Below are positions 1 through 60,753 of a DNA stretch of 60,753 bases, in pieces. The DNA is from Enterobacter phage EC151: the sequence record MW464860.1; one strand, given 5' to 3'. Made by a program: the position numbers and the translations under genes. The notes beneath the pieces were generated by a model. The model ran no database searches. It saw nothing but the letters and a program-made list of their open reading frames with translations, and was not told the origin of the DNA. How positions within the stretch are numbered: position 1 is the stretch's first letter; every line of letters starts with the position of its first letter.

Positions 1-234
1 TGCGTGATTACATTTACTAACCCATCAACTTTAACTGACGTGACACAAGAAATTCGTATCAAGTTGAAACAAGGCAACGGAACGAATAAAGTAAGCTGGC
101 CCTCTACCGTTAAATGGCCCAACGGAGTCGAGCCACGTCAGTCATATACCGCCGGTAAAATTGATGAGTTTGTGTTCCTCAGCGATGATAAAGGCGTTTC
201 GTGGTCCGGCTTCTTCGCAGGAGCAGCATTCTAA
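1..234 (+). CDS. 3' end of a structural (tail fibre-like) gene, truncated by the window start
   Basis: Open frame from position 1 to the TAA at 232-234 (track ORF 4..234). It may be the continuation of the fibre gene that starts at 60202 if the genome is circularly permuted. Confidence 0.4.
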   Translation, partial: CVITFTNPSTLTDVTQEIRIKLKQGNGTNKVSWPSTVKWPNGVEPRQSYTAGKIDEFVFLSDDKGVSWSGFFAGAAF

Positions 235-3200
235 TGAGCATAATTATGACCAAACGGAGCGCTATCGCATCAGCGATGTCGCTCGTATATGGGCATCAAG
301 ACTTCATCGGCCGAAATACAGGTCTGACAGTCGATGCCCATGTTCAGCATTATCTGTTAAACCCGGATCACGTCCTGTCAAACAACAGGCACTTTATTGC
401 AGACAGCATGGCGGTTTACCAGCCTAACGGCGACGGTACAACTGAAGGCCAGGCTCTGCTTATTATTGGCTATTGCCATATGTATCAAGCAACTAAGGAT
501 GAATCATTCCTTCAGGCTGCTAAGGATGCGTGGCAAGCCTATATCAGCTTCTTCTATGCGGGGCAAGCTATACCAGCAACTCCACAACGTTACATCTGTA
601 ACTGGCTGGTGAACAGTAAAGAGCCAGTATTGGCAAACTACCCCGTTAATCCGACGGAGCCAACGCAAGGCGGCTTCAAATCGGTTCCTTTAGTGTTCAC
701 TAACGGTACAGCCCAAATCCCTCGTGATGCTCCGTTCTGGGGGCAGTATCTCGACACGGCAACAATTGCACACCGTGGTCATATGACATGGGAAGCAATC
801 AATGCTTCTGTTCAGAAGATTAAAGAAGATGTTGACGGGCTGATTAACTGGCAAACCGTTTACGATAACTGGCGCGTTACTTCCGGAGTTACCGAGCCCT
901 GGTCCTCTCAAGCGTGGATCAACTGGGTTGGCTACTTGGGCGACACTTATACGCCTGTTTGGGGAGGCACTAACCCGAAAGCAACGGAGTATCCGGTTGA
1001 GACGATCATTGCATGGACTGGTGAGCTGATCGACGTTGAAGAAGGGGAAGTCATTTCCTCCGGGCATCTTGAATCTGACAAAGGTAAGATTGTCCTTAAA
1101 GATAAGACGATCAACGGTGTATACCTGTTCAACTATGCAACGAAAAACCCTGTAGCAGCGGGCGGCTATATGTTCGCTCGTAATGAACCATGGCATAACC
1201 GCCCGGTACATACGCCGTTCATGGCACTGAAAAACCCGACACCTTCTTACAATCAGTTAGGTAACGCAGCCGACGCAGAGCTCTGGTTCATCGATGCGTC
1301 TTATTTGCTGTGGCGTTTAACTGGCGAGACTAAGTATAAGCAGGCTTGCGATTGCGCATTCTTCACAGCGCATGAGTATACATTCATCGACTCAACGGAT
1401 AAATATTTCCGTCAAAGCAAGGCAGCTTCTACACCATTCACTGATGGTATATCCTATGACTTCACGTACCCGAATACAACTGTTATCGAGTATGGTCGCG
1501 ATGCCAATGGTTATATCACCATTTCCGCGAACGCTGAATCTCAGCATTTCATGGAGCAACAATCAGTATGGTTCCGAATCGACAACAACTCAAAACTGCG
1601 AGCTACTTACGGCGGACTAGGCGACTCTGGCGCTCTCTTAGGATGTCGCGTAATGCTGGACGTGAGCGCAGAGAAAAAAGAAACATCGACACCAACATGG
1701 TACGGGTTAACTCTACCGAAGTCGAGCAGCATGACACCAGTAGCGCGTGACGTTCCTGTTACTTCACTGGCGTTGATGACTAACCCTGCAACAAATGATG
1801 ATTACCTGGTAGCAGATGCCCGCGCGGTGACTGATTATGGTGGTTGTGTTTGGGCTGAAGCATTTGAAGACAACGTCAACGGCGACCGCTCAGCAACTAT
1901 TATCAAATCAACTTTCCCAACAGATGCGGCTGGTTTGATTATCGGTTTCTGGTTAACTGCAAATGAAAAAGTGGCACCTGTTTCTATCACGTATCGGGCA
2001 GACCAACCATTCAATATCCGTGTAACTGACGATAGCTTATGGCGCTGGTACTGGCTGTTACCTGCAACTGGTGGACAATGGGCAACTGTTTCTATCAGTA
2101 AAGCGACCGCAACGCTTGCAAGCTACCAGCCAGATCACCCTACTGACCCGGCTCCAGCAACACCTGATTATAACAGCGTTACGCAGGTGACTATTGTTAC
2201 GGATGCAAGTCCAACGAACGCACATTTCGACTATTATGTGGTTAACGACATTCCTCCTCTGTTCAATATCGCGAACGGCTGGACAATGACCTACCGCATG
2301 ATGTTGAACTCCAGCGAACCTTGGAAAGCAGTTGTGGGCGATTGCACGATTATTGATTATCGTCTTGACTCACTAGCCTATGCTCCAGGTGTTATCCCGT
2401 TCTCGAATATCTACTCTGAAGGTTCTGATCAGATTGGTGCATGGCACGGTATGCCATATCCTGGGTATCAGTATCCGTTTATGTATGTGATACATAAGAA
2501 ACCAGAGAACTACGGATGGTGGTTCCAAAACCAGCTTCAGTTCTTACTGGATAGCCAATCCGCTTATGCTTCTAAAGTGGGCCAGCAGGGTCCAGGCTGC
2601 GCAGCGTACATCTGGAACCGTTGGGATAACTACAAATATGGTACGCCAGACACCTGGGTGAACTATCACTGGGGAGACGGTCACCCGTGGGCAGGTTATC
2701 AGCCACGCGCCTACAACGCAGCAGCTCGCACCTGGTATGAGATGGTGGTTCGCGGTCAGACTGTTCCTGCTAACTTGAAAAAGTATGTTGAGAACTGGGC
2801 TGTCTGGTTGGTCGACTTTGCGCGTCGCTTCGGCGGACATACGCCAAACGAATTCCCTTCCGGTGATGTTCCTGCGGTATGGGTAGACGACGACTTCACG
2901 GCTCATATGTGTGCCCTGTGGCTCGCAGGTAGCTCGTTCGCTCTGCTTGCAGGCTGCGAAGTGCCAGGCTTAGAGACACTATTAGATCAGGCTGTCAAGG
3001 AGCTAAATGACGGTTATACCGTTACGAGCACTCCTGGCGCTGGTATTAACGGTGCCTGGTCCCCTGCCCCTCGTGAGGGTACGGACAACGGCATGGCGTT
3101 TGGCTTCTACACTGGTGAAATCTTCCGCGGCCTGGCAATGTACATGATGTACAAAGAGTTCGGCCCTGGTTATGATATCTACAAGACTCTGCTATACCAA

Positions 3201-3317
3201 GCCATGCGACAGCTTCACTTGATCAGCAGAGTGGTATTATCGAAGACACTGTTATCAGTATTGCAGCAATTAACAAGAAAGTCTATTACCGTAACATTAC
3301 GCATAGACTCTACTTGA
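234..3317 (+). CDS. large (1027 aa) virion protein, putative tailspike or tail fibre-associated protein
   Basis: Long ORF. The ATG at 234 overlaps the upstream stop (TAATG), with GGAG about 10 nt upstream. It sits between fibre genes and an Ig-like protein. No catalytic motif recognised. Confidence 0.5.
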   Translation: MSIIMTKRSAIASAMSLVYGHQDFIGRNTGLTVDAHVQHYLLNPDHVLSNNRHFIADSMAVYQPNGDGTTEGQALLIIGYCHMYQATKDESFLQAAKDAWQAYISFFYAGQAIPATPQRYICNWLVNSKEPVLANYPVNPTEPTQGGFKSVPLVFTNGTAQIPRDAPFWGQYLDTATIAHRGHMTWEAINASVQKIKEDVDGLINWQTVYDNWRVTSGVTEPWSSQAWINWVGYLGDTYTPVWGGTNPKATEYPVETIIAWTGELIDVEEGEVISSGHLESDKGKIVLKDKTINGVYLFNYATKNPVAAGGYMFARNEPWHNRPVHTPFMALKNPTPSYNQLGNAADAELWFIDASYLLWRLTGETKYKQACDCAFFTAHEYTFIDSTDKYFRQSKAASTPFTDGISYDFTYPNTTVIEYGRDANGYITISANAESQHFMEQQSVWFRIDNNSKLRATYGGLGDSGALLGCRVMLDVSAEKKETSTPTWYGLTLPKSSSMTPVARDVPVTSLALMTNPATNDDYLVADARAVTDYGGCVWAEAFEDNVNGDRSATIIKSTFPTDAAGLIIGFWLTANEKVAPVSITYRADQPFNIRVTDDSLWRWYWLLPATGGQWATVSISKATATLASYQPDHPTDPAPATPDYNSVTQVTIVTDASPTNAHFDYYVVNDIPPLFNIANGWTMTYRMMLNSSEPWKAVVGDCTIIDYRLDSLAYAPGVIPFSNIYSEGSDQIGAWHGMPYPGYQYPFMYVIHKKPENYGWWFQNQLQFLLDSQSAYASKVGQQGPGCAAYIWNRWDNYKYGTPDTWVNYHWGDGHPWAGYQPRAYNAAARTWYEMVVRGQTVPANLKKYVENWAVWLVDFARRFGGHTPNEFPSGDVPAVWVDDDFTAHMCALWLAGSSFALLAGCEVPGLETLLDQAVKELNDGYTVTSTPGAGINGAWSPAPREGTDNGMAFGFYTGEIFRGLAMYMMYKEFGPGYDIYKTLLYQAMRQLHLISRVVLSKTLLSVLQQLTRKSITVTLRIDST

Positions 3318-5314
3318 ACGTTTATCCTGCTATCCAGCAAGTGAAAGGTAAATGGTCGTTTACTCGTACATCAGGTTCGGGCGCAGGTCCTATCCAGTTG
3401 AACGAAGACACAGGGGAATTCACTGTAATTGGTACAGGTAATTTTAGCGTTAAGTTTGAAGGTGTTGATACGAAAGGTGTTACCGTGTCAGCTACTCAGA
3501 CTGGCGGTGTTGCGAGCGGCTATACTGTAACCACAGTTAATCCGACCGTTTATGCCAATATCCCTGGCGGCGAACATGCTTTCGTTACTTGCACACCTCC
3601 GAGCGACTTCTTGGCGCAGCCTGGTCTGAAGATTAGCTACAGCATCACAGCACCTGCAACCAGGGCAACGATTGACGCAACTACTGGCGAGATCTTAACC
3701 GAAACCGCTGGCACGTTCCCATCACCTACTTACCAGGTGATTGTGAAAGTATTTGCGTACTCCGATCAGATCTTTAGCGAAAGCATTCCGTTCACGATTG
3801 TTTCTCCGTTAACAGGTCTGAACGTTGTTGTAACTGATTCGCTCCAGAACGCCCGCTTTGAAGATGGTGTGCTGACGTTTGATTATCTTGAGGACTATGC
3901 GAACGTTGCGGTCGACCTTCGAGTTGATCCAATTCCTTCTACTTCATTTGCGGAGAAAGCAACTGCTACATCTGCAAACGCAGGTAAGACGAAAGTCGTG
4001 GCGGCGGATAACAATGGTATGTTTGCAGTGACTCCGGTTGTTGTGGATACAGCAGGAACAACTATTACCGTGCGCAGCTTCAGCAAACAAACAACGTTTG
4101 CGGTTAAGACTTTACAGGCAGCTCGACCGGTACAGCCAACGCCAGTGAGTGGTGTTACCATCTTTGAAGGTGACGCCGTTGAATTGACGTGGGACGGTAC
4201 GCCGGGTGATAACGTTCTGCATGTTTCTATTACACCGCCTGACGCTAGCAACCAACAAGTGAACTGGACTTCTTCTAATACTTCAGTTCTTACCGTTACT
4301 CGCGACAATTCGAATGACGGTGCTATCGCTATAGTTGGCCTGGGTACTGCGACCGTAACAGCTACAGCAGCGGACGGAAGTGGTAAGACTGACTCTATTG
4401 TAGTGACAGTGATTGATGGTCGCCCTGGTGATATTCCTGTCACAGGTGTAAGCATCGATGAAGGTACTTTAGTTGAATATAATTGGGATGGTACAGCAGG
4501 TACTAACCAGCTTCACGCAACTATCGCACCATCTACAGCGACTAACAAAAACGTCACGTGGAGTTCTGCAACTCCTTCAGTTCTAACTATAAACGCAACC
4601 ACTGGAGTTATCAGCATTGTAAGCGCTGGCACTTCAGTCGTAACAGTAACAACGGAAGATGGATCATTTACTGACACCATTACCGTTCAGATTACTGATA
4701 AGCGCAAAGTGACGGACGTTACGACCGCATCAAACTACGATTACATTGTAGGCGGTACGAACATGCCAGCTCTGCCAATTATTACTGTTCCTGCGGACGC
4801 TGTAGCCTATACGAAGGCTTACTCCCTGGTGGACTCCTCCGGAGCGCCTACAACAATATCGGGCATTAGCATCAATACTTCTACCGGTGTTGTTACAGTA
4901 GCAAGCGGAACAGCGGACAATAACTTCAGGATTAAAGTTGAACTTACGAACACAGCGGATGGTTCAAAAGTCAGCGACTACTCCGAAGTTAAGTTGTATA
5001 ACTTTAGTGTCTCAACTGATTCTATTCCAGCTGGTACGTTAAAAGTTGGTTCGACGTTTGCTCCAGTGTTTAGCTATGGCAGCACGTTAGACTTCAAATA
5101 CGACTTTGGTGGCGCTTCCATTGATGGCCCACAGCCAACTCTTGAAGCTATCGCAAGCGGGGACGGTGCTTCAATGCTCACCATTAACTCTAACGCTACA
5201 GTAACAGTCAAGTCTGATGCTACAGTAGGAACGTCGGTTCGAGTTGGGATTAAAGCGACTTATTACGGAGTGTCTGTTCAGGACGATTCAGGGACGTCAA
5301 TCGCAGCAGCATAA
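3314..5314 (+). CDS. Ig-like (Big_2) domain-containing structural protein
   Basis: 666-aa ORF with two clear Big_2 repeats (VTGVSIDEGTLVEYNWDGTAGTNQLHATIAPSTATNKNVTWSSATPSVLTI... and VSGVTIFEGDAVELTWDGTPGDN...). It appears to start at a TTG overlapping the upstream TGA (TTGA), and is followed by a terminator. Confidence 0.6.
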   Translation: MNVYPAIQQVKGKWSFTRTSGSGAGPIQLNEDTGEFTVIGTGNFSVKFEGVDTKGVTVSATQTGGVASGYTVTTVNPTVYANIPGGEHAFVTCTPPSDFLAQPGLKISYSITAPATRATIDATTGEILTETAGTFPSPTYQVIVKVFAYSDQIFSESIPFTIVSPLTGLNVVVTDSLQNARFEDGVLTFDYLEDYANVAVDLRVDPIPSTSFAEKATATSANAGKTKVVAADNNGMFAVTPVVVDTAGTTITVRSFSKQTTFAVKTLQAARPVQPTPVSGVTIFEGDAVELTWDGTPGDNVLHVSITPPDASNQQVNWTSSNTSVLTVTRDNSNDGAIAIVGLGTATVTATAADGSGKTDSIVVTVIDGRPGDIPVTGVSIDEGTLVEYNWDGTAGTNQLHATIAPSTATNKNVTWSSATPSVLTINATTGVISIVSAGTSVVTVTTEDGSFTDTITVQITDKRKVTDVTTASNYDYIVGGTNMPALPIITVPADAVAYTKAYSLVDSSGAPTTISGISINTSTGVVTVASGTADNNFRIKVELTNTADGSKVSDYSEVKLYNFSVSTDSIPAGTLKVGSTFAPVFSYGSTLDFKYDFGGASIDGPQPTLEAIASGDGASMLTINSNATVTVKSDATVGTSVRVGIKATYYGVSVQDDSGTSIAAA

Positions 5315-5316
5315 CA

Positions 5317-5341
5317 AAAGGGGCCGAAAGGCCCCTTTTTT
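5317..5341 (+). terminator. rho-independent terminator
   Basis: GGGGCC-GAAA-GGCCCC hairpin followed by TTTTTT. Confidence 0.8.
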
Positions 5342-5422
5342 ACAGCATAAACCAGAAAGCAAACTTTAGTAAAAGATAGAAACAACCCGCTATCACTACC
5401 CCTGCAAACATATAGTCTCTAA

Positions 5423-5677
5423 TCATAGGCCTAATTCCTTCCTTTGCGTTTCCATGATTTCAAACAAGCGATCTACAAAGTTACTCGCTTGTTGCATGGT
5501 GCGAAACATGCCCATGCGGTGGCATAAGCGCTTAGGGTGAACAGGGTGATTATACCATAGATTGACTTCGGTGGAAGTTTGTTCGAGGCAAGGTTCTTGA
5601 GACTCCAAAAGCATTTCACGAATGATACGTTTGAAGTTTACGTCGCTGATATATGGATTGTGGTTTTTAGTGATCAT
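5423..5677 (-). CDS. hypothetical protein (84 aa)
   Basis: The ATG at 5677 has GAGGAG 7 nt upstream. The longer track ORF would begin at a TTG. Confidence 0.45.
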   Translation of the reverse strand: MITKNHNPYISDVNFKRIIREMLLESQEPCLEQTSTEVNLWYNHPVHPKRLCHRMGMFRTMQQASNFVDRLFEIMETQRKELGL

Positions 5678-5733
5678 AACTGGTCTCCTCAGTTGGTAAA
5701 AGCAGTATCGTCCATGACACTGCTTCAAGTCAA

Positions 5734-7701
5734 CTACTGATAACCCATCATCTCCAGATATTTATTTGCTTTTGCGATATACGTTTCGTGGTTAAGGTCT
5801 TCAGGAAACTCTTCAGGTAACTCCATCATCGGAACACCACCAGCGGAGTTCGTAACCTTGTTACCAGAAGCCGCATACACCATTTCGGGATAGTCGTCAG
5901 GTCCATAATACCAACGGACCACCTTCCCTAAATAGTGCCCGTTACACACCGCGCCGCCCTTAACGTTGCGAACTACTGCAAATTTACGCACATCGCGGCA
6001 GTTCCTAATGGTGTCTTCAACAGAGATGTTATCTTTCAGCTTAGCTCTAACCGCTTCAATGATAATCTCACCAGTTGGGTTTTTAGATAAACCTGAGTCA
6101 GCGAACCATCCTTTACACTTGAGCTTTCCGTCTTCAGTTATTGCTACATAATTGTTGACGTTGGCACTATACAAAGCCTTATAGAAATTAGACTCCATTT
6201 CAAAGTTGGTTATACCTTCCCACCATTTGATAATCTGCTCAACCAACGGCTCTTGTTCAACAGCATAGTCAACGACAATACCATCAGTGTTGGCAGAGAT
6301 AACTGGAATACCGCACAGCTCGAACGCTTCAATAAGCATAAGCAATGACAGCTGACCAGTGATGGTGGTTTGAATCAGCAATTGTGGAGCGTACAGCACT
6401 GACCACATTGAGCCCAATTTACCAAAGCTACCGTTGATTACGATCTTCAGCGTTTGAGCTGTTTTCTTATCACCGGTATGTTTCGCCCTAAGACGACGCT
6501 CAACAATCTTGCGGTAAACTTTAAGGAATGCTTCACCTAAGTGTTCAGGGAACAGCTTCTGGTTCAGGATGATAGAAGGATAATATGACGCTACGTCAAT
6601 ATCACGTTTCCTTCGTCCTTTAACATAGCGGTGACATGCTCCCTCTTCTGTAGAGTGCAGGCCTCCAATCCCCATCTGATAAGTTGCATTGCCGATGTTA
6701 ATGCGCAAGTTTTTGAGCTGCCAGGGCAACTCTACGGACCCTTTATCGCTAATGACAAAGTCGCACTTACTGACTAAGTCGATAACGCTTTTCATCAAAT
6801 GTGTTTGATACGTTAGGAACGAAGGTACGTTGTATTTATAACGTCTACCAGGCTCAACAGGTGCCCGCGGTAAACGGCGCACTCTGTTCAAGCGACAAAT
6901 TTCATGGCGGATAACGTCTTCAGCAATCTGAGCATCGGAGCGCGAACGCAGGTCGACACCGTATTCTTTAGACATGATCTCGCGCAGGTGAATTTCATCT
7001 TCCAACGCAACAAACAGTGACTCAGTAGCATCCAAGTCGTTAATACAGTAATGACGAACGATAGTCATATGATCGTGTGTAAGCATCATATTAGGCGGGA
7101 ATGGTAAATCCTGAAGTCGTTTGCGGTGCATTCGACCCGCACGTTGTTTCAGGGAACCACCAGCGGGCGCTACTTCCATCACGTCAATGTGGTTAAGTTT
7201 CAACCGCTCGAGCCCGGCTTCTTTCAGTATGTCGCTTGGTCTCCAGTCTTCTGTGATGATACGGTCAGTGGCTTGTTTTAGTGCGGCGTTACTTGCTCCT
7301 GCCAGGGCTAACGTAAGGATTGGTTCATCGTATCCTAGACCGTTATAGCTGACTAGTAAGAAGTTATGCACAACCCAACTAAGCCATTCGATGTTTAGCG
7401 CGTGTCCTAGATACATCTCAAAGTAGATAACTTTCTGCGTCTTAACGTTGCGGAAAGCAATTAAGAAATAGTTAGGATAACATTCAATATCGAATACGTG
7501 AGGTTCACCGGCTTTTTGTGCCTCCAGTAATTCCTCAACAGTATACATATTGATAACAGCCCGGCGAGCCTCGTCAATGCCCGGTAAATAGTCCGGACGT
7601 TCCCAGGTTCGCTCGGGCGGTGTGCGCTTGATCTTTTCTTTTTTAACTTTCGGTGGAGGAGGTAAATCCTGCCAGAAAAAACCAATAGCATCTGTTCTCA
7701 T
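5734..7701 (-). CDS. DNA polymerase, family B, with 3'-5' exonuclease domain
   Basis: Exo motifs DIECYPNYF, YNGLGYDEPIL and YCINDLDATE. Polymerase motifs A (DVASYYPSIIL), B (KIVINGSFGKLG) and C (ISANTDGIVV). Confidence 0.85.
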   Translation of the reverse strand: MRTDAIGFFWQDLPPPPKVKKEKIKRTPPERTWERPDYLPGIDEARRAVINMYTVEELLEAQKAGEPHVFDIECYPNYFLIAFRNVKTQKVIYFEMYLGHALNIEWLSWVVHNFLLVSYNGLGYDEPILTLALAGASNAALKQATDRIITEDWRPSDILKEAGLERLKLNHIDVMEVAPAGGSLKQRAGRMHRKRLQDLPFPPNMMLTHDHMTIVRHYCINDLDATESLFVALEDEIHLREIMSKEYGVDLRSRSDAQIAEDVIRHEICRLNRVRRLPRAPVEPGRRYKYNVPSFLTYQTHLMKSVIDLVSKCDFVISDKGSVELPWQLKNLRINIGNATYQMGIGGLHSTEEGACHRYVKGRRKRDIDVASYYPSIILNQKLFPEHLGEAFLKVYRKIVERRLRAKHTGDKKTAQTLKIVINGSFGKLGSMWSVLYAPQLLIQTTITGQLSLLMLIEAFELCGIPVISANTDGIVVDYAVEQEPLVEQIIKWWEGITNFEMESNFYKALYSANVNNYVAITEDGKLKCKGWFADSGLSKNPTGEIIIEAVRAKLKDNISVEDTIRNCRDVRKFAVVRNVKGGAVCNGHYLGKVVRWYYGPDDYPEMVYAASGNKVTNSAGGVPMMELPEEFPEDLNHETYIAKANKYLEMMGYQ

Positions 7702-7702
7702 T

Positions 7703-8674
7703 TTACGGCCTTTGTCCTATCAATACACCGCGGAAATTATGACCAAAGAAGGTGCAAGGGTTAGGATACAAGCTCATATCGGCGGTTTCCACATTGTCCT
7801 TGAGAAGCATCAACATCTCGAGGGCATAGATACCGTGAACCATATCCGTCTGCATGTTGTAAGACGCGCCTTCTGTTTCGTCCGCATGAGTCCGGACAGT
7901 TCCATTTTCAATATATACGCGACCGGCCTTGTCCGTAAACGGTTTAACTTTCTGCAACGCATCGAAAAGTGAAGGGTCGATTGTTTGCGGGTTACTTTGC
8001 ACGTTAAGAATGTTGTCAATGTTCAAAGGCCAACCGTTCTCCATCAAAGTGCTGCGCATCCAACAGCCCGACTCGTAATGGAACGTGATAGATGTCTTCG
8101 TTACTTGCGCTCGCACTGGTATTTCTTTAATCTTAACCAATGCCTCAACAGCTTCACTAGACAATACCACATCAATAGGGAATGGAGTACCAAACCAATA
8201 CTGAGCAATACAGACGTTATTAGTTGCGTAGGCTGAGCCGCCTTTAATGAGTACAGACATAGAAAATCGGCGAGAAGCATCAGTGCCGACAAAAGGACCA
8301 ACAGCTTTAAGAGCCGTGATAAGCTCCGTTCCGTTAATTTCATAAAACTCTCCTTCCGGGTCCACGTGCGCCGCAATCTTGTCAGTGCAAGGTATGTTGG
8401 CTTTAAATGCTCCGGACTTAATATTCAGCTTACCGTTAGCAAGCAGCGTTAACTGAGTCGCGTCCTCGCAGTTTGCTATTGCCTTAACCATGGGTATTGC
8501 TTCCGGCGCACACTCCACAGCTAATGGGATGGGCGCGGCCATTGCTATTACTCCATTGGTTGCACGGACCATTCCATCCTTGATCAGAAAGTGCGTAGCG
8601 CCCTCAACAAATGCGCGTTTACCAACTGCCGCAGATGCGAACTTCAGAGCTTCAAGCATCACGTAATTCCTCAC
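7703..8674 (-). CDS. hypothetical protein, possibly a beta-clamp-like processivity factor
   Basis: 323-aa ORF directly upstream of the pol gene (1-nt gap). The N-terminal pattern loosely resembles a sliding-clamp domain I. Weak. Confidence 0.35.
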   Translation of the reverse strand: MRNYVMLEALKFASAAVGKRAFVEGATHFLIKDGMVRATNGVIAMAAPIPLAVECAPEAIPMVKAIANCEDATQLTLLANGKLNIKSGAFKANIPCTDKIAAHVDPEGEFYEINGTELITALKAVGPFVGTDASRRFSMSVLIKGGSAYATNNVCIAQYWFGTPFPIDVVLSSEAVEALVKIKEIPVRAQVTKTSITFHYESGCWMRSTLMENGWPLNIDNILNVQSNPQTIDPSLFDALQKVKPFTDKAGRVYIENGTVRTHADETEGASYNMQTDMVHGIYALEMLMLLKDNVETADMSLYPNPCTFFGHNFRGVLIGQRP

Positions 8675-9071
8675 GTATCAGCATCAATAAACGACCGAGC
8701 ATGTTCTTACCACGGTCACCAACTTTACCCCAGTAAACATCACCCCAATGATTACCTTCAACCAGTTCCTCGTCACCCGTTGCTAATAATAAAGCTCTGA
8801 GTTCTGGTATTTCAAACTTGCGCTTTAAAAGGTCGTACATGACCGATACTTTGATTTTGTCCCAATCTTCCCTCATAGGACGTTTTCTAGCAGTACGCTT
8901 TGCGAGCCCTGGGCTAGGACATAACAACACGTCGAGCATATCTTGACCCTTTGTCATTTTCCACGCCTGAAAGGCATGTTCAACAGTCTGCGCTGTGATA
9001 CCGTTCCAACGAAACGGAGAAGGGTGAAAGTTGCTCAGGAACGCATATTCATCTTTGAATGAATTAATCAT
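8652..9071 (-). CDS. NADAR (YbiA-like) domain N-glycosidase
   Basis: Motifs YAFLSNFHPSPF, TVEHAFQAWK and NHWGDVYWG are typical of NADAR/DUF1768. The start overlaps the stop of the DpdA-like gene. Confidence 0.7.
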   Translation of the reverse strand: MINSFKDEYAFLSNFHPSPFRWNGITAQTVEHAFQAWKMTKGQDMLDVLLCPSPGLAKRTARKRPMREDWDKIKVSVMYDLLKRKFEIPELRALLLATGDEELVEGNHWGDVYWGKVGDRGKNMLGRLLMLIREELRDA

Positions 9072-9994
9072 TAGAATAGCTCCTGTATCTTCGGTTCAAA
9101 TATACGCGAATGTTTATCCTTGTTGATACGATCAGCAATCTGCCGATAACTCCACATGTTAAACGTTGCGCGTGTTTCGTATATTGTGGTTAAACGTTCC
9201 AAATCAAAACCCGACTCGGCGATAACGTTGTCGATATATTCTCTCTCCAATGGGTTAAGGGTGAGTACATGTCTACCGGCATCGTGAATGGTTCCGGCTT
9301 TTTCGGAAACCCTGTAAGGTACTCCGTCGGGGATAAACATTGACCCGTAGGCTCCGAACTGAATCCAGCTCGAAGAGTCGACACTATACCAAGGATATCG
9401 CTCCATGACACGGACGGAGGTGATACCGAAGGCGTGAAACTTAGCCTTAGGGCGGCCAGCTCCGTCGATGATGTATCTTTCCCAAATTCGGTCGAGCCAT
9501 ACAATAAGCTGTTCAACCGTCTTGCCAACCATTCCTCCGAGTGTGATGTAGGGGTATTTTGACATGTAGTATTCAAGATACTTTTCATCTTCTCCGAAGT
9601 GGAAACATGGAAGAGGAGTGACTCCTCTTGCTTCCATTTCCATTTGGTTCCGCCAAGTTTGAAGGGGATCTCCGATTCCATCCAGTACGGAGGCCATGAT
9701 AGTTCCGTCGTCCTTTCGGATGATGTCTTCATTTTCTTGAATGTAGCGGCAGTATCCAGGTAGGCTGATCGTTGCGCCCATGTTCCAAGCAGAGAAAGCC
9801 CCTGAGTCAAGGAACACCTGAGCTCCGTCGGCCCGCATTTCGTCAACATACTTTTGGCGGTTAACATAGTGGTAAGACTCCAGGATGTTTGGTATGGTGT
9901 CCACAATTTCAGCTTCGCGCTCGTTCAACTTAGGATAAGTCGATTGGCCTTTGCGAAAGCTGTTAGTGTACACCGCGGCAAGATATAGGTTCAT
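9071..9994 (-). CDS. dpdA: DpdA-like DNA-guanine transglycosylase (TGT superfamily)
   Basis: 307 aa. The FLDSGAF motif is analogous to TGT DSGGFQ, and the length and context match phage DpdA. It sits in a cluster with folE/queD/queC/queE. Confidence 0.65.
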   Translation of the reverse strand: MNLYLAAVYTNSFRKGQSTYPKLNEREAEIVDTIPNILESYHYVNRQKYVDEMRADGAQVFLDSGAFSAWNMGATISLPGYCRYIQENEDIIRKDDGTIMASVLDGIGDPLQTWRNQMEMEARGVTPLPCFHFGEDEKYLEYYMSKYPYITLGGMVGKTVEQLIVWLDRIWERYIIDGAGRPKAKFHAFGITSVRVMERYPWYSVDSSSWIQFGAYGSMFIPDGVPYRVSEKAGTIHDAGRHVLTLNPLEREYIDNVIAESGFDLERLTTIYETRATFNMWSYRQIADRINKDKHSRIFEPKIQELF

Positions 9995-10192
9995 TTATAC
10001 CTCGTTATCTGGACCTAAATTAATCAAATCACGCCACGCTTTATTAAAAGCATTTGAAACCGTTGATTGCGCTTGCACTAATTGGTCAATTAAGACATCA
10101 TTAGGCGCGTCGTTTTGAACGCAAGCAGAAGCGTCGACGGTGGCTGCTTTGAGTTCGTAAAAGATTTTTTCTAACTTTTGTTGTCTGTTCAT
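9995..10192 (-). CDS. hypothetical protein (65 aa)
   Basis: ORF tightly packed in the operon between the dpdA-like gene and folE. Confidence 0.4.
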   Translation of the reverse strand: MNRQQKLEKIFYELKAATVDASACVQNDAPNDVLIDQLVQAQSTVSNAFNKAWRDLINLGPDNEV

Positions 10193-10419
10193 TGTTTCAC
10201 CAATTCAAACCATTCGTTGATACGAGTTTCCAAAATACCTTTAGCGCTGTCAACGCTACTGAATGAGTTCGTACCCTTAGGTAAGCCCGGTAACAAGCAT
10301 TTACCGTCTAGCTTTGATCCGTCGTGCATAGGAACAATGACAGCGACTTTAATCTGGTTTATGTACGCAAATATAGCATCGCGATATTTATATTTACCAG
10401 AACGCCACGTGATCTGCAT
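10189..10419 (-). CDS. hypothetical protein (76 aa)
   Basis: ORF with overlapping start/stop with the downstream gene. Confidence 0.4.
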   Translation of the reverse strand: MQITWRSGKYKYRDAIFAYINQIKVAVIVPMHDGSKLDGKCLLPGLPKGTNSFSSVDSAKGILETRINEWFELVKQ

Positions 10420-10432
10420 TTCTTAACTCCAA

Positions 10433-10453
10433 TAAAAAAGGCCCCGTAGGGCC
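10433..10453 (-). terminator. rho-independent terminator (minus strand)
   Basis: On the minus strand: GGCCC-TACG-GGGCC followed by TTTTTTATT, directly downstream of folE. Confidence 0.7.
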
Positions 10454-10475
10454 TAATTATATACTACATTTTTGC

Positions 10476-11159
10476 TCACTTACAGGCTTCAAGGAACTCT
10501 TTCCGCCACATCAAACCTTCAGTCGACCAAAGCTGCTGAACCCCGGAGTAACGACCCGCAGTTTCGCCGCGGAAGGCTTTTGTTACGGTGCTAGAACCGC
10601 ATGACTGCTTAACGCCGCGGGATTCCATACACATATGGCGAGCGTCGATGTATACGCAAACGGCCAGGGGGTTCAGGTTTTCCCAAATAGCATCAGCAAT
10701 TTGATTGGTCAGTCTTTCCTGTACCTGAAGTCGACGAGCAAAAGCATCAACAACACGAGATAACTTACTGAGACCAACAATCTTCCCATTGGGAACATAA
10801 CCAACAGTGGCGCGACCGATAATAGGTGCCATGTGATGCTCGCAATGAGAGTAAACCGGAATATCACGAACAATAACCAGCTCATTGGTACCTTCCGCGC
10901 CGTCTTCAAACACTTTAAACAGTTCGGAGATATCAACTTTATATCCGCCGAACCAGGTTTCGTAGGCTTTCGCGACACGATCAGGAGTCTCGATAAGGCC
11001 CGGGCGCAGAAGCATACCTTCAGAGCCGCCTTCAATAACATTCAGGATAGCGCTGATATGATAAGCGATTTCGTCACGTTGCGGGTGTTCGAAATCTGCT
11101 TCTGCTTTAATACCTTCGAGTTTTAACTGTTCCATTATTTGGTGTACTCCACGTGACAT
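10476..11159 (-). CDS. folE: GTP cyclohydrolase I
   Basis: Motifs ETPDRVAKA, VYSHCEHHMAPIIG and GLSKLSRVVD...QVQERLT closely match FolE. Confidence 0.9.
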   Translation of the reverse strand: MSRGVHQIMEQLKLEGIKAEADFEHPQRDEIAYHISAILNVIEGGSEGMLLRPGLIETPDRVAKAYETWFGGYKVDISELFKVFEDGAEGTNELVIVRDIPVYSHCEHHMAPIIGRATVGYVPNGKIVGLSKLSRVVDAFARRLQVQERLTNQIADAIWENLNPLAVCVYIDARHMCMESRGVKQSCGSSTVTKAFRGETAGRYSGVQQLWSTEGLMWRKEFLEACK

Positions 11160-11689
11160 TTCGATGTTTCTTCAATGCGGCAAGCAATCAGCTCAACACC
11201 GTAAGGGTCGAGCAGCTCTGGCCCGATAACATTGACCATATGAGCGGCCAGGTTTTCCGCCGTAGGGTTGAACGGCAGTGATACCAGCGAACCAAAATAA
11301 GCATCAGTATGCTCGCAAGGATCTTGTTCTCCAGTTGCAATTTCGTGATGAATACACTGGCGAACTTTTTTGAACAACGGATCATTTTCCCAATGCAGGA
11401 AACGGTGATCCCAATTGTTCTCAAGCCATTCGCAGAGCGTAGACTTAACAACACTGAAATCAATAACGCGACCCAGGTCGTCGAGCTTAGTGCGCTCAGG
11501 GCTTTCTAATTGCATAACAGCCGAAGAGCCTTCAGTGATCGGCACTGTTACAGCACGTTTTTCACGTTTCGGTGCGACTTCGAAGTGAAACACGTAATTG
11601 TGGCCATGCAGGTGACGACATTTGCTTTCGTGGCCTACTACACGGTGACCCGCGCAAATTTCATGAGTACGAATTACTTTTACTGACAT
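11135..11689 (-). CDS. queD: 6-carboxy-5,6,7,8-tetrahydropterin synthase
   Basis: CxxxHGH motif (CAGHRVVGHESKCRHLHGHNY) and IDFSVVK...DHRFL. There is a C-terminal extension of about 60 aa. Confidence 0.8.
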   Translation of the reverse strand: MSVKVIRTHEICAGHRVVGHESKCRHLHGHNYVFHFEVAPKREKRAVTVPITEGSSAVMQLESPERTKLDDLGRVIDFSVVKSTLCEWLENNWDHRFLHWENDPLFKKVRQCIHHEIATGEQDPCEHTDAYFGSLVSLPFNPTAENLAAHMVNVIGPELLDPYGVELIACRIEETSKCHVEYTK

Positions 11690-11730
11690 TGTTATTACCT
11701 CAGTTGAAGCCTTCCCTGGCTAGCCCATTA

Positions 11731-12216
11731 TTAGGCGACTGTTACGCCGTTCCGTTTACGGCCTTCGTAGATGACATATAGTACAGCCGACGCAAGGAAT
11801 TTGGAAACACTCATTGCAATGATCGAACCCCACGAAGCGAAGCCAATCATATGCAGGAAGATAAATGAATCCACCGGAACCGCAACCAACGAACTAATCA
11901 CGACACGTTGATGGAAAGGCTTTTTCGTGATCGTGAAGATAGTATAATCCAGTAGCTCGCTCACTGCAAATGAAGTCACAGATGCCACTACCACGACCGG
12001 ATCACCCAGGAACCAGCTTATAACGCAAGCCAACGCTATAGCCCACAGTACGTGGTGGCCAGCGCTACGCTGCGCATAGTCCCGCAGGACAAACACACAG
12101 CCCACGAAGAACGCCATAAGCGGCACAGGGCCTAACGGAGTGGCTACAATCGGCAGATAACTGAAGCCCAGGTTTACAAACACTACCATCAACAAATAAG
12201 CGACGATGTATTTCAT
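11731..12216 (-). CDS. small polytopic membrane protein, possibly YhhQ/QueT-like 7-deazaguanine precursor transporter (DUF165-like)
   Basis: 161 aa with 4-5 predicted TM helices inside the queuosine-precursor cluster. Loose similarity to YhhQ conserved segments. Shorter than canonical YhhQ. Confidence 0.4.
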   Translation of the reverse strand: MKYIVAYLLMVVFVNLGFSYLPIVATPLGPVPLMAFFVGCVFVLRDYAQRSAGHHVLWAIALACVISWFLGDPVVVVASVTSFAVSELLDYTIFTITKKPFHQRVVISSLVAVPVDSFIFLHMIGFASWGSIIAMSVSKFLASAVLYVIYEGRKRNGVTVA

Positions 12217-12413
12217 TTTAAATCACCTTTATCAAAAAGGCCTGGGCCTTTGATTTTATCTGAGCTAGATCGTTGAAATACTAATTGCACTTCAACGCCC
12301 TTGTAAGTAAAGATGTGATACCCTTCCGCGGAGAAGCATTTAGGTTCTTTCGAAAATATACTTACCCGATCTTCAATAAATTTAGGAAGGTTTTCCAGTT
12401 TCCTTTTCGGCAT
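12213..12413 (-). CDS. hypothetical small protein (66 aa)
   Basis: The ATG at 12413 has a strong AGGAGAAGG RBS. Its stop overlaps the downstream gene start (ATGA). Confidence 0.4.
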   Translation of the reverse strand: MPKRKLENLPKFIEDRVSIFSKEPKCFSAEGYHIFTYKGVEVQLVFQRSSSDKIKGPGLFDKGDLK

Positions 12414-13134
12414 TAACCTTCTCCTGATGTTGGAATAATGCACGTTCAACGGAGGACAGAATATCAATTAAGTCCTGTTCGTAGTCTTTGTGTCCGCGCT
12501 TGCCTGTAGCCAGAAGTTTCTTCAGGGCATGTTGCAACGCGCCAGACGTTACTTCAAAACAATCAATCACGTCGTAAACATCAATAAAAACTCCGGGCTT
12601 GATTTCGCGCTTATATTTGTCGTTAGCATAGAACGGGCCAACGTCAGGCTCTAAGCCAGCCTTATACAGTTCCGCTTGAGTGAGCGGGCCTTTGCTAAAG
12701 CATTGGCGTAACGCTTCATCAGCAGACATACATTCAGGAGCGTCCATTGCCAGCTCTTTAAAGTGATTAGTCTTATAATCAACAATATTATTAACAGGAG
12801 CAGGAGGTAGAACACCAACATGGCTGGACAGGCGCCAGCAATGGATGCCGTTTTCAGGATAAGTTTCAATCGACGACATCACATTATATTCGAGTTTGAC
12901 GTGTACATCGTTGATATTAACATCTGTGAAGATCTTCCCGTCGTTAGTTTGCACATCAAAGTGAAAACCTAAACGGTGCAGATAGTTTAAAGCATTGATA
13001 GAAGTGCGCTGACCGTTGAAGCCAGTATTGTGAATTGCTACCCAACCATCATCACCAACATTACCACGTAACTCAGGATAATACTGGAGCAATGTCAGTT
13101 CAGGTGCCATTACTTTGCGTTTGTTCGTTTGCAT
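12382..13134 (-). CDS. hypothetical protein (250 aa) in the 7-deazaguanine cluster
   Basis: Long ORF between queC and the membrane protein. No recognisable motifs: no P-loop, no SAM motif, no QueF motif. Confidence 0.5.
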   Translation of the reverse strand: MQTNKRKVMAPELTLLQYYPELRGNVGDDGWVAIHNTGFNGQRTSINALNYLHRLGFHFDVQTNDGKIFTDVNINDVHVKLEYNVMSSIETYPENGIHCWRLSSHVGVLPPAPVNNIVDYKTNHFKELAMDAPECMSADEALRQCFSKGPLTQAELYKAGLEPDVGPFYANDKYKREIKPGVFIDVYDVIDCFEVTSGALQHALKKLLATGKRGHKDYEQDLIDILSSVERALFQHQEKVNAEKETGKPS

Positions 13135-13169
13135 GTTAGCTCCTAGGCGCGTCCTTGCGCCACGATCGG

Positions 13170-13904
13170 TTAGAATTTAAAAGGGTTAGCTTCTACAAAG
13201 GCTTCGAAACCAGCCGCGCGGAGTTTACAAGCAGGGCACTCGCCGCAGCCATAGCCCCACACAAAGTTGGTATTGTGGTCACCATTGTAGCAGGTGTGAC
13301 TATCTTCTAACACAACCGTTAAGAAGTCAACTGCTTTCGCGAGTGCGAACGTTTCGGCTTTGTTTAACCACATTAACGGCGTAACAATGCGAATATCAGT
13401 TTGATAACCGATATTCAGCGACTTCGTTAAATGCTTAATAAACACGTCGCGGCAGTCAGGATAGCCGGAATAATCCGTTTCGCATACGCCAGTGATAAGC
13501 GTGTCCGCACCAACCTTCTGCGCATAGGCATGAGCGATAGTAAGAAATAGCGCGTTGCGGTTGGGCACAAAGGAGGCCGGGAGGTTAGCATTCTGAGCGT
13601 GGCGCTCGTTAACATCTTTTTGCTCGGACCCGCGGATCAGCGCACTATTACCAATCTGAGCCAGCGCAGGGATTTCAAACACGTCAAACGGTACGCCGTG
13701 TTCTGCGCAGATTTTAGCGGCGCAATGAATTTCAACTTCATGCTTCTGGCCATAGGAAAAGGCTACAGCGTGAACCTGGTCGAACTTGCGCAAAGCAAGC
13801 CCTAAGCAAGTCACGGAGTCCTGGCCGCCAGACAGGACAACAACGGCGGATTTACCTTCAGTTTCGCTAATTACCAGATCAACTTTCTCTTTAGATACGT
13901 TCAT
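13170..13904 (-). CDS. queC: 7-cyano-7-deazaguanine (preQ0) synthase
   Basis: PP-loop motif VVLSGGQDS. The C-terminal Zn-binding cysteines CYNGD...GCGECPACKLR match stand-alone QueC. Confidence 0.85.
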   Translation of the reverse strand: MNVSKEKVDLVISETEGKSAVVVLSGGQDSVTCLGLALRKFDQVHAVAFSYGQKHEVEIHCAAKICAEHGVPFDVFEIPALAQIGNSALIRGSEQKDVNERHAQNANLPASFVPNRNALFLTIAHAYAQKVGADTLITGVCETDYSGYPDCRDVFIKHLTKSLNIGYQTDIRIVTPLMWLNKAETFALAKAVDFLTVVLEDSHTCYNGDHNTNFVWGYGCGECPACKLRAAGFEAFVEANPFKF

Positions 13905-13905
13905 A

Positions 13906-14352
13906 TCAATACTCCATCAGTTTTTCGAGTGTTACTTCAACAACGGTGCCGGCTTTACAACTCCAGCGGAGGTACTTCTTATCAATCTTACGACCATGAA
14001 CCACGCCAAGCTGGTTCGCTTCGAACTCCAGCTCGCTGATCTTATTATGATGCCATAAAGCGTGTGGAGCATCACAGTACCAGCGAGTTACAACACCTTT
14101 ATTATTCTCCACTAAATAGTGAAGTAAAAGGGTTTCAGCAGACGTACCACTACCTTCATCAGCAACAACACCGAATAAGGTTGTGCGTTGCATACCGCGA
14201 CCTTCAGTAAGGTCTGGTGAGTGGTTAACTCTGAAGAAGGCCAAGTTCTTTTTCAGCTTACTATAATGAGCCTCCCACTCTTTGCAGTCTTGTTCAGATG
14301 TGAACTCACGCCCATCGTCAGAGATGAATACAGGCTGATTAACTTGTCTCAT
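13906..14352 (-). CDS. hypothetical protein (148 aa)
   Basis: ORF between queC and queE, translationally close to both (2-nt gaps). Confidence 0.5.
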   Translation of the reverse strand: MRQVNQPVFISDDGREFTSEQDCKEWEAHYSKLKKNLAFFRVNHSPDLTEGRGMQRTTLFGVVADEGSGTSAETLLLHYLVENNKGVVTRWYCDAPHALWHHNKISELEFEANQLGVVHGRKIDKKYLRWSCKAGTVVEVTLEKLMEY

Positions 14353-14354
14353 AG

Positions 14355-15056
14355 CTACTCCACATTGAGTAATTTATGTATCTGAAGCTGAACTGTATAG
14401 TTATGCTTCATTGCGCTCGCCAGGACCGCGGCAATGTTATCAGCATTGTAACCTGCGTCTTGCTCGTCCATCGGCTGTAGATATATCTTACCCTTAAATG
14501 ACTTAGGAGGTCTCGCGATAAATGGCGTGGCGCGGTGATCGAGGGCTTGCAACGGTAAGCCGTCCTCCGCGTGTACGCTATCCGCCTTCATCACATACTT
14601 AAAGGCATTGGCACGGTGCAGGGCGCTAGGATGCAATTTAGCGGTTTTAGGAGAACACACAACCGTGACCATTTGCGATAGCTCCAGCGGAATTTGCATA
14701 GAGCCATTAGTTTCGATTTGTACGTCGAAATCGTTTTGAATCAGGAAGTCTGCGAACGGTGCAATGTTTTGACGGAAAGGCTCGCCACCGGAAATGACAA
14801 TCAGATTAGCGTTGCTGCTAGTAGCCATTAAACGCTCTTCGATGTTTTGAAGAATGTCTGCGTAGTTTAAGCGAACACGATTAGCAGTGTATTCAGTATC
14901 ACAACCAGGACACTGGAGATTACAGCCAGCGAGGCGGACAAATACAGCAGGACGACCGCAGAAAGGGCCTTCACCTTGAATGGTACTAAAAATGGAATGA
15001 ACTTCGAGGGTAGATTGATAATCTTTCTTTTCAGGAATCTGAGTATTCAGCTTCAT
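14355..15056 (-). CDS. queE: 7-carboxy-7-deazaguanine synthase (radical SAM)
   Basis: Motifs IQGEG, GCNLQCPGCDTEY (the Cx3Cx2C-type cluster motif), ISGGEP and IETNGS. Confidence 0.85.
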   Translation of the reverse strand: MKLNTQIPEKKDYQSTLEVHSIFSTIQGEGPFCGRPAVFVRLAGCNLQCPGCDTEYTANRVRLNYADILQNIEERLMATSSNANLIVISGGEPFRQNIAPFADFLIQNDFDVQIETNGSMQIPLELSQMVTVVCSPKTAKLHPSALHRANAFKYVMKADSVHAEDGLPLQALDHRATPFIARPPKSFKGKIYLQPMDEQDAGYNADNIAAVLASAMKHNYTVQLQIHKLLNVE

Positions 15057-15100
15057 GGTTTTATCCCTGTTTCCTAGGCGGTAGGCCAGATTGTGGGTGG

Positions 15101-15189
15101 TGGCGGATAGTATCCGATTCGAACGGATGGAGCCTTGCGACTCGTCTGGTTAGCAACCAGGTGCCTTAGACCAACTCAGCCAACTATCC
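15101..15189 (-). tRNA. tRNA-Ser (anticodon GCU)
   Basis: Hand-folded from the minus strand: GGATAGT acceptor stem, anticodon loop TTGCTAA, long variable arm GACGAGTCGCAAGGCTC, T-loop GTTCGAATC and 3' GCCA. Total 89 nt. Confidence 0.8.
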
Positions 15190-15195
15190 TTTAGT

Positions 15196-15231
15196 GAAAA
15201 TAAAAGCGCCCGAAATGGGGCGCTTTTATTA
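15196..15231. terminator. bidirectional rho-independent terminator
   Basis: AAAATAAAA-GCGCCC-GAAAT-GGGCGC-TTTTATT, with A-run and T-run on both sides. It separates the upstream KA-rich protein gene from the tRNA. Confidence 0.75.
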
Positions 15232-15249
15232 TAGGCGATTACTGGGTGA

Positions 15250-16014
15250 TCAGTCCAGCAGTCCGGTAGGCAGCGGAACAGCAACACGACCTTCGATACC
15301 GTTGAATTTCTTCCAGCGCGCGTACTGGGTTTTAACGGTGTCATAGTTCAGGCCTTTCTGCTCAGCCGCCTGCAACAGAATACTGATCGGAACAGGCTGA
15401 CCGAGTTTAGCGGACAGTTGATCCATCAGCGCCCAGGCGTTACCGCAAGCGGTATCAGGACGAGGGCGAGTGATGTCGTTCTGTTTCGGCATTGCATTAG
15501 CTGCTTTCGCTTCTTCTTTCAGACGCTTCTGTTCAGCTTTTTCGGCTTCTTTCTGAGCGCGTTTCGCTTCAGAAACTTTGCCTTTCACGCCTTTCAGCGC
15601 TTCGTCCAGGCCAGTTACCAGACCTTCGGCAGTGGTTACAGCTACGGCCAGTTCACCCGGCTCTTTCACTTTCTTAACCTGCGCTTTGATCACTTTCAGT
15701 GATTCGCGAGCAGATTTCAGCGACGCGCCAGCTTGTTCACCAGCAGTGTTAACCTGCTCAACAGTGCTGTCAGCAACCAGGGAAGCCAGGGACGCTTTAC
15801 CAGCATCAACGTGGCCTTGCAGAGTAGTGAACTCAGCGGATACCGCAGCAGTCACTTCAGCCAGCTTGTTAGCATCGGCCTGAGCTTTTTGATCGGCTTT
15901 AGCCTGATCTTTCTGCTCTTTTTCCAGTTTCGCTTTTTCAGCAGCGTCTTTTTTCGCCTGAGCTGCTTTCGCTTTTTTCTCTTCAGGTGTCAGTTCAACT
16001 TTGTTATCTTCCAT
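15250..16014 (-). CDS. lysine/alanine-rich coiled-coil protein, putative DNA-binding (histone H1-like linker)
   Basis: The ATG at 16014 has GGAG 8 nt upstream. It has a long KA/E-rich region and a C-terminal domain ending TVKTQYARWKKFNG. It is paralogous to the ORF at 32852..33472. Confidence 0.5.
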   Translation of the reverse strand: MEDNKVELTPEEKKAKAAQAKKDAAEKAKLEKEQKDQAKADQKAQADANKLAEVTAAVSAEFTTLQGHVDAGKASLASLVADSTVEQVNTAGEQAGASLKSARESLKVIKAQVKKVKEPGELAVAVTTAEGLVTGLDEALKGVKGKVSEAKRAQKEAEKAEQKRLKEEAKAANAMPKQNDITRPRPDTACGNAWALMDQLSAKLGQPVPISILLQAAEQKGLNYDTVKTQYARWKKFNGIEGRVAVPLPTGLLD

Positions 16015-16136
16015 TTGATGCTCCACGTATTCGATTAAGGGGTTTGGGTTATACCACAAGACAGAACGAAACTTAACAGAGCTCTTTAGATCGTGCAACT
16101 ATTATTTTCGCATAATGTGGTTAAATAATTTGCCCA

Positions 16137-16619
16137 CTAACCTTCAAATGGCCTCTGAATAGCGCGTTTGAAGTCGATGGGCGGTTTGCTGGTTAAAAGT
16201 ATAGCCGCTTGCTCCGTATCAAAGTCAATGGTTAAATTATCCCATAATCCTTCGTCGTGCGAGGGCTCACGTTTTCCCTTTACAAATGAACAATATCCTT
16301 CGATATCCCATTTGATACAATACTCGGCTTGAGCACATACTTCAGAGACATCAATAATATTTTCTTTGCATTCGTTGATCAGGTGCATAAGCAAATATTC
16401 AAGATCTTCGCGGGTCCATTCATCCCGCGGTGCTTCAGCAGTAATAGCGATATACAACATAGTTAATTCGCTATCAACAAAGTCCTTGAACATACCAAAC
16501 TCAAAAGGAATAGTTTCCTGTGAGTCTGGGCAATTGATGATACCTAAGTTATAAAGCGCCATGCAATTAGGATGTTTAGCGACAAGGTCCATCTCGTCGC
16601 GGTTAATTAATACGAACAT
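16137..16619 (-). CDS. hypothetical protein (161 aa)
   Basis: The ATG at 16619 has AAGGTGG upstream, directly after the helicase stop. The longer track ORF overlaps the helicase. Confidence 0.45.
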   Translation of the reverse strand: MFVLINRDEMDLVAKHPNCMALYNLGIINCPDSQETIPFEFGMFKDFVDSELTMLYIAITAEAPRDEWTREDLEYLLMHLINECKENIIDVSEVCAQAEYCIKWDIEGYCSFVKGKREPSHDEGLWDNLTIDFDTEQAAILLTSKPPIDFKRAIQRPFEG

Positions 16620-16629
16620 ACACACCACC

Positions 16630-18636
16630 TTAGAAAGGTACGTCGAGATCTTCTTCGTCATGAGTTGACACTGCTGGAGTGAGCGGTGTAAACCCAGTGG
16701 TATTATAGTCGGTCTTAGCTTCATGGTTATCATCGTCATACGGGTTACCAGAAACGTGGGCCGTAGAACTCATAATATCACTTTTACCATAAACTTGAAT
16801 ACCGACATCTATATTTGCCGGGGTCAGTGTACCGAACATGCTCCCATCATAGCAACATTTAATAATTTCCGGATATTTGCGGTTCGTATGTACCCTGATA
16901 TGAGTTGGCACTTTCAAGGTAGAAACAATATCTAACGCATCGTCAATAGTAGCAGGTAACGGTAAATTGGTTCGGTTCTTCCACCAGGTATATGCGCGAC
17001 GACCTGCCCAATCCCCGTGCATCAGGCACACAAACTCAGAGAATGTCTTATGACCACAATAGTACGTCACCTTCAACGTAGGCGGTTTAGTATGATCGTT
17101 TCTGTTAACATTCTTCTGATAAATGATGTTCTCAACTGTAAAATCTTCAATGATTGGTAGCGTTTCCTTAATCAGCTTTTCGCTACTGGAAGCTACTTTC
17201 AACTTCTCTTTGAACTTAAACGGAGCGCCGCAACTGCCAGCAATACCCATAGCCTTATTACCGACAATTCGATAACCTTCCTTCTGAAGATCATATACTT
17301 GCTGATAAGTAAATCCGGTAATGTCGATATGCTCTTTACCTCCGCAGAATCGCCACGCAGGGTATTGACCATCAAGCCCACAAGCATCGCAGCTTTTATA
17401 AATACCAGCGCCGGCACCTTTCTCGCCAGGGCGACGCGGTTTCTGCGGGTCGTTGATAGGCCCTAAGCGTCGGGAGTTGCCGGAGAAATCCAACACTAAG
17501 CAATCGTGCTTCGTGCTCATTTCGATAGCCAGTAAACGCTGCTCGCGGTCGCTTATGTCGTACCCTGGCGCATAGTCCGGGCGTGTGCCGCGGCCCAGCA
17601 TTTGCACCCAAAGGACGGTGGACTGAGTAGGACGCAACATTATGATTAAGTCGATACCTGGATGGTCGAAACCCGTTGTCAGAACGTTGTTGTTAGTTAA
17701 TGCTCGCAACTTACCAGATTTAAAGTCCTCAATGGCTTTATCGCGTTCTGTGGATGATAGCTTGCTGTGAACTGCGGCGGTTGGTATGCCGTTTTCATTA
17801 AGCAGTGCCGCAACGTCTTTAGCATGTTCAACACCTGCGCAGAAGATAAGCCAGCTTTTACGATCCTGACCTACTTCCATTGCTTCAGCGATAGCGGCTT
17901 CGTTGGCTTCTGCTTTGTTGACAGCGGTTTGCAGCTCACCAGCTATAAAGTCACCGCCACGCTTTTTAACCCCGTTAACGTCCAGCTGGAAAGTAGTACG
18001 TTTCGGAACAACTGGCATCAAATAGCCTTCGTGAATAAACCAGTTGAAGAACTCCACAGAAGAGCCGTCGAATACAATGTGGTCAAACATCGCATCAATA
18101 CCAGCGTCTTCATCACCTTCCTGGCGCACAATAGAGCCAAAACCTAAACGGTAAGGAGTAGCAGTTAGCCCGATAACTTTTAGGTATGGGTTAATCTTTT
18201 TCAGGTCTTGAAAGAACTTCTTGTAGGCCGTCGCTTCGCTAGGGCTAATAAGATGGCATTCGTCGACCATAATAATATCAACTTTACCAAATAGCTCAGC
18301 TTTTTTAGCAACTGACTGGATACCTGCAAAGATAATTTGGTGAAGTGTATCTTTTCTTTTCAAGCCTGCGCTATAGATACCAGCTGGAGCCTCCGGCCAC
18401 AGCTTCATCATTTTATCGTGGTTCTGCGCGATAAGCTCCTTAACGTGGGTCAACAGCATAGCCTTTTGACCAGGGAACCATGTCAGGAGCAGTCGGAAGA
18501 ACTCCGCAATTACTAAACTTTTGCCCGTGCCAGTAGGCAGGACGATAACAGGGTCGCCCGACTCTGCTTTGTGCTTATCGAAATAACGAAAAACACTGTA
18601 GACAGCCTCAGTTTGATAGTCACGAAGTTTGAACAT
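16630..18636 (-). CDS. SF2 DEAH-box DNA helicase with C-terminal Zn-ribbon region
   Basis: Walker A LPTGTGKS, motif II DECH, motif VI QMLGRGTR. The C-terminal region contains CDACG...C. Confidence 0.8.
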   Translation of the reverse strand: MFKLRDYQTEAVYSVFRYFDKHKAESGDPVIVLPTGTGKSLVIAEFFRLLLTWFPGQKAMLLTHVKELIAQNHDKMMKLWPEAPAGIYSAGLKRKDTLHQIIFAGIQSVAKKAELFGKVDIIMVDECHLISPSEATAYKKFFQDLKKINPYLKVIGLTATPYRLGFGSIVRQEGDEDAGIDAMFDHIVFDGSSVEFFNWFIHEGYLMPVVPKRTTFQLDVNGVKKRGGDFIAGELQTAVNKAEANEAAIAEAMEVGQDRKSWLIFCAGVEHAKDVAALLNENGIPTAAVHSKLSSTERDKAIEDFKSGKLRALTNNNVLTTGFDHPGIDLIIMLRPTQSTVLWVQMLGRGTRPDYAPGYDISDREQRLLAIEMSTKHDCLVLDFSGNSRRLGPINDPQKPRRPGEKGAGAGIYKSCDACGLDGQYPAWRFCGGKEHIDITGFTYQQVYDLQKEGYRIVGNKAMGIAGSCGAPFKFKEKLKVASSSEKLIKETLPIIEDFTVENIIYQKNVNRNDHTKPPTLKVTYYCGHKTFSEFVCLMHGDWAGRRAYTWWKNRTNLPLPATIDDALDIVSTLKVPTHIRVHTNRKYPEIIKCCYDGSMFGTLTPANIDVGIQVYGKSDIMSSTAHVSGNPYDDDNHEAKTDYNTTGFTPLTPAVSTHDEEDLDVPF

Positions 18637-18637
18637 G

Positions 18638-19555
18638 TTATTTACCGTAGTAAGGAGCCATTTCGTAAAGTGAACACGCCTGAATCTGTTCGTCCGTAGT
18701 GATAACTTTATTCACTTGCGGGTTATGACATCGCCACGTTCCGTCTTCATGCGCTCTTGCAAATACGCAAGTTCGGCAGCTAACGACTGGCAATTCGCCT
18801 CGGTAACAGTGATCAGCATAGTCGCACATTTTACATTCGAACCAGCTCGCGCCTTTAGTGCTAAGCCCGACAGGTGGTTCATGCGCTAATACAATTTTAT
18901 GACCGCGATCGATAAACTGATCGGCTACTGCCACATCTAGAGCAATAAGCTCACAGTATAACTCGTCAGTATTTTTATTAACAGCAATATATAGACAAGC
19001 CCCTAGAGCCATTTTACGCATATAGACTTGAATCTGAGCATAATGCGTAGGCTTAGATGCTCGCATACCTTCTTTCTTCAGTTTAACGAAACTCTTTTCA
19101 CCATGAGTTTTCATTTCTGTAAGAACAGGAGTTTCAGGGTTCGGCATGTCAGGACAGCCAACAACCACGCCATCAATTGCGGAACCGAAATGACCGCCTA
19201 GTTCGCTAATACGAAATTGATTACCTTCCGCGTCTTGCTGCCAGACTTTAAAGCCCGCAGTTAACAGCATAGCAATGAAACGACCTTCCTCCATGTGTCC
19301 GCGGTTAAACAGGCGCAGAATACGACCGCTATGCTTAGGACGAACTACCCAACGGAATTGGAAGAACAATTTACGGGCGCAAGGGTCGCCGATCGTGGAT
19401 ACCCCAAGGTGAGAGCGTCGTCCTGTTCGAGGATCAAAAGCGTCGCTAATAGTTGGTATAACTCTACCCAGCCATTCACGATATTTAGAGCCCTGATCTT
19501 CTTCGATTTTAGCATCAATCAAGTCTCTTGTTTTTTCTGCTAAGTAAATAGGCAT
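18638..19555 (-). CDS. PD-(D/E)xK nuclease, Cas4/RecB-like, with a 4-Cys Fe-S cluster motif
   Basis: Core D...E.K motif (AIDGVV ... LTEMKT). One N-terminal Cys plus a C-terminal C-x2-C-x5-C (CKMCDYADHC), as in Cas4/AddB nucleases. Confidence 0.65.
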   Translation of the reverse strand: MPIYLAEKTRDLIDAKIEEDQGSKYREWLGRVIPTISDAFDPRTGRRSHLGVSTIGDPCARKLFFQFRWVVRPKHSGRILRLFNRGHMEEGRFIAMLLTAGFKVWQQDAEGNQFRISELGGHFGSAIDGVVVGCPDMPNPETPVLTEMKTHGEKSFVKLKKEGMRASKPTHYAQIQVYMRKMALGACLYIAVNKNTDELYCELIALDVAVADQFIDRGHKIVLAHEPPVGLSTKGASWFECKMCDYADHCYRGELPVVSCRTCVFARAHEDGTWRCHNPQVNKVITTDEQIQACSLYEMAPYYGK

Positions 19556-19612
19556 TACATCATCCTTAGAGAAAAATAGCGCCCGGAGGCGCTATTAGTT
19601 AGTGGGCGGGTA

Positions 19613-20608
19613 TTAAGCGGTCGGTTGCTGCCATGGCGGCACAGCAGCCTGGGCTGGATGCGGTGGCTCTGCCGGAGCAACTGGCGCGGCGTTGGCTGCT
19701 GGCTGCTGAGGTGCAGGGGTAGCAGTTTGCGTCTGCCATGGTGCCGGAGCAGCAGGAGCAACCGGGGCGGCAGGTTGTTCAGCTACTGGGGCAGGTGCAG
19801 CTGGAGCAGCAGGAGCCGCTGGCGCTACTGGGGCAGGTTGCTGAGCCAGACGAGCCTGTTCTGCTTCCCATGCCAACTGTTCAGCTGATTTCTCAGGTTG
19901 AGCAGGAGCAACTGGCGCCGCTGGTGCTGCCGGGGCTGCTGGTGCTACTGGAGCGGCTGCCGCTGGCTGTTCCCACGGTTGAGTAGGAGCGGCTGCTGGT
20001 TGGGTCCACGGCTGGGCCGGGGCCGCGGCAGGTGCTACTGGGGCAGCAGGCGCAGCTGGTGCAGGAGCCACAGGAGCGCTAGGAGGCACAGGAGCAGATG
20101 GAGCAGCCGGGGCAGCTGGCGCGGCAGGAACAGCACCAGGAAACGGCGTTGCAGGAGCAGAGGCAGCACCAGGAGCAGCACCAGGTTGAACAGCCAGAGC
20201 ACGTTGAACGGAGATCGGGTCATAACCATTGGGCTGGTTACGATCTTCGTAGTCAGAGCCTTCCGGCGCTTTTTCGATCTTCAGTTTGATGTGGAATGGT
20301 TTATTGTGAAGCTCTTCAGTCTGATTCCAGCGCGGGTGGCCGCAAGCCAGAGACAGAGCTGCCAGCTGTTCAAAACCGATACGCACGGCTTCAGGGTTGG
20401 AGTTAACAACGTTATAGCCCAGGAACACTTTGCGACCTTTAGCAAAAGGAGGCGCGGTAATTTCTGCGGTAAAGTCCAGAGCCTGTCCGCCAGAAGAAGT
20501 AGTGCGAGACTTAGACTCGATCAGAACTGCCTGATACCAGCCTTTAGGTAGCGCATCAAAGTTCATCGCGCTGGCATGTTGAGTTGCATCAAATTGGAAT
20601 TGAGCCAT
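19613..20608 (-). CDS. SSB-like recombination partner protein with a roughly 200-aa Pro/Ala-rich low-complexity tail
   Basis: It has a globular N-terminal domain of about 140 aa followed by PAAPAAP-type repeats. It lies directly upstream of the Sak4-like ATPase, the cognate-SSB position. Confidence 0.5.
   Translation of the reverse strand: MAQFQFDATQHASAMNFDALPKGWYQAVLIESKSRTTSSGGQALDFTAEITAPPFAKGRKVFLGYNVVNSNPEAVRIGFEQLAALSLACGHPRWNQTEELHNKPFHIKLKIEKAPEGSDYEDRNQPNGYDPISVQRALAVQPGAAPGAASAPATPFPGAVPAAPAAPAAPSAPVPPSAPVAPAPAAPAAPVAPAAAPAQPWTQPAAAPTQPWEQPAAAAPVAPAAPAAPAAPVAPAQPEKSAEQLAWEAEQARLAQQPAPVAPAAPAAPAAPAPVAEQPAAPVAPAAPAPWQTQTATPAPQQPAANAAPVAPAEPPHPAQAAVPPWQQPTA
19640..20200. repeat. GC-rich imperfect tandem repeat (GCNGCNCCN-type, encoding PAAPA)
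   Basis: Visible repetition of gcagctgg/gcaggagc units. It explains several spurious antisense ORFs in the track. Confidence 0.7.
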
Positions 20609-21342
20609 TATTGTTTACCTTCAGATTTGATCTTGTTAATGATATAACCCAGGTGAGGGTACTCGAACTCAGCGAGCGCTCCTGACCGATCTTTCGCGCT
20701 ATCACTCAAACCAGGTTGAGTTTGCAACACGCGAGCCTTACCGCCATTTGCATCTGGCATGATGTTGTAACGGAATACTTCATCAAACAGATATGGCAGA
20801 GCTGGCCCTAACTGCTGACCTGGCATTTTAGGCCCCCAAAGAAATTGACCTGTTACTTCGTCTTTTTCTTTGCCCAGCTTCGCACTCATGTAAACGTGTT
20901 TACCTGGGATATCACGAAACTTCTTGACGATTTCCAGAACCTTGTCCTGCATTTCGCCATAAGCCTTGCGCGGGTCTTTGTGCTTCGGTTTGTACTCGGC
21001 TAATACAAGCTCGCCTAATTCAGATAATGAGTCAACACCGATCGAATCGAAATGTTGTTGCATTTCAGGGTGGATGCACCACTGATAAGCGTCCTCAATA
21101 TCCTGAACCGTTTTAACTTCAATTGTCATGAAGTCAGTCACGTAAGGCATACCTGTAGGCCCAAAGATACGGTCTAAGTTCTCCTTTTTAAGGGATAACA
21201 GACCACCTTCAGCACTAATGATTACAGGGCGCGGTAATGTGGCCATAAGAGCAGTCTTGCCCATGCCAGATTCCGCATAGTTAATCATTTTGACACCCGA
21301 GTCGGCCACGATCTGACTTGAGTACACGACTTGAATTGCCAT
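20608..21342 (-). CDS. Sak4-like RecA-superfamily ATPase (single-strand annealing)
   Basis: Walker A YAESGMGKT, about 240 aa, and the position next to the SSB-like and nuclease genes. Confidence 0.6.
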   Translation of the reverse strand: MAIQVVYSSQIVADSGVKMINYAESGMGKTALMATLPRPVIISAEGGLLSLKKENLDRIFGPTGMPYVTDFMTIEVKTVQDIEDAYQWCIHPEMQQHFDSIGVDSLSELGELVLAEYKPKHKDPRKAYGEMQDKVLEIVKKFRDIPGKHVYMSAKLGKEKDEVTGQFLWGPKMPGQQLGPALPYLFDEVFRYNIMPDANGGKARVLQTQPGLSDSAKDRSGALAEFEYPHLGYIINKIKSEGKQ

Positions 21343-21445
21343 GTTATTACCTTTTGTCTTGGGGCGGACAGTTTAAGCGATTACCTTTTAGATCTGCAAG
21401 CCGTTTATATGGCCCGTTCACTTACTTGGTAACCACAATATATGG

Positions 21446-21781
21446 CTACAAGTTGCGTAGCTCTTTTAAATCATCCTCGGTGATATGCTTACCTTTCAAC
21501 GAGAATGCTAGTTTATTACGCATTGTAGAAAGGCGCAATATGAGATCTGACATTTCCACTTCAGGATTGGCAGACTTCGACATGCTAAACAATGCACGTT
21601 GCACGTAATGCAATTTAGCCCGCTTCAGATATTCACGAGCACACTGGCGCATCGCTTCCGGAACAGGGCGAAGTTCGTTCTTAGCAAACCAGATAGCCAG
21701 TTTTAAAGTTACAATAACATCAGGTAATTCTGCATACTCCGAGTTATTGATAACTTTATCAGCCATATCGAAGCTACTCAT
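21446..21781 (-). CDS. hypothetical protein
   Basis: ORF; the start was chosen to minimise overlap with the ligase gene. Confidence 0.4.
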   Translation of the reverse strand: MSSFDMADKVINNSEYAELPDVIVTLKLAIWFAKNELRPVPEAMRQCAREYLKRAKLHYVQRALFSMSKSANPEVEMSDLILRLSTMRNKLAFSLKGKHITEDDLKELRNL

Positions 21782-22715
21782 CGTCACCCTCCGGTGGAAG
21801 AATATCATCTTCATGTCGCCAGGACAGGAAACGCGCCTGACGAGGTTTTTCTTTTACGCCGATTGGAAAATGGCGGAATTTAACGATCATTTCATTTTCA
21901 ATCGCTTCGTGTCGCGTTTCCCAGAGATTAATGCGCTCAGCGTGGGTTAGCTTACCAGGTCCGATACGCGCATACTCGCCATTATCAAGACGGCGCACCA
22001 TAAGAGCACCAGCCATACCTTTGCCAACTTTGTTTTCCTGGTGTGTGCTTCGCTTCGTGAGTCCCTGGGCATCGGTAAAAGCCTCATTCTGATTTTCCTC
22101 TGCTTCAAATACATCAATTAAAACGCCTTCCGTATCTTCATACGGTTTACGTCTGGTATAGCCGCATTCACGCGCAGTGCTGCGACCCCATTTATATTTC
22201 GCTTCTGGGTCACGAATAATTATGCCTTCGTAACCCATATCAAGCCAGATTGCTTCTTGCTCGAGTAGTTCCTCTTCGTTATTAATTTCAACGTAAGGAA
22301 CAACCTGGAGATCTTCCAGCTCGCCTAAACTATGCTGGTATTCAATCCATGATTTAAGCATTGCATAACGTAAGCGGTAAGGCTTATCCATAACCGAAGG
22401 GGCGCAGAGATCGAAAACGTGACCAATTACCATCGGCTCGCCTTCACGTGACATTACTGCTGATACAGTTTTACGACAAAGATCGTCGTCAGTTTCTAGC
22501 CCGGCTGCGAGTTCCATGTCATAGCCCTGATAAAGAGGCTTGCTGAAATTCTCTCGCGTATAGTGGTTAGGCATCTGAGCCAGGGTGCGGGTCAGTAAAG
22601 TGCCAAACGGATTGAGGCCACGAACTCCATCAATCTTAGGCATAGCCCAACACGGATACTTCTGCTTTGACAGATCGGTATCACATGCCCGGTAGGCCCG
22701 GAATTGTTTAGCCAT
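21774..22715 (-). CDS. ATP-dependent DNA ligase
   Basis: Motif I KIDG (AMPKIDGVRG), EGIIIRD, and the KYKWGRSTAR-type motif V. Confidence 0.85.
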   Translation of the reverse strand: MAKQFRAYRACDTDLSKQKYPCWAMPKIDGVRGLNPFGTLLTRTLAQMPNHYTRENFSKPLYQGYDMELAAGLETDDDLCRKTVSAVMSREGEPMVIGHVFDLCAPSVMDKPYRLRYAMLKSWIEYQHSLGELEDLQVVPYVEINNEEELLEQEAIWLDMGYEGIIIRDPEAKYKWGRSTARECGYTRRKPYEDTEGVLIDVFEAEENQNEAFTDAQGLTKRSTHQENKVGKGMAGALMVRRLDNGEYARIGPGKLTHAERINLWETRHEAIENEMIVKFRHFPIGVKEKPRQARFLSWRHEDDILPPEGDDE

Positions 22716-23247
22716 GATTGTATCTCCTACGAGAACGCAGATAATTAGTTGAACCTTTAGGCTTCGTTACAGGCCTTTCTTCAACAGGTAAAGCGAGTAT
22801 TTCGGCGCGTTGTAAAAGCATTTGGCGCTTCGCCGCTGTATCGCAGTGATTTTGTGCCCTGGTGCGGCTGTCCGCGCCCTTTGTATGCCCCGGTACATGT
22901 TTGTAACGCAGGGTTAAGGAGTAGCGGGAAACAAGCCCCTGGACGTATGCTACCGCATCACGGTATTGTTGATTAGAAGGTATTTTCTCCCCTTTTAAGA
23001 TACCAATTGCAGTCTCACTATCAGACTGAATAAGAACATCAGACTTTGGTTTAATAAGACCGTGTTTAAAGCCGTGCCACAGTGCATTAACGATAGCCAT
23101 TGTTTCTGCTACGTTGTTATCACGAGGAGCATTAAGAGGACCTTCAAAAGCCCTGCGCCCAAGATTACCAGCTAACCATACACCATAACCGGCCGCTTTG
23201 GTCTCAGCGCAAAATGAAGCATCTGCGATTATTGTTATTGAATACAT
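22708..23247 (-). CDS. ribonuclease H
   Basis: Motifs IIADASF, VAETMAI, LIQSDSE and the HVPGHT...N..D.AA pattern of RNase HI. Confidence 0.75.
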   Translation of the reverse strand: MYSITIIADASFCAETKAAGYGVWLAGNLGRRAFEGPLNAPRDNNVAETMAIVNALWHGFKHGLIKPKSDVLIQSDSETAIGILKGEKIPSNQQYRDAVAYVQGLVSRYSLTLRYKHVPGHTKGADSRTRAQNHCDTAAKRQMLLQRAEILALPVEERPVTKPKGSTNYLRSRRRYNHG

Positions 23248-23286
23248 TTGCTTTCCAAAGGCGGCCCGAAGACCGCCGACTGATTG

Positions 23287-23721
23287 TTATTCCACGCCTT
23301 TCGGCTTGACAAATTCGAGCGAACCGCTTGCAGGTTTTGTGGTTATAACCTGGTCGAATACCTGATGCTGTTCTTCAGTCAGGTCGCGCCAGTTCTTAAT
23401 CTTCAGAGAAGGTTTACGTTCAATCAACTGATCTACGTCAATCTCTTTCTCTTTAAGCGCTGGCAGCAAGTTGGTGAGCATCGCTTCGTCTACTTCACGG
23501 CTCAGTTTATGCGTATACTTCAGCTTGTACTGATTACCGAGCTCGTGGGTATTAGTGCCTTCTTTCGGGCCAGTGAAGAACGTTTTGATAATACGGTCGC
23601 GAAGAATAGCCTCCTTCGCTTTCACTTTGGCCAGTTCCGACTTAACCTTCAGCCACTCCATGATATCTTCATTGGTAGCTTTCTGCGCTTCGTCGGCATT
23701 GAAATCAAATTCAGGTGCCAT
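23287..23721 (-). CDS. hypothetical protein (144 aa)
   Basis: ORF. Confidence 0.45.
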   Translation of the reverse strand: MAPEFDFNADEAQKATNEDIMEWLKVKSELAKVKAKEAILRDRIIKTFFTGPKEGTNTHELGNQYKLKYTHKLSREVDEAMLTNLLPALKEKEIDVDQLIERKPSLKIKNWRDLTEEQHQVFDQVITTKPASGSLEFVKPKGVE

Positions 23722-23787
23722 GATGTTTCTCCAGTTAAGTTATTGCCTACACCACTAGTATATACTGACTAGCAGCGTAGGCAAGAC

Positions 23788-24117
23788 TCAAACCACTTCG
23801 TAATAGTGAAGTACAAGACCAGAACTGTGATGTACAGTCTTGATGAATTTACGCTGCTTAGGTGAGATATCTGGCATAGTATGACCGGTACCAAATACTT
23901 CAAAGCTGCGACCTTCACAATCGATCTGCGTGTCAACAGGACGTTCAACCCACATAAACATATCACCATACTGCTCAGCGATATCGCGAATGATTGCGCC
24001 CTTAACCAGGAACATATTGAAGCTGTCGAGTCTGATCTCGTACTTGTGAATCACAGTACCTTTCGGACGCTCTGAAGACATAGGCTTATCAAAGCAGTCA
24101 GGGAGTTTATCGGCCAT
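23788..24117 (-). CDS. hypothetical protein (109 aa)
   Basis: ORF. Confidence 0.4.
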   Translation of the reverse strand: MADKLPDCFDKPMSSERPKGTVIHKYEIRLDSFNMFLVKGAIIRDIAEQYGDMFMWVERPVDTQIDCEGRSFEVFGTGHTMPDISPKQRKFIKTVHHSSGLVLHYYEVV

Positions 24118-24678
24118 TTACTTCTCCAGATGGCGTGAGCCCATGATAGGAGAACCTTCCGGTTCATACATAACAGCACAAGGACCCTCATGACCTTTAG
24201 CCCTGGAGCATTTAGCATTTTCGATAGGGGATTTATCGCAATGTTTGCTATCGGTGGAGCCGAATCCGTTAGCGCCGCGCTCGCCTTCTACTTGCACCCG
24301 GTTCACTTCTTCCAGGACTGTGAACGGACGATAGATCAGCATAGCCTGGGCAATAGCTTTACCATGAGGTTGGAGATATGTTTCATCTCCGTCGTTACGC
24401 AGACCTACCATAATAACGCCACCATAGTCCTGATCGATAACACCAGTACCGTTTACCAGCGTCACCTGGCTGTTGAAGCCCTGCCCGCTACGGCTAAACA
24501 CCAGCAAAACGTGGTCATTAGGGATTTGAGCAATCAGACCAGTGCTTACACGCTTCCATTCACCTGGTTTGATTTCTACATCTTCCAGCGCAAAGAGGTC
24601 AAAACAGGCGGAATCTTTCGTGCCACGTTTAGGCATAATAGCACGAAGATCAGTTCTTTGAATCTTTAAAGTAGGCAT
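24118..24678 (-). CDS. dut: dUTP diphosphatase with a Cys-rich C-terminal extension
   Basis: Motifs SACFDL, RSGQG, GVIDQDYGG and GERGANGFGSTD. There are about 40 extra C-terminal residues with 4 Cys. Confidence 0.8.
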   Translation of the reverse strand: MPTLKIQRTDLRAIMPKRGTKDSACFDLFALEDVEIKPGEWKRVSTGLIAQIPNDHVLLVFSRSGQGFNSQVTLVNGTGVIDQDYGGVIMVGLRNDGDETYLQPHGKAIAQAMLIYRPFTVLEEVNRVQVEGERGANGFGSTDSKHCDKSPIENAKCSRAKGHEGPCAVMYEPEGSPIMGSRHLEK

Positions 24679-25139
24679 TAGGTATAGCCTCCGGTTGTGA
24701 TAATAAAGTCCGTCGCATGAGCGCGGAATATGTCTTTGAAGTCATCAAGCGTAATAATTGCCCGTATTGCTTCACGTTTTTGATAATACTCAAACTCTTC
24801 AACGTTATGAACCCAAGGATTCATTTGAAGCATTACGGACCATTTCCGTTTGTCCTTGTATATTAACACAGGACGCTTTTTAGTCTCTGCTGCCGATGTG
24901 ATACATTGCTGCCACCAGGTGTTGAGGTTTAACTGTTCCTGGTTCTTGATCTCAAAGGCATAACCGCAAGTATTATCGAGGTCCATACCGCCAACAGCGG
25001 ACTGATTTTGACGTCGTTGGGCAATAGGTTTAGGAGGTAAAGGGATGCCAAGAATATCATGCACCTCCGCATAGATATCGTTACACCAGTTAACAATGTC
25101 TCTTTCACCGCGTTGCCCCTTTGCACGAATGTTGACCAT
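24678..25139 (-). CDS. hypothetical protein (153 aa), possible restriction-endonuclease-like fold
   Basis: ORF with a weak D-x-D...FEIK pattern. Confidence 0.4.
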   Translation of the reverse strand: MVNIRAKGQRGERDIVNWCNDIYAEVHDILGIPLPPKPIAQRRQNQSAVGGMDLDNTCGYAFEIKNQEQLNLNTWWQQCITSAAETKKRPVLIYKDKRKWSVMLQMNPWVHNVEEFEYYQKREAIRAIITLDDFKDIFRAHATDFIITTGGYT

Positions 25140-25450
25140 TACGCACCACCGTGATAATCAGGATCGATTAAGAATTCCGGTGTGTACCCGCCTTCTACAT
25201 GATCAGGGCGAACAAATTCAAACTCCCCGTCAATCTCGCCTGTCCGGACAGATTCAAAAGGACAACCGAACATTCTTTCTTTCGGGTTCCGTCCGCCTTG
25301 CTCCTGCCACCAGGCCCCGCGAACATCCGAACTTAATACGTCCATTCGAAACTCGTGGGTGACTTTGATTATAATACATTCCATATCAGGAACCTGGTTT
25401 TTCCAGCGCCATTCGAAGTAGGCATTCTGCAAACGTTGAAAAGCTGTCAT
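25139..25450 (-). CDS. hypothetical protein (103 aa)
   Basis: ORF. Confidence 0.4.
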   Translation of the reverse strand: MTAFQRLQNAYFEWRWKNQVPDMECIIIKVTHEFRMDVLSSDVRGAWWQEQGGRNPKERMFGCPFESVRTGEIDGEFEFVRPDHVEGGYTPEFLIDPDYHGGA

Positions 25451-25459
25451 GATAGCTCC

Positions 25460-27889
25460 TTACGAATCAGTGTTTGTGGTTATAGCTTTGAGGCCGTCCA
25501 GGTCTGTAATAAACCAAGCGCCCGTCTTAGCCGCAATATGAATAGGTTCACCTTCAGCTGGTGATGCTAAAGCCGCTTTATCCCCGTCAGTTAAAGGAGA
25601 TATCAACCCTTCGGAGGTAAAATCCGAAAGCACTCGCCAGAGAGCTCTACCTGGTTTTTCCCCAGAACGATTAGACTCCAAACGCGCGAGCTGTCTATAG
25701 GCCCGTTTCTGAATAGAGCTCTGTAAAAATATCTTGCGCTTCTGGTGTGGGATAAGGCGCATCTCTTGAGCGTTATCTGACAAGTCAGCAGCAAAGAAAC
25801 GCAGTATAGCATCGGCAACAGAGCGACGGATTTTCGAGTCATTGAGTTCACCAATTTCACCTGTTTTGTATTTGTCCAGCATCATCTTAACGGACGACAT
25901 TATATAAGCATAGGACCATTCAACGTGGTGGCGTTGTACTACAGGAGTATCAGGCTTTTCGAATACTGCAAACGTTCCCGCCATGCGTTCGGTCTTTTCC
26001 TGAACGCGGTTATAAATCTGACGTAACGTTTCGTCATTCATTCGCGCTTCGTTGCCCAGCTTAGTTTGCAAGAAACATTGAATCTCTTGCAACAGGTCGC
26101 GAGCTTCTTGTGACTCCTGTATTTCATAGGAGAAACCACTTTCAGCATAATTCGCCTGTGTCATGTAAATATAATGCAGGAGATTACGCAGCCATTCAGG
26201 AAATTCTAACTTTGTGTTATGGTTTCGATCGGGAGTAAATCCTTCATATACTCCGTAGTTAAAACGAGACATGAAACCGTCGGCGGCCAGCTTACCTGTT
26301 AAGTTTTTGAATAAAGATTCCAGCGTTGTTTCACCAATAACGCTAAGCGTCACAGACTTCTGGTTGGCTGTGATGTTGTTCTCTTTATTCGAGTAAGTAG
26401 CACCGCCCGCTAAAACGCCGTCGTGGGCCGCAGAGTAAGCGCTAAGCAGGAAGTTTTTACGCTCCGCCGCGGCAGGGTTGGCAGCATTGTTTAGATCTTC
26501 CAACATACCGCCGATTTCAGGAAGTATCGAGCACATATTACCGCGCTCTAATAGCTCTTTGCGCCATGCAATAGTAGAACGCATGTCGTCAGTGTTGAAG
26601 ATGTTTAAAAGCTCGTCGCCCATATCCATCATCATATTGACAATTTTACCGATACCAGAGTGCATGGCGTTTTTACCAGTACCTGAACGTGCGGCAATGA
26701 TATAATAAGCGTTCAGATGCTTGTCACGATAGCGCCAGCCTTTAGCGGTTAGCCCGGTAGCGAAAGCGAGTGCTGTGGTTATAGCAATTACCTTCACTGG
26801 TAGCTGTGACGTTGCGTAGATCCATTTTGCAATTTCCCCAATAGGGCCGGGCGGAAAATCGTATTCGGTCTTTTCAATATCAAACTCAGCATCTTTTGCG
26901 GCCAGCGATTGTTTGATCTGCGCTTGCTCGTGGGCGCTGTTAGCCATCATTGCTTCGATGTTACGACGCGACATGGCGATCAGAGCTTCAGTTGCGGCTT
27001 GCTTTTGCTGGATTTCAACTTGCAGATAAGAACGCATATTGTTGATAGTGCGAAGCAGATACTTATCATCTGCCATAATCTTATCTTTCTGCCCTGGCTT
27101 AGGTCCACGGTTAGCCAGCGGAGTCTTACGGAAAATCCGCATTACCTGCGCGTTGTTCGGAGATGCTTTTACCAGGAAGTTAATCAGCGCAGCATCGGCC
27201 TCGGACCCTGACGGATATTGCGTAGGGATAAGGCGATTGATTGGTGAGTAATACAGCGTTTCGAAGAAGTCGGAGTTCTCCCACGTCAGTATATCATTAA
27301 GCACGTCTTCATCAGTACGCACTTGAGGCATATCTTCAACCTTGATAATGATCTTAGCTTTTTCATCAAGGAATTGTGCCAGGTATTCGCAAACGCCGCG
27401 ACCGTCCGTAATGGGTGTATTTATAACCACATTACCAGTGCAGATAATAAATCGCTCCTGGCTATAACGTTCGATGCCGTAGTCAGAGGAGCGGCGACCT
27501 TCACCGTGGTTACCGTATACCCAAACATGCAAGCCTTTACCGGAGGCAGACCCTTCAGTATAGGAGCCAGCGCCCTGGGCAATCTGCCAGAACCATTGAG
27601 TGTGCTCGGGTGGCGTGTCGTCCTTAACGTCCATATCAATAACGGTAAACGGATCATCAGGAGTAAGCACAAAGCCAGGCAACATGCCTTCATTCAGCTC
27701 GCAAAGGTGCTCAGCGGTATGAAATGACATCCAGGTCTTAGGATCAGTCGGGGAGGCTTTTTCAAGCGGCATTTGATAGCCAGGGGAGTACATCGGGATC
27801 TTGTCCGCGTAGCAGACGACCCATTGTGGTGTAGCTTTAATCTCTTCAGGGAAATTATAGCCGTCAAATTCTGTTTCGAATTTCTTCAT
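25460..27889 (-). CDS. primase-helicase: archaeo-eukaryotic primase (AEP, prim-pol) domain fused to a D5-like P-loop ATPase
   Basis: AEP motifs VIDMDVKDD and SGKGLHVWV. Walker A ARSGTGKN in the middle of the protein. Confidence 0.7.
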   Translation of the reverse strand: MKKFETEFDGYNFPEEIKATPQWVVCYADKIPMYSPGYQMPLEKASPTDPKTWMSFHTAEHLCELNEGMLPGFVLTPDDPFTVIDMDVKDDTPPEHTQWFWQIAQGAGSYTEGSASGKGLHVWVYGNHGEGRRSSDYGIERYSQERFIICTGNVVINTPITDGRGVCEYLAQFLDEKAKIIIKVEDMPQVRTDEDVLNDILTWENSDFFETLYYSPINRLIPTQYPSGSEADAALINFLVKASPNNAQVMRIFRKTPLANRGPKPGQKDKIMADDKYLLRTINNMRSYLQVEIQQKQAATEALIAMSRRNIEAMMANSAHEQAQIKQSLAAKDAEFDIEKTEYDFPPGPIGEIAKWIYATSQLPVKVIAITTALAFATGLTAKGWRYRDKHLNAYYIIAARSGTGKNAMHSGIGKIVNMMMDMGDELLNIFNTDDMRSTIAWRKELLERGNMCSILPEIGGMLEDLNNAANPAAAERKNFLLSAYSAAHDGVLAGGATYSNKENNITANQKSVTLSVIGETTLESLFKNLTGKLAADGFMSRFNYGVYEGFTPDRNHNTKLEFPEWLRNLLHYIYMTQANYAESGFSYEIQESQEARDLLQEIQCFLQTKLGNEARMNDETLRQIYNRVQEKTERMAGTFAVFEKPDTPVVQRHHVEWSYAYIMSSVKMMLDKYKTGEIGELNDSKIRRSVADAILRFFAADLSDNAQEMRLIPHQKRKIFLQSSIQKRAYRQLARLESNRSGEKPGRALWRVLSDFTSEGLISPLTDGDKAALASPAEGEPIHIAAKTGAWFITDLDGLKAITTNTDS

Positions 27890-27944
27890 TTGGTGGCTGT
27901 CCTTGGACGCAGTAAGGGCGCCTATAATAGCGCCCTAAAAGGAA

Positions 27945-28148
27945 TCATTGCAACTTAACAACGTTTAAAGTCAACACGTCACCAGGGTTAACACCGAAAC
28001 GCTTGGCAACGCTGATCTCTTTGTCCATGATGTAGTCGCTTGTCATGCGGAACATTGGCGACACATTTACGAACAAACGTTCCTTAAATTTGCGCCCGTC
28101 GATCGGAGTTACTTCCATGATCAACATGTACTGAATTGGTTGTTCCAT
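27945..28148 (-). CDS. hypothetical protein (67 aa)
   Basis: ORF. Confidence 0.35.
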   Translation of the reverse strand: MEQPIQYMLIMEVTPIDGRKFKERLFVNVSPMFRMTSDYIMDKEISVAKRFGVNPGDVLTLNVVKLQ

Positions 28149-28612
28149 TAGTCACCGCCATATTTGTGGTGCATTTTGATGATAGCAGCTTCAAGGCTTG
28201 GCGCAGATTCACCCTTGCGCTCATGGCTGCGACCAATAGCAACGCTGAACCATTGGGTAGCGTCGTCCTGGAACAGAGTAACACTTGTATCAGTTCCGTT
28301 TTGGACATACCCCATCAAGTCGCGAATTTTGTCAAACATTGCAGCTTTACGGGAAAGTTCTTCAATGCTTGGTCTAGCCCCAAAGCCGTCAACACGATCT
28401 TCAATCATGCGCCAGACTTTCTCGTATTCAGGCCAGTCGTGTTCTACTACAACGCATTCGAAAGGCTTCTTGCCGTCAAGGAAGCGCTGAGTGGTGAGTG
28501 ATGCCTGAAGGTTGTTAATTTCATCTAAATCCTCAGGCAGCAAGCGGCCCGAAGCAACAGCAGCTTTAAGATCAGATTTCTTTAATACGATATAACGTTC
28601 TTCACGTTCCAT
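28148..28612 (-). CDS. hypothetical protein (154 aa)
   Basis: ORF. Confidence 0.4.
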   Translation of the reverse strand: MEREERYIVLKKSDLKAAVASGRLLPEDLDEINNLQASLTTQRFLDGKKPFECVVVEHDWPEYEKVWRMIEDRVDGFGARPSIEELSRKAAMFDKIRDLMGYVQNGTDTSVTLFQDDATQWFSVAIGRSHERKGESAPSLEAAIIKMHHKYGGD

Positions 28613-29190
28613 TATTTTACTCCATACATTGCGGCAATATAGTCAGCCATGTGATACCAGCCTTGCGGCGTGTCATAGACTCCAAAGTCTATTATAGGGA
28701 TATTAAGCATCTTGGCAAGACGCAAAGCCTGACCAGTACCACCTTCACCCCGACCGCCTTCTGTCCAACATGCGACAAATTGAACAGGACTATTCAGATT
28801 TTGACCGATAATCTGATAGGTGTTGCGAGCATGAAGTTCGAGCGCGTAAGGGTCTAAATTTTTACCGTTCGGATGTAACAGACGCGCAATAATTTTACAG
28901 CCCAGGACAGAGCCTTCAACTTCATCAATATAGCGCGTGTGATCCCACAGCTCAGGATGTTCCCGCGCTATTTGTGCCATGGTCATATAGTTATGTTTAT
29001 TAGGGAGGTAGATTTCGCAGGACCCGCGGACAGCTCTTGCACCGGACTCAAAAGCACTATCTGCGCCCAGCGCCCGTCCGCTCCGCAACGTCCAACCCGC
29101 TTCGCCTAAGCGCCCAGCTAAACGTGCCATAGCGTGGCAGCACTCAGTAGGAGTTTTGCGGCTACCAATACCAGCATAGACTTTATTCAT
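28612..29190 (-). CDS. DprA/Smf-like Rossmann-fold (SLOG) protein
   Basis: The N-terminal pattern GIGSRKTP......LA..LG..G..L.SG.ALGADSAF is the hallmark of the DprA/SLOG Rossmann domain. Confidence 0.5.
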   Translation of the reverse strand: MNKVYAGIGSRKTPTECCHAMARLAGRLGEAGWTLRSGRALGADSAFESGARAVRGSCEIYLPNKHNYMTMAQIAREHPELWDHTRYIDEVEGSVLGCKIIARLLHPNGKNLDPYALELHARNTYQIIGQNLNSPVQFVACWTEGGRGEGGTGQALRLAKMLNIPIIDFGVYDTPQGWYHMADYIAAMYGVK

Positions 29191-29536
29191 GATTACCTCT
29201 GTTTAAACGCAGTCCGCGGCCCATGGACTGGAAGAATATTTTCGGATAGAACTCTTCATCCTGTCGTGACATTAACATTTGAGCCATAAGCCCACGAACG
29301 TTGTTCATGTCATAAGTGGCGTTGCGTTCCTTCCTGCGATGGATGCAAAAGAGTTCGTGCATTTCATAACGCAGCTCTAACATTTGAAGACGATCAAAGT
29401 CCGGGAAGCGTGACGCAGCAGTGCGCACAGCATCTTCAAATGACATCTTCTGCATTGCGCACATCTTCATGATAGATTGATATGCGCGAAGGTTCTGAAT
29501 GAACGTACCTTCCAGATCTACTTTAAAGTGAAGCAT
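29183..29536 (-). CDS. hypothetical protein (117 aa)
   Basis: ORF. Confidence 0.4.
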   Translation of the reverse strand: MLHFKVDLEGTFIQNLRAYQSIMKMCAMQKMSFEDAVRTAASRFPDFDRLQMLELRYEMHELFCIHRRKERNATYDMNNVRGLMAQMLMSRQDEEFYPKIFFQSMGRGLRLNRGNHE

Positions 29537-29543
29537 AATGTGG

Positions 29544-29780
29544 TTACCTTTCTCTCACGGACACGACAACTTCTACGATTTCGCAGGAGTCTTCTTTCAG
29601 GTCTTTAGCAGCACACATAAACATCATTTCAGCTGCTTTAATACCTGGCGCACGGTTAGCATAAGTGAGCTCTTCAACCCAACTATGCTCGTGAACTACT
29701 TTACCTTCTTTGACGCTCGATACAGAGCGAAGGTACTTGCCTGTTACGGGATGTTTGACAACACACATTATACGTTCCAT
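29544..29780 (-). CDS. hypothetical protein (78 aa)
   Basis: ORF. Confidence 0.35.
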   Translation of the reverse strand: MERIMCVVKHPVTGKYLRSVSSVKEGKVVHEHSWVEELTYANRAPGIKAAEMMFMCAAKDLKEDSCEIVEVVVSVRER

Positions 29781-29784
29781 ATCG

Positions 29785-30087
29785 TTACCTTAATAAGTAT
29801 CGGACTGATGTACCTATTATATAGCAGACTGCTACAAATGCCATAGAATACAGACATTGAATAAGTCTATCTTTTAAGTAGCGACGCCGATCAGCCCACT
29901 TCTCCTTACGACACTGCTCGGCGTGTTGGTCGTTCAGAGCGCAAATATAGCCGTCATGCCAGTCGCAATTGCGGTCAGGTTCATCTTGCAAGCAATAAGG
30001 GTTAGAGAACGCGCTACGCCCTTCTACGGCGGCGACATAACCCTGCTGGTACGGGTCCGGCTCAACTATCTGAATTTTGTTTTTCAT
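29785..30087 (-). CDS. hypothetical protein with C-terminal TM segment (100 aa)
   Basis: ORF. Confidence 0.35.
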   Translation of the reverse strand: MKNKIQIVEPDPYQQGYVAAVEGRSAFSNPYCLQDEPDRNCDWHDGYICALNDQHAEQCRKEKWADRRRYLKDRLIQCLYSMAFVAVCYIIGTSVRYLLR

Positions 30088-30307
30088 CTAAATACCTCAG
30101 CAGATCAATACATTGTTCGGAAAGCTCTTTGAGTAATTTCAACTCTTCGAGCGGTAGGTGGTTGGAAACTTGAGCGACCGTGTCGCAAGCGCGGGAAGGT
30201 ATGATCATAATAGCCTCCGCGGCTTTATACTCCTCGCGCCCAATAAGAGCGCGGACTTGCCAAACGTAACTCTGTATCTCGTCGAGCTCTTTCTTGAGTG
30301 TGATCAT
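30062..30307 (-). CDS. hypothetical coiled-coil protein (81 aa)
   Basis: ORF. Confidence 0.35.
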   Translation of the reverse strand: MITLKKELDEIQSYVWQVRALIGREEYKAAEAIMIIPSRACDTVAQVSNHLPLEELKLLKELSEQCIDLLRYLDEKQNSDS

Positions 30308-30861
30308 TATTCTTGCCCCGCGGCGATTTTACGGAACAGCTTGCCAATTTCGGCGAACAACGGCCTGACGTGATCGCGGTAGTCCGGATACAGATCAGGG
30401 TGAGTCATTGCTTCCGGTAAAACCATTGGTGTTTCAAGCTCCTTCATCACATGCGGGTAATAGGAGCCGACTTTGATTTTCCATTCGCGCTCTACTTCCC
30501 CTGGCGGGCGCGTGTCCTTATATTCCTGACCCCACAGCGTGTAGGTGTATTCACCTTTGACCTTTTTAGGGCGACCAGCTTTCTTCTGGCTCTTGGCAAT
30601 TTTAGTAGACACTCTCGCAGTTTGCGCGGCAACGTATTGACCGAACCACCATTGTGCAAAATCCCGCGGGTAGAGGACACGTTGGGCAGACTTAACCACA
30701 ATAAGGCGACCTGCCTTTATAAGCTGCGTTTGTCTAGACATAGATACTTTATAATTTTCTTCTACTTCTTTAGCTGTCATATAACGTTGAGCAAATTCTG
30801 CTTCAGCTTGCGCAGTGTATAGTTCAACTTGCTCCGGTGTAAGGTCAAATGAAGTGGTCAT
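30307..30861 (-). CDS. putative HTH DNA-binding protein (MerR/excisionase-like HTH), first gene of the leftward early operon
   Basis: The ATG at 30861 has GAGGAG upstream. The segment YMTAKEVEENYKVSMSRQTQLIKAGRLIVVK resembles a MerR/Xis-type HTH. Confidence 0.45.
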   Translation of the reverse strand: MTTSFDLTPEQVELYTAQAEAEFAQRYMTAKEVEENYKVSMSRQTQLIKAGRLIVVKSAQRVLYPRDFAQWWFGQYVAAQTARVSTKIAKSQKKAGRPKKVKGEYTYTLWGQEYKDTRPPGEVEREWKIKVGSYYPHVMKELETPMVLPEAMTHPDLYPDYRDHVRPLFAEIGKLFRKIAAGQE

Positions 30862-30962
30862 GATTGCTCCTCGATTTGTTATGCACATTATATAGGCAAT
30901 AACAATGATCACGCTACGAATATTTAATTACTACAGTTTTGCATTGATGAATGCAATTTGTA

Positions 30963-31145
30963 TTTAGTTACTTTACCTGGCGGGCTGTAGTTACTTTACT
31001 TTATGGCCAATTTGCAAGTTATTTGAGCTTTAGTTATTACAGGGAGAAAGTGAGCAATGCTTTAATAACTTTGCGTGTAGTTACTTTAGTAATAGCGCTA
31101 TGCACTGCTACAGCTAGGATAGCGATAAAAGTGTGAGTTACTTTA
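30963..31145. repeat. five iteron-like copies of (T/G)TAGTTACTTTA(C/G) in the divergent AT-rich control region
   Basis: Copies start at about 30963, 30985, 31028 (degenerate), 31076 and 31132. There is also a GCATTGATGAATGC near-palindrome at 30941, and TTTCAGATT repeats at 31441 and 31455. Confidence 0.6.
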
Positions 31146-31472
31146 GGATTAGCATGTTTGCAATATTTGCCATGGTACGGTATATACATGGAAAAACTAC
31201 CTATAGAAACTCGTTACTAAAGTCAATTAATTTATTAGAAGTAAGGGTGAAATACTACAAATATACAAATATTATTAGTTGAGTATGCTATTTTACTGGG
31301 TTTCTTAGGTTTGCAGCATAGGAAAACCAGTGCAAACAGAATTTTCTTCTTTCTTTAGACGAATAATGCTGTCACTTTACTACCTGACCGGCATATACCT
31401 GACCAGCATTATTTCAACTTGACAAATTTAGATTTTGAAATTTCAGATTTTCATTTTCAGATTCATTTATTA

Positions 31473-31501
31473 GTTGGATTTCATGTCAGAGGTATGCTAG
31501 A
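31473..31501 (+). promoter_or_regulatory. candidate sigma70-type promoter for the rightward genes
   Basis: TTGGAT-N18-TAGAAT, about 135 nt upstream of the ATG at 31637. Confidence 0.3.
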
Positions 31502-31636
31502 ATGTATTTGTAGTCAGAAAGAGCGCGTAGGTTAGCGCGATAATATAAGCGGAGGCGGAGAGTTCGTAATGTGGATACTCGATAACGCCTCAAATCGAAA
31601 GTAGGTTCGTAGTAAATCAGGATTGGAGAGTTAAAC

Positions 31637-31945
31637 ATGGTTATTCAGGGTCGTACTGAGTCATATCTTTGTGCAGATGGTAAGTTCTTCGTGATCTTTG
31701 ATTACAACGATCAAGGTCAACCTCGCTACCGACAGATCGAGAGTTACCTTCCCGCCTCTACGGGCTGCTACGGCGAGCCGCTAGAGGAAACTATGCGCAA
31801 GCGTTTAGACGCATTTGAGCAGGGTAAGGACTGGCGCTGGGCTATTGGCAGCACCGGAGGCCAGCTTACAGCCCGCTACCAGATCAGGGAGAGCGACGGT
31901 GAGCTCGTGAGTGAGCTTTCGTTGTCAGGTGGTATGAAGAAATGA
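31637..31945 (+). CDS. hypothetical protein (102 aa)
   Basis: ORF with a GGAGAG RBS. Confidence 0.5.
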   Translation: MVIQGRTESYLCADGKFFVIFDYNDQGQPRYRQIESYLPASTGCYGEPLEETMRKRLDAFEQGKDWRWAIGSTGGQLTARYQIRESDGELVSELSLSGGMKK

Positions 31946-32269
31946 CAGAAGGGCTCGCATAGCGGGCCTGGAAATGTTCCTGTCAAATTCAAATTTTGTA
32001 GAAGCCTCGCGTATAGTGAAATTCGCGGGGTCTTTTTGTTGGAAAAGCAGATCTATCCGTTCCTAATACTTCGTTGCCTAACGATAGGAGGCTCATCATG
32101 AGTCAGCTCAGGATATTATGAGCTGTCTACTGGTATATCAGACGCCAGCTAATCGTTAGTAACCATCGGTTTTAAAGAGCCTGCGAGCAATAGCCAGTCT
32201 GTCGGCTCTGTTTGCCCGGAGCGTCCATTATACTATGATCGGCTAATAGTTCACCATGGTAATTATCTG

Positions 32270-32290
32270 ATAGCACTTTAGGCCATAGAC
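32270..32290 (+). promoter_or_regulatory. conserved 21-bp element, copy 1 (ATAGCAC-N4-GGCCA...)
   Basis: ATAGCACTTTAGGCCATAGAC. Confidence 0.45.
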
Positions 32291-32359
32291 TTTTGTTGCG
32301 TTCTATGCTAAACGCGCGCACGCGGTCCTTTATATGCGCCAGATTTTGTTTGCTTCTAA

Positions 32360-32380
32360 ATAGCACCTTTGGCCACACCA
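32360..32380 (+). promoter_or_regulatory. conserved 21-bp element, copy 2
   Basis: ATAGCACCTTTGGCCACACCA, about 55 nt upstream of the ATG at 32435. Confidence 0.45.
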
Positions 32381-32434
32381 GCTTTTTGCAGCTCGGCTAT
32401 TATTACTTCAACGACAACAAACGGAGTAAACAAA

Positions 32435-32752
32435 ATGCAAACTGTAAATTTAAGTGCAAACGAAGTCCTGGAGCATCTGAACATTAAGCTGCCAACGGGC
32501 TGGACCCACGAAGCAAACGAAATTGACACCGTTTGTTACGACCACGTAAACCACGGCTTAGGTTACATCGTAACGTTAAATATTTGTCCTTGCAAAGGCT
32601 ATAACTTTACCGTCCACGAGTTCCACGACGCGAAGCAAGCCGACAGGGACTATGAGGAAACTAACGATTTCCTTACTTACGACGAAGCGCTGTCGCATAT
32701 CCGCACTCGCGTAGACATGTTTATGAACCCGATGGATTATTTATCGGAATAG
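32435..32752 (+). CDS. hypothetical protein (105 aa)
   Basis: ATG with GGAG 9 nt upstream. The track ORF extends 5' without an RBS. Confidence 0.5.
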   Translation: MQTVNLSANEVLEHLNIKLPTGWTHEANEIDTVCYDHVNHGLGYIVTLNICPCKGYNFTVHEFHDAKQADRDYEETNDFLTYDEALSHIRTRVDMFMNPMDYLSE

Positions 32753-32759
32753 CACGATT

Positions 32760-32780
32760 GGCCACACCAAGCATCACAGT
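32760..32780 (+). promoter_or_regulatory. conserved 21-bp element, copy 3
   Basis: ATAGCACGATTGGCCACACCA. It overlaps the stop of the upstream ORF and lies about 70 nt upstream of the ATG at 32852. Confidence 0.45.
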
Positions 32781-32851
32781 TTGTTAGATACTACTTACAT
32801 CGGGAGCAAACAGGCTTCCAACCACAACAAAATTAAGAAAAGGTGAATACC

Positions 32852-33472
32852 ATGTACGATCTGACTAAAGAATACAAAACCAAAGCAATGGCAGTTAACG
32901 CGATCCGTATGACTGCTACTAACAAGGGCTGGAAAGTGCTGTCCACCGACGAAGCTGCGACCCACGTCTGGCCGAGCGCTGCGGGCTTTACCGTTAACAA
33001 CACCACGCTGAACCTTGCGCTGGGCTTTATTACCGAAGAGCAAGCCGAAGTGGCGCAACGTGTACCAGCTGGCAGCGTTACCGACGGCAAGGCACTGGAA
33101 GCGGTAAACGCGGCTCTTGCTGAGCAGGCTAATGTGGATAAAAAGGCTCCGAAGCTGCAAGCGCCGTCCAAACTGGAGCAGGACAAAAAGGCTGCCAAGG
33201 CTTCTAAGAAGGCGGCTAAGGAATCCGCGGAGCCGAAAGCGCCAACCCGCTGCGAAACCAAAAACGGTGCGCGTCGCCCGTTGCGCGGTAAAACGTTGCT
33301 GGTGTGGGAGACTGCCGAGCGCATGGCTGCCACTGGTACTATTCCGACCATGAAGCAAGTCCACGAAGAGTTGCTTAAAACGGAACCCGGTTTTAATAAA
33401 ACCACCACTGGCATCCAGTATTACGCTTGCAAGGCGTACAACGGCTGGGAGAGCACAAAAGGATCAAAATAA
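32852..33472 (+). CDS. lysine/alanine-rich protein, paralogue of the 15250..16014 protein
   Basis: The ATG at 32852 has AAGGTG upstream. It has a KA-rich centre (KKAPKLQAPSKLEQDKKAAKASKKAAK) and a C-terminal TTTGIQYYACKAYNG that aligns with the TVKTQYARWKKFNG ending of the minus-strand paralogue. Confidence 0.55.
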   Translation: MYDLTKEYKTKAMAVNAIRMTATNKGWKVLSTDEAATHVWPSAAGFTVNNTTLNLALGFITEEQAEVAQRVPAGSVTDGKALEAVNAALAEQANVDKKAPKLQAPSKLEQDKKAAKASKKAAKESAEPKAPTRCETKNGARRPLRGKTLLVWETAERMAATGTIPTMKQVHEELLKTEPGFNKTTTGIQYYACKAYNGWESTKGSK

Positions 33473-33474
33473 AG

Positions 33475-33502
33475 TTGATACTAAACGCTGTCGGTGTATA
33501 AT
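33475..33502 (+). promoter_or_regulatory. near-consensus sigma70 promoter (TTGATA-N16-TATAAT) embedded in an inverted repeat
   Basis: TTGATA at 33475, TATAAT at 33497. The inverted repeat GCTGTCG...CGACAGC (33487..33517) overlaps it. Confidence 0.5.
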
Positions 33503-33535
33503 AACTACATCGACAGCAAACTGGAGTTAAGCACC

Positions 33536-33817
33536 ATGGAAACGAAAACTTTCATCTTATTCGCCGCCGAAGTAATTAGCGAAAATATGAACTACTTGGC
33601 CGACGCGGACGACGGCGCTGAAATTGACAGCAGCTTGGAACAAAATGAAAAGCTGATGGAGCTGGTAAAACGTGCTATGCTGGAAGGCATTGAACCGGCT
33701 GGTCTTGTCCAGTCCGCTATCAACTTAATGCACTGGAACATCGTAGCATGGGCTGACAGCGAAGAGTTTAAACTCCACGAGCTGGCTAATCGTTTCCTTG
33801 ACGAAGTAGGAGCTTAA
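33536..33817 (+). CDS. hypothetical protein (93 aa)
   Basis: ATG downstream of the promoter above. Confidence 0.45.
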   Translation: METKTFILFAAEVISENMNYLADADDGAEIDSSLEQNEKLMELVKRAMLEGIEPAGLVQSAINLMHWNIVAWADSEEFKLHELANRFLDEVGA

Positions 33818-33818
33818 C

Positions 33819-33938
33819 ATGTCTAAATATACCGTTGAATACACCACTGTTAATCCGGCGTACGAAGAAGGCCGTAAAACGTGGAAAGCCGTGGCAGTAG
33901 TTGCCATCGTTATCATTGCACTTGCAATCATTTTCTAA
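33819..33938 (+). CDS. small hydrophobic protein (39 aa, one TM)
   Basis: ATG with a GGAG RBS. The C-terminal AVAVVAIVIIALAIIF is a TM segment. Below the ORF-track size cutoff. Confidence 0.35.
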   Translation: MSKYTVEYTTVNPAYEEGRKTWKAVAVVAIVIIALAIIF

Positions 33939-33947
33939 GGAACTATC

Positions 33948-34253
33948 ATGAGCGATAAAATTCATTTCGTAACTACTGCCGAGCAACGTGTTGAGCTGGC
34001 TCTTTGTTTGAAGCGCATCGTGGAGCGTACCGCGCATCTGGTGCAAACCGAAGAGCATCCGACCATTCGCAAGGAAATTGCAATTGATATCATCACCGCG
34101 AATAATGTGAGCTTTGGTATCATTGCCTACGGTACTATTTCGGCCGACGACGTTAACTGGATTGTTGAACGCCACGATGCTAACGAGCTGTGGACCGCCG
34201 AGCAGTTCGCCAGCCGCGAACGTTACCTTCGTTCATTAATTGAAGGGGAATAA
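33948..34253 (+). CDS. hypothetical protein (101 aa)
   Basis: ORF with an AAGGAA RBS. Confidence 0.45.
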   Translation: MSDKIHFVTTAEQRVELALCLKRIVERTAHLVQTEEHPTIRKEIAIDIITANNVSFGIIAYGTISADDVNWIVERHDANELWTAEQFASRERYLRSLIEGE

Positions 34254-34258
34254 TTGCA

Positions 34259-34525
34259 ATGGGTAAAGTGATCCAAGTAACGTTCGCTGGTGCAACGGCC
34301 ACCAAAGGTAAACGTTATATTGCGAAGTCCGATGCGGTACATAGCACGACCGACTACAACCCGGACCTTACCGACAGTGCGAACATGCGCTTTGCCGCTA
34401 ACGCTTGCATAAGGGAAATGAATATGGATGCCAGTATGATGCTGCGTAGGGTGAAGTGGGAGATAGTCGCGAGCGGTACTATGCCGGACGGTAAGAGTGT
34501 CGTATACATAGCGGAGGAAGTATGA
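34259..34525 (+). CDS. hypothetical protein (88 aa)
   Basis: ORF. Confidence 0.45.
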   Translation: MGKVIQVTFAGATATKGKRYIAKSDAVHSTTDYNPDLTDSANMRFAANACIREMNMDASMMLRRVKWEIVASGTMPDGKSVVYIAEEV

Positions 34526-34668
34526 GTCTACTATATAGCCTGCTTACTGTTACCGGTGCAATAGTAATCAGTAGTCCTATTGCATGGCTCATACTACAGG
34601 TAGGCAACAAGGTCGCAGGTGATACTAAGAACAAGAACAATCACCAAGCGAAACGAAACAAGGCGTGA
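34522..34668 (+). CDS. small membrane protein (48 aa)
   Basis: ATGA start/stop overlap and a GGAGGAAG RBS. It has a hydrophobic N-terminal helix and a basic C-terminus. Confidence 0.4.
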   Translation: MSLLYSLLTVTGAIVISSPIAWLILQVGNKVAGDTKNKNNHQAKRNKA

Positions 34669-34969
34669 TAGTAACCTAGGTGGAGCAAGAGCCACCTAAC
34701 GATACCCGGCGGTGACCATACCCGACCGGGATCATTTCTTGGCTCATTAAGCCCGGGCCCGGTCCCAATCGGGATAGTATCTTGGTCCTAAAATATCGCC
34801 TGTCATAGTACCCCCACCCGGTTATTCTTTCCTGTTCTGTTTTAATTCTGACTGTATATAGGTATTTTTAAATTTAAATCTAGACTGATCAATAGTTAAT
34901 CTGTATACTGTATTTAAAGGTTAAGGCATAGTGCCTTATCAATCCACCAACACTCTAGTGGAGCTTACC

Positions 34970-35170
34970 ATGCAACAGAAAGTCTATAAGCCTTCCTATA
35001 AGGTTTCCCGTCACGGTAACGGATTCTACTCCGTATATATCCAGGGCTTTAATCCTGTTTATATCAATCGCGTAGAATACGGTTCTCGCAAGTTCTACCA
35101 TGTTAATGCGAAGTGTCCTCTGTTCCCGACGCTGCGTGATGCTGTCATGCACATCGTGTATGGAGGTTAA
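34970..35170 (+). CDS. hypothetical protein (66 aa)
   Basis: ATG with GTGGAG 6 nt upstream. Confidence 0.45.
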   Translation: MQQKVYKPSYKVSRHGNGFYSVYIQGFNPVYINRVEYGSRKFYHVNAKCPLFPTLRDAVMHIVYGG

Positions 35171-35426
35171 TGTGGCTACCATCAAGAACGGTGTTGTGTT
35201 CATCAACAGTGCTGGCGCATTTGCCCGCGAAATGGTTTCAACTGGCTTTGGCCGCGTTAATCAACCAATGACTATCGGTTTGTCGATGGATATTAGCGAA
35301 GCGACTGTATTTCCTAACGTAGCCACAGCGACTCGGACTCACCCGACATTAAGATCGTGGCAGCACCTGGAAGCGGTTGAAGAACGTGTCGTCAAAATTC
35401 AGAAGTGGAGCGAAAAAGATGCGTAA
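35160..35426 (+). CDS. hypothetical protein
   Basis: ORF. The start is ambiguous: ATG at 35160, or GTG at 35172 after GGAGG. Confidence 0.4.
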   Translation: MEVNVATIKNGVVFINSAGAFAREMVSTGFGRVNQPMTIGLSMDISEATVFPNVATATRTHPTLRSWQHLEAVEERVVKIQKWSEKDA

Positions 35427-35916
35427 ACAACTCGTAATCGCCCTGGCATATGACCTTAAGAACTTCACCAATCGTGAAGAGGCTTATGAATGGTTCCGCA
35501 AAACCGTTGAAGAGTACAAGCTCGATTCACACGAGCAGTTCAGCCTGGTATTTATTGGCGGCGGGATGAATCACCGCCCTGAAACTCCAGAACCGGCGAA
35601 AGTGTATCCGTGGGAAGGTGATAAGAAAGTCAACGTTATCGCTGACGAAGTGCCGCAACCTATGCAGCCGATGGGCACTTTCCAAGACCTTGTTACTCGT
35701 CATATTAAAAACGAGCGCAAGAACAAGCCAGCGGTTTCGCCTAGCGCGAAGTGCTTAAAGGATGCACGTAAAGCCCTGGGCGCGGCTCCGTATAACGAGC
35801 CTGGTAACTTTCTTGTAGGTGACGGGTATTTCTCGCGCGATTGCATTAACAAGTACGGTCAGCGGCAGTGGGATGAAGCGTGTCGCCTGGTTACTAACGA
35901 AATGAAGAGGTCTTAA
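35419..35916 (+). CDS. hypothetical protein (165 aa)
   Basis: ATG with a GGAGCGAAAAAG RBS. Confidence 0.45.
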   Translation: MRKQLVIALAYDLKNFTNREEAYEWFRKTVEEYKLDSHEQFSLVFIGGGMNHRPETPEPAKVYPWEGDKKVNVIADEVPQPMQPMGTFQDLVTRHIKNERKNKPAVSPSAKCLKDARKALGAAPYNEPGNFLVGDGYFSRDCINKYGQRQWDEACRLVTNEMKRS

Positions 35917-35918
35917 TA

Positions 35919-36338
35919 ATGACATTTAAACGCCATGCAATGGGTCCAATAGGCGAGCGCCCGGTATCTGTCCAGTTTGAAGCTGATTTTCATCAGTTAC
36001 TCCGCCCAGCGCTCGTGGAATGCTCGCAAAAGGGCAACAAGAAGCGTGAAGGTTACATTATGGGCGCTTTCCGCGAAGCTTTGGCGAATTATCGCGTCAA
36101 AACTCCGGCAGAAGTAGCCCGCAGCGTCGAATTTACGCACGAACAAGCGCAAAAGCTGCTTTCTATCGTGTCAACGCTGCAAAAGACGTATCAAGACGCT
36201 GCAATTGCTTCTGGTGGCAAGGGCATGGAAGAACTAAACGCCCATTACCAGAAAGAAATGACCGAACTTTCTGCAATTAAGGTCAAATTGATGGTTTGTG
36301 TGCTGATGGAGGTCGGAAATGACGTATCAGGAGTATAA
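35919..36338 (+). CDS. hypothetical protein (139 aa)
   Basis: ORF. Confidence 0.45.
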   Translation: MTFKRHAMGPIGERPVSVQFEADFHQLLRPALVECSQKGNKKREGYIMGAFREALANYRVKTPAEVARSVEFTHEQAQKLLSIVSTLQKTYQDAAIASGGKGMEELNAHYQKEMTELSAIKVKLMVCVLMEVGNDVSGV

Positions 36339-36615
36339 AAAGCATCTTGAAGGTGGCGGCTGGAATTGTGCGGTTCGTTATATGGGAACGGGAAGTGAAA
36401 CTGGATGCGAAATGCGCCACCCTTCCTGTTCATATATACTAACAGTGACGGAAAAGCCTGACGGAGTTGTTTGTGAAGCTAGTGTATGTCTTAAAGGCTT
36501 CATGACTCCGATTACTACAGGTCAATTTGGGTCGCCGTGGAAGAACGGAGCCTTTTTCACCCAGGTTCGCCGTTTAGAGAAAATTCAACGTCTTGTAGGA
36601 GATAAACTTGTATGA
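36319..36615 (+). CDS. hypothetical protein (98 aa)
   Basis: ORF with a GGAGG RBS. Confidence 0.45.
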   Translation: MTYQEYKKHLEGGGWNCAVRYMGTGSETGCEMRHPSCSYILTVTEKPDGVVCEASVCLKGFMTPITTGQFGSPWKNGAFFTQVRRLEKIQRLVGDKLV

Positions 36616-37124
36616 GCAAGCTGAGTGATTGGGTTGAAGCACATCGCGACAATCCGGACGACGAAATGAACGTTCGCGACTATACGCTGAATAAAGACTA
36701 TTACGAGCGTAAATTTGCCGAAGCTAAGCCGGAAGAAATTGTCATCTGCTCTGCCTGTGAGTATCCACATGTAATTGGCAGCAGCTCAGCGGACCCGGAT
36801 TTAGTCAAACATCAATGTTGTTTTCATTGCTGGTTCTGGTTGCACCATATTGGTCTTAAGAACGGACCTACTGCGCGTTCGATCATTGTTGACGGTACAC
36901 ATTATGTCGACGCAGGTAACAAGCCGCGCGAAAAGTCGCAGTTCTTAGGCTATGGCGGCTCAAAGTGGCAGTATCGTAGAATTGGCGAGTCGGAGTATGT
37001 GGAAACGAACAACATGTGGCACCAGGGGAAGATTCCCAAACGCTTCGATATTCCGGATACTCACGAATTCAAACCTTACGAGCCTCCGAAGGTAAAATCA
37101 GGGTCTGATTCTCCATTCGAATGA
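36612..37124 (+). CDS. hypothetical Cys/His-rich protein (possible Zn-binding)
   Basis: Contains CSACEYPH...HQCCFHCWFWLHH. Confidence 0.45.
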   Translation: MSKLSDWVEAHRDNPDDEMNVRDYTLNKDYYERKFAEAKPEEIVICSACEYPHVIGSSSADPDLVKHQCCFHCWFWLHHIGLKNGPTARSIIVDGTHYVDAGNKPREKSQFLGYGGSKWQYRRIGESEYVETNNMWHQGKIPKRFDIPDTHEFKPYEPPKVKSGSDSPFE

Positions 37125-37130
37125 CACTTT

Positions 37131-37159
37131 AAAGGGTAGACTTGAGTCTGCCCTTTTTG
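37131..37159 (+). terminator. rho-independent terminator
   Basis: GGGTAGAC-TTGA-GTCTGCCC followed by TTTTT. Confidence 0.7.
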
Positions 37160-37191
37160 CTATACTGTTTTCAGTCAAGAGGAGATTGGAA

Positions 37192-37476
37192 ATGGCAAAA
37201 TACGTCAAACTCTGTAAAAATCCGCAACACAGCATTAAAGGCCCTCGCGGTGTTGAATGCCCGGCGTGTCTGGCGCAGAAAGGGAGGGCAACACCTCCAC
37301 AATGGTTGGAGGACGCAAGGACTGAACATGATGTTATCCTGCGTCGTATTCAAGAAGCCTTCTTCGAAGGTTTTGCTGAGTCTGATACTGGTGATTTCTC
37401 GGTGTTAGAGGCTTGGCGTCGTTCAAATGCAAAACGTGTTCACGATACTCTCAAACAACTCTGGAGTAAACAATGA
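37192..37476 (+). CDS. small zinc-ribbon protein
   Basis: ATG 7 nt after AGAGGAG. The CKNPQH...CPAC pattern is a zinc-ribbon. Confidence 0.45.
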   Translation: MAKYVKLCKNPQHSIKGPRGVECPACLAQKGRATPPQWLEDARTEHDVILRRIQEAFFEGFAESDTGDFSVLEAWRRSNAKRVHDTLKQLWSKQ

Positions 37477-37952
37477 TGATGGTAACTAAGAAAGACGATA
37501 TCCTTCGTGGTCTGAACCGCCTGGGCTTAATTACTGAAGTTAGTAAAACCAAAGTTAAGGAGTGGGAACGTATTCACGTTCACCAGCTGATTAAGCCCCG
37601 CACGAAAGAGAACTGTCCTGTTCAGCGTTATGTTTGCAAAATCAGCATTCAGAACGGTGTCCTTTATTCCTACACGTTTAAAGGTCTGCCTGACTATTAC
37701 TGCTATGCGATCAAGCTGATGCTTGAGAAGGCGGTTATCCTTAACCACATCAATTTCCTGGTGCTGGGTGTGAAAGCGTACAACGAAACGCTTCACTTAA
37801 AGGAGCGGGCTGAAGCAGAGACCAATAAGAAGCTCAAGCACAAAGCGATGCTTCATTATCATTGGGAGAAACAAAAGCTGTTTACTTCTCTGTTCACTCA
37901 GCATTATTATGGTGGCTCCGCTCCTAAAGGAAATACACGTTATGCTCTCTAA
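37473..37952 (+). CDS. hypothetical protein (159 aa)
   Basis: ORF. Confidence 0.45.
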   Translation: MMMVTKKDDILRGLNRLGLITEVSKTKVKEWERIHVHQLIKPRTKENCPVQRYVCKISIQNGVLYSYTFKGLPDYYCYAIKLMLEKAVILNHINFLVLGVKAYNETLHLKERAEAETNKKLKHKAMLHYHWEKQKLFTSLFTQHYYGGSAPKGNTRYAL

Positions 37953-38385
37953 TCCGATGAAGGAACAGACTCAGCCAGATGGTAGCTCTTGTGTTTGTAC
38001 CTGCCTGGCAATGCTCATGGACGAGCCAGCGAAAGATGTTGTCGCTAAGTACCATGACCGCTATTACGTCCACCAAAACATGGACGTTGCGGACATCTTA
38101 GCGGAGAACGCTTTTATTTTTAAGCGAGAACTGGCGGGCACGGTGCAAAGGCTGCTACCGGGAGCGGTTTATCTGCTCACTGTAGCTAGCCTTAACATCC
38201 CCGGTGGGCTCCACCAAATAGCCGTGGATTTCCGTGACGCTGCGGCTCCGCGTGTGCTGGACCCAGCGAAAGGCTATACAGGGCGTAAGTATTACACGTT
38301 TGACACGATCGAAGCCGATGAAATTCCCAACGCTTTTGTGCTTTTTAGCTGGATTGTTGATTATACAATTACCGACCGAGGTTGA
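37942..38385 (+). CDS. hypothetical protein, possible papain-like / CHAP-type cysteine peptidase
   Basis: A candidate nucleophile in SSCVCTCLAML and a downstream His (GGLHQIAVDF). It lies next to the lysis genes. Speculative. Confidence 0.3.
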   Translation: MLSNPMKEQTQPDGSSCVCTCLAMLMDEPAKDVVAKYHDRYYVHQNMDVADILAENAFIFKRELAGTVQRLLPGAVYLLTVASLNIPGGLHQIAVDFRDAAAPRVLDPAKGYTGRKYYTFDTIEADEIPNAFVLFSWIVDYTITDRG

Positions 38386-38386
38386 T

Positions 38387-38881
38387 ATGACTGCTTTGGC
38401 ATGGGATGGTAAAACACTGGCCGCTGATACGCAATATAATCAAGGAGGCCATAAAGGCTACGCTACCAAAATGGATGTCATTAATCATCCTATCATTGGT
38501 AAAATGATGGTTGCTTTATCGGGTAGCGTCCGCGGCAGTACAATAATGATGAAGCAACTTGAAACAGATACTGTAAAGCAAGTGGACGACTATGAAGTCT
38601 TGAGCGTTTACGGTATCGCTATTGATTCTGGCAAGAACGTGTACAATATCTATGGTGATGGGTACTGCGTGATTGAGCATCCAAAGAATCAATTCATGGC
38701 CAGTGGCTCCTGCTACGAGTTCCTTTACGGGGCAATGTACGCAGGGTGTAGCGCGGAACGTGCCATTGGGCTTGCGCTGGAGTACAGAACGGACGCAGGA
38801 AACGATTGTCAAACTCTCGTATGGGCCGAAGTGTTTAAGGACTACCAGAATGAAAGATTTAAAGACGATCCTCCCTACTAA
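38387..38881 (+). CDS. HslV/proteasome beta-like Ntn-hydrolase peptidase
   Basis: After Met removal the N-terminus is T-ALAWDGKTLAADTQ (compare HslV TTIVSVRRNGHVVIAGDGQ, proteasome TTIVG..DGVVLAADTR). A conserved Lys sits in KMDVINHPIIGKMMVALSGSVRGST (HslV K33...AGFAGGTADA), and there is a later SGS motif. Confidence 0.55.
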   Translation: MTALAWDGKTLAADTQYNQGGHKGYATKMDVINHPIIGKMMVALSGSVRGSTIMMKQLETDTVKQVDDYEVLSVYGIAIDSGKNVYNIYGDGYCVIEHPKNQFMASGSCYEFLYGAMYAGCSAERAIGLALEYRTDAGNDCQTLVWAEVFKDYQNERFKDDPPY

Positions 38882-39221
38882 TTTAGAAGGGTTAGCGGAA
38901 AAGCAGGTCGGCGGTTACTGGAAGTTGCCCCATAATATTTACATCACGGACGATGAAGGCGTTATTATAGCCATTATTGATAGCGCTATCGACGAAACCC
39001 TGGTTCTCTATTGGTCCGAAGAGGAACAGACATGGTTTCATTATACTAACTGCTTTGGTTTAGGAATGGGTGGCGATGATGCTAGTCGAGCTCTTATCTC
39101 TGAATGGTTTGAAACGGCTTCTGAAAGCGGTGTTGCCGTGGCTCGTAGTAATTGTGGTCATCTTCCTGACCGCGGTTTATGCGCAGCACAAATGGAATCA
39201 AAAGATTCAGGAAAGCTATAA
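38850..39221 (+). CDS. hypothetical protein (123 aa), overlapping neighbours
   Basis: ATG with an AAGGA RBS. It overlaps the 3' end of the HslV-like gene and the 5' end of Rz, so it is uncertain. Confidence 0.3.
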   Translation: MKDLKTILPTNLEGLAEKQVGGYWKLPHNIYITDDEGVIIAIIDSAIDETLVLYWSEEEQTWFHYTNCFGLGMGGDDASRALISEWFETASESGVAVARSNCGHLPDRGLCAAQMESKDSGKL

Positions 39222-39627
39222 AAACGGTGTCGCGGCTGGTAAACAGCAAGTCGCTGACGATTACGCTAACAAAGCGGCCTTGTTACGTAATAACTGGGCT
39301 ATTGATAAAGGAAAGATCGAGTATGAAGCGCAACAACGCCTTAACGCTGCGAATCGTGATGCTAAGTCTGCCCGTGATCTTGCTGACAGCTTGCAGCGAA
39401 CGATCGACAAAGTACGAAGCATCGCCAGCAACGCCGGAGTCACTGTCGGCCCTCGCACGTCAACCGGAAAAGCCGTCGATATGCTCGCCGACATGCTCAT
39501 CGAATCAAATCGTAGAGCAAACACGTATGCAGAATTCGCTGACCGAGCTTTTGAAGCAGGTCGAACCTGTGAACTCCAATACGACGCAATGAGGAATAGG
39601 ATTCTTGAACAACAAACCGCTAACTGA
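39070..39627 (+). CDS. Rz: i-spanin (Rz-like)
   Basis: N-terminal TM (LLKAVLPWLVVIVVIFLTAVYA) plus a periplasmic coiled-coil domain. It contains an embedded +1-frame lipoprotein ORF. Confidence 0.65.
   Translation: MAMMLVELLSLNGLKRLLKAVLPWLVVIVVIFLTAVYAQHKWNQKIQESYKNGVAAGKQQVADDYANKAALLRNNWAIDKGKIEYEAQQRLNAANRDAKSARDLADSLQRTIDKVRSIASNAGVTVGPRTSTGKAVDMLADMLIESNRRANTYAEFADRAFEAGRTCELQYDAMRNRILEQQTAN
39323..39592 (+). CDS. Rz1: o-spanin (Rz1-like lipoprotein) embedded in Rz
   Basis: ATG with an AGGAAAG RBS. Signal peptide with lipobox LLTAC, and a Pro-rich mature part (ASPATPESLSALARQPEKPS). It lies entirely inside Rz in the +1 frame. Confidence 0.65.
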   Translation: MKRNNALTLRIVMLSLPVILLTACSERSTKYEASPATPESLSALARQPEKPSICSPTCSSNQIVEQTRMQNSLTELLKQVEPVNSNTTQ

Positions 39628-39817
39628 TCGCCAGTTATTCAAACAAGCTGAGCTAATCGGCCGGGTTCCGGAGTTTGAAAAGTATCGTACTCAGTTACTT
39701 GAAATGATGGACTCGGCGCTTGATGAAGGTCAAGAAGACTACGCCGCATTTCTGTTTGCTTTTGCCGCAGTAGCTAACGAAGTGCAGCGACGCAAAACCC
39801 GCCCTAAACAGCATTAA
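39605..39817 (+). CDS. hypothetical protein (70 aa)
   Basis: ORF. Confidence 0.4.
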   Translation: MNNKPLTDRQLFKQAELIGRVPEFEKYRTQLLEMMDSALDEGQEDYAAFLFAFAAVANEVQRRKTRPKQH

Positions 39818-39876
39818 TTGACCACATCAAACTAATCATGTAGCCTTACTTCGTCATTAACAGAGGAGTAGGGCTC

Positions 39877-40314
39877 ATGTCAGCTATCCCGCGTGGTATC
39901 CGAAACAATAACCCCGGAAACATTCGCTGGTCTAACGATCAGTGGAAGGGGCTTATACCGAAAGACCAAGCGTCTGATAAAGCGTTTTGTGTTTTCCGTT
40001 CGCCTGAGTATGGTATTCGTGCCATGGCTCGCATTCTGCGCAAATATACATCATATAAAGGTATGCCTGGTGTAGGTAAACCGAATATCGATACCGTTCG
40101 CGAAATTATTAGTCGCTGGGCTCCAGCAGTCGAGAACGATACCGAGGCTTATATTCAGAGTGTAGCGAGTAAGCTGGGCACTACGGCCAACGCTCCCATT
40201 GACGTGTACGATAATGCTATTATGTTAAAGTTACTGAAGGCAATTATCACGCACGAGAACGGTCAGCAGCCATACAGTGACGTCCAGATTATGAGCGGCA
40301 TCAACTTAGCATAA
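39877..40314 (+). CDS. hypothetical protein (145 aa) with an IRNNNPGNIR motif, possibly a cell-wall hydrolase
   Basis: ORF with a GGAG RBS. It sits between the spanins and a holin-like gene, and no other endolysin is recognisable. The assignment is speculative. Confidence 0.35.
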   Translation: MSAIPRGIRNNNPGNIRWSNDQWKGLIPKDQASDKAFCVFRSPEYGIRAMARILRKYTSYKGMPGVGKPNIDTVREIISRWAPAVENDTEAYIQSVASKLGTTANAPIDVYDNAIMLKLLKAIITHENGQQPYSDVQIMSGINLA

Positions 40315-40326
40315 GGAAAAACCCAA

Positions 40327-40674
40327 ATGCTTTTTTCGCCTGACCCGAAGTGGGATTGGTTGAAGATACTTTTCTTCACCGTCCTTGCATTTTTAGGCGG
40401 TTCTCTGGGCTACACAATGCGAACGCTCGATGCAAACGAGAAACTCGTCTGGTGGCGTGTAATGCTCGAAGGCTTCAGTGCGGTATTTTTCGCGGTCATC
40501 ACAGGGTTGATATGTATGGAGCGCGGAGTGTCCTTTGGCTGGGCTAGCGCCTTGATCGGCGCAACGTCCTGGATAGGCTCACGTGCAACATTCATTATCG
40601 TCCGGTCGGTGGCTTTTAAGAAGTTTGGCATAGAGCCGGAGAAACGTAATGAAACATCTAATTCAGGAGATTAG
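40327..40674 (+). CDS. holin-like membrane protein (3 predicted TM)
   Basis: 115 aa with three hydrophobic helices and a charged C-terminus, in the lysis region. Confidence 0.45.
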   Translation: MLFSPDPKWDWLKILFFTVLAFLGGSLGYTMRTLDANEKLVWWRVMLEGFSAVFFAVITGLICMERGVSFGWASALIGATSWIGSRATFIIVRSVAFKKFGIEPEKRNETSNSGD

Positions 40675-40960
40675 GGACTTGTTTCAGCGACCGCGGTTGT
40701 TGATACAATACTTAATCTTGAACTTTTTCCTGATTTCTGTAGGTGTTGCTGCCGTTGTTTTTACTAAGAAGGAGATGATTTTAGAGCATTCGAGAGAACA
40801 GAGCGAACAGATACTGAATGTGAGTCGCAAGCTGGACGGTGTTGACCTTCCGCGCAACGTTGAAAAAGATATTAATCACCTTCAACAGAACGCAGAACAG
40901 ACTCTAAAACAGGACAATCAATCTGAACTCCCAAAGACTCCCGCCAGTTCGACAAAGTAG
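40649..40960 (+). CDS. membrane-anchored coiled-coil protein (103 aa), possible antiholin or lysis accessory
   Basis: An N-terminal TM (LILNFFLISVGVAAVVF) followed by a coiled coil. Confidence 0.4.
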   Translation: MKHLIQEIRDLFQRPRLLIQYLILNFFLISVGVAAVVFTKKEMILEHSREQSEQILNVSRKLDGVDLPRNVEKDINHLQQNAEQTLKQDNQSELPKTPASSTK

Positions 40961-41039
40961 TCTAGGACTGGCTGCTTCACTATCCTCTTGCGTTTCGCTC
41001 ATGCCGCCGTTATAGTTCAGGAAAACTTATGGAGGCGGT

Positions 41040-41612
41040 ATGAGCGACGCATCACAACACGTACCTGACTGGACAGCCTATATGGAACGGGCTCGATCCC
41101 TTTCCCAGGATGAAATGAATATTCGCGAGCAGGTAGTTCGTGAGTATTTATATGACCATAGCTGGACCAAGGCTTGTCTGCGTTGCGGCTTCCGACCTGA
41201 GTTCGCAGCGGACAACGCTGAGCGTTTTTCTAAAGATCCCTATTGCCTCTGGCGTGTGAAAGAAATCGCTCGCGAGAAAGGCTTAAACCCTGATCCTGTA
41301 CAAAAGGCAAAAGACCTTGAGCAGGATAAAGTTGACATTATCAACGCCCTGAAGAAAGAAGCGCATTACTACGGCCCCGGAAGCTCGCAGGCGGCGCGTG
41401 TTAGTGCCCTGGGTAAACTTGCACAGCTTATGGGAATGGAACCGCCGAAAGCAGTTAAGGCGGAGGTCGTTGCTAAAGGTGTGATGGTGGTCCCAGGTAT
41501 TGCTAATACTGACGATTGGGAACGAATCGCGCAGGAACAGCAAGAACAACTCCAGGACGACACGATGTCAGCTATTGCCCGTGGAGATACAGGTGACGGC
41601 ACAATCCATTAA
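41040..41612 (+). CDS. terminase small subunit
   Basis: Terminase_2-like pattern (VVREYLYDHSWTKACLRCGF...AADNAERFSKDPYCLWRVKEI), directly upstream of TerL. Confidence 0.65.
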   Translation: MSDASQHVPDWTAYMERARSLSQDEMNIREQVVREYLYDHSWTKACLRCGFRPEFAADNAERFSKDPYCLWRVKEIAREKGLNPDPVQKAKDLEQDKVDIINALKKEAHYYGPGSSQAARVSALGKLAQLMGMEPPKAVKAEVVAKGVMVVPGIANTDDWERIAQEQQEQLQDDTMSAIARGDTGDGTIH

Positions 41613-43131
41613 AGAACGCCCAAAGGTCGTATGGCGTCCACACAAAGGGTCACAGACGTTGGCCCTTTCGTGCCCTGCGGATATTATAATCTATCACGGC
41701 ACACGTGGCCCAGGTAAAACCGATGCCCAGTTGATGCGTTTCCGCCAGAACGTTGGTAAGGGTTACGGCAAATACTGGAAAGGTATTATTTTTGACCGTG
41801 AATATAAAAACCTCGACGACCTTGTAACCAAATCTCAACGTTGGTTCCCTGAGTTCGGTGATGGGTGTAAATTCCTTTCTTCCAAATCAGATTATAAATG
41901 GGTCTGGCCTACAGGTGAAGAACTCCTGTTCCGTGTTGCTGCTAAACCAGAAGACTACTGGTCATATCACGGACACGAATATCCGTTTATCGGTTGGAAC
42001 GAATTAACCAAGTATCCTAACGGGCTCGTATTTGATGCGATGATGTCCTGTAACCGCTCCTCATTCCTGCCGGAAGATCATCCGCAGTATGACGCAGACG
42101 GTAACATGTATCTTATACCGAACATACCGTTAGAAGTATTTGCGACCACTAACCCGTTCGGTGTGGGTCATAACTGGGTTAAGAAGCGTTTCATTGATCC
42201 TTCTCGTATGGGTCAGATTGTTAAAACTGAAATGACGGTATTTGACCCACGGACGCAGAAAGATATTGTGGTTACAACATCGCAATGTCACATCTACGGT
42301 TCGTATCGTGAAAACAGAAACCTCGACCCTAAATACATTGCTAAACTAATGGCAGAAACGGACCCTAACAAACGAGCGGCATGGCTCGGAGGTTCGTGGG
42401 ATATTACTTCTGGTGGTATGTTTGATGACCTTTGGCAATCTCGTTACCACATTGTTTCGCGCTTTGATATTCCTAGAAGCTGGAAGATCACTCGCTCGTT
42501 TGACTGGGGTTCATCCAAACCGTTTTCAGTCGGTTGGTGGGCTGTTAGCGACGGAACGGACTTTGTGGACGCTCGCGGAGTAACGCGCCGTACTGTTAGG
42601 GGCGACCTTTTCCGCATAGGGGAGTGGTACGGTACCAACGGCAAGCCGAATGAAGGTTTGCGTATGATGGATAAGGAAATCGCTCGCGGTATTACTCAGC
42701 GTGAACTGCTTATGGGTATTCATGAGCGTGTTGTACCAGGTCCTGCGGATAACTCGATTTGGGATTTGGAAAACAACAACTCAACGGCTGCTAAGATGAT
42801 GGAGAAAATTACCATCAACGGGAAGGTTTACAAAGGCGTTCACTGGAAGCGTTCTGATAAGTCATCAGGCTCTCGTAAACGCGGCTGGCAGAAGATGCGA
42901 GAATTTTTTGCTGGTAGTATTCCTGAGCCTGGCTTACCACGTGAGAATCCTGGTATATTTGTTTTTGAAAATTGCAAACACTTTATTGATCTGGTGCCGA
43001 GCCTGCCCCGAGATGAAACGGACCAGGATGATGTAGATACTGAGTCTGAAGACCACATGGGCGATGAAGTTCGTTATATGGTTCTCGATCAAGCCGTCTA
43101 CAGTGGCGTTAAACCAACTCAAGGAACATGA
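41593..43131 (+). CDS. terminase large subunit
   Basis: Walker A HGTRGPGKT, and a nuclease C-terminal domain. The likely GTG start at 41593 has GGAG 6 nt upstream. The first in-frame ATG at 41500 would overlap TerS by 113 nt. Confidence 0.85.
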   Translation: MTAQSIKERPKVVWRPHKGSQTLALSCPADIIIYHGTRGPGKTDAQLMRFRQNVGKGYGKYWKGIIFDREYKNLDDLVTKSQRWFPEFGDGCKFLSSKSDYKWVWPTGEELLFRVAAKPEDYWSYHGHEYPFIGWNELTKYPNGLVFDAMMSCNRSSFLPEDHPQYDADGNMYLIPNIPLEVFATTNPFGVGHNWVKKRFIDPSRMGQIVKTEMTVFDPRTQKDIVVTTSQCHIYGSYRENRNLDPKYIAKLMAETDPNKRAAWLGGSWDITSGGMFDDLWQSRYHIVSRFDIPRSWKITRSFDWGSSKPFSVGWWAVSDGTDFVDARGVTRRTVRGDLFRIGEWYGTNGKPNEGLRMMDKEIARGITQRELLMGIHERVVPGPADNSIWDLENNNSTAAKMMEKITINGKVYKGVHWKRSDKSSGSRKRGWQKMREFFAGSIPEPGLPRENPGIFVFENCKHFIDLVPSLPRDETDQDDVDTESEDHMGDEVRYMVLDQAVYSGVKPTQGT

Positions 43132-44684
43132 TTATGGGTATGTCTGCGGTTCACCCGCTTTTCGAGAAGTACAACAAGATCTGGGAAAAACTAGATCATG
43201 TTTTCGAAGGGCAAGAGAAAATCAAAGAGGAGGGTATAAAATATCTTCCTTACTTGCCCTCCATGGTTCTCGATGGTGTCGAGTCTCCTGAAGCGCTTGG
43301 CTTTAAGAAGTACGAGCAATATATTCTTCGTGCTAACTTCCCAGACGACTTCGCTGAAGCCATTCGTAACAACCATGGTCTGCTTTGGAGCAAACCAGCA
43401 ACCATTCAACTGCCTCCTGAAATGGAGTATATGAATGATAAAGCTACTCGCGACGGTTTACCACTCATAGCGTTGCTGTCCATGATTAACGAAATGCAAC
43501 TCCGTAACGGGCGCGTCGGCATCCTACTCGATATGGACTCTACGCCCAGTCCGGAGAATAAGCCGTTTATCAGTTTGTACTTTGCCCGTAACATTCGGAA
43601 CTGGGACAAAGCGGACGGCGGCGAACAGGTAGATCGTGATAGCTTGAACATGGTTGTACTTGACGAATCGAAAGTGGTCCGCAATGGTAAGTTTGACTGG
43701 AAAGAACAAACTCGATACCGCATTCTAAGTCTTGGTACAATGGACAATGACGATAAAGCGGGTGAAGCGACGTACTCGCAAGGCTTGTTCATTGATAAAG
43801 AAGATTTCGACGAAAGCAAAATGCTCATACCTGTTTACCATGGTGAGCCGTTGAAAGAAATTCCATTTATTGCTATTAACGCCAGTGACTGCTTGATTGA
43901 TCCTGATGTGCCTCCTTTCTTGGGACTGGCTAACCTTTGTTTGTCAATGTACATTAGTGACGCAGACTATCGCCAGCATTTGTTTATGCAGAGCCAGGAT
44001 ACTCTGGTTCGTATTGGTGCAATGGGTAGCGGAGAAGATGGGACCAAGGAAGGGCAAGCTCCGACTCGTGTTGGTGCTGGCGCTGTCATGGATGTTGCAA
44101 TGGGTGGCGACGTTAAATATGTTGGCGTTGAATCCCAGGGCCTGGCTGAAGAGCGTTTGGCTATCGCTAATGATAAAGCCGAAGCTCAGCTGAAAGCAGG
44201 TCAGATGGTTAACAACACCAAAGGTTCGCAGGAGTCTGGCGAAGCGTTGCGTACACGTATTGGGGCGCGTACTGCGAGCCTTGTACAACTGGCCAAAACA
44301 GGAGCAAGCGGCCTTGAAATGCTGCTGAAGATCTGCGCTAAATGGATGGGCGCTGATCCTTCTTTAGTTAAGGTTCAACCTAACCTGGACTTCTCCAAAG
44401 CTCTGTTTAGTGGGCAGAACTTAGTTCAGACCATGGCAGCTCGTCAGCTGGGCGCACCTGTAGCACTGAAAACAATTCATGAATATTTGACCGATCAGGG
44501 CTTGACTAAACTGACGTTTGAAGAAGAAATGGAAATGATGAAGAACGAGTTTGACAAGTATCCGTTCCTCATGGAAATGTTGCAACAGGGTAAGGCAGAT
44601 CAAAACCCTCAGCAACAGGCACAAGGTAAGGACGTGAACACAGGTGGAGCTAAACAGCAATCACAGAAAGGTGCTGGACAGTAA
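43128..44684 (+). CDS. portal protein
   Basis: 518 aa, ATGA overlap with TerL, canonical position, acidic Gln-rich C-terminus. Confidence 0.75.
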   Translation: MIMGMSAVHPLFEKYNKIWEKLDHVFEGQEKIKEEGIKYLPYLPSMVLDGVESPEALGFKKYEQYILRANFPDDFAEAIRNNHGLLWSKPATIQLPPEMEYMNDKATRDGLPLIALLSMINEMQLRNGRVGILLDMDSTPSPENKPFISLYFARNIRNWDKADGGEQVDRDSLNMVVLDESKVVRNGKFDWKEQTRYRILSLGTMDNDDKAGEATYSQGLFIDKEDFDESKMLIPVYHGEPLKEIPFIAINASDCLIDPDVPPFLGLANLCLSMYISDADYRQHLFMQSQDTLVRIGAMGSGEDGTKEGQAPTRVGAGAVMDVAMGGDVKYVGVESQGLAEERLAIANDKAEAQLKAGQMVNNTKGSQESGEALRTRIGARTASLVQLAKTGASGLEMLLKICAKWMGADPSLVKVQPNLDFSKALFSGQNLVQTMAARQLGAPVALKTIHEYLTDQGLTKLTFEEEMEMMKNEFDKYPFLMEMLQQGKADQNPQQQAQGKDVNTGGAKQQSQKGAGQ

Positions 44685-44708
44685 CAAACCTGATATTATA
44701 TAGTCTAA

Positions 44709-44735
44709 GCGTCCAATGTCGGACGCTTATTTTTT
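44709..44735 (+). terminator. rho-independent terminator
   Basis: GCGTCC-AATGTC-GGACGC followed by TTATTTTTT. Confidence 0.75.
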
Positions 44736-44759
44736 GTTGCATGGGCAACAGGAGAAATC

Positions 44760-45638
44760 ATGAAACAGAACCTTATCACCCTCGCTATGTTCCCTTTTGG
44801 TATGCCGGTAGTCCGTCTTGGTGACGGTAATACGCAACTCGAGCTGAGCTACGATAGCGCCGATGACATCCCAGCAGGTATGGAAAGCCTCTACACTGAA
44901 AAGGACGGCAAACAAGTCCTCACTGGTGTTAAGGGTATGAAAACCCAGGCCGACATCGATCGCCTTCAAACTGCGCTGACAAAAGAGCGTAACGATCACA
45001 AAACCGTACGGACTCAGCTTTCCTCTTTGTCCACCTACGGCACCATTGAAGAGATCACGGCTAACCTGGACCGCATCCCCGAGCTCGAAGCTAAGCAGGG
45101 CAAGGGCGACCCAGCGGACATTGAAAAAATCGTTACAGCGCGTCTGGCCCCGGTGCAACGCAAGCTCGATGAAGCCCTGACTACCATCTCTGAGAAGGAT
45201 AAAGAGATCGGCGGCTATAAGGGTGAAAAAACCAAAGCCACGATTGCTGAAACGGTTCGTAAGGCTGCAAAAGGCCTGAAAATCCGCGAGTCTGCTATCG
45301 AAGATGCGATCATGTTTGGTGAACGTGTGCTGACCATCGATGAAAGCGGTAATGTGGTCACTAAGGAAAACTCCGGCGTTACCCCGTTCGCTACTGCTGA
45401 AGATATGCTTCGTGACATTCTTCCTACTCGCCAGCACTGGCTGGAAGATTCGTTCGGTGGTGGTTCACAGGGCGGCAAAGGCGGTCAGTTCTCCGGCACC
45501 GACCCTTACTCGCATGATGGTTGGTCTATTACCGAGCAGATGAAGCTGATGAAGTCTGATCCTGCTAAAGCGAAGAAACTGGCTGAACGTAACGGTGTTG
45601 ACCCGTTAAAACCAACTAAGCCAGCGAAAAAATCCTAA
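44760..45638 (+). CDS. scaffolding protein
   Basis: 292-aa charged coiled-coil protein between portal and capsid. Confidence 0.55.
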   Translation: MKQNLITLAMFPFGMPVVRLGDGNTQLELSYDSADDIPAGMESLYTEKDGKQVLTGVKGMKTQADIDRLQTALTKERNDHKTVRTQLSSLSTYGTIEEITANLDRIPELEAKQGKGDPADIEKIVTARLAPVQRKLDEALTTISEKDKEIGGYKGEKTKATIAETVRKAAKGLKIRESAIEDAIMFGERVLTIDESGNVVTKENSGVTPFATAEDMLRDILPTRQHWLEDSFGGGSQGGKGGQFSGTDPYSHDGWSITEQMKLMKSDPAKAKKLAERNGVDPLKPTKPAKKS

Positions 45639-45761
45639 ATGATATTGACCGTGCTTCTTGAATACGCTAATTTTGCCTCATGAAGCATGGTCTTCACTCA
45701 TTTAGGCCTTCCATGGGGAAAGGTCTTAGAAAAATAAAACCTTTCCTTCGTGGAGAAGAAT

Positions 45762-46832
45762 ATGTCTCGTATCGTTCACATTCCGGGCTTTGCTCCAGTT
45801 CGCCTTGGCGCAACTGACATGACCCGAATCGCTGATATTGTAGTTCCAGAAGTATTTGCTGGCTACGTTCAAACCCTGACTCAGGAAAAATCACGTCTGG
45901 TCCAGTCCTCTGCTCTCGTCATGGACGAGCGTCTGAGCGCTAACCTGGTCGGCGGTGGTTTGACCTTCAACGAACCGTTCTATCACGATCTGCTGTCTAC
46001 TGACGGCGATCACGCTGAGAACATCTCTACCGACAACGGCCCAGCGTCTACTCCGGACAAAATTCAGGCAGCGACTGAAATTCAGATTCGTATGTCACGA
46101 AACAAATCCTGGGGTTCTGCTGACCTGACTGCCGCTCTGGCTGGTAACGACCCAATGGACGCTATCGCGAACCGCGTAGCTGACTGGCGCGTTCGTCGCT
46201 TGCAGATGGCATGGTTGGCCACAATGAAGGGCGTGTTCAATACCAACGACGCGGCTCCTGCAAACGGCTCAACCCACACTCAGAAAGACCTGACTCTGGA
46301 TATTTCCAGCCTGTCCGGCGATGCTGCGAAGTTCTCCGCTTCTGCATTCATCTCTGCTACCGGTCTGATGGGTGACAGCATGGGTCAGCTGACTATGGTT
46401 ATGATGCACTCCATCGTATACCAGCAGCTTCAGCGCCTGAACCTGATCGACTTCATCCCTGACGCTCGTGGTGAAGTGAACATTCCGTTCTATCAGGGTC
46501 GTGAAGTTATCGTTGATGACGGTATGCCGAACACTGGTGGTGTGTTCCACACCTATCTGATCGGTGCGGGTGCAACTGCTCTGGGTACCGGTTCGCCGAA
46601 GATGCCTGTAGAAGTACAGCGTAACCCTGAAATGAACAACGGCGCAGGTGAAGAAATCCTGTACAACCGTTGGGAGTGGATCATTCACCCAGTCGGTCAC
46701 GCATGGAAAGGTTCTGCTGCTTCTAAAGGTGGTCCTTCTAACGTTGAACTGGCTACTGCCGGCGCTTTCACTCGCGTATTCCGCGAACGTAAACAGATCC
46801 GCATCGCGCGTCTGATTACGAAAGAAGTGTAA
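45762..46832 (+). CDS. major capsid protein
   Basis: 356 aa. The ATG at 45762 has GGAG 7 nt upstream. It follows the scaffold gene and is followed by a strong terminator. Confidence 0.7.
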   Translation: MSRIVHIPGFAPVRLGATDMTRIADIVVPEVFAGYVQTLTQEKSRLVQSSALVMDERLSANLVGGGLTFNEPFYHDLLSTDGDHAENISTDNGPASTPDKIQAATEIQIRMSRNKSWGSADLTAALAGNDPMDAIANRVADWRVRRLQMAWLATMKGVFNTNDAAPANGSTHTQKDLTLDISSLSGDAAKFSASAFISATGLMGDSMGQLTMVMMHSIVYQQLQRLNLIDFIPDARGEVNIPFYQGREVIVDDGMPNTGGVFHTYLIGAGATALGTGSPKMPVEVQRNPEMNNGAGEEILYNRWEWIIHPVGHAWKGSAASKGGPSNVELATAGAFTRVFRERKQIRIARLITKEV

Positions 46833-46848
46833 TCGGCTAAAAACTAAG

Positions 46849-46872
46849 AGGGCGGCTCCGGCCGCCTTTTTT
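46849..46872 (+). terminator. rho-independent terminator
   Basis: GGCGGC-TCCG-GCCGCC followed by TTTTTT. Confidence 0.85.
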
Positions 46873-46885
46873 AGGAGGGTAGAAA

Positions 46886-47230
46886 ATGCGTCATTTACGC
46901 TATCCGCGGCATCGTCGTCATAACCGATATGAACGTCACGGTGACGCACTTCAGTCATTTATTAATGGCCCTCTGGCTGTTTCAATCCCTGCCACTAAAT
47001 CCGTTGCAACAGGTGCCGCTTTAACTATCGCAGCAACTGCTACGGGTGGTTTCACTCCTTACACTTATGTATGGAAGAAAGGCGGGACTGTAGTCAGCGG
47101 TCAAACATCAGCAACTCTGAACATTGCTTCGGCTGCTTCAGGTGATGCTGGCTCTTATACCTGCGAAGTGACCGATGCGAAAGGTACTGTAGTTGCCTCG
47201 AGCGCTTGCGTTGTTACTGTAACGGCTTAA
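46886..47230 (+). CDS. Ig-like domain protein, candidate capsid decoration (Hoc-like)
   Basis: GGAGGG RBS. Arg/His-rich N-terminus followed by an Ig-like fold pattern (TYVWKKGGTVVSGQTSATLNIASAASGDAGSYTCEVTDAKG). Confidence 0.5.
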   Translation: MRHLRYPRHRRHNRYERHGDALQSFINGPLAVSIPATKSVATGAALTIAATATGGFTPYTYVWKKGGTVVSGQTSATLNIASAASGDAGSYTCEVTDAKGTVVASSACVVTVTA

Positions 47231-47335
47231 CAGATAAGGGTGGAAGGGGAATTGGTCTAGCTTTCCTTGTTTAGACGAAGGTGTTACACTCGCATTGTTG
47301 TAACGCCTTTCTTTTTCTTCCCTGAGGACTAAACA

Positions 47336-48025
47336 ATGAGTGAAAAAATTATTACCGCTCTGAAAACGCTGGACGTTAAGACTGACGCGCAGTGGACCCA
47401 GGACGGACAGGTTAACCTGAACGCTTTCAAATTCGTTAATGGTGGCGAGTCTGTTACCCGTGAGCAGCTTGAAGAAGCGGCTCCTGGATTCAACCGCGAA
47501 ACTGCCGCGACTTACTTCGACGAGAAGAAAGAAGGCGAAGGTTCTGCGCCAACCGTTACTCAAAACGTGACGGGCAATGTAACCGCTGATAATGTGGCTA
47601 CTATCCTGGAGAACGCGAATGCAACTTCTGAAAACGCTTCTGAAGAAGGCAAAAAGACTTACGGCGGATCAATGCGTATTGGTGTTGACATCACGTTATC
47701 CGATGCTATAAAAACTCTGATCGGTATTGCAGGACGTGAAGACTTTAACGTTGCCGACCTGGACGACGAACGCCTGGCATACGTTGTCAAGTCTGTACCA
47801 GAACACCGCAATCAGCTGATCAATTTGCGCGAAGAGTTCAACGCGGTTATCGAAAAAGAGTTCAATCTTCTGGTTGAGCTGGAAGGCGAGCAAGAGCGCC
47901 GTACTCCAAAAGAGAACCATGCCGATCTGGTCAAGCGCGTACACGAAGCGAACGCCAACAGCAAATTCATTGTTGACCAGCCTCGCCAGCGCGTAGCTCC
48001 TCCGATCCCTCCTCTGAAGAAGTAA
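47336..48025 (+). CDS. hypothetical structural protein (229 aa)
   Basis: ORF in the head module. Confidence 0.45.
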   Translation: MSEKIITALKTLDVKTDAQWTQDGQVNLNAFKFVNGGESVTREQLEEAAPGFNRETAATYFDEKKEGEGSAPTVTQNVTGNVTADNVATILENANATSENASEEGKKTYGGSMRIGVDITLSDAIKTLIGIAGREDFNVADLDDERLAYVVKSVPEHRNQLINLREEFNAVIEKEFNLLVELEGEQERRTPKENHADLVKRVHEANANSKFIVDQPRQRVAPPIPPLKK

Positions 48026-48034
48026 GGAGCGATC

Positions 48035-48373
48035 ATGGCCTCCATGCGATCTGACAAGCCGTTCAAAGCCTGGCTGGTTGGGCGTAACCGCAAGCGTCGC
48101 ATGGAGGCTAACCCACAGCCTCCTACTATCGCGACCATTGACTGGCTCGCCGCTCCTCCTGCTACAGGTTCAGTTGATACTGATTACACAGCCACGTGGT
48201 CTGGCGGTATGCCACCTTACCGGGCAGTAATAACAGGCCCTGGTGGTATTGTAAAAGAACAGTTCAACTATCTAAATACAATTACTTTAAACGTGAGCGA
48301 GGCAGGTGATTACACCTGGAGCATTAGCGATTCGTTTGGTAATTTAACCGAAAGCACGACAACCATTTCATAA
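48035..48373 (+). CDS. hypothetical structural protein (112 aa)
   Basis: ORF with an AAGGAG RBS. Confidence 0.45.
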   Translation: MASMRSDKPFKAWLVGRNRKRRMEANPQPPTIATIDWLAAPPATGSVDTDYTATWSGGMPPYRAVITGPGGIVKEQFNYLNTITLNVSEAGDYTWSISDSFGNLTESTTTIS

Positions 48374-48382
48374 GGAGGCGTT

Positions 48383-48871
48383 ATGGCTATCACCTTAGTT
48401 ATCGAAGACGGTACTGGCAAACCTAACGCCAACTCCTATGCTACAGTTGACGAGGCCAAAGCATATGCCGAATCTCGCGGTGTTACTCTTGGTTCTGATG
48501 ATTCCATTGCCGCTAATCTGGTGTTGGCTGCTGATTTCATGGAAACTACAGGGCCATACAAAGGATTCGTTTACAACGATATGCAAGGGCTCGAATTCCC
48601 TCGTAGAGAAAGAGCTGGCGGCCCATCGCTCGGCATACCTGAAAAAGTTAAGAAGGCCCAGTGCCAGCTTCTGCTGGACATTAAAGAGAGCGGCGCTCTG
48701 CTTACTAGCAATCGCCAGTTCGCGCTCAAACGCCGTAAGCTCGAAGGGCTCGAGCAAGAATGGGCGGTAGGGTCTTACGCAGCTTACAAGCCCAAAGCGG
48801 CCCATCCACTTTATGATCATCTTATGAGCGGTTTCACCACCTATGCGGGCGGAGGCTACTTGATAAGATGA
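48383..48871 (+). CDS. head-tail connector/adaptor protein (gp6-like)
   Basis: The N-terminus ITL....TVDEAKAY pattern is typical of Phage_connect_1. Canonical position. Confidence 0.5.
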   Translation: MAITLVIEDGTGKPNANSYATVDEAKAYAESRGVTLGSDDSIAANLVLAADFMETTGPYKGFVYNDMQGLEFPRRERAGGPSLGIPEKVKKAQCQLLLDIKESGALLTSNRQFALKRRKLEGLEQEWAVGSYAAYKPKAAHPLYDHLMSGFTTYAGGGYLIR

Positions 48872-49239
48872 GTACCTATGATGATTTCCACGAAATGGCG
48901 CAGGAGCTTCTGAGCGACCCTGATATCTGCTCTAATGCTGTTATCAAAGTTCAAGATACTGCGCCGGACCCAACAAAGCCTTGGAAACTACCAGAGGACA
49001 ATCCGGTCACGTCCCATCCTGTTACGTGCTTCTACTACAAGCCAAAAAACAATATGGTAAACGGAACCGTCATTACCACTGGTCAGAAGGCTGTTCTGGT
49101 TCAGACCGATGTTTCCAAGGCTCTCCTCTTATTAGCCACATGGGTAGATGCTGAGTTTAATGAATGGCAGATTAAAACCTTTGAGGCAATAGAGCTGAAC
49201 GATAAACCGATCTATTATAAACTTCTAATAGGTACATAA
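48868..49239 (+). CDS. head closure / head-tail joining protein
   Basis: Position and size (123 aa). Confidence 0.4.
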   Translation: MSTYDDFHEMAQELLSDPDICSNAVIKVQDTAPDPTKPWKLPEDNPVTSHPVTCFYYKPKNNMVNGTVITTGQKAVLVQTDVSKALLLLATWVDAEFNEWQIKTFEAIELNDKPIYYKLLIGT

Positions 49240-49240
49240 C

Positions 49241-49654
49241 ATGGCAAGGCCTTCGTTTCGTGATCAGTTTGATAAAGCTACGCTGAAAGCAATGACAGCA
49301 GTGTCGCGCGAAGCGAAGGCCCGCCTTATGGGGTTCGTTGGAGCGGTTGTTGATGATACCCCAGTTCTAACAGGCAAGTTAAAAGGTTCCTGGCAGATTG
49401 TCAAGACAGGTGCTGAGTTTCTAAATGACCTTCCCGTAGACCCTGAGGGCGCAGCTACTAAAGCGCGACTCATTCAAAAGATAAAATATCTTCCCATACA
49501 TATGGACTGGCAAATCATGTTTGGTACACCCGTACCGTGGGCTCATAAAATTGAATATGAAGGCTGGTCTAAAAAGGCTCCGTCGGGTATGGTTCGCAAG
49601 AATATTATTCTCGGCGGTGAGCGATTTAAAAGCATTTACTTAGGATACTTCTAA
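49241..49654 (+). CDS. HK97 gp10-like neck/tail completion protein
   Basis: Position, size and the LTGKLKGSW motif. Confidence 0.45.
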   Translation: MARPSFRDQFDKATLKAMTAVSREAKARLMGFVGAVVDDTPVLTGKLKGSWQIVKTGAEFLNDLPVDPEGAATKARLIQKIKYLPIHMDWQIMFGTPVPWAHKIEYEGWSKKAPSGMVRKNIILGGERFKSIYLGYF

Positions 49655-50103
49655 TGGCATTTGAATGGGTAGAAGATAACATTCTAGGCTTAGTTGCTGG
49701 AGGCCTCCCACAGTACGTGAATGACATCGCTTGGAAGAATTTGAAATTTGACCCGGCTAAGCGTATATTGTGGTTAAAAGTAATCAACGTTCCTGTCACA
49801 GAGGATTCAGCTACGCTGGGACTTCATGGTGAGAACGAAAAAGTCGGCTTCTTGCAAATTGGTGTCTACCAGAAAGCTGGTACAGGCACCGATAAATCGT
49901 CTGAAGCCTTACATGCTCTGAATTCGCTGCTCGCTATCCCGCGGCGTTTGAATGCTCCTCCTGGTTGTTTGCTCCGGCTGACGAACAAGATGAGTGGACA
50001 GGGTGGCCAAACGTCGCTGGCGGATACAACCGCTGGAGGTACCGAAGGCTTATGGGATGCACAATATCTGACCGTGTACTGGCTCGCACGTGAGCCTAGA
50101 TAA
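49654..50103 (+). CDS. tail terminator-like protein
   Basis: Position immediately upstream of the major tail protein. Confidence 0.4.
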   Translation: MAFEWVEDNILGLVAGGLPQYVNDIAWKNLKFDPAKRILWLKVINVPVTEDSATLGLHGENEKVGFLQIGVYQKAGTGTDKSSEALHALNSLLAIPRRLNAPPGCLLRLTNKMSGQGGQTSLADTTAGGTEGLWDAQYLTVYWLAREPR

Positions 50104-50115
50104 GAGGATACAGCA

Positions 50116-51291
50116 ATGGCAGAAGGTTCACGTTATGCCAGCTACTTCGTACAAGAACCATCAAGCGGCGTTTCCCCTGCGAATGCTGCTTTGAAGGTCT
50201 TTCGTGCGACTAAGTCTGGTTTAGATATCAGCATTGCGGCGTTACAGTCCGACGAGATTCGTAACGATGCCGAAATCGCTGATTTCCGTTTAGGTGCTCG
50301 CCACGTTGAAGGCACGGCATCGGCTGAACTGTCCTACGGGACGTTCGACGATCTGCTGGCCGCAGCGCTCCGCGGTACCTGGGCATCTGATACGCTGGTC
50401 GCGGGTATCCTGCGCCCGAGCTTTACTTTCGTCGACTTCAACGCTGACATCAACGATTTACCTTACACCATTTATCGTGGTTGTGAAGTAAACTCGTTGA
50501 ACATCAAAATCTCTGCATCAGCAATGGTGACAGTTGAGTTTGGTATTGTCGGTCGTACTATGGAACAGCGAGCGGCTCTGCCGGCTGGTTGGACTGTAGG
50601 TAGCCGCACAGTTACTAGTCCGATGGATGGTTTCTCTGGTGGTCTGTCTGCTAACGGTGTGAAAAACAACGTTATCACTGAGCTCTCCATTGATATCAAC
50701 AACGGTATCGAACCGCGCTTTGTTGTTGGTTCCAAATACTCTATCCGCCCTGGTGCGAAGCGCCGTAACGTGACTGGTTCACTTACTGCTTACTTCGAAG
50801 ATAACACCTTACGTCTGGCGTATCTGAACGAACTGCCACAGGCAATCGTGATGACGCTGTCTGACGGTGCATCAGGTAACACGTATGAAATCACCATGCC
50901 TAAAGTCAAACTGACTGAAGCACCTCGTCCGATCGACGGTGAAGGCGATATCATGCAGAACATCTCTTACCGCGGTTTGTTGGACGCTACCGCAGCGACC
51001 TCAATCAAGATCGTGCGTAAAGTTGTCGTACCTGACGCGGAAGGTGTAATCATTACTCCTGCCTATGTGGACACTGTAGCAGGTGCTGCCACACAGCAGT
51101 TCAACGCGACTGTTCTGGGTACTACGGCGCAAGGTGTTACCTGGGCAGTCAGCCCGACTGGTAACGGTACTATTAGCGCGTCTGGCTTGTTTACTGCTGA
51201 CGAAGCTGCGACTGGTGAAACTACCATTACCGCAACGTCAACGAAAACAAACACCGTTGCTGGTACTGCCCGAATCGGTTCTATTACTTAA
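50116..51291 (+). CDS. major tail protein with C-terminal Big_2 Ig-like domain
   Basis: 391 aa. C-terminal Big_2 (VDTVAGAATQQFNATVLGTTAQGVTWAVSPTGNGTISASGLFTADEAATGETTITATS). Confidence 0.65.
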   Translation: MAEGSRYASYFVQEPSSGVSPANAALKVFRATKSGLDISIAALQSDEIRNDAEIADFRLGARHVEGTASAELSYGTFDDLLAAALRGTWASDTLVAGILRPSFTFVDFNADINDLPYTIYRGCEVNSLNIKISASAMVTVEFGIVGRTMEQRAALPAGWTVGSRTVTSPMDGFSGGLSANGVKNNVITELSIDINNGIEPRFVVGSKYSIRPGAKRRNVTGSLTAYFEDNTLRLAYLNELPQAIVMTLSDGASGNTYEITMPKVKLTEAPRPIDGEGDIMQNISYRGLLDATAATSIKIVRKVVVPDAEGVIITPAYVDTVAGAATQQFNATVLGTTAQGVTWAVSPTGNGTISASGLFTADEAATGETTITATSTKTNTVAGTARIGSIT

Positions 51292-51308
51292 TAGAGTTGA
51301 CTTCAAAA

Positions 51309-51335
51309 AGGCTCCTTCGGGGGCCTTTTCTTTTG
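51309..51335 (+). terminator. rho-independent terminator
   Basis: GGCTCC-TTCG-GGGGCC followed by TTTTCTTTT. Confidence 0.65.
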
Positions 51336-51386
51336 GGCGCTTTCCTGCTATATTCAGTTCTGACCTAATCCTCCCGGAGAATAATA

Positions 51387-51776
51387 ATGGGCAGCTTCAA
51401 GAAATATAATACCGTTCGTGACTTCCAGGACTCCACCCACGTCCTTAAACTTGTATACCCAGGTGTTGGCGATACAGGTGAAACTCTGACTATTCGTAGC
51501 CAGTACAGCAAAGAATTCCGTGAAGCCAAAGCGCGGGCAACACGTCAGATCTCCACTTTAACTATCGCTCGCAAAGGTAAAGACCTGGCAGACGATGAAG
51601 TTAAACTGATCGAAGATACTCAGTTCGCAGCGCTGATCGCTGGCTGGTCCTTTGAAGAAGAATGTACCGTGGAAAATATCATCGAATTCCTCGATGCTAA
51701 CCCGCAGGTATATGATCTGATCAATACCACCGCCGCGCAAGACACCCTTTTTTTAAAGAAACCCGCGAAAAAGTAA
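51387..51776 (+). CDS. tail assembly chaperone (gpG-like)
   Basis: 129-aa acidic protein immediately upstream of the tape measure gene. Confidence 0.6.
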   Translation: MGSFKKYNTVRDFQDSTHVLKLVYPGVGDTGETLTIRSQYSKEFREAKARATRQISTLTIARKGKDLADDEVKLIEDTQFAALIAGWSFEEECTVENIIEFLDANPQVYDLINTTAAQDTLFLKKPAKK

Positions 51777-52129
51777 TTGAGTATGCGTTGCTCCATTGGA
51801 AGATGGCTTTGCCACCCATTGGAGCAACTTCTTCCCTCCTCACACAACTCGAACACGTTCGAAAGGTAACTGGAAAGACTCCTTCACAGCTCGAAGAATA
51901 TGAGAGCAAAGAGTTACCTAAAGAACTGGCCTATATTTATCTTTACTTTCAAGACTTTTACAACGGAGATCAGTTTAGTTATACTGAGCTTCAATCATGG
52001 CAGAAGTTTATTGGCTTTGATCTTGCATACTGGGAAGCCGAGCTGATACGCCAACTATGTCTTGAGCGTTTAGCCTTCGACTTTAAGCGTCAGCAAGACT
52101 TTATCAAGTCGCAGAAAGGTAAAAAATAA
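51387..52129 (+). CDS. tail assembly chaperone GT-like fusion via a predicted programmed -1 ribosomal frameshift
   Basis: The -1 frame is open from the T TTT TTA heptamer (within CCCTTTTTTTAAAG) through the G stop into ORF 51788..52129. A second candidate slip site, G AAA AAG, lies just before the stop. This is the classic G/GT arrangement. Confidence 0.45.
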
Positions 52130-55100
52130 ATGGCCGATTCAGATATCATTATCCGAGTCAGAACAGATGGTACAGCAGCAGCCGAGACCGCGCTCAAGCG
52201 CCTCGGTGATGTTGGTGTGCGTACTGAAGTCGTCACTGACTCTATGGCCCGTGCTTTTGAGCGCAACAACAAAGCGATTCAGGCTAATACCGTTGCTATG
52301 CAAGCAATGCAGGCTCTCGGTATTGTTACCTTTCTTGCTGGCCTTGTTGGCGGTGTTGCTAAACTTAATGACACATATACTAGCCTAACCAACAAACTTG
52401 TCAACGCAAACAGCGCACATGAAGATCTCCTGGTGGTACAACAGAGAGTCTTTGATATTGCGCAGAAGTCGCGAACAGGTTTGGAGGCTACCGCTACGCT
52501 ATACGCACGTTTGGAGCGTTCGCTTGCGCAGTACGGCGCGACCTCCGGGCAGATTGCGCGTGTAACGGAAACGGTAAGTAAGGCGATGATTGTTTCCGGT
52601 GCGACTGCGCAGGAAGCCAACGCCGCTATTATTCAGCTCTCGCAGGGCCTCCAGTCTGGTACACTTCGCGGGGATGAATTCCGTTCCGTTGCTGAACAGG
52701 CTCCACGTCTGCTTAAAGCTATGGCCGATAGCCTTGGCGTAACCACAGGTGAACTTCGTGCGCTTGCTGGACAAGGTAAACTCACCGCTGACGTTGTAGC
52801 GAAGTCTATCTATGATGCCTCAGCAGCAATCGACAAAGAGTTCAACAACACTATCGCTACATTCAGCCAGAAGCTGACCGTTGCCAACAACAACCTCTTG
52901 AAGTTCGCAGGAACTAATGAGTCTGTAGGTGGTGCAACTTCTGTTCTGGGTGATGGTATCCTTTTACTGTCACAGAACCTCGATTCCGTTGCGACAATTG
53001 TGGGCGTGGTAGCTACTGCGTTCACTGGTAAACTGATCACGGCGCTTATTGCTAGCCAAGCCGCCTCCATTCGCGTAGCAGCAGCGCAAGCAACAGAGAT
53101 GGCAACTGCGAAGGCGCTGACGAGTACCCGCGTACAGGACGCAGCGGCGGCAGTACAACAGGCAACAGCGACCCTGGCAGTGGCCGAAGCAGATAGAGCG
53201 GCAGCGCTCGCAGCTCTGCAATCAAACCAGGCTTACTATAAAGGCTTGCCAACGCTCAACGCATATTACCAGGCAAAGAATCAGGTTACTACTGCTACGA
53301 CTGCGTTGACTACTGCTACCACGACGATGAACGGTGTTGTGGCTACCGCTACGGCTCGCGCTGGTGCAATGGCAATTGCTATGACTGGTCTGCGAACTGC
53401 TATGGGCTTGCTTGGCGGTCCTGTAGGTATGATCATGCTCGCGGTTGGTGCTCTGGTGATGTGGAATCAGCATCAGAAGCAAGCTATCGAAAACGCTCGT
53501 CAGTTGGGAACAGATACAGACACTCTCACGAACAAACTGCGAAACATGACTGCCGCGCAACAGCAAGCGCTGGCGGTTGAATTGCAACGTTCACAGGTTA
53601 AACTAACAGACCAGCTGAAAGAAGAACAGAATGAACTTCAGGAGTTAACGAACCGACGTTATAACGCTACCCAGGCTCTCAAGAACTCAACGGAAGGTAC
53701 TCGCGCATATAAAGCGGCGCAAGATGCCCTGAAAGAGATCAACGACGACATTACTGTTCAGAACGGTCAGATTTCAACTACTCAGCAGCAGTTGAACAAC
53801 AGCCGCGATAACTTGCGCGTCGTAACAGAGAACCTGGCAGCAGGTGAACGCGGTTTGAAAGCCGCCGTAGATGGTACTAACACATCTATGAACTTGGCAA
53901 CTAGAGCGGCCACACAGCGTTCCGACGATCTTACTCGTGCCTTGCAAGCGCAGAACGCAGAGAATGACGTTGCACAGCTTAAACTAGCTGGTAATGCCCG
54001 CGCCGCTTCTCAGCTTGCTGATGTTCAATCCCGTATGCCTAAAGTGTACGCGGCGAACAAAGCATTCATTGACGATCTGATTACTGGTCATGCTGGCTTA
54101 ACCACAGTTATGACTAACGAACAACTCGGCATTAAAGAGTTTATCGATCAGGCAGGTAAAGCCTACGATGCTCAAGAGAAGCTGCGTCAGAACAAGAAAG
54201 ATGAAGCACAAGGCAAGCGCGATGAAAATGCTGCCATGCGTTATCAAGAACAGTGGGATAAAGCCTACGAGCGAACAGAAGCTCGCGGTGCTACTGCCCT
54301 GGACCGTTTGAAGATACAGCAGGACGCAGAGACTCGGGCTATAACTGACAAGGCTACCCGCGCGGGCGCTACGCAGGAACAGCTCGGTAATGCTTTAACC
54401 GCCATTGACGCGAAGTATGCGCGTGAACGTCAGAAAATTGCTGACCAGTTTAATCCTGCTGGTAAAGCAAAGACTGATTACGAAGAAGCTCTCAAAACCA
54501 TTGATCAGTTGCAACGTGCAGGCTTGCTCGATCAGCAAGAGATTAACAACGCTAAGCTGACAGCAGAAGCAACGTATCTTCAAGCTAAGATGCAACTGGC
54601 GCAGGAATACGCAGTAAGCGAGCGCGATCAGTTGAAAGCCGAGTATGATCCGGTGCAAGCAGCTCAGAACGAATATGCGCAAAAGTTGGCATTGTTGACT
54701 GAATCGCATAACCTGGGGTTAGTTGAAGAGCAACGTTTCTTCGACTTGCGTCACCAGTATTATACCGACTTTTTACAGAAACAGGCAGTGGCCCAGAACC
54801 AGGAAGTGTTAGGCTTCTTGGAATCCTCTTCAACCATGGCAGGAAGCATGGCATCTGTTCTGGAGAATATGGGCGCTAAGAACTCCGGTGCTTATAAGGC
54901 CATGTTCGCACTGTCTAAAGCGTTTGCAATCGGTGAAGCGTCACTGAAACTGACTACGGCAATGGTCCAGGCTATGGCGGACCCAACAGCCCTCACCCCG
55001 ATGCAGAAGTTCGCAAACTATGCCTTGGTTGCTTCAGCAGGTGCTGCTTTGATACAGCAAATTACCAGCGCAACCATGACAGGTATGGCACACGACGGTA

Positions 55101-55390
55101 TTACGGAGATCCCGAAAGAAGGTACGTGGTTACTTCAGAAAGGTGAACGTGTACTGTCAGCGCAGCAGAACGCCGACTTCACTAACTTTATGCGGGGCGG
55201 TGGTTCAACTGGCGGAACTACATCAAGTGGTGGTAATGTAACACAATACATCACAGTTTCCGGCGCTGGTGATCAGGCTCTGGCGGACGCAGTTCAACGC
55301 GCTACCGCTGACGGTGCAGAACAAGGCTACAACCGAGTTCTTACTGATGTCACCAACCGCGGCAACGTTAGCCGTAAGATCGGGAGATAA
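52130..55390 (+). CDS. tail tape measure protein
   Basis: 1086-aa, mostly coiled-coil protein downstream of the G/GT genes. Confidence 0.85.
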   Translation: MADSDIIIRVRTDGTAAAETALKRLGDVGVRTEVVTDSMARAFERNNKAIQANTVAMQAMQALGIVTFLAGLVGGVAKLNDTYTSLTNKLVNANSAHEDLLVVQQRVFDIAQKSRTGLEATATLYARLERSLAQYGATSGQIARVTETVSKAMIVSGATAQEANAAIIQLSQGLQSGTLRGDEFRSVAEQAPRLLKAMADSLGVTTGELRALAGQGKLTADVVAKSIYDASAAIDKEFNNTIATFSQKLTVANNNLLKFAGTNESVGGATSVLGDGILLLSQNLDSVATIVGVVATAFTGKLITALIASQAASIRVAAAQATEMATAKALTSTRVQDAAAAVQQATATLAVAEADRAAALAALQSNQAYYKGLPTLNAYYQAKNQVTTATTALTTATTTMNGVVATATARAGAMAIAMTGLRTAMGLLGGPVGMIMLAVGALVMWNQHQKQAIENARQLGTDTDTLTNKLRNMTAAQQQALAVELQRSQVKLTDQLKEEQNELQELTNRRYNATQALKNSTEGTRAYKAAQDALKEINDDITVQNGQISTTQQQLNNSRDNLRVVTENLAAGERGLKAAVDGTNTSMNLATRAATQRSDDLTRALQAQNAENDVAQLKLAGNARAASQLADVQSRMPKVYAANKAFIDDLITGHAGLTTVMTNEQLGIKEFIDQAGKAYDAQEKLRQNKKDEAQGKRDENAAMRYQEQWDKAYERTEARGATALDRLKIQQDAETRAITDKATRAGATQEQLGNALTAIDAKYARERQKIADQFNPAGKAKTDYEEALKTIDQLQRAGLLDQQEINNAKLTAEATYLQAKMQLAQEYAVSERDQLKAEYDPVQAAQNEYAQKLALLTESHNLGLVEEQRFFDLRHQYYTDFLQKQAVAQNQEVLGFLESSSTMAGSMASVLENMGAKNSGAYKAMFALSKAFAIGEASLKLTTAMVQAMADPTALTPMQKFANYALVASAGAALIQQITSATMTGMAHDGITEIPKEGTWLLQKGERVLSAQQNADFTNFMRGGGSTGGTTSSGGNVTQYITVSGAGDQALADAVQRATADGAEQGYNRVLTDVTNRGNVSRKIGR

Positions 55391-55392
55391 TA

Positions 55393-55983
55393 ATGGCGAC
55401 CTTAGTATGGCCCGACGGCATTCTGCCAGCCAGCTTTGATTGGTACTTAAACTCGAATGGTTCGAGCTTCACAAGCCCATGGAACGGGCAAACTCAGACA
55501 GTTCGTTATCCAGGCTCTGCATGGCAAGCTCAGATGACACTGTCAAACCTGGACGACTACGAAACTCGCGAAGTAGAAGTAATTCTGGTTCAGCTGGATG
55601 GTATGGCTGGTCGAATTAAACTTCGCGACTTCGGTCGCTTTGCTAGCCCTGTTCAAGGTACCCCACGAGTCAACGGGGCAGGACAAACAGGCTCAAGCCT
55701 TGTAACAGATGGCTGGACTCCTTCAGTTAAAGTTCTGTCTAAAGGCGATTATTTCACCGTTGGTGACGAGCTTAAAATGACGCTGGCGGACGTTGTAAGT
55801 AACGCAAGCGGCGCGGCTACTATCCCCTTTGGGCCGCAGCTACGCAACAGCCCGGCCGACAACCTTGTTCTTGAGGTAGCTAACCCATACGCTATCTTTA
55901 GACTCGAAGGCGGTAAGAACGGCGTTAAACGTTCTCCAGCATTTAACAACGACTTTACCCTGAACTTTGTGGAGGCGTTCTAA
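55393..55983 (+). CDS. minor tail protein (gpM-like position)
   Basis: Position after the TMP; 196 aa. Confidence 0.5.
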   Translation: MATLVWPDGILPASFDWYLNSNGSSFTSPWNGQTQTVRYPGSAWQAQMTLSNLDDYETREVEVILVQLDGMAGRIKLRDFGRFASPVQGTPRVNGAGQTGSSLVTDGWTPSVKVLSKGDYFTVGDELKMTLADVVSNASGAATIPFGPQLRNSPADNLVLEVANPYAIFRLEGGKNGVKRSPAFNNDFTLNFVEAF

Positions 55984-56570
55984 TGTTGATTAATCCGTTT
56001 TCACAGAACGTCGCCCAGGCCATGATGGGAAGTCAGGTGAACGTTGTTCTAGCTGTAGAGATCTTGTTTGACAGCGGGCCGACGCGAGTACACAGCGGAA
56101 CAGGTAATGTGGTTATAGAAGGGAACAACTATATCGGCCTGGGTATCCTGGGCCAAGTTGACTCCGTTAAAGAGCAGAACAACACGAGCGCAACTCAGCT
56201 CAACCTGACCTTAGCGGGTCTTGATTCTTCTATGTTAGCCACAGTATTAAATGAGAACTGCGTAGGTCGCAAAGCCTCCATGTTTGTTGGTGTGCTTGAT
56301 GATGATTTTACCCTTACGGATTATGATGTTGTGTTTCGTGGCAAAATCCGAAATACTGCGCTCATAGCAGGCTCCAAAGGCGCGATCAACATTACAGTCT
56401 CCAACATCTTCGAGGAGTGGGCCCGTGCAAAAGCCTGGCGATATACTGATGAATCCCAACGGCAGTTACATGACGACGATCGAATTTTCCGTTATGTGGC
56501 ACAAATGGCTGACTACTCCATATATTGGGGATCTAAAAAGGATGCGCCTCCATTCAGGTATGTACCATGA
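55983..56570 (+). CDS. minor tail protein (gpL-like position)
   Basis: Position; 195 aa. Confidence 0.45.
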   Translation: MLINPFSQNVAQAMMGSQVNVVLAVEILFDSGPTRVHSGTGNVVIEGNNYIGLGILGQVDSVKEQNNTSATQLNLTLAGLDSSMLATVLNENCVGRKASMFVGVLDDDFTLTDYDVVFRGKIRNTALIAGSKGAINITVSNIFEEWARAKAWRYTDESQRQLHDDDRIFRYVAQMADYSIYWGSKKDAPPFRYVP

Positions 56571-56974
56571 AAAAACTAAATTGGCAGAACGATTTTCTTC
56601 AGCTAGTGCAAGACCGACACGATACGGCTTTTGAATGGGGCGCGACTGATTGCGTCCTTTTTGCTGCTGACGCTGTATTAGTTATGACAGACGTAGATCC
56701 AGCAAAGGCTTCTCGCGGTAAGTATAAAACAGAAACAGGCGCAAAGAAACACCTTGCTTCACAGTACGGTGATCTTTACAAAGCATGGGATGGTAAACTG
56801 GAGCGCTTAGAACATGTTAACTTCGTTCAAAACGGTGACGTGGTTGTGTTTGACGGTGCTCTGGGCATTACTAGCGGTATCTATTGGAATGGTGGGGTAT
56901 ATGCTCCTACATTGGAAGGCGTTCGCTACGCCGACGAGCACCATTCGAAAGTCTTAGCGGCCTGGAGGGTCTAA
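56567..56974 (+). CDS. tail assembly protein, NlpC/P60-like (gpK C-terminal-like, lacking the JAB/MPN domain)
   Basis: GATDCVLFAADAV aligns with lambda K GVTDCYTLFRDAY, and GDVVVFDG...GIYWNGG aligns with GDVLLCCFG...AIYCG. Confidence 0.5.
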   Translation: MKKLNWQNDFLQLVQDRHDTAFEWGATDCVLFAADAVLVMTDVDPAKASRGKYKTETGAKKHLASQYGDLYKAWDGKLERLEHVNFVQNGDVVVFDGALGITSGIYWNGGVYAPTLEGVRYADEHHSKVLAAWRV

Positions 56975-56977
56975 GCA

Positions 56978-59900
56978 ATGCCACCAGCAATAATCGTCGC
57001 AGCAGTAGCGATCGGCGCATCGGCAGCAGCCGCGGCGGGTATCATTGCGGCATCCGTTGCCATGGTAATTACTGTGGCTGCTACGGTTGCGGCATCTCTG
57101 CTTATCAAGCCAGCAGTACCTTCAATTGGCGCATATACTTCACAACAGGAGCGAAAACAAACGCTTCGAAGTGCTACAGCGCCCATGGCCTTTATTTACG
57201 GTTGCACAGTCGTATCAGGTCTTCTGTTCTATGCGGAAGAAGAAAAAGGTACGTCAACCAAAGAATGGGTTCATTTGGGTATCGCAATCGCTGGCCACCC
57301 TGTCGATCATGTTGGGCGCATTTGGCTTGGTGACGAACTAATTGGAGACTACGGCGACAAAGCGCAGTTTGAAATTCACAGCGACCGCACAACCGTAGAC
57401 CCATTTATGAAAGCCAACTGTTCATCCTGGAAAGATGACATGATTGGTCGCGGTATTACGTGGGCGCGTATATCTCTCAAGTTTGATGCAGACAAATTCC
57501 CATCGGGTATTCCGAATATTAAATTCGAAGTATTCGGCAAGAAAGTATACGACCCACGCAATGGCACTACAGCATGGAGTGAAAACGCCGCGCTCTGTAT
57601 TCTGGATTATTACCGCTCATATTTGAAAGTGCCAGACACTGACATTAACATGAGCCAGTTTATTCAGGCTGCTAACGTCTGCGATCAGGTTCTTAATGAT
57701 GGCGGCGGAAACCGTAAGCGTTACACCATTAACGGCACTTTCGACGCTTCCGAAACTCAGGCAGGTGTCCTGGACGACTTACATTTAGCTTGCGCGGGTG
57801 AGCCTACGTTTATGGCAGGCCAACACGGCTTGCTGGCTGGTGCTTACTACGGGCCAGCGACTATGGATATTAATCCTGGTCAAATTATTAGCGATGTGAA
57901 GATAATCCCAGAGGCTGCTTACAATGACAAGCTGAACATCGTTACGGGTACTTTCCTGGATAAAGATCAGCAGTATTCTGAGATTGATTATCCTGCGGTT
58001 AAAGTACAGTCATATATCGATGCCGACGGCTCAGAGTTTACATCAGATCTGAAGCTGCGATTTGTTGCGAACGAATTCCAGGCTCAGCAGCTTGCACAAA
58101 TTAAAATCAACCGAACCCGTATTGGTCGTACACTTCAATTCACAATGAACCTAAGCGGTTACCAATACCGTCCGGGCTATTACGTGCGCTTATACTTGCC
58201 GCAGCTTGGCATTAACGGGCAGGAATTCCGCATAACTGAGTGGAGCCTGGCGGCAGACAAAGGCGTTGATATTACGCTGAAGCAGGAAACCGCGGCAGTA
58301 TGGAACGATGCTATCGGGAAACCGATTGAGCGTCCTGATATTACAGACTTCCCGAAAGCCAGTGTAGCACAACCAACCGGACTGACTTACACCGTAACCG
58401 AAATCGGTCAAGTGGTGCAAGGTGTGTTCGCGTGGACCAACATTGGAGACGTTGCTTACAATATTGTGGTTATCCGAAAAGCCGGCGTACCTATCCAGAC
58501 AATTCAAGTACCAGGGCAGTCTGTTAATATTACGGGCCTTGTTCGTGGTACTTACGATCTGGTTGTTATGGCTGTCAACCGTTTTGGCCAGCGTTCAACT
58601 GAAGCACTGTTAACTATCGAAATCCATGCGCCTAGCAAGCCAACAGGTTGCGATATCACTCAACAGTTCTTTGCGGTTAACTTGCGCCCGCGCTCCGCTG
58701 ACTTGTTTACAGTATCCACACAATATGACTTCTGGACAAGTTATGAAACACGTCTACCTAATGCCAATACAGCAACAGTAGAAGCGAACGCGACCCGCCA
58801 CACTATGGGAACGCAAGCAACGTCTATGAACTTGCTTAACGGTCACACCTATTGGTGGTATATCCGCGCAGTTAACGCCTTTGGTACTTCCGAGTTTTTA
58901 GAAGTAGAAGTGTTGTGCTACACAGACATCACCGAGCTTATGCCTCAGATTGATGAAGCATTAGCGGACACAGAAGCCTACAAGAACCTGTTTAAACCGG
59001 TTGAAACGAATATTGCTGCTATCCTGCAAGCCGCGCAAGCTACAGGCAGCAACGTAGATCACCAGTGGAAAGAAAACGGTTCATTCCGTGCGGACGTATT
59101 AACTATCAAGACAACTATCGTTGACAACGAGAAAGCTCTTGCTGAGTTAACGAACCAGGTTATCGCGAAGGGTACAGCGTTAGACGAGCTAACAGGCGAA
59201 GTAATTAATTTGACTTCTACTGTTTCGCAGAAAATGACTTCTATCGTATACTCTAACGGCACAGCTAAAGCCTTGTACACGTTGAACCTGGGTATTAACC
59301 GCGGTGGTGTGCTGTATAGCGCTGGCATGTCAATGAGTATTGAGCCAGTCAACGGCACGTATGTATCGACTGTTCTGTTTGCTGCAAACCGTTTCGGGAT
59401 TTACTCGGGCACAGATGCGGCCAACTATAAACTAGCGTTCGCAGTCTATAACGGGCAAGTATTCATCAATGAAGCCTTCATCCGTGACGCTACCATTACC
59501 AACGCGAAGATTGGTGAATATATCCAGTCTGCTAACTGGAATGGTTCAACTACTGGCTGGCATATCAATAAAAACGGTAACGCATGGTTCAACAACGTAA
59601 CAATTCGCGGAACAGTATACGCCACGAGCGGTATTCTGGACAACGTTACAATCAATGAAAACTGCGTAATCAAAGGTAAACTGACAGCCAACCAGATCGA
59701 AGGTGATATTTATGCTGCTCAGTACGGACTGAAGAGCGGTTATCTTCGCCACGCTATTAATGGAAACAATAACAGCGCCGGACAGTCTCAGATCTTCCGT
59801 ATTACAGGACAACCGTTCGAACGAATGATGACTTCGAACATGTATCTGACTATGAGCTCTTGGCAGCGCCAATATTTCCGTATCTATTTGTCTACCAACG

Positions 59901-60190
59901 GTGGCCCGGCTCAGCTCTTAGCATACTTTGATACAGGTAACGGCGGTTCAACTGTAACGTTTAGCTTCAACAATATCACATTGCCAGCAGCGGGCGCAGG
60001 TGGATATCATAATATCTGGGTTGATGTCCAGGAAAACCGCGGCAACGAAGTAGCGTTAATGGTTAACAACGCTCCAGCCCGACAATACTGGACCTACAAC
60101 GGAATTAAATTTGGTAACCTGGTGTTCTACTATGATGGTGAAATGCAGAGCTACCGTAAAGGTCAAAACTTAGCCGCTTCAATGTTCTAA
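56978..60190 (+). CDS. host specificity / central tail fibre protein (lambda J-like) with a gpI-like hydrophobic N-terminal segment
   Basis: The C-terminal region (ILDNVTINENCVIKGKLTANQIEGDIYAAQ) matches lambda J (LSNVTIAENCTINGTLRAEKIVGDIVKAA). The FN3-like region YWWYIRAVNAFGTSEFLEV matches J YYFYIRSVNTVGKSAFVEA. The N-terminal Ala/Gly-rich hydrophobic stretch resembles the gpI C-terminus. Confidence 0.85.
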   Translation: MPPAIIVAAVAIGASAAAAAGIIAASVAMVITVAATVAASLLIKPAVPSIGAYTSQQERKQTLRSATAPMAFIYGCTVVSGLLFYAEEEKGTSTKEWVHLGIAIAGHPVDHVGRIWLGDELIGDYGDKAQFEIHSDRTTVDPFMKANCSSWKDDMIGRGITWARISLKFDADKFPSGIPNIKFEVFGKKVYDPRNGTTAWSENAALCILDYYRSYLKVPDTDINMSQFIQAANVCDQVLNDGGGNRKRYTINGTFDASETQAGVLDDLHLACAGEPTFMAGQHGLLAGAYYGPATMDINPGQIISDVKIIPEAAYNDKLNIVTGTFLDKDQQYSEIDYPAVKVQSYIDADGSEFTSDLKLRFVANEFQAQQLAQIKINRTRIGRTLQFTMNLSGYQYRPGYYVRLYLPQLGINGQEFRITEWSLAADKGVDITLKQETAAVWNDAIGKPIERPDITDFPKASVAQPTGLTYTVTEIGQVVQGVFAWTNIGDVAYNIVVIRKAGVPIQTIQVPGQSVNITGLVRGTYDLVVMAVNRFGQRSTEALLTIEIHAPSKPTGCDITQQFFAVNLRPRSADLFTVSTQYDFWTSYETRLPNANTATVEANATRHTMGTQATSMNLLNGHTYWWYIRAVNAFGTSEFLEVEVLCYTDITELMPQIDEALADTEAYKNLFKPVETNIAAILQAAQATGSNVDHQWKENGSFRADVLTIKTTIVDNEKALAELTNQVIAKGTALDELTGEVINLTSTVSQKMTSIVYSNGTAKALYTLNLGINRGGVLYSAGMSMSIEPVNGTYVSTVLFAANRFGIYSGTDAANYKLAFAVYNGQVFINEAFIRDATITNAKIGEYIQSANWNGSTTGWHINKNGNAWFNNVTIRGTVYATSGILDNVTINENCVIKGKLTANQIEGDIYAAQYGLKSGYLRHAINGNNNSAGQSQIFRITGQPFERMMTSNMYLTMSSWQRQYFRIYLSTNGGPAQLLAYFDTGNGGSTVTFSFNNITLPAAGAGGYHNIWVDVQENRGNEVALMVNNAPARQYWTYNGIKFGNLVFYYDGEMQSYRKGQNLAASMF

Positions 60191-60201
60191 GGAGAACTAA
60201 A

Positions 60202-60753
60202 ATGCCAGCGGGTACTATCTTACTGACGCAGAACTCTGATGTGGTTAACGGAGCAAACACCGTATTCACCACTGATGTCTCTGCTGGTGACGTTATCTCT
60301 GCTACTGCTAATGGTATTACTTACACCTTAAAAGTGCAAACAGTAACGTCGAACACTGTATTGAAGCTGGAGAAGCCCTATCCGGGCTTCACTACTTCGA
60401 ACCTTGCTTACTACGTGTTACCTCCTACGTTACTGGCGCAAGTTACGGCCCAGTTAGCGTATGACACTCAGTATCTTCTGCGTGGCTACATAACCGATAA
60501 GGATATGTGGATGAAGTTGCTGACTGAGTCGCAGAATGAGGTGACTATTACTGCGCCTGACGGTTCACAGATTACTGGGCCTACCTGGAAATACCTTGTT
60601 GACTTAGTTGAACAAGCGACAAGCGTGGACCCTAACCCACCACCGACTACGCATTTCGGCTTAACTAAAAACAAGACAATGTCTGTAACCACAACAGCCG
60701 CTCTTGACTTAAAGTCTGCGTCTAATTTCTTAATTACGCTTAACTCGCCTAAC
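60202..60753 (+). CDS. side tail fibre protein, N-terminal part (truncated by the window end)
   Basis: The ATG has an AAGGAG RBS. The open frame runs to the end of the window. Confidence 0.5.
   Translation, partial: MPAGTILLTQNSDVVNGANTVFTTDVSAGDVISATANGITYTLKVQTVTSNTVLKLEKPYPGFTTSNLAYYVLPPTLLAQVTAQLAYDTQYLLRGYITDKDMWMKLLTESQNEVTITAPDGSQITGPTWKYLVDLVEQATSVDPNPPPTTHFGLTKNKTMSVTTTAALDLKSASNFLITLNSPN

What the first reader, a model, noticed from the sequence alone, without database searches (positions are those of the whole stretch)
8652..15189. Complete preQ0 (7-deazaguanine) DNA hypermodification module with extra unassigned members
FolE, QueD, QueE and a stand-alone QueC give a full GTP-to-preQ0 pathway. 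With a DpdA-like transglycosylase, the phage is predicted to replace genomic dG by 2'-deoxy-preQ0. This is the CAjan-type chemistry, not the Gat-QueC / dG+ type. The operon also holds a NADAR glycosidase, a truncated YhhQ-like membrane protein, and ORFs of 250, 148, 76, 66 and 65 aa with no recognisable family. These are candidates for additional or novel steps such as base processing, targeting or salvage.
Basis: partly seen in the sequence, partly recalled or inferred. Interest (0 to 1): 0.75.

Follow-up and report, generated by a model that had tools for sequence, protein, structure and literature searches.

The report
Published phage preQ0 DNA-modification gene cluster
This is the known gene cluster that lets Enterobacter phage EC151 swap guanine in its DNA for 7-cyano-7-deazaguanine (preQ0) to escape restriction enzymes; it was published for this genome in 2021, and most of the extra small genes look like unrelated passengers.

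Summary
FolE, QueD, QueE, a stand-alone QueC and a DpdA1-type DNA transglycosylase lie head to tail on the minus strand at 9071-15056.

It is not new. The window is the 60,753-bp genome of Enterobacter phage EC151 (MW464860). Its proteins match GenBank QSL98914-QSL98921 exactly. Morozova et al. 2021 (PMC8310023) described this cluster, predicted dPreQ0 and showed restriction resistance.

The "extra members" idea mostly fails:
- NADAR, the 148-aa ORF, the 65-aa ORF and the 66-aa ORF come and go among close relatives.
- The NADAR is YbiA-family and occurs in 517 phage records, including T5-like phages. It is best read as an independent guanine-ADP-ribose hydrolase or N-glycosidase.
- The YhhQ-like protein is not truncated. 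It is a compact phage subfamily, 64% identical to CAjan YhhQ, which is dispensable for modification.
- No DpdL, DpdM, DpdN, QueF, Gat or ArcS was found.

Two things remain open. The N-terminal, ankyrin-like domain of the 250-aa ORF is found only inside Queuovirinae deazaguanine clusters. The published KpnI/Acc65I resistance does not fit the CAjan GA/GGC motifs.

Verdict: already known, low interest.

The parts
8652..9071 (-). NADAR protein of the YbiA family (139 aa; GenBank QSL98914 'swarming motility protein'). Probably an independent accessory or anti-defence gene, not part of the preQ0 pathway.
   Evidence: Pfam NADAR 1.1e-23. TIGR02464 84.4 bits against a cut-off of 73.7. E. coli YbiA structure 2b3w E=8.9e-23, with the Glu of 'LVE' conserved. 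Found in 517 phage records, including T5-like phages. Present in only 1 of 5 EC151-like loci plus L013.
9071..9994 (-). DpdA1-type DNA guanine transglycosylase (307 aa; QSL98915). It inserts preQ0 into DNA.
   Evidence: phrog_887 4.8e-81. 60% identical to the DpdA of Iggy, Seuratvirus Skure and Vid5 over the full length. Invariant FLDSGAFSA (D63), GGMVG and DSSSW (D206) motifs. Only 16.6 bits to bacterial DpdA NF041059, against a cut-off of 200.
9995..10192 (-). orf65, a small protein of unknown function, not annotated in GenBank.
   Evidence: phrog_20065 7.3e-23. Homologue directly upstream of dpdA in 21 Seuratvirus phages including CAjan, and also in Serratia phiMAM1-like phages. Present in only 1 of 5 EC151-like loci. 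dN/dS 0.105.
10189..10419 (-). orf76, a small protein of unknown function, not annotated in GenBank. Conserved upstream of dpdA in the EC151-like lineage.
   Evidence: No family hit. Present in all 5 EC151-like loci that cover the region, at 51-97% identity. dN/dS 0.04-0.11. 4-nt ATGA overlap with orf65.
10439..10454 (-). Terminator-like GC-rich hairpin followed by a T run, between FolE and orf76.
   Evidence: AGGCCCTACGGGGCCT TTTTTATTGG, 6 pairs of which 5 are G-C; the top-listed site in the scan. Consensus match only.
10476..11159 (-). FolE, GTP cyclohydrolase I (227 aa).
   Evidence: Pfam 1.3e-59. NF006825 197.7 bits against a cut-off of 174.
11135..11689 (-). QueD, 6-carboxytetrahydropterin synthase (184 aa, with a ~60-aa insertion).
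   Evidence: Pfam PTPS 6.3e-22. CxxxHGH motif present at C24, so it is QueD and not DpdL.
11731..12216 (-). Compact YhhQ/Vut_1-like membrane protein (161 aa; QSL98918 'putative transporter'). Putative preQ0 importer.
   Evidence: Vut_1 6.6e-06, 27.0 bits against a gathering score of 27.2. TIGR00697 0.0018. phrog_4899 3.9e-39. Several hydrophobic TM-like segments spanning the protein. 64% identical to CAjan YhhQ; 75 phage records at 147-161 aa. CAjan delta-yhhQ stays modified.
12213..12467 (-). orf66/84, a doubtful small ORF (66 aa from ATG at 12413, 84 aa from TTG).
   Evidence: No family hit. Overlaps the 3' end of orf250. Found in 2 of 6 EC151-like loci, and K4PH164 has a different gene in this slot. 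Too few substitutions to judge selection.
12382..13134 (-). orf250 (QSL98919, hypothetical): an N-terminal ankyrin-like domain restricted to the cluster, a disordered linker, and a widespread small phage C-terminal domain.
   Evidence: AF2 pLDDT 81, two domains at residues 1-110 and 170-246. N-domain: only about 12 short relatives among 1.84 billion representatives, and all those that could be placed lie in Queuovirinae deazaguanine clusters; weak ankyrin-repeat resemblance. C-domain: 759 phage records and at least 1696 metagenomic proteins, no Pfam family, weak SaV-like/DUF3310 fold hits. Present in all 6 EC151-like loci.
13170..13904 (-). QueC, preQ0 synthase, stand-alone (244 aa; QSL98920).
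   Evidence: Pfam QueC 1.4e-74. TIGR00364 242.8 bits against a cut-off of 150.3. SGGQDS motif. 67% identical to Seuratvirus QueC but only 29-33% to the Gat-QueC or long QueC of Vid5 and Iggy.
13906..14352 (-). orf148, a lineage-restricted gene of unknown function, not annotated in GenBank.
14355..15056 (-). QueE, 7-carboxy-7-deazaguanine synthase, radical SAM (233 aa; QSL98921).
   Evidence: phrog_2076 4.9e-61. Best NCBIfam hit is QueE TIGR04322 at 8.9e-29, below its equivalog cut-off. CNLQCPGC cluster motif.
15101..15189 (-). tRNA-Ser (anticodon GCU), immediately upstream of QueE.
   Evidence: ARAGORN. Rfam tRNA 47.9 bits. Also present in K4PH164 and reported in the EC151 paper.

Best explanation
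The locus is the Seuratvirus-type dPreQ0 DNA-modification module of Enterobacter cloacae phage EC151. It sits inside the replication gene block, between the helicase and the clamp and polymerase genes.

Inferred from well-characterised families: FolE converts GTP to H2NTP, QueD makes CPH4, the radical-SAM enzyme QueE makes CDG, and QueC makes preQ0.

Inferred from 60% identity to DpdA1 proteins tested in CAjan and Iggy: the DpdA1 transglycosylase then exchanges guanine for preQ0 in double-stranded phage DNA after replication. This makes the DNA refractory to host restriction enzymes.

The compact YhhQ-like membrane protein may import exogenous preQ0, but it is probably dispensable.

The remaining ORFs are not demonstrable pathway steps. 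NADAR is an independent YbiA-family hydrolase, most likely removing ADP-ribose from guanine in DNA as a counter-defence. orf148, orf65 and orf66 are variable inserts between core genes. orf250 and orf76 are lineage-conserved non-enzymatic-looking proteins of unknown role.
For: Identity with the published genome:
- Same length (60,753 bp) and the same single tRNA-Ser-GCT.
- Exact protein matches to QSL98914, 98915, 98918, 98920 and 98921, and to the EC151 hypothetical protein P0001.

Enzyme assignments.

DpdA1 homology and conserved Asp motifs.

Experimental support in relatives:
- CAjan has dPreQ0 at about 32% of its G residues, and this is abolished in a dpdA deletion (PMC6884629).
- The folE, queC and dpdA deletions lose the modified signal, whereas the yhhQ deletion does not (PMC7544227).
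- Iggy carries dPreQ0 (PMC10484667).

EC151 DNA itself resists Acc65I, KpnI, ApaI and XmaI, is partly cut by SalI, and is cut by DraI (PMC8310023).

No QueF, Gat, ArcS, DpdL, DpdM or DpdN was found in the cluster or in the other early genes scanned. No riboswitch was found.

The presence/absence matrix separates a core gene set from variable inserts.
Against: - No nucleoside mass spectrometry exists for EC151, so dPreQ0 is predicted and not measured.
- Published resistance at GGTACC sites does not fit the GA/GGC motifs of the CAjan DpdA. The specificity, or even the final chemistry, may therefore differ.
- DpdA has no Pfam hit and no PDB sequence match. Its assignment rests on PHROG and on homology to tested phage DpdA1 proteins.
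- The N-terminal domain of orf250 is confined to these clusters, so a functional link cannot be excluded.
- The NADAR role is inferred from family biochemistry only.
Confidence: 0.85

Rival explanations
1. One or more conserved unassigned genes (the orf250 N-terminal domain, orf76) are true accessory components of the deazaguanine system. For example, they could be protein-binding partners that tune DpdA target choice or efficiency, or that protect the pathway from a host factor.
For: - orf250 and orf76 are present in every EC151-like locus examined.
- The N-domain family has only about 12 short representatives among 1.84 billion proteins.
- Every N-domain homologue that could be placed lies inside a Queuovirinae deazaguanine cluster. 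The slots differ: QueC|x|YhhQ in L013 and L014, and QueE|x|Gat-QueC in L011 and in Klebsiella phage vB_Kpn2-P2.
- EC151's restriction pattern differs from what the CAjan motifs predict.
Against: - All carriers are related Queuovirinae, so co-location may simply be inherited synteny.
- The domain is absent, at HMM level, from Seuratvirus, Iggy and Vid5, which modify their DNA without it.
- It has no catalytic signature. Its only resemblance is to ankyrin repeats, at 6-10 bits per repeat with no Pfam hit.
- The C-terminal domain of orf250 is common in phages without dpdA.
Confidence: 0.15
2. The NADAR protein belongs to the pathway as an N-glycosidase. It would act on GTP-derived ribosylaminopyrimidine intermediates, or release or salvage 7-deazaguanine bases.
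For: - It is YbiA-family and passes the TIGR02464 'riboflavin biosynthesis intermediates N-glycosidase' domain cut-off.
- It matches E. coli YbiA at 8.9e-23.
- It abuts dpdA with a 1-nt overlap.
- YbiA substrates are GTP-derived (established knowledge, cited in PMC11125620).
Against: - It is absent from K4PH164, L005, L008, L009 and L014, although their DpdA is 85-95% identical.
- Homologues occur in 517 phage records dominated by Streptomyces, Vibrio, Bacillus and T5-like phages, and no link to dpdA is evident.
- YbiA-family NADARs hydrolyse guanine-ADP-ribose in DNA, and one is an antitoxin (PMC11125620).
- Diverse phage NADARs neutralise DarT1 (PMC11825919).
Confidence: 0.07
3. The final DNA base is not dPreQ0 but another derivative (dADG, dCDG or an unknown one), made by QueC stalling or by an unrecognised enzyme among the unknown ORFs.
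For: - No mass spectrometry has been done on EC151.
- Phages with similar gene sets can carry minor dADG (PMC6884629).
- Restriction resistance appears broader than expected from the CAjan motifs.
Against: - QueC passes the equivalog cut-off and is 67% identical to Seuratvirus QueC, whose phage carries dPreQ0 with less than 6 per million dADG.
- No amidotransferase, QueF, DpdC-like, DpdL, DpdM or DpdN was detected.
- orf148 and orf250 show no enzyme-like fold.
Confidence: 0.08

Closest known systems
The deazaguanine cluster of Enterobacter phage EC151 itself (MW464860; Morozova et al. 2021, Viruses 13:1372, PMC8310023)
   Same: Identical sequence. The paper describes the same six genes (folE, queD, queC, queE, dpdA and a preQ0 transporter), makes the same dPreQ0 prediction, and reports restriction resistance.
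   Different: The paper and the GenBank record do not call orf148, orf76, orf65 or orf66. They label NADAR a 'swarming motility protein' and do not discuss orf250.
Seuratvirus (CAjan, Seurat, Skure) dPreQ0 module with DpdA1
   Same: Same enzyme set with a stand-alone QueC, a short YhhQ homologue (64-65% identical) and the orf65 homologue upstream of dpdA. Core enzymes are 60-75% identical. A protein carrying the same C-terminal domain as orf250 sits within the cluster.
   Different: Gene order around YhhQ differs. Seuratvirus lacks NADAR, orf148, orf76, the orf250 N-domain and the tRNA-Ser. CAjan modifies GA and GGC, whereas EC151's reported KpnI resistance suggests another or a wider motif.
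Klebsiella phage vB_Ko_K4PH164 (OY979482, unclassified Queuovirinae)
   Same: The nearest sequenced relative found in the phage collection searched: about 80% nucleotide identity over the cluster, DpdA 95% identical, and the same order including orf250, YhhQ-like, orf76 and tRNA-Ser.
   Different: It lacks NADAR, orf148, orf65 and orf66, and has other small ORFs in those slots.
Nonagvirus / Vidquintavirus dG+ modules (9g, Vid5) with Gat-QueC
   Same: Same FolE, QueD, QueE and DpdA1 backbone and the same synteny within the replication block.
   Different: Their QueC is fused to a glutamine amidotransferase and the product is dG+. EC151 QueC has no Gat domain.
YbiA-family NADAR hydrolases and phage AdfN anti-DarT1 factors
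   Same: NADAR fold with the YbiA-type Glu. The family hydrolyses N2-guanine ADP-ribose in DNA, and phage NADARs neutralise DarT1.
   Different: The tested phage AdfN proteins are of the T4 gp30.3, archaeal-like or non-YbiA bacterial types. E. coli YbiA did not rescue DarT1 toxicity in vivo. The EC151 protein is untested.

Membership tests
Phage dPreQ0 DNA-modification module (CAjan/Seuratvirus type) | Complete preQ0 pathway: FolE, QueD (CxxxHGH), QueE (radical SAM) and QueC | tested here: met
   FolE and QueC pass curated NCBIfam cut-offs. QueD and QueE pass at the Pfam or PHROG level with their motifs present.
Phage dPreQ0 DNA-modification module (CAjan/Seuratvirus type) | DpdA1-subfamily DNA transglycosylase | tested here: met
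   phrog_887 4.8e-81. 60% full-length identity to the DpdA of Iggy, Skure and Vid5. Invariant Asp-containing motifs. Fold not modelled; no PDB sequence hit.
Phage dPreQ0 DNA-modification module (CAjan/Seuratvirus type) | No enzyme that converts preQ0 further (Gat-QueC, ArcS, QueF, DpdC, DpdL/M/N) | tested here: met
   QueC is 244 aa without a GATase domain. QueD keeps the Cys that DpdL lacks, and no ORF has CxxxCxxCC. No such family among the other early genes scanned or in the K4PH164 annotation. Small or novel enzymes cannot be excluded.
Phage dPreQ0 DNA-modification module (CAjan/Seuratvirus type) | dPreQ0 present in virion DNA | not testable with these tools
   Only indirect evidence: published resistance to G/C-site restriction enzymes.
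Bacterial DpdA (NF041059 / PADLOC DpdA) | Score above the curated equivalog cut-off | tested here: not met
   16.6 bits against a cut-off of 200; PADLOC DpdA 16.5 bits. It is a phage DpdA1, not a bDpdA.
YhhQ / Vut_1 queuosine-precursor transporter | Profile match above the curated threshold; polytopic membrane protein | tested here: inconclusive
   Vut_1 27.0 bits against a gathering score of 27.2. TIGR00697 18.1 bits against 50.95. Several hydrophobic TM-like segments spanning the protein. 64% identical to the protein annotated as YhhQ in CAjan. Transport not tested.
NADAR superfamily, YbiA family | NADAR domain above the gathering score; Glu in the last strand | tested here: met
   Pfam 84.7 bits against 35.1. 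TIGR02464 84.4 bits against 73.7. Alignment to YbiA 2b3w keeps 'LVE'. Which Glu is the family-defining residue was inferred from that alignment.
AdfN-type anti-DarT1 counter-defence | Removes guanine ADP-ribose from phage DNA and rescues the phage from DarTG1 | not testable with these tools
   Family-level biochemistry only.
DpdL / DpdM / DpdN | DpdL is a QueD paralogue lacking the Cys; DpdM is DUF3109 with CxxxCxxCC; DpdN is a formyltransferase | tested here: not met
   Definitions from PMC10516641. No unknown ORF has the motifs or any Pfam hit.
Ankyrin repeat (orf250 N-domain) | Pfam Ank match; helix-turn-helix repeat fold | tested here: inconclusive
   No Pfam Ank hit even at E<=10. The family profile hits giant ankyrin proteins only through many 6-10-bit repeats. 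The AF2 model shows a mixed alpha/beta domain.

The most novel reading that the evidence does not exclude
The small ankyrin-like N-terminal domain of orf250, also found as a stand-alone 114-160-aa protein in other Queuovirinae, is a dedicated accessory of 7-deazaguanine DNA-modification clusters. EC151's DpdA, alone or with this partner, targets a wider or different motif set than CAjan's GA/GGC, which would explain the reported protection of GGTACC sites.
Probability: 0.12. Interest if true: 0.45.

Novelty: already known. Interest (0 to 1): 0.15.

Why it matters
7-Deazaguanine DNA modification is an established way for phages to evade restriction enzymes. This locus adds nothing to that picture, because the cluster, its predicted product and the restriction phenotype were published for this exact phage in 2021.

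The residual value is in annotation and small leads:
- Four genes in the cluster are missing from the GenBank record.
- The NADAR gene is mislabelled and is probably a separate guanine-directed counter-defence.
- One small domain family appears confined to these clusters.
- The published restriction data hint that DpdA target motifs vary among phages whose DpdA proteins are 60% identical. This would matter for using these enzymes as sequence-specific DNA-modifying tools.

Tried and rejected
- MW464860 is not in the annotated phage collection. Identity was established through exact protein look-ups instead.
- The afdb50 library was unavailable.
- BFVD gave only uncharacterised phage proteins and weak SaV-like/DUF3310/'nucleotide kinase' hits for the orf250 C-domain. 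DUF3310 membership was not confirmed: Pfam finds nothing in any of 31 family members, and no precomputed Pfam domain appears on the 120 best of 1696 relatives.
- PADLOC gave nothing useful for the unknown ORFs.
- DpdA, as a single sequence and as a profile, found no PDB relative by sequence.
- The Rfam scan found no preQ1 riboswitch or other RNA apart from the tRNA.
- The idea that the YhhQ-like gene is a truncated remnant was rejected: its length and sequence are conserved under dN/dS 0.03-0.1.
- The idea that QueD might be DpdL was rejected: the Cys is present.
- The idea that QueC might be Gat-QueC or the ADG-synthase variant was rejected.
- The orf250 N-domain was not detectable in Seuratvirus, Iggy or Vid5.

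Full report
**What the window is.** The window is 60,753 bp and carries one tRNA gene, tRNA-Ser(GCU), at 15101-15189 on the minus strand. A literature search on DpdA, preQ0 and CAjan returned a paper on Enterobacter cloacae phage EC151. That genome is also 60,753 bp and also has a single tRNA-Ser-GCT. Exact-sequence look-ups settle the identity. The window's NADAR, DpdA, YhhQ-like, QueC and QueE proteins are GenBank QSL98914, QSL98915, QSL98918, QSL98920 and QSL98921 of EC151. The 250-aa ORF is 100% identical to an EC151 hypothetical protein on a 60,753-bp contig. The record itself (MW464860) is not in the annotated phage collection. The nearest relative there is Klebsiella phage vB_Ko_K4PH164, an unclassified Queuovirinae, at about 80% nucleotide identity over the cluster.

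**The observation.**
- FolE: Pfam 1.3e-59.
- QueD: PTPS 6.3e-22, with the CxxxHGH motif.
- QueC: Pfam 1.4e-74; TIGR00364 242.8 bits against a cut-off of 150.3; 244 aa with no amidotransferase domain.
- QueE: phrog_2076 4.9e-61, with a CxxxCxxC motif.

These assignments are secure. The 307-aa protein has no Pfam hit and scores only 16.6 bits against bacterial DpdA. However, it hits phrog_887 at 4.8e-81. It is also 60% identical over its full length to the DpdA of Iggy, Seuratvirus and Vid5, with invariant FLDSGAFSA, GGMVG and DSSSW motifs. It is therefore a DpdA1-subfamily enzyme, as that subfamily is defined in PMC10516641.

**How it works.** The first four steps follow from established knowledge of the families. 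FolE, QueD, QueE and QueC convert GTP to preQ0. DpdA then exchanges guanine for preQ0 in phage DNA after replication.

Experimental support comes from relatives:
- CAjan carries dPreQ0 at about 32% of its G residues, and none in a dpdA deletion (PMC6884629).
- In CAjan, the folE, queC and dpdA deletions lose the modified signal, but the yhhQ deletion does not (PMC7544227).
- Iggy also carries dPreQ0.

For EC151 itself, Morozova et al. reported that the DNA resists Acc65I, KpnI, ApaI and XmaI, is only slightly cut by SalI, and is cut by DraI. I found no QueF, GATase, ArcS, DpdL, DpdM or DpdN in the cluster or in the other early genes scanned. I also found no riboswitch. dPreQ0 therefore remains the best prediction. 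It has never been measured for this phage.

**The 'extra members'.** I compared EC151 with six loci of the same lineage, in which DpdA is 90-100% identical where it is covered. These were K4PH164 and five metagenomic contigs. I added two sister contigs (DpdA 85% identical), Seuratvirus Skure, Iggy and Vid5.

Present wherever the region is covered: QueE, QueC, orf250, the YhhQ-like gene, QueD, FolE, orf76 and DpdA.

Sporadic:
- NADAR: 1 of 5 lineage loci, plus one sister contig.
- orf148: 1 of 6.
- orf65: 1 of 5, plus Seuratvirus.
- orf66/84: 2 of 6.

All of these are real genes under purifying selection, although orf66 has too few substitutions to judge. The GenBank accession numbers are consecutive and leave no slot for orf148, orf76, orf65 or orf66, so these are unannotated in the record. 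The literature already notes that hypothetical genes are interspersed in Queuovirinae deazaguanine clusters (PMC10484667).

**NADAR.** The protein is a YbiA-family NADAR:
- It passes the TIGR02464 cut-off.
- It matches the E. coli YbiA structure at 8.9e-23.
- The Glu of the last strand is conserved.

Homologues occur in 517 phage records, including T5-like, Streptomyces, Vibrio and Bacillus phages, with no evident link to dpdA. NADARs, including YbiA-family members, hydrolyse ADP-ribose from the N2 of guanine in DNA. Several unrelated phage NADARs neutralise the DarT1 defence toxin. The most likely role is therefore an independent counter-defence or repair function. A role in the preQ0 pathway is unlikely, given its patchy presence.

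**YhhQ-like protein.** It is not truncated. 75 phage records carry homologues, nearly all at full length. It is 64% identical to CAjan YhhQ, and dN/dS is 0.03-0.1. Its match to Vut_1 and TIGR00697 falls just below or well below the curated thresholds. The transporter assignment is therefore plausible but unproven, and the CAjan homologue is dispensable for modification.

**orf250.** The model (pLDDT 81) shows two domains joined by a disordered linker.

The C-terminal domain (residues about 170-243) occurs in 759 phage records, mostly Salmonella and Escherichia phage records of about 41-48 kb in the sample listed. It also occurs in at least 1696 metagenomic proteins, usually as a stand-alone protein of 68-150 aa. 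It belongs to no Pfam family and has only weak fold-level resemblance to SaV-like/DUF3310 proteins. Seuratvirus has a 189-aa cluster protein with the same C-domain.

The N-terminal domain is different. tblastn finds it only in K4PH164 among 50,697 phage records. An exhaustive profile search of 1.84 billion representative proteins found about a dozen short relatives, plus giant ankyrin-repeat proteins that score through many weak repeats. Every short relative that I could place lies inside a Queuovirinae deazaguanine cluster:
- between QueC and YhhQ (L013, L014);
- before YhhQ (L015);
- after QueE (L012);
- between QueE and Gat-QueC (L011, and the cultured Klebsiella phages vB_Kpn2-P2 and K9PH25C2 and Escherichia phage Ec1-ASingh).

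The domain is absent at HMM level from Skure, Iggy and Vid5. It is therefore not required for modification, and its co-location may be inherited synteny. It is still the only unassigned element with a cluster-specific distribution.

**An unexplained point.** The window has seven GGTACC sites. None contains GA or GGC, the motifs modified in CAjan, and CAjan DNA is cut at GGT-containing BstEII sites. Yet EC151 DNA was reported uncut by KpnI and Acc65I. This hints that EC151 DpdA has a different or wider target motif, or that another modification is present. It cannot be resolved from sequence alone.

**Transcription.** A strong terminator-like hairpin (10439-10454) lies between FolE and orf76. 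A promoter-like site (15228-15257) lies upstream of the tRNA. These are consensus matches only. They caution against calling the whole interval one operon.

**Verdict.** The core interpretation is correct, but it was already published for this exact genome. The suggestion of novel extra pathway steps is not supported for most of the ORFs. Novelty: already known. Interest is low, with two minor leads: the orf250 N-domain and the DpdA motif specificity.

Noticed in passing
window sites at 10887, 23887, 42631, 46584, 50038, 50374 and 55657 (GGTACC): None of the seven KpnI/Acc65I sites contains GA or GGC, the motifs modified by the CAjan DpdA. The EC151 paper nevertheless reports no cutting by these enzymes, and CAjan DNA is cut at GGT-containing BstEII sites. 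EC151 DpdA may have a different or wider target motif.
   Followed up: partly
window 12802-13134 (-), residues 1-110 of orf250; also L011:6001-6345, L013:6001-6357, L012:1607-2089 and L015:67-720: A small ankyrin-like domain family has only about 12 short representatives among 1.84 billion proteins. Every one I could place lies inside a Queuovirinae 7-deazaguanine cluster, of both the QueC and the Gat-QueC type.
   Followed up: partly
window 13906-14352, 10189-10419, 9995-10192 and 12213-12413 (all minus strand): Four ORFs in the cluster (148, 76, 65 and 66 aa) have no place in the consecutive GenBank protein numbering of EC151, so they are unannotated. The first three are clearly under purifying selection in relatives.
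   Followed up: yes
window 10439-10454 (-): A GC-rich hairpin followed by TTTTT lies between FolE and orf76. It is a possible intrinsic terminator or attenuator that splits the preQ0-synthesis genes from the dpdA sub-block.
   Followed up: no
window 15101-15189 (-): A tRNA-Ser(GCU) gene sits immediately upstream of queE and is conserved in K4PH164. Ser-tRNA is not a queuosine-modified tRNA, so there is no obvious link to the pathway.
   Followed up: no
window 24118-24678 (-): A dUTPase-family protein (Pfam 8.3e-18). K4PH164 annotates a 'pyrophosphatase' in the same replication block, but I did not check whether the two are orthologues. It is another nucleotide-pool enzyme in the replication module.
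   Followed up: no
window 8652-9071 (-): GenBank labels this gene 'swarming motility protein'. It is a YbiA-family NADAR about 49% identical to NADARs of T5-like phages. Published phage anti-DarT1 NADARs are described as non-YbiA types, so a YbiA-type phage NADAR would be worth testing.
   Followed up: partly

What the first reader, a model, noticed from the sequence alone, without database searches (positions are those of the whole stretch)
8652..9071. NADAR N-glycosidase translationally coupled to DpdA
The NADAR start overlaps the dpdA-like stop, so the two are co-expressed. NADAR enzymes hydrolyse N-glycosidic bonds. YbiA acts on riboflavin-pathway ribosylaminopyrimidines. Other NADARs reverse DarT2 ADP-ribosylation of guanine in DNA. 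There are two hypotheses. (a) It is an anti-DarTG counter-defence, removing ADP-ribose from guanines that remain unmodified. (b) It clears reactive GTP-cyclohydrolase / 7-deazapurine side-products. Physical coupling to the base-exchange enzyme is unusual.
Basis: partly seen in the sequence, partly recalled or inferred. Interest (0 to 1): 0.7.

Follow-up and report, generated by a model that had tools for sequence, protein, structure and literature searches.

The report
Phage NADAR enzyme beside DpdA
A phage that swaps modified guanines into its DNA also carries a small optional enzyme that most likely strips ADP-ribose tags, placed on guanine by a bacterial toxin, off the phage DNA; this is a new example of a known trick.

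Summary
Window 8652-9071 (-) is a 139-aa NADAR protein (Pfam 84.7 bits, cutoff 35.1; AF2 pLDDT 96; TM 0.87 to YbiA, 0.84 to an ADP-ribose-bound NADAR). Its ATG shares one base with the dpdA stop (TAATG). That overlap is generic: 9 of 65 same-strand junctions in this genome have it.

The window is Enterobacter phage EC151. The gene is deposited as 'swarming motility protein' and is not discussed in the phage's paper.

The closest tested relative is AdfN^Bas32 (49% identity). It neutralises the guanine-ADP-ribosylating toxin DarT1 and rescues Bas25, a NADAR-less 7-deazaguanine phage, from DarTG1. It does not counter DarTG2.

All ADP-ribose-contacting residues are present, including a lysine (K58) needed for DarT1 rescue in vivo. 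E. coli YbiA has alanine there.

Relatives with 95%-identical DpdA lack the gene, so it is an optional cassette in a variable dpdA-clamp slot, not part of the modification pathway.

A YbiA-like metabolite-repair role is not excluded: the protein is 44% identical to YbiA and just passes TIGR02464.

Verdict: a new member of a known kind, of modest interest, and directly testable because the phage is cultured.

The parts
8652..9071 (-). NADAR gene, 139 aa. It has the compact core with no N-terminal extension. Active-site and ADP-ribose-contact residues are E31, K38, K58, R62, W70, K74, E105, D111 and W114.
   Evidence: Pfam PF08719 84.7 bits. phrog_1017. AF2 pLDDT 96. Foldseek 2b3w TMq 0.87 and 8bau TMq 0.84. 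Residue mapping. Exact protein is QSL98914.1 of Enterobacter phage EC151.
9071..9994 (-). dpdA, the 7-deazaguanine DNA transglycosylase, 307 aa. It lies immediately upstream of the NADAR gene.
   Evidence: phrog_887 4.8e-81. 60% identical to CAjan and Iggy DpdA, 95% to K4PH164.
9069..9073 (-). TAATG junction. The dpdA stop and the NADAR start share base 9071.
   Evidence: Read directly from the sequence.
9080..9084 (-). AGGAG Shine-Dalgarno sequence, 8 nt upstream of the NADAR ATG and inside the dpdA 3' end.
   Evidence: Read directly from the sequence. Its function is inferred.
7703..8659 (-). DNA polymerase processivity factor (sliding clamp). Its ATG at 8659 overlaps the NADAR stop by 8 nt.
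   Evidence: phrog_947 3.7e-68. The MLEALKF start matches homologues.
5734..7701 (-). DNA polymerase, the last gene of the gap-free block.
   Evidence: phrog_1252 7.7e-212.
9995..10419 (-). Two small ORFs (65 and 76 aa) that open the gap-free block upstream of dpdA.
   Evidence: Conserved in relatives at 68-82%. No family hit.
10439..10454 (-). Terminator-like GC hairpin followed by a T-run, between folE and the orf76-dpdA-NADAR-clamp-pol block.
   Evidence: Consensus scan only. Not evidence of function.
10476..15056 (-). Context: the preQ0 pathway genes folE, queD, a Vut_1/YhhQ-like transporter, queC and queE.
   Evidence: Described for EC151 in PMC8310023.

Best explanation
The ORF encodes an active, minimal NADAR ADP-ribosyl glycohydrolase. 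It most likely serves as an orphan-antitoxin-like counter-defence factor of the AdfN type. DarT1-type toxins attach ADP-ribose to N2 of guanine on single-stranded phage DNA, and this blocks replication. The NADAR would hydrolyse that bond and restore the template.

The gene is an optional cassette in a hypervariable slot between dpdA and the sliding-clamp gene. It is transcribed, and probably translationally coupled, with dpdA, the clamp and the DNA polymerase. The enzyme would therefore be made when replicating ssDNA is exposed. It is not a step of the 7-deazaguanine pathway.

Shown here: identity, fold, residues, gene arrangement and the presence/absence pattern. Inferred: the substrate, the in vivo role and the timing.
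For: 1. Family and fold. Pfam NADAR 84.7 bits. AF2 pLDDT 96. TMq 0.87 to YbiA and 0.84 to P. nicotianae NADAR bound to ADP-ribose.

2. Active site. Every residue that contacts ADP-ribose in 8bau has a counterpart: E31/E43, K38/K50, K58/K75, R62/R79, W70/W89, K74/R93, E105/E125, D111/D130 and W114/W133. Most are invariant in 82 homologues.

3. Closest tested relative. AdfN^Bas32 is 49% identical, 130 bits. It neutralises DarT1 in E. coli. It restores RB69, T5 and Bas25 on DarTG1 hosts, but does not restore T5 on DarTG2.

4. The Bas25 experiment. Bas25 (VogelGryff) is a Seuratvirus of the Queuovirinae with dPreQ0 DNA. Its DpdA is 60% identical to the window's, and it has no NADAR (H202). It is strongly restricted by DarTG1 and rescued by that NADAR supplied in trans. 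7-deazaguanine therefore does not protect against DarT1, and a NADAR does.

5. The K58 lysine. K58 corresponds to E. coli C7 NADAR K115, which is dispensable for catalysis but essential for DarT1 rescue in vivo. AdfN^Bas32 also has Lys there. YbiA has Ala and T4 gp30.3 has Gln, and neither rescues uninfected cells.

6. Accessory-gene behaviour. K4PH164, L018 and L019 have DpdA 95% identical but only a ~54-aa ORF in the slot. L017 and L023 carry other genes there.

7. Allele exchange. Between the window and L015 the flanks are 83-95% identical but the NADAR is 59%. NADAR dS is 2.35 against about 1.05 for dpdA and the clamp.

8. Placement in other phages. NADARs in unrelated phages without DpdA also sit in replication or nucleotide-metabolism modules.
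Against: - There is no experiment on this protein or on EC151.
- E. coli YbiA is nearly as similar (44% identity, 91 bits). It hydrolyses guanine-ADPr in vitro but does not protect against DarT1 in vivo.
- The window protein passes the TIGR02464 'riboflavin intermediates N-glycosidase' cutoff (84.4 against 73.7), whereas AdfN^Bas32 does not (66.3).
- Grouping with AdfN^Bas32 in a neighbour-joining tree has weak bootstrap support (31%).
- NADARs also act on cytidine-ADPr, and soluble ADPr derivatives have been proposed as substrates.
- Whether Enterobacter hosts carry DarTG1 was not examined.
- The K58 correlation rests on four proteins.
Confidence: 0.6

Rival explanations
1. YbiA-like metabolite damage control. 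The enzyme would hydrolyse reactive ribosylaminopyrimidine-type by-products generated when the phage drives GTP into the FolE/QueD/QueE/QueC pathway.
For: The protein passes TIGR02464 (84.4 against a cutoff of 73.7). It is 44% identical to E. coli YbiA with the YbiA-type Glu105. It sits in a phage that encodes GTP cyclohydrolase I. Every NADAR closest to it whose context could be read is in a DpdA/FolE phage at the same slot.
Against: Relatives with the same pathway genes lack it: K4PH164, L018, L019, L020, L022, and all DpdA-carrying records examined in the phage collection. The same NADAR type is common in T5-like and other phages with no FolE or Que genes nearby (L002-L012). YbiA's known substrates come from GTP cyclohydrolase II and RibD, not from FolE (established knowledge). 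The TIGR02464 score is marginal next to YbiA's 169.5.
Confidence: 0.15
2. Counter-defence against a different ADP-ribose-based attack. Candidates are ADP-ribosylated cytidine or RNA, other guanine ARTs (pierisin/ScARP-like or YarT-like toxins), or soluble ADPr-derived immune signals.
For: YbiA-type and other NADARs remove cytidine-ADPr. A myxobacterial YbiA-like NADAR is the antitoxin of a non-DarT ART, YarT. Comparative genomics proposed soluble ADPr derivatives as the targets of phage NADARs.
Against: No such activity has been shown for the AdfN^Bas32 clade. The only in vivo phenotype known for the closest tested relative is DarT1/DarTG1 reversal. This rival overlaps the main explanation mechanistically, since it is the same chemistry placed by a different writer.
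Confidence: 0.17
3. Integral helper of DpdA base exchange. For example, it would prepare or clear guanine sites so that DpdA can insert preQ0.
For: The only support is the adjacency, the 1-nt overlap, and the recurrence of NADAR at the dpdA-clamp junction in phages whose DpdA is 51% to 100% identical to the window's.
Against: DpdA phages without a NADAR modify their DNA (CAjan, 9g). The closest relatives lack the gene. In several loci a small ORF separates dpdA and the NADAR, or follows the NADAR. The overlap architecture is generic.
Confidence: 0.03

Closest known systems
AdfN^Bas32, the orphan NADAR of T5-like phages Bas32/Bas33 (bas32_0066, bas33_0070)
   Same: Phage-encoded and stand-alone, about 140-150 aa, with no N-terminal extension. 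It has the Glu-type active site and a Lys at the C7-K115 position. It is 49% identical to the window protein over the whole length. It sits in a DNA-metabolism module. It has been tested: it neutralises DarT1 and rescues a Queuovirinae phage from DarTG1, but does not counter DarTG2.
   Different: It belongs to a different phage family (Markadamsvirinae, about 110 kb, no DpdA). It scores below the TIGR02464 cutoff, whereas the window protein scores above it. The clade relationship is only weakly supported.
E. coli YbiA (PDB 2b3w), the N-glycosidase of riboflavin intermediates
   Same: Same compact fold (TMq 0.87). 44% identity. Same Glu signature. Both pass TIGR02464.
   Different: YbiA has Ala where the window protein has K58. 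YbiA is chromosomal and lies next to rhlE and dinG, in what the literature describes as a LexA-controlled operon. It does not protect against DarT1 in vivo.
DarG1, the DarT1-associated NADAR antitoxin (E. coli C7)
   Same: Same superfamily and the same predicted chemistry, hydrolysis of N2-guanine-ADPr. The in vivo-critical lysine is shared.
   Different: The window gene has no adjacent darT1 and no basic N-terminal extension. It has Glu instead of the subfamily's catalytic Asp. It matched no DarG model in PADLOC.
AdfN^T4 (T4 gp30.3)
   Same: A phage orphan NADAR used against DarTG1.
   Different: It has almost no sequence similarity to the window protein (20 bits). It has His in place of Glu105 and Gln in place of K58. 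It needs a T-even infection context to work.

Membership tests
NADAR superfamily (PF08719 / DUF1768) | Profile match above the curated threshold | tested here: met
   84.7 bits against a cutoff of 35.1, E 1.1e-23, residues 6-137.
NADAR superfamily (PF08719 / DUF1768) | Alpha-helical core flanked by small beta-sheets, superposable on solved NADARs | tested here: met
   AF2 pLDDT 96, pTM 0.89. Foldseek 2b3w TMq 0.87 and 8bau TMq 0.84, probability 1.00.
NADAR superfamily (PF08719 / DUF1768) | Conserved catalytic Glu and Lys (P. nicotianae E43, K50) plus the acidic residue at the E125 position | tested here: met
   E31, K38 and E105 are present, and invariant in 82 homologues.
AdfN (phage orphan anti-DarT1 NADAR, a functional class) | Phage-encoded NADAR with no cognate DarT next to it | tested here: met
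   Its neighbours are dpdA and the sliding clamp. The window is the complete EC151 phage genome. The rest of the genome was not scanned for ADP-ribosyltransferases.
AdfN (phage orphan anti-DarT1 NADAR, a functional class) | Close relationship to an experimentally validated AdfN | tested here: met
   49% identity and 130 bits to AdfN^Bas32. It falls in the same small clade in the NJ point tree, but bootstrap support is only 31%.
AdfN (phage orphan anti-DarT1 NADAR, a functional class) | Lysine equivalent to E. coli C7 NADAR K115, required for DarT1 rescue in vivo | tested here: met
   K58 aligns to P. nicotianae K75, which corresponds to C7 K115. AdfN^Bas32 has Lys, YbiA has Ala and T4 gp30.3 has Gln.
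AdfN (phage orphan anti-DarT1 NADAR, a functional class) | Removes ADP-ribose from guanine in DNA and restores phage growth on DarTG1 hosts | not testable with these tools
   This needs plaque assays and an in vitro glycohydrolase assay.
DarG1 (DarT1-linked BC4488-type NADAR antitoxin) | Encoded in an operon with darT1 | tested here: not met
   The flanking genes are dpdA and the clamp.
DarG1 (DarT1-linked BC4488-type NADAR antitoxin) | Basic N-terminal extension, and Asp replacing the YbiA-type Glu | tested here: not met
   The 139-aa protein starts at the core. Position 105 is Glu.
YbiA / TIGR02464 riboflavin-intermediate N-glycosidase | NCBIfam equivalog-domain score above the cutoff | tested here: met
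   84.4 against a cutoff of 73.7, a marginal pass. YbiA scores 169.5 and AdfN^Bas32 scores 66.3.
YbiA / TIGR02464 riboflavin-intermediate N-glycosidase | Housekeeping context: fused or linked to RibA/RibD, or in the chromosomal dinG-ybiA-rhlE locus | tested here: not met
   It is a phage accessory slot with no riboflavin genes nearby.
YbiA / TIGR02464 riboflavin-intermediate N-glycosidase | Hydrolyses ribosylaminopyrimidine phosphates | not testable with these tools
   This needs an enzyme assay.
T4-type AdfN (gp30.3-like) | His replacing the conserved Glu, and sequence similarity to gp30.3 | tested here: not met
   E105 rather than His. BLASTP 20 bits, E 0.006.

The most novel reading that the evidence does not exclude
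The recurrent placement of a NADAR exactly at the dpdA-clamp junction reflects a co-adapted, two-layer 'guanine protection' module. The placement is seen in phages whose DpdA is 51% to 100% identical to the window's. In this reading, 7-deazaguanine insertion blocks restriction enzymes. The NADAR keeps guanine and 7-deazaguanine N2 free of ADP-ribose. It might be specialised for ADP-ribosylated dPreQ0, or needed so that DpdA can still exchange bases on DarT1-attacked DNA.
Probability: 0.08. Interest if true: 0.6.

Novelty: new member of a known kind. Interest (0 to 1): 0.3.

Why it matters
Phage EC151 is cultured, and its DNA modification has been shown to be active. It is therefore a natural system for asking how a base-modifying phage deals with a defence that its modification does not block. 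Published work already shows that a NADAR-less phage of the same subfamily (Queuovirinae) is killed by DarTG1 and rescued by a related NADAR. EC151 and its NADAR-less near-twins, such as Klebsiella phage K4PH164, form a ready-made natural comparison. The work would also correct a legacy annotation ('swarming motility protein'). It would add a siphovirus lineage to the list of phages carrying AdfN-type counter-defence genes.

Tried and rejected
- IMG/VR scan with the NADAR protein: only 7 distant loci (40-44% identity), none with DpdA, FolE or QueD within 6 kb.
- IMG/VR scan with DpdA: 10 loci, and none of the 7 with a readable slot has a NADAR.
- tblastn with a fused DpdA+NADAR query against 50,697 phage records. 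Four records reached 80% coverage or more. All four are single-piece alignments whose extra stretch is weak (about 16% identity, my estimate). In the one annotated record (BL5) it runs into the clamp gene, so these are not NADARs.
- Neighbour-joining tree with bootstrap. The slot NADARs form one clade in the point tree, but support is only 17-48%. I cannot decide between one old acquisition and repeated acquisitions.
- dN/dS. dS is saturated for NADAR pairs. Only the contrast with the flanks is usable.
- Promoter scan: no more sites than in shuffled sequence (17 against 17).
- The supplementary table of NADAR accessions in the AdfN paper is not held. I identified AdfN^Bas32 from the GenBank locus tags bas32/bas33 instead. 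The two copies differ by 2 of 149 residues, although the paper calls them identical.
- Literature search for a NADAR-deazaguanine link: nothing relevant.
- The L017 slot ORF as a second DpdA-like protein: BLASTP is not significant.
- PADLOC: only a weak PDC-M42C hit, and no DarG model.
Full report
**What is at the coordinates**

The ORF 8652..9071 on the minus strand encodes 139 residues. It matches Pfam NADAR (PF08719) at 84.7 bits against a cutoff of 35.1, and phrog_1017 at 1.5e-39.

The gene upstream, 9071..9994, matches phrog_887 (queuine tRNA-ribosyltransferase) at 4.8e-81. It is 60% identical to the DpdA of phages CAjan and Iggy and 95% identical to that of Klebsiella phage K4PH164.

On the minus strand the junction reads TAATG. 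The dpdA stop (9073-9071) and the NADAR ATG (9071-9069) share one base. An AGGAG sequence lies 8 nt upstream of the ATG. At its other end the NADAR stop overlaps the ATG of the sliding-clamp gene (8659) by 8 nt.

The run orf76-orf65-dpdA-NADAR-clamp-DNA polymerase has no gap larger than 1 nt. A terminator-like hairpin lies just upstream of this block (10454-10439), but that is only a consensus match.

However, 26 of 65 same-strand junctions in the window overlap, and 9 have the same 1-nt overlap. The coupling is how this genome is packed. It is not a mark of a special relationship with dpdA.

**Where the window comes from**

The exact NADAR protein is QSL98914.1, 'swarming motility protein', of Enterobacter phage EC151. 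The EC151 genome is 60,753 bp, the length of the window.

The EC151 paper describes folE, queD, queC, queE, dpdA and a preQ0 transporter. It shows that the DNA resists several restriction enzymes. It never mentions this gene.

EC151 is not in the phage collection I could search. The nearest record there is Klebsiella phage vB_Ko_K4PH164 (Queuovirinae), at 81.6% nucleotide identity.

**The protein**

An AlphaFold2 model built on 82 homologues has mean pLDDT 96. It superposes on E. coli YbiA (TMq 0.87) and on the Phytophthora nicotianae NADAR bound to ADP-ribose (8bau, TMq 0.84). Nothing else in the PDB matches.

I mapped the alignment to 8bau onto the published contacts. Every ADP-ribose-contacting or catalytic residue has a counterpart:

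| Window residue | P. nicotianae residue |
|---|---|
| E31 | E43 |
| K38 | K50 |
| K58 | K75 |
| R62 | R79 |
| W70 | W89 |
| K74 | R93 |
| E105 | E125 |
| D111 | D130 |
| W114 | W133 |

Position 105 is the Glu that defines the YbiA-type branch. DarT1-linked antitoxins have Asp there, and T4-like phage NADARs have His. The protein has no N-terminal extension, unlike DarG1.

**Closest characterised relatives**

The nearest tested protein is AdfN^Bas32, from the T5-like BASEL phages Bas32 and Bas33. I identified it through the GenBank locus tags bas32_0066 and bas33_0070. It is 49% identical to the window protein, at 130 bits.

Johannesman et al. 2025 showed three things about AdfN^Bas32. It neutralises DarT1 in uninfected E. 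coli. It restores RB69, T5 and Bas25 on DarTG1 hosts. It has no effect on DarTG2, which modifies thymidine.

E. coli YbiA is 44% identical, at 91 bits. It removes guanine-ADPr in vitro but does not protect against DarT1 in cells. T4 gp30.3 is barely similar.

NCBIfam gives a mixed signal:

| Protein | TIGR02464 score (cutoff 73.7) |
|---|---|
| Window NADAR | 84.4 |
| AdfN^Bas32 | 66.3 |
| E. coli YbiA | 169.5 |

One residue helps to separate the two readings. E. coli C7 NADAR K115 (P. nicotianae K75) is dispensable for catalysis but essential for rescue from DarT1 in vivo. The window protein (K58) and AdfN^Bas32 have Lys at that position. YbiA has Ala and T4 gp30.3 has Gln. Neither YbiA nor gp30.3 rescues uninfected cells. 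K58 is invariant across the 82 homologues. This is a correlation over four proteins, backed by one mutagenesis result.

**The most relevant published experiment**

Bas25 is VogelGryff, a Seuratvirus of the Queuovirinae with dPreQ0-modified DNA. Its DpdA is 60% identical to the window's, and the record has no NADAR (H202). Bas25 is strongly restricted by DarTG1 and is rescued to full titre by AdfN^Bas32 supplied in trans.

DarT1 attaches ADP-ribose to N2 of guanine and acts only on ssDNA. 7-deazaguanines keep N2 (my knowledge of the base). The modification therefore does not protect this kind of phage against DarT1, and a NADAR of this type does.

**Is the gene part of the DpdA pathway?**

No. 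Phages with 95%-identical DpdA and the same pathway genes (K4PH164, L018, L019) have only a ~54-aa ORF between dpdA and the clamp. L020 and L022 also lack a NADAR there. L017 carries an unrelated 198-aa ORF, and L023 carries HD-like and MazG-like ORFs.

Among DpdA-first samples, none of the 7 IMG/VR loci with a readable slot has an adjacent NADAR. The fused-query search found no adjacent pair in any of the 50,697 phage records, of which 154 carry a near-full-length DpdA match.

Conversely, this NADAR type occurs in 517 phage records. These are mostly Streptomyces, Vibrio, Bacillus and T5-like phages. The loci I examined have no DpdA, FolE or QueD nearby (L002-L012).

**The association is recurrent, though**

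The closest NADARs whose context I could read all sit in the same slot of DpdA phages. The order relative to the small ORF varies:

| Arrangement | Where seen |
|---|---|
| dpdA-NADAR-clamp | window, L015/L016, L036-L038 |
| dpdA-small ORF-NADAR-clamp | L013, L027, L029, the P0001 contig |
| dpdA-NADAR-small ORF-clamp | L028 |
| dpdA-92-aa ORF-NADAR-clamp | L033, a distant phage (DpdA 51%, clamp 46%, NADAR 56%) |

The 90%-identity cluster of the window protein has 27 members. Many are on 50-61 kb contigs.

NADAR identity stays at about 56-61% whatever the relatedness of the phage backbone. Against L015 the flanks are 83-95% identical while the NADAR is 59%, with sharp boundaries at the dpdA stop and the clamp start. 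NADAR dS is 2.35, against about 1.05 for the flanks. This points to exchange of alleles through the conserved flanks.

In the point-estimate tree the slot NADARs form one clade, but bootstrap support is weak. One old acquisition and several acquisitions therefore cannot be told apart.

Presence/absence polymorphism, allele turnover and purifying selection (dN/dS about 0.2, with saturation) together are what is expected of a counter-defence cassette.

**Placement in other phages**

In unrelated phages the homologous NADAR also sits among replication or nucleotide-metabolism genes:

- directly before the DNA polymerase in Ruegeria phage Tedan;
- after nrdB, DHFR, thyA and RNase H in T5-like phages;
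- near the DNA ligase gene in T4.

Co-expression with the clamp and the polymerase fits an enzyme that must clean ssDNA templates. That link is an inference.

The identification and the physical overlap are correct. The anti-DarTG idea is the best-supported reading, but the subtype must be corrected from DarT2 to DarT1. The clause about unmodified guanines has no support.

The metabolite-repair idea cannot be excluded on sequence alone. It is disfavoured by the distribution of the gene.

The pairing with dpdA is indeed rare among deposited genomes. It is best explained by a recombination-prone accessory slot, not by a functional partnership.

**Overall**

This is a new member of a known kind (AdfN-type orphan NADAR). 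It occurs in a phage lineage where it had not been noted, and it is currently mis-named in GenBank. Interest is modest. Its main value is that the hypothesis can be tested directly in a cultured phage that has natural NADAR-less relatives.

Noticed in passing
whole window: The window is the complete genome of Enterobacter cloacae phage EC151 (60,753 bp). The NADAR is deposited as 'swarming motility protein' (QSL98914.1), and the phage's paper does not discuss it. EC151 itself is absent from the phage collection searched.
   Followed up: yes
L017:4927-5523: In a relative with 95%-identical DpdA, the dpdA-clamp slot holds a 198-aa ORF (phrog_15826, function unknown) instead of a NADAR. It carries an 'IDNGAFSG' motif that recalls the DpdA 'LDSGAFSA' motif, but BLASTP against DpdA is not significant.
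   Followed up: partly
L023:4825-5906: In a distant DpdA phage the same slot holds an HD/YfbR-like ORF and a MazG-like ORF. Both are weak Pfam hits below the cutoff. The junction therefore collects nucleotide-metabolism accessory genes.
   Followed up: partly
L001:7646-7810, L013:5847-6008, L028:6420-6581: A conserved 52-60-aa ORF with no family match occupies the slot in most relatives. It lies before, after, or in place of the NADAR. It is absent from the window.
   Followed up: partly
window 11731-12216 (-): The Vut_1/YhhQ-like membrane protein (the preQ0 transporter of the EC151 paper) scores 27.0 bits, just under the Pfam cutoff of 27.2.
   Followed up: no
window 13906-14352 (-): A 148-aa ORF between queC and queE has no PHROG match. 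In K4PH164 the equivalent stretch is annotated as a short 'radical SAM domain-containing protein'.
   Followed up: no
window 10439-10454 (-): A strong terminator-like hairpin (AGGCCCTACGGGGCCT followed by a T-run) lies between folE and the orf76-dpdA-NADAR-clamp-pol block. It may separate two transcription units.
   Followed up: no
window 8652-9071 (-): NCBIfam has a model NF053876, 'DS32_2 NADAR family anti-phage protein', so NADARs also occur on the defence side. The window protein scores 59 bits against a cutoff of 240 and is not a member.
   Followed up: partly
L005:2995-3444 and L032:3642-4091: The GenBank NADAR proteins of Bas33 (HildyBeyeler) and Bas32 (IrisVonRoten) differ at 2 of 149 residues, although the AdfN paper calls them identical. 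One figure legend of the BASEL paper also labels KurtStettler as Bas33, whereas another legend of the same paper gives KurtStettler as Bas22 and the locus tags assign Bas33 to HildyBeyeler.
   Followed up: partly
L034:1-10423: A NADAR 56% identical to the window's sits in an unrelated ~60-kb contig. Its neighbours are vault/MVP-like, TROVE-like (DUF2828), metallophosphatase, AAA_33 kinase-like and Band_7/flotillin genes. This is an unusual neighbourhood with no DpdA.
   Followed up: no
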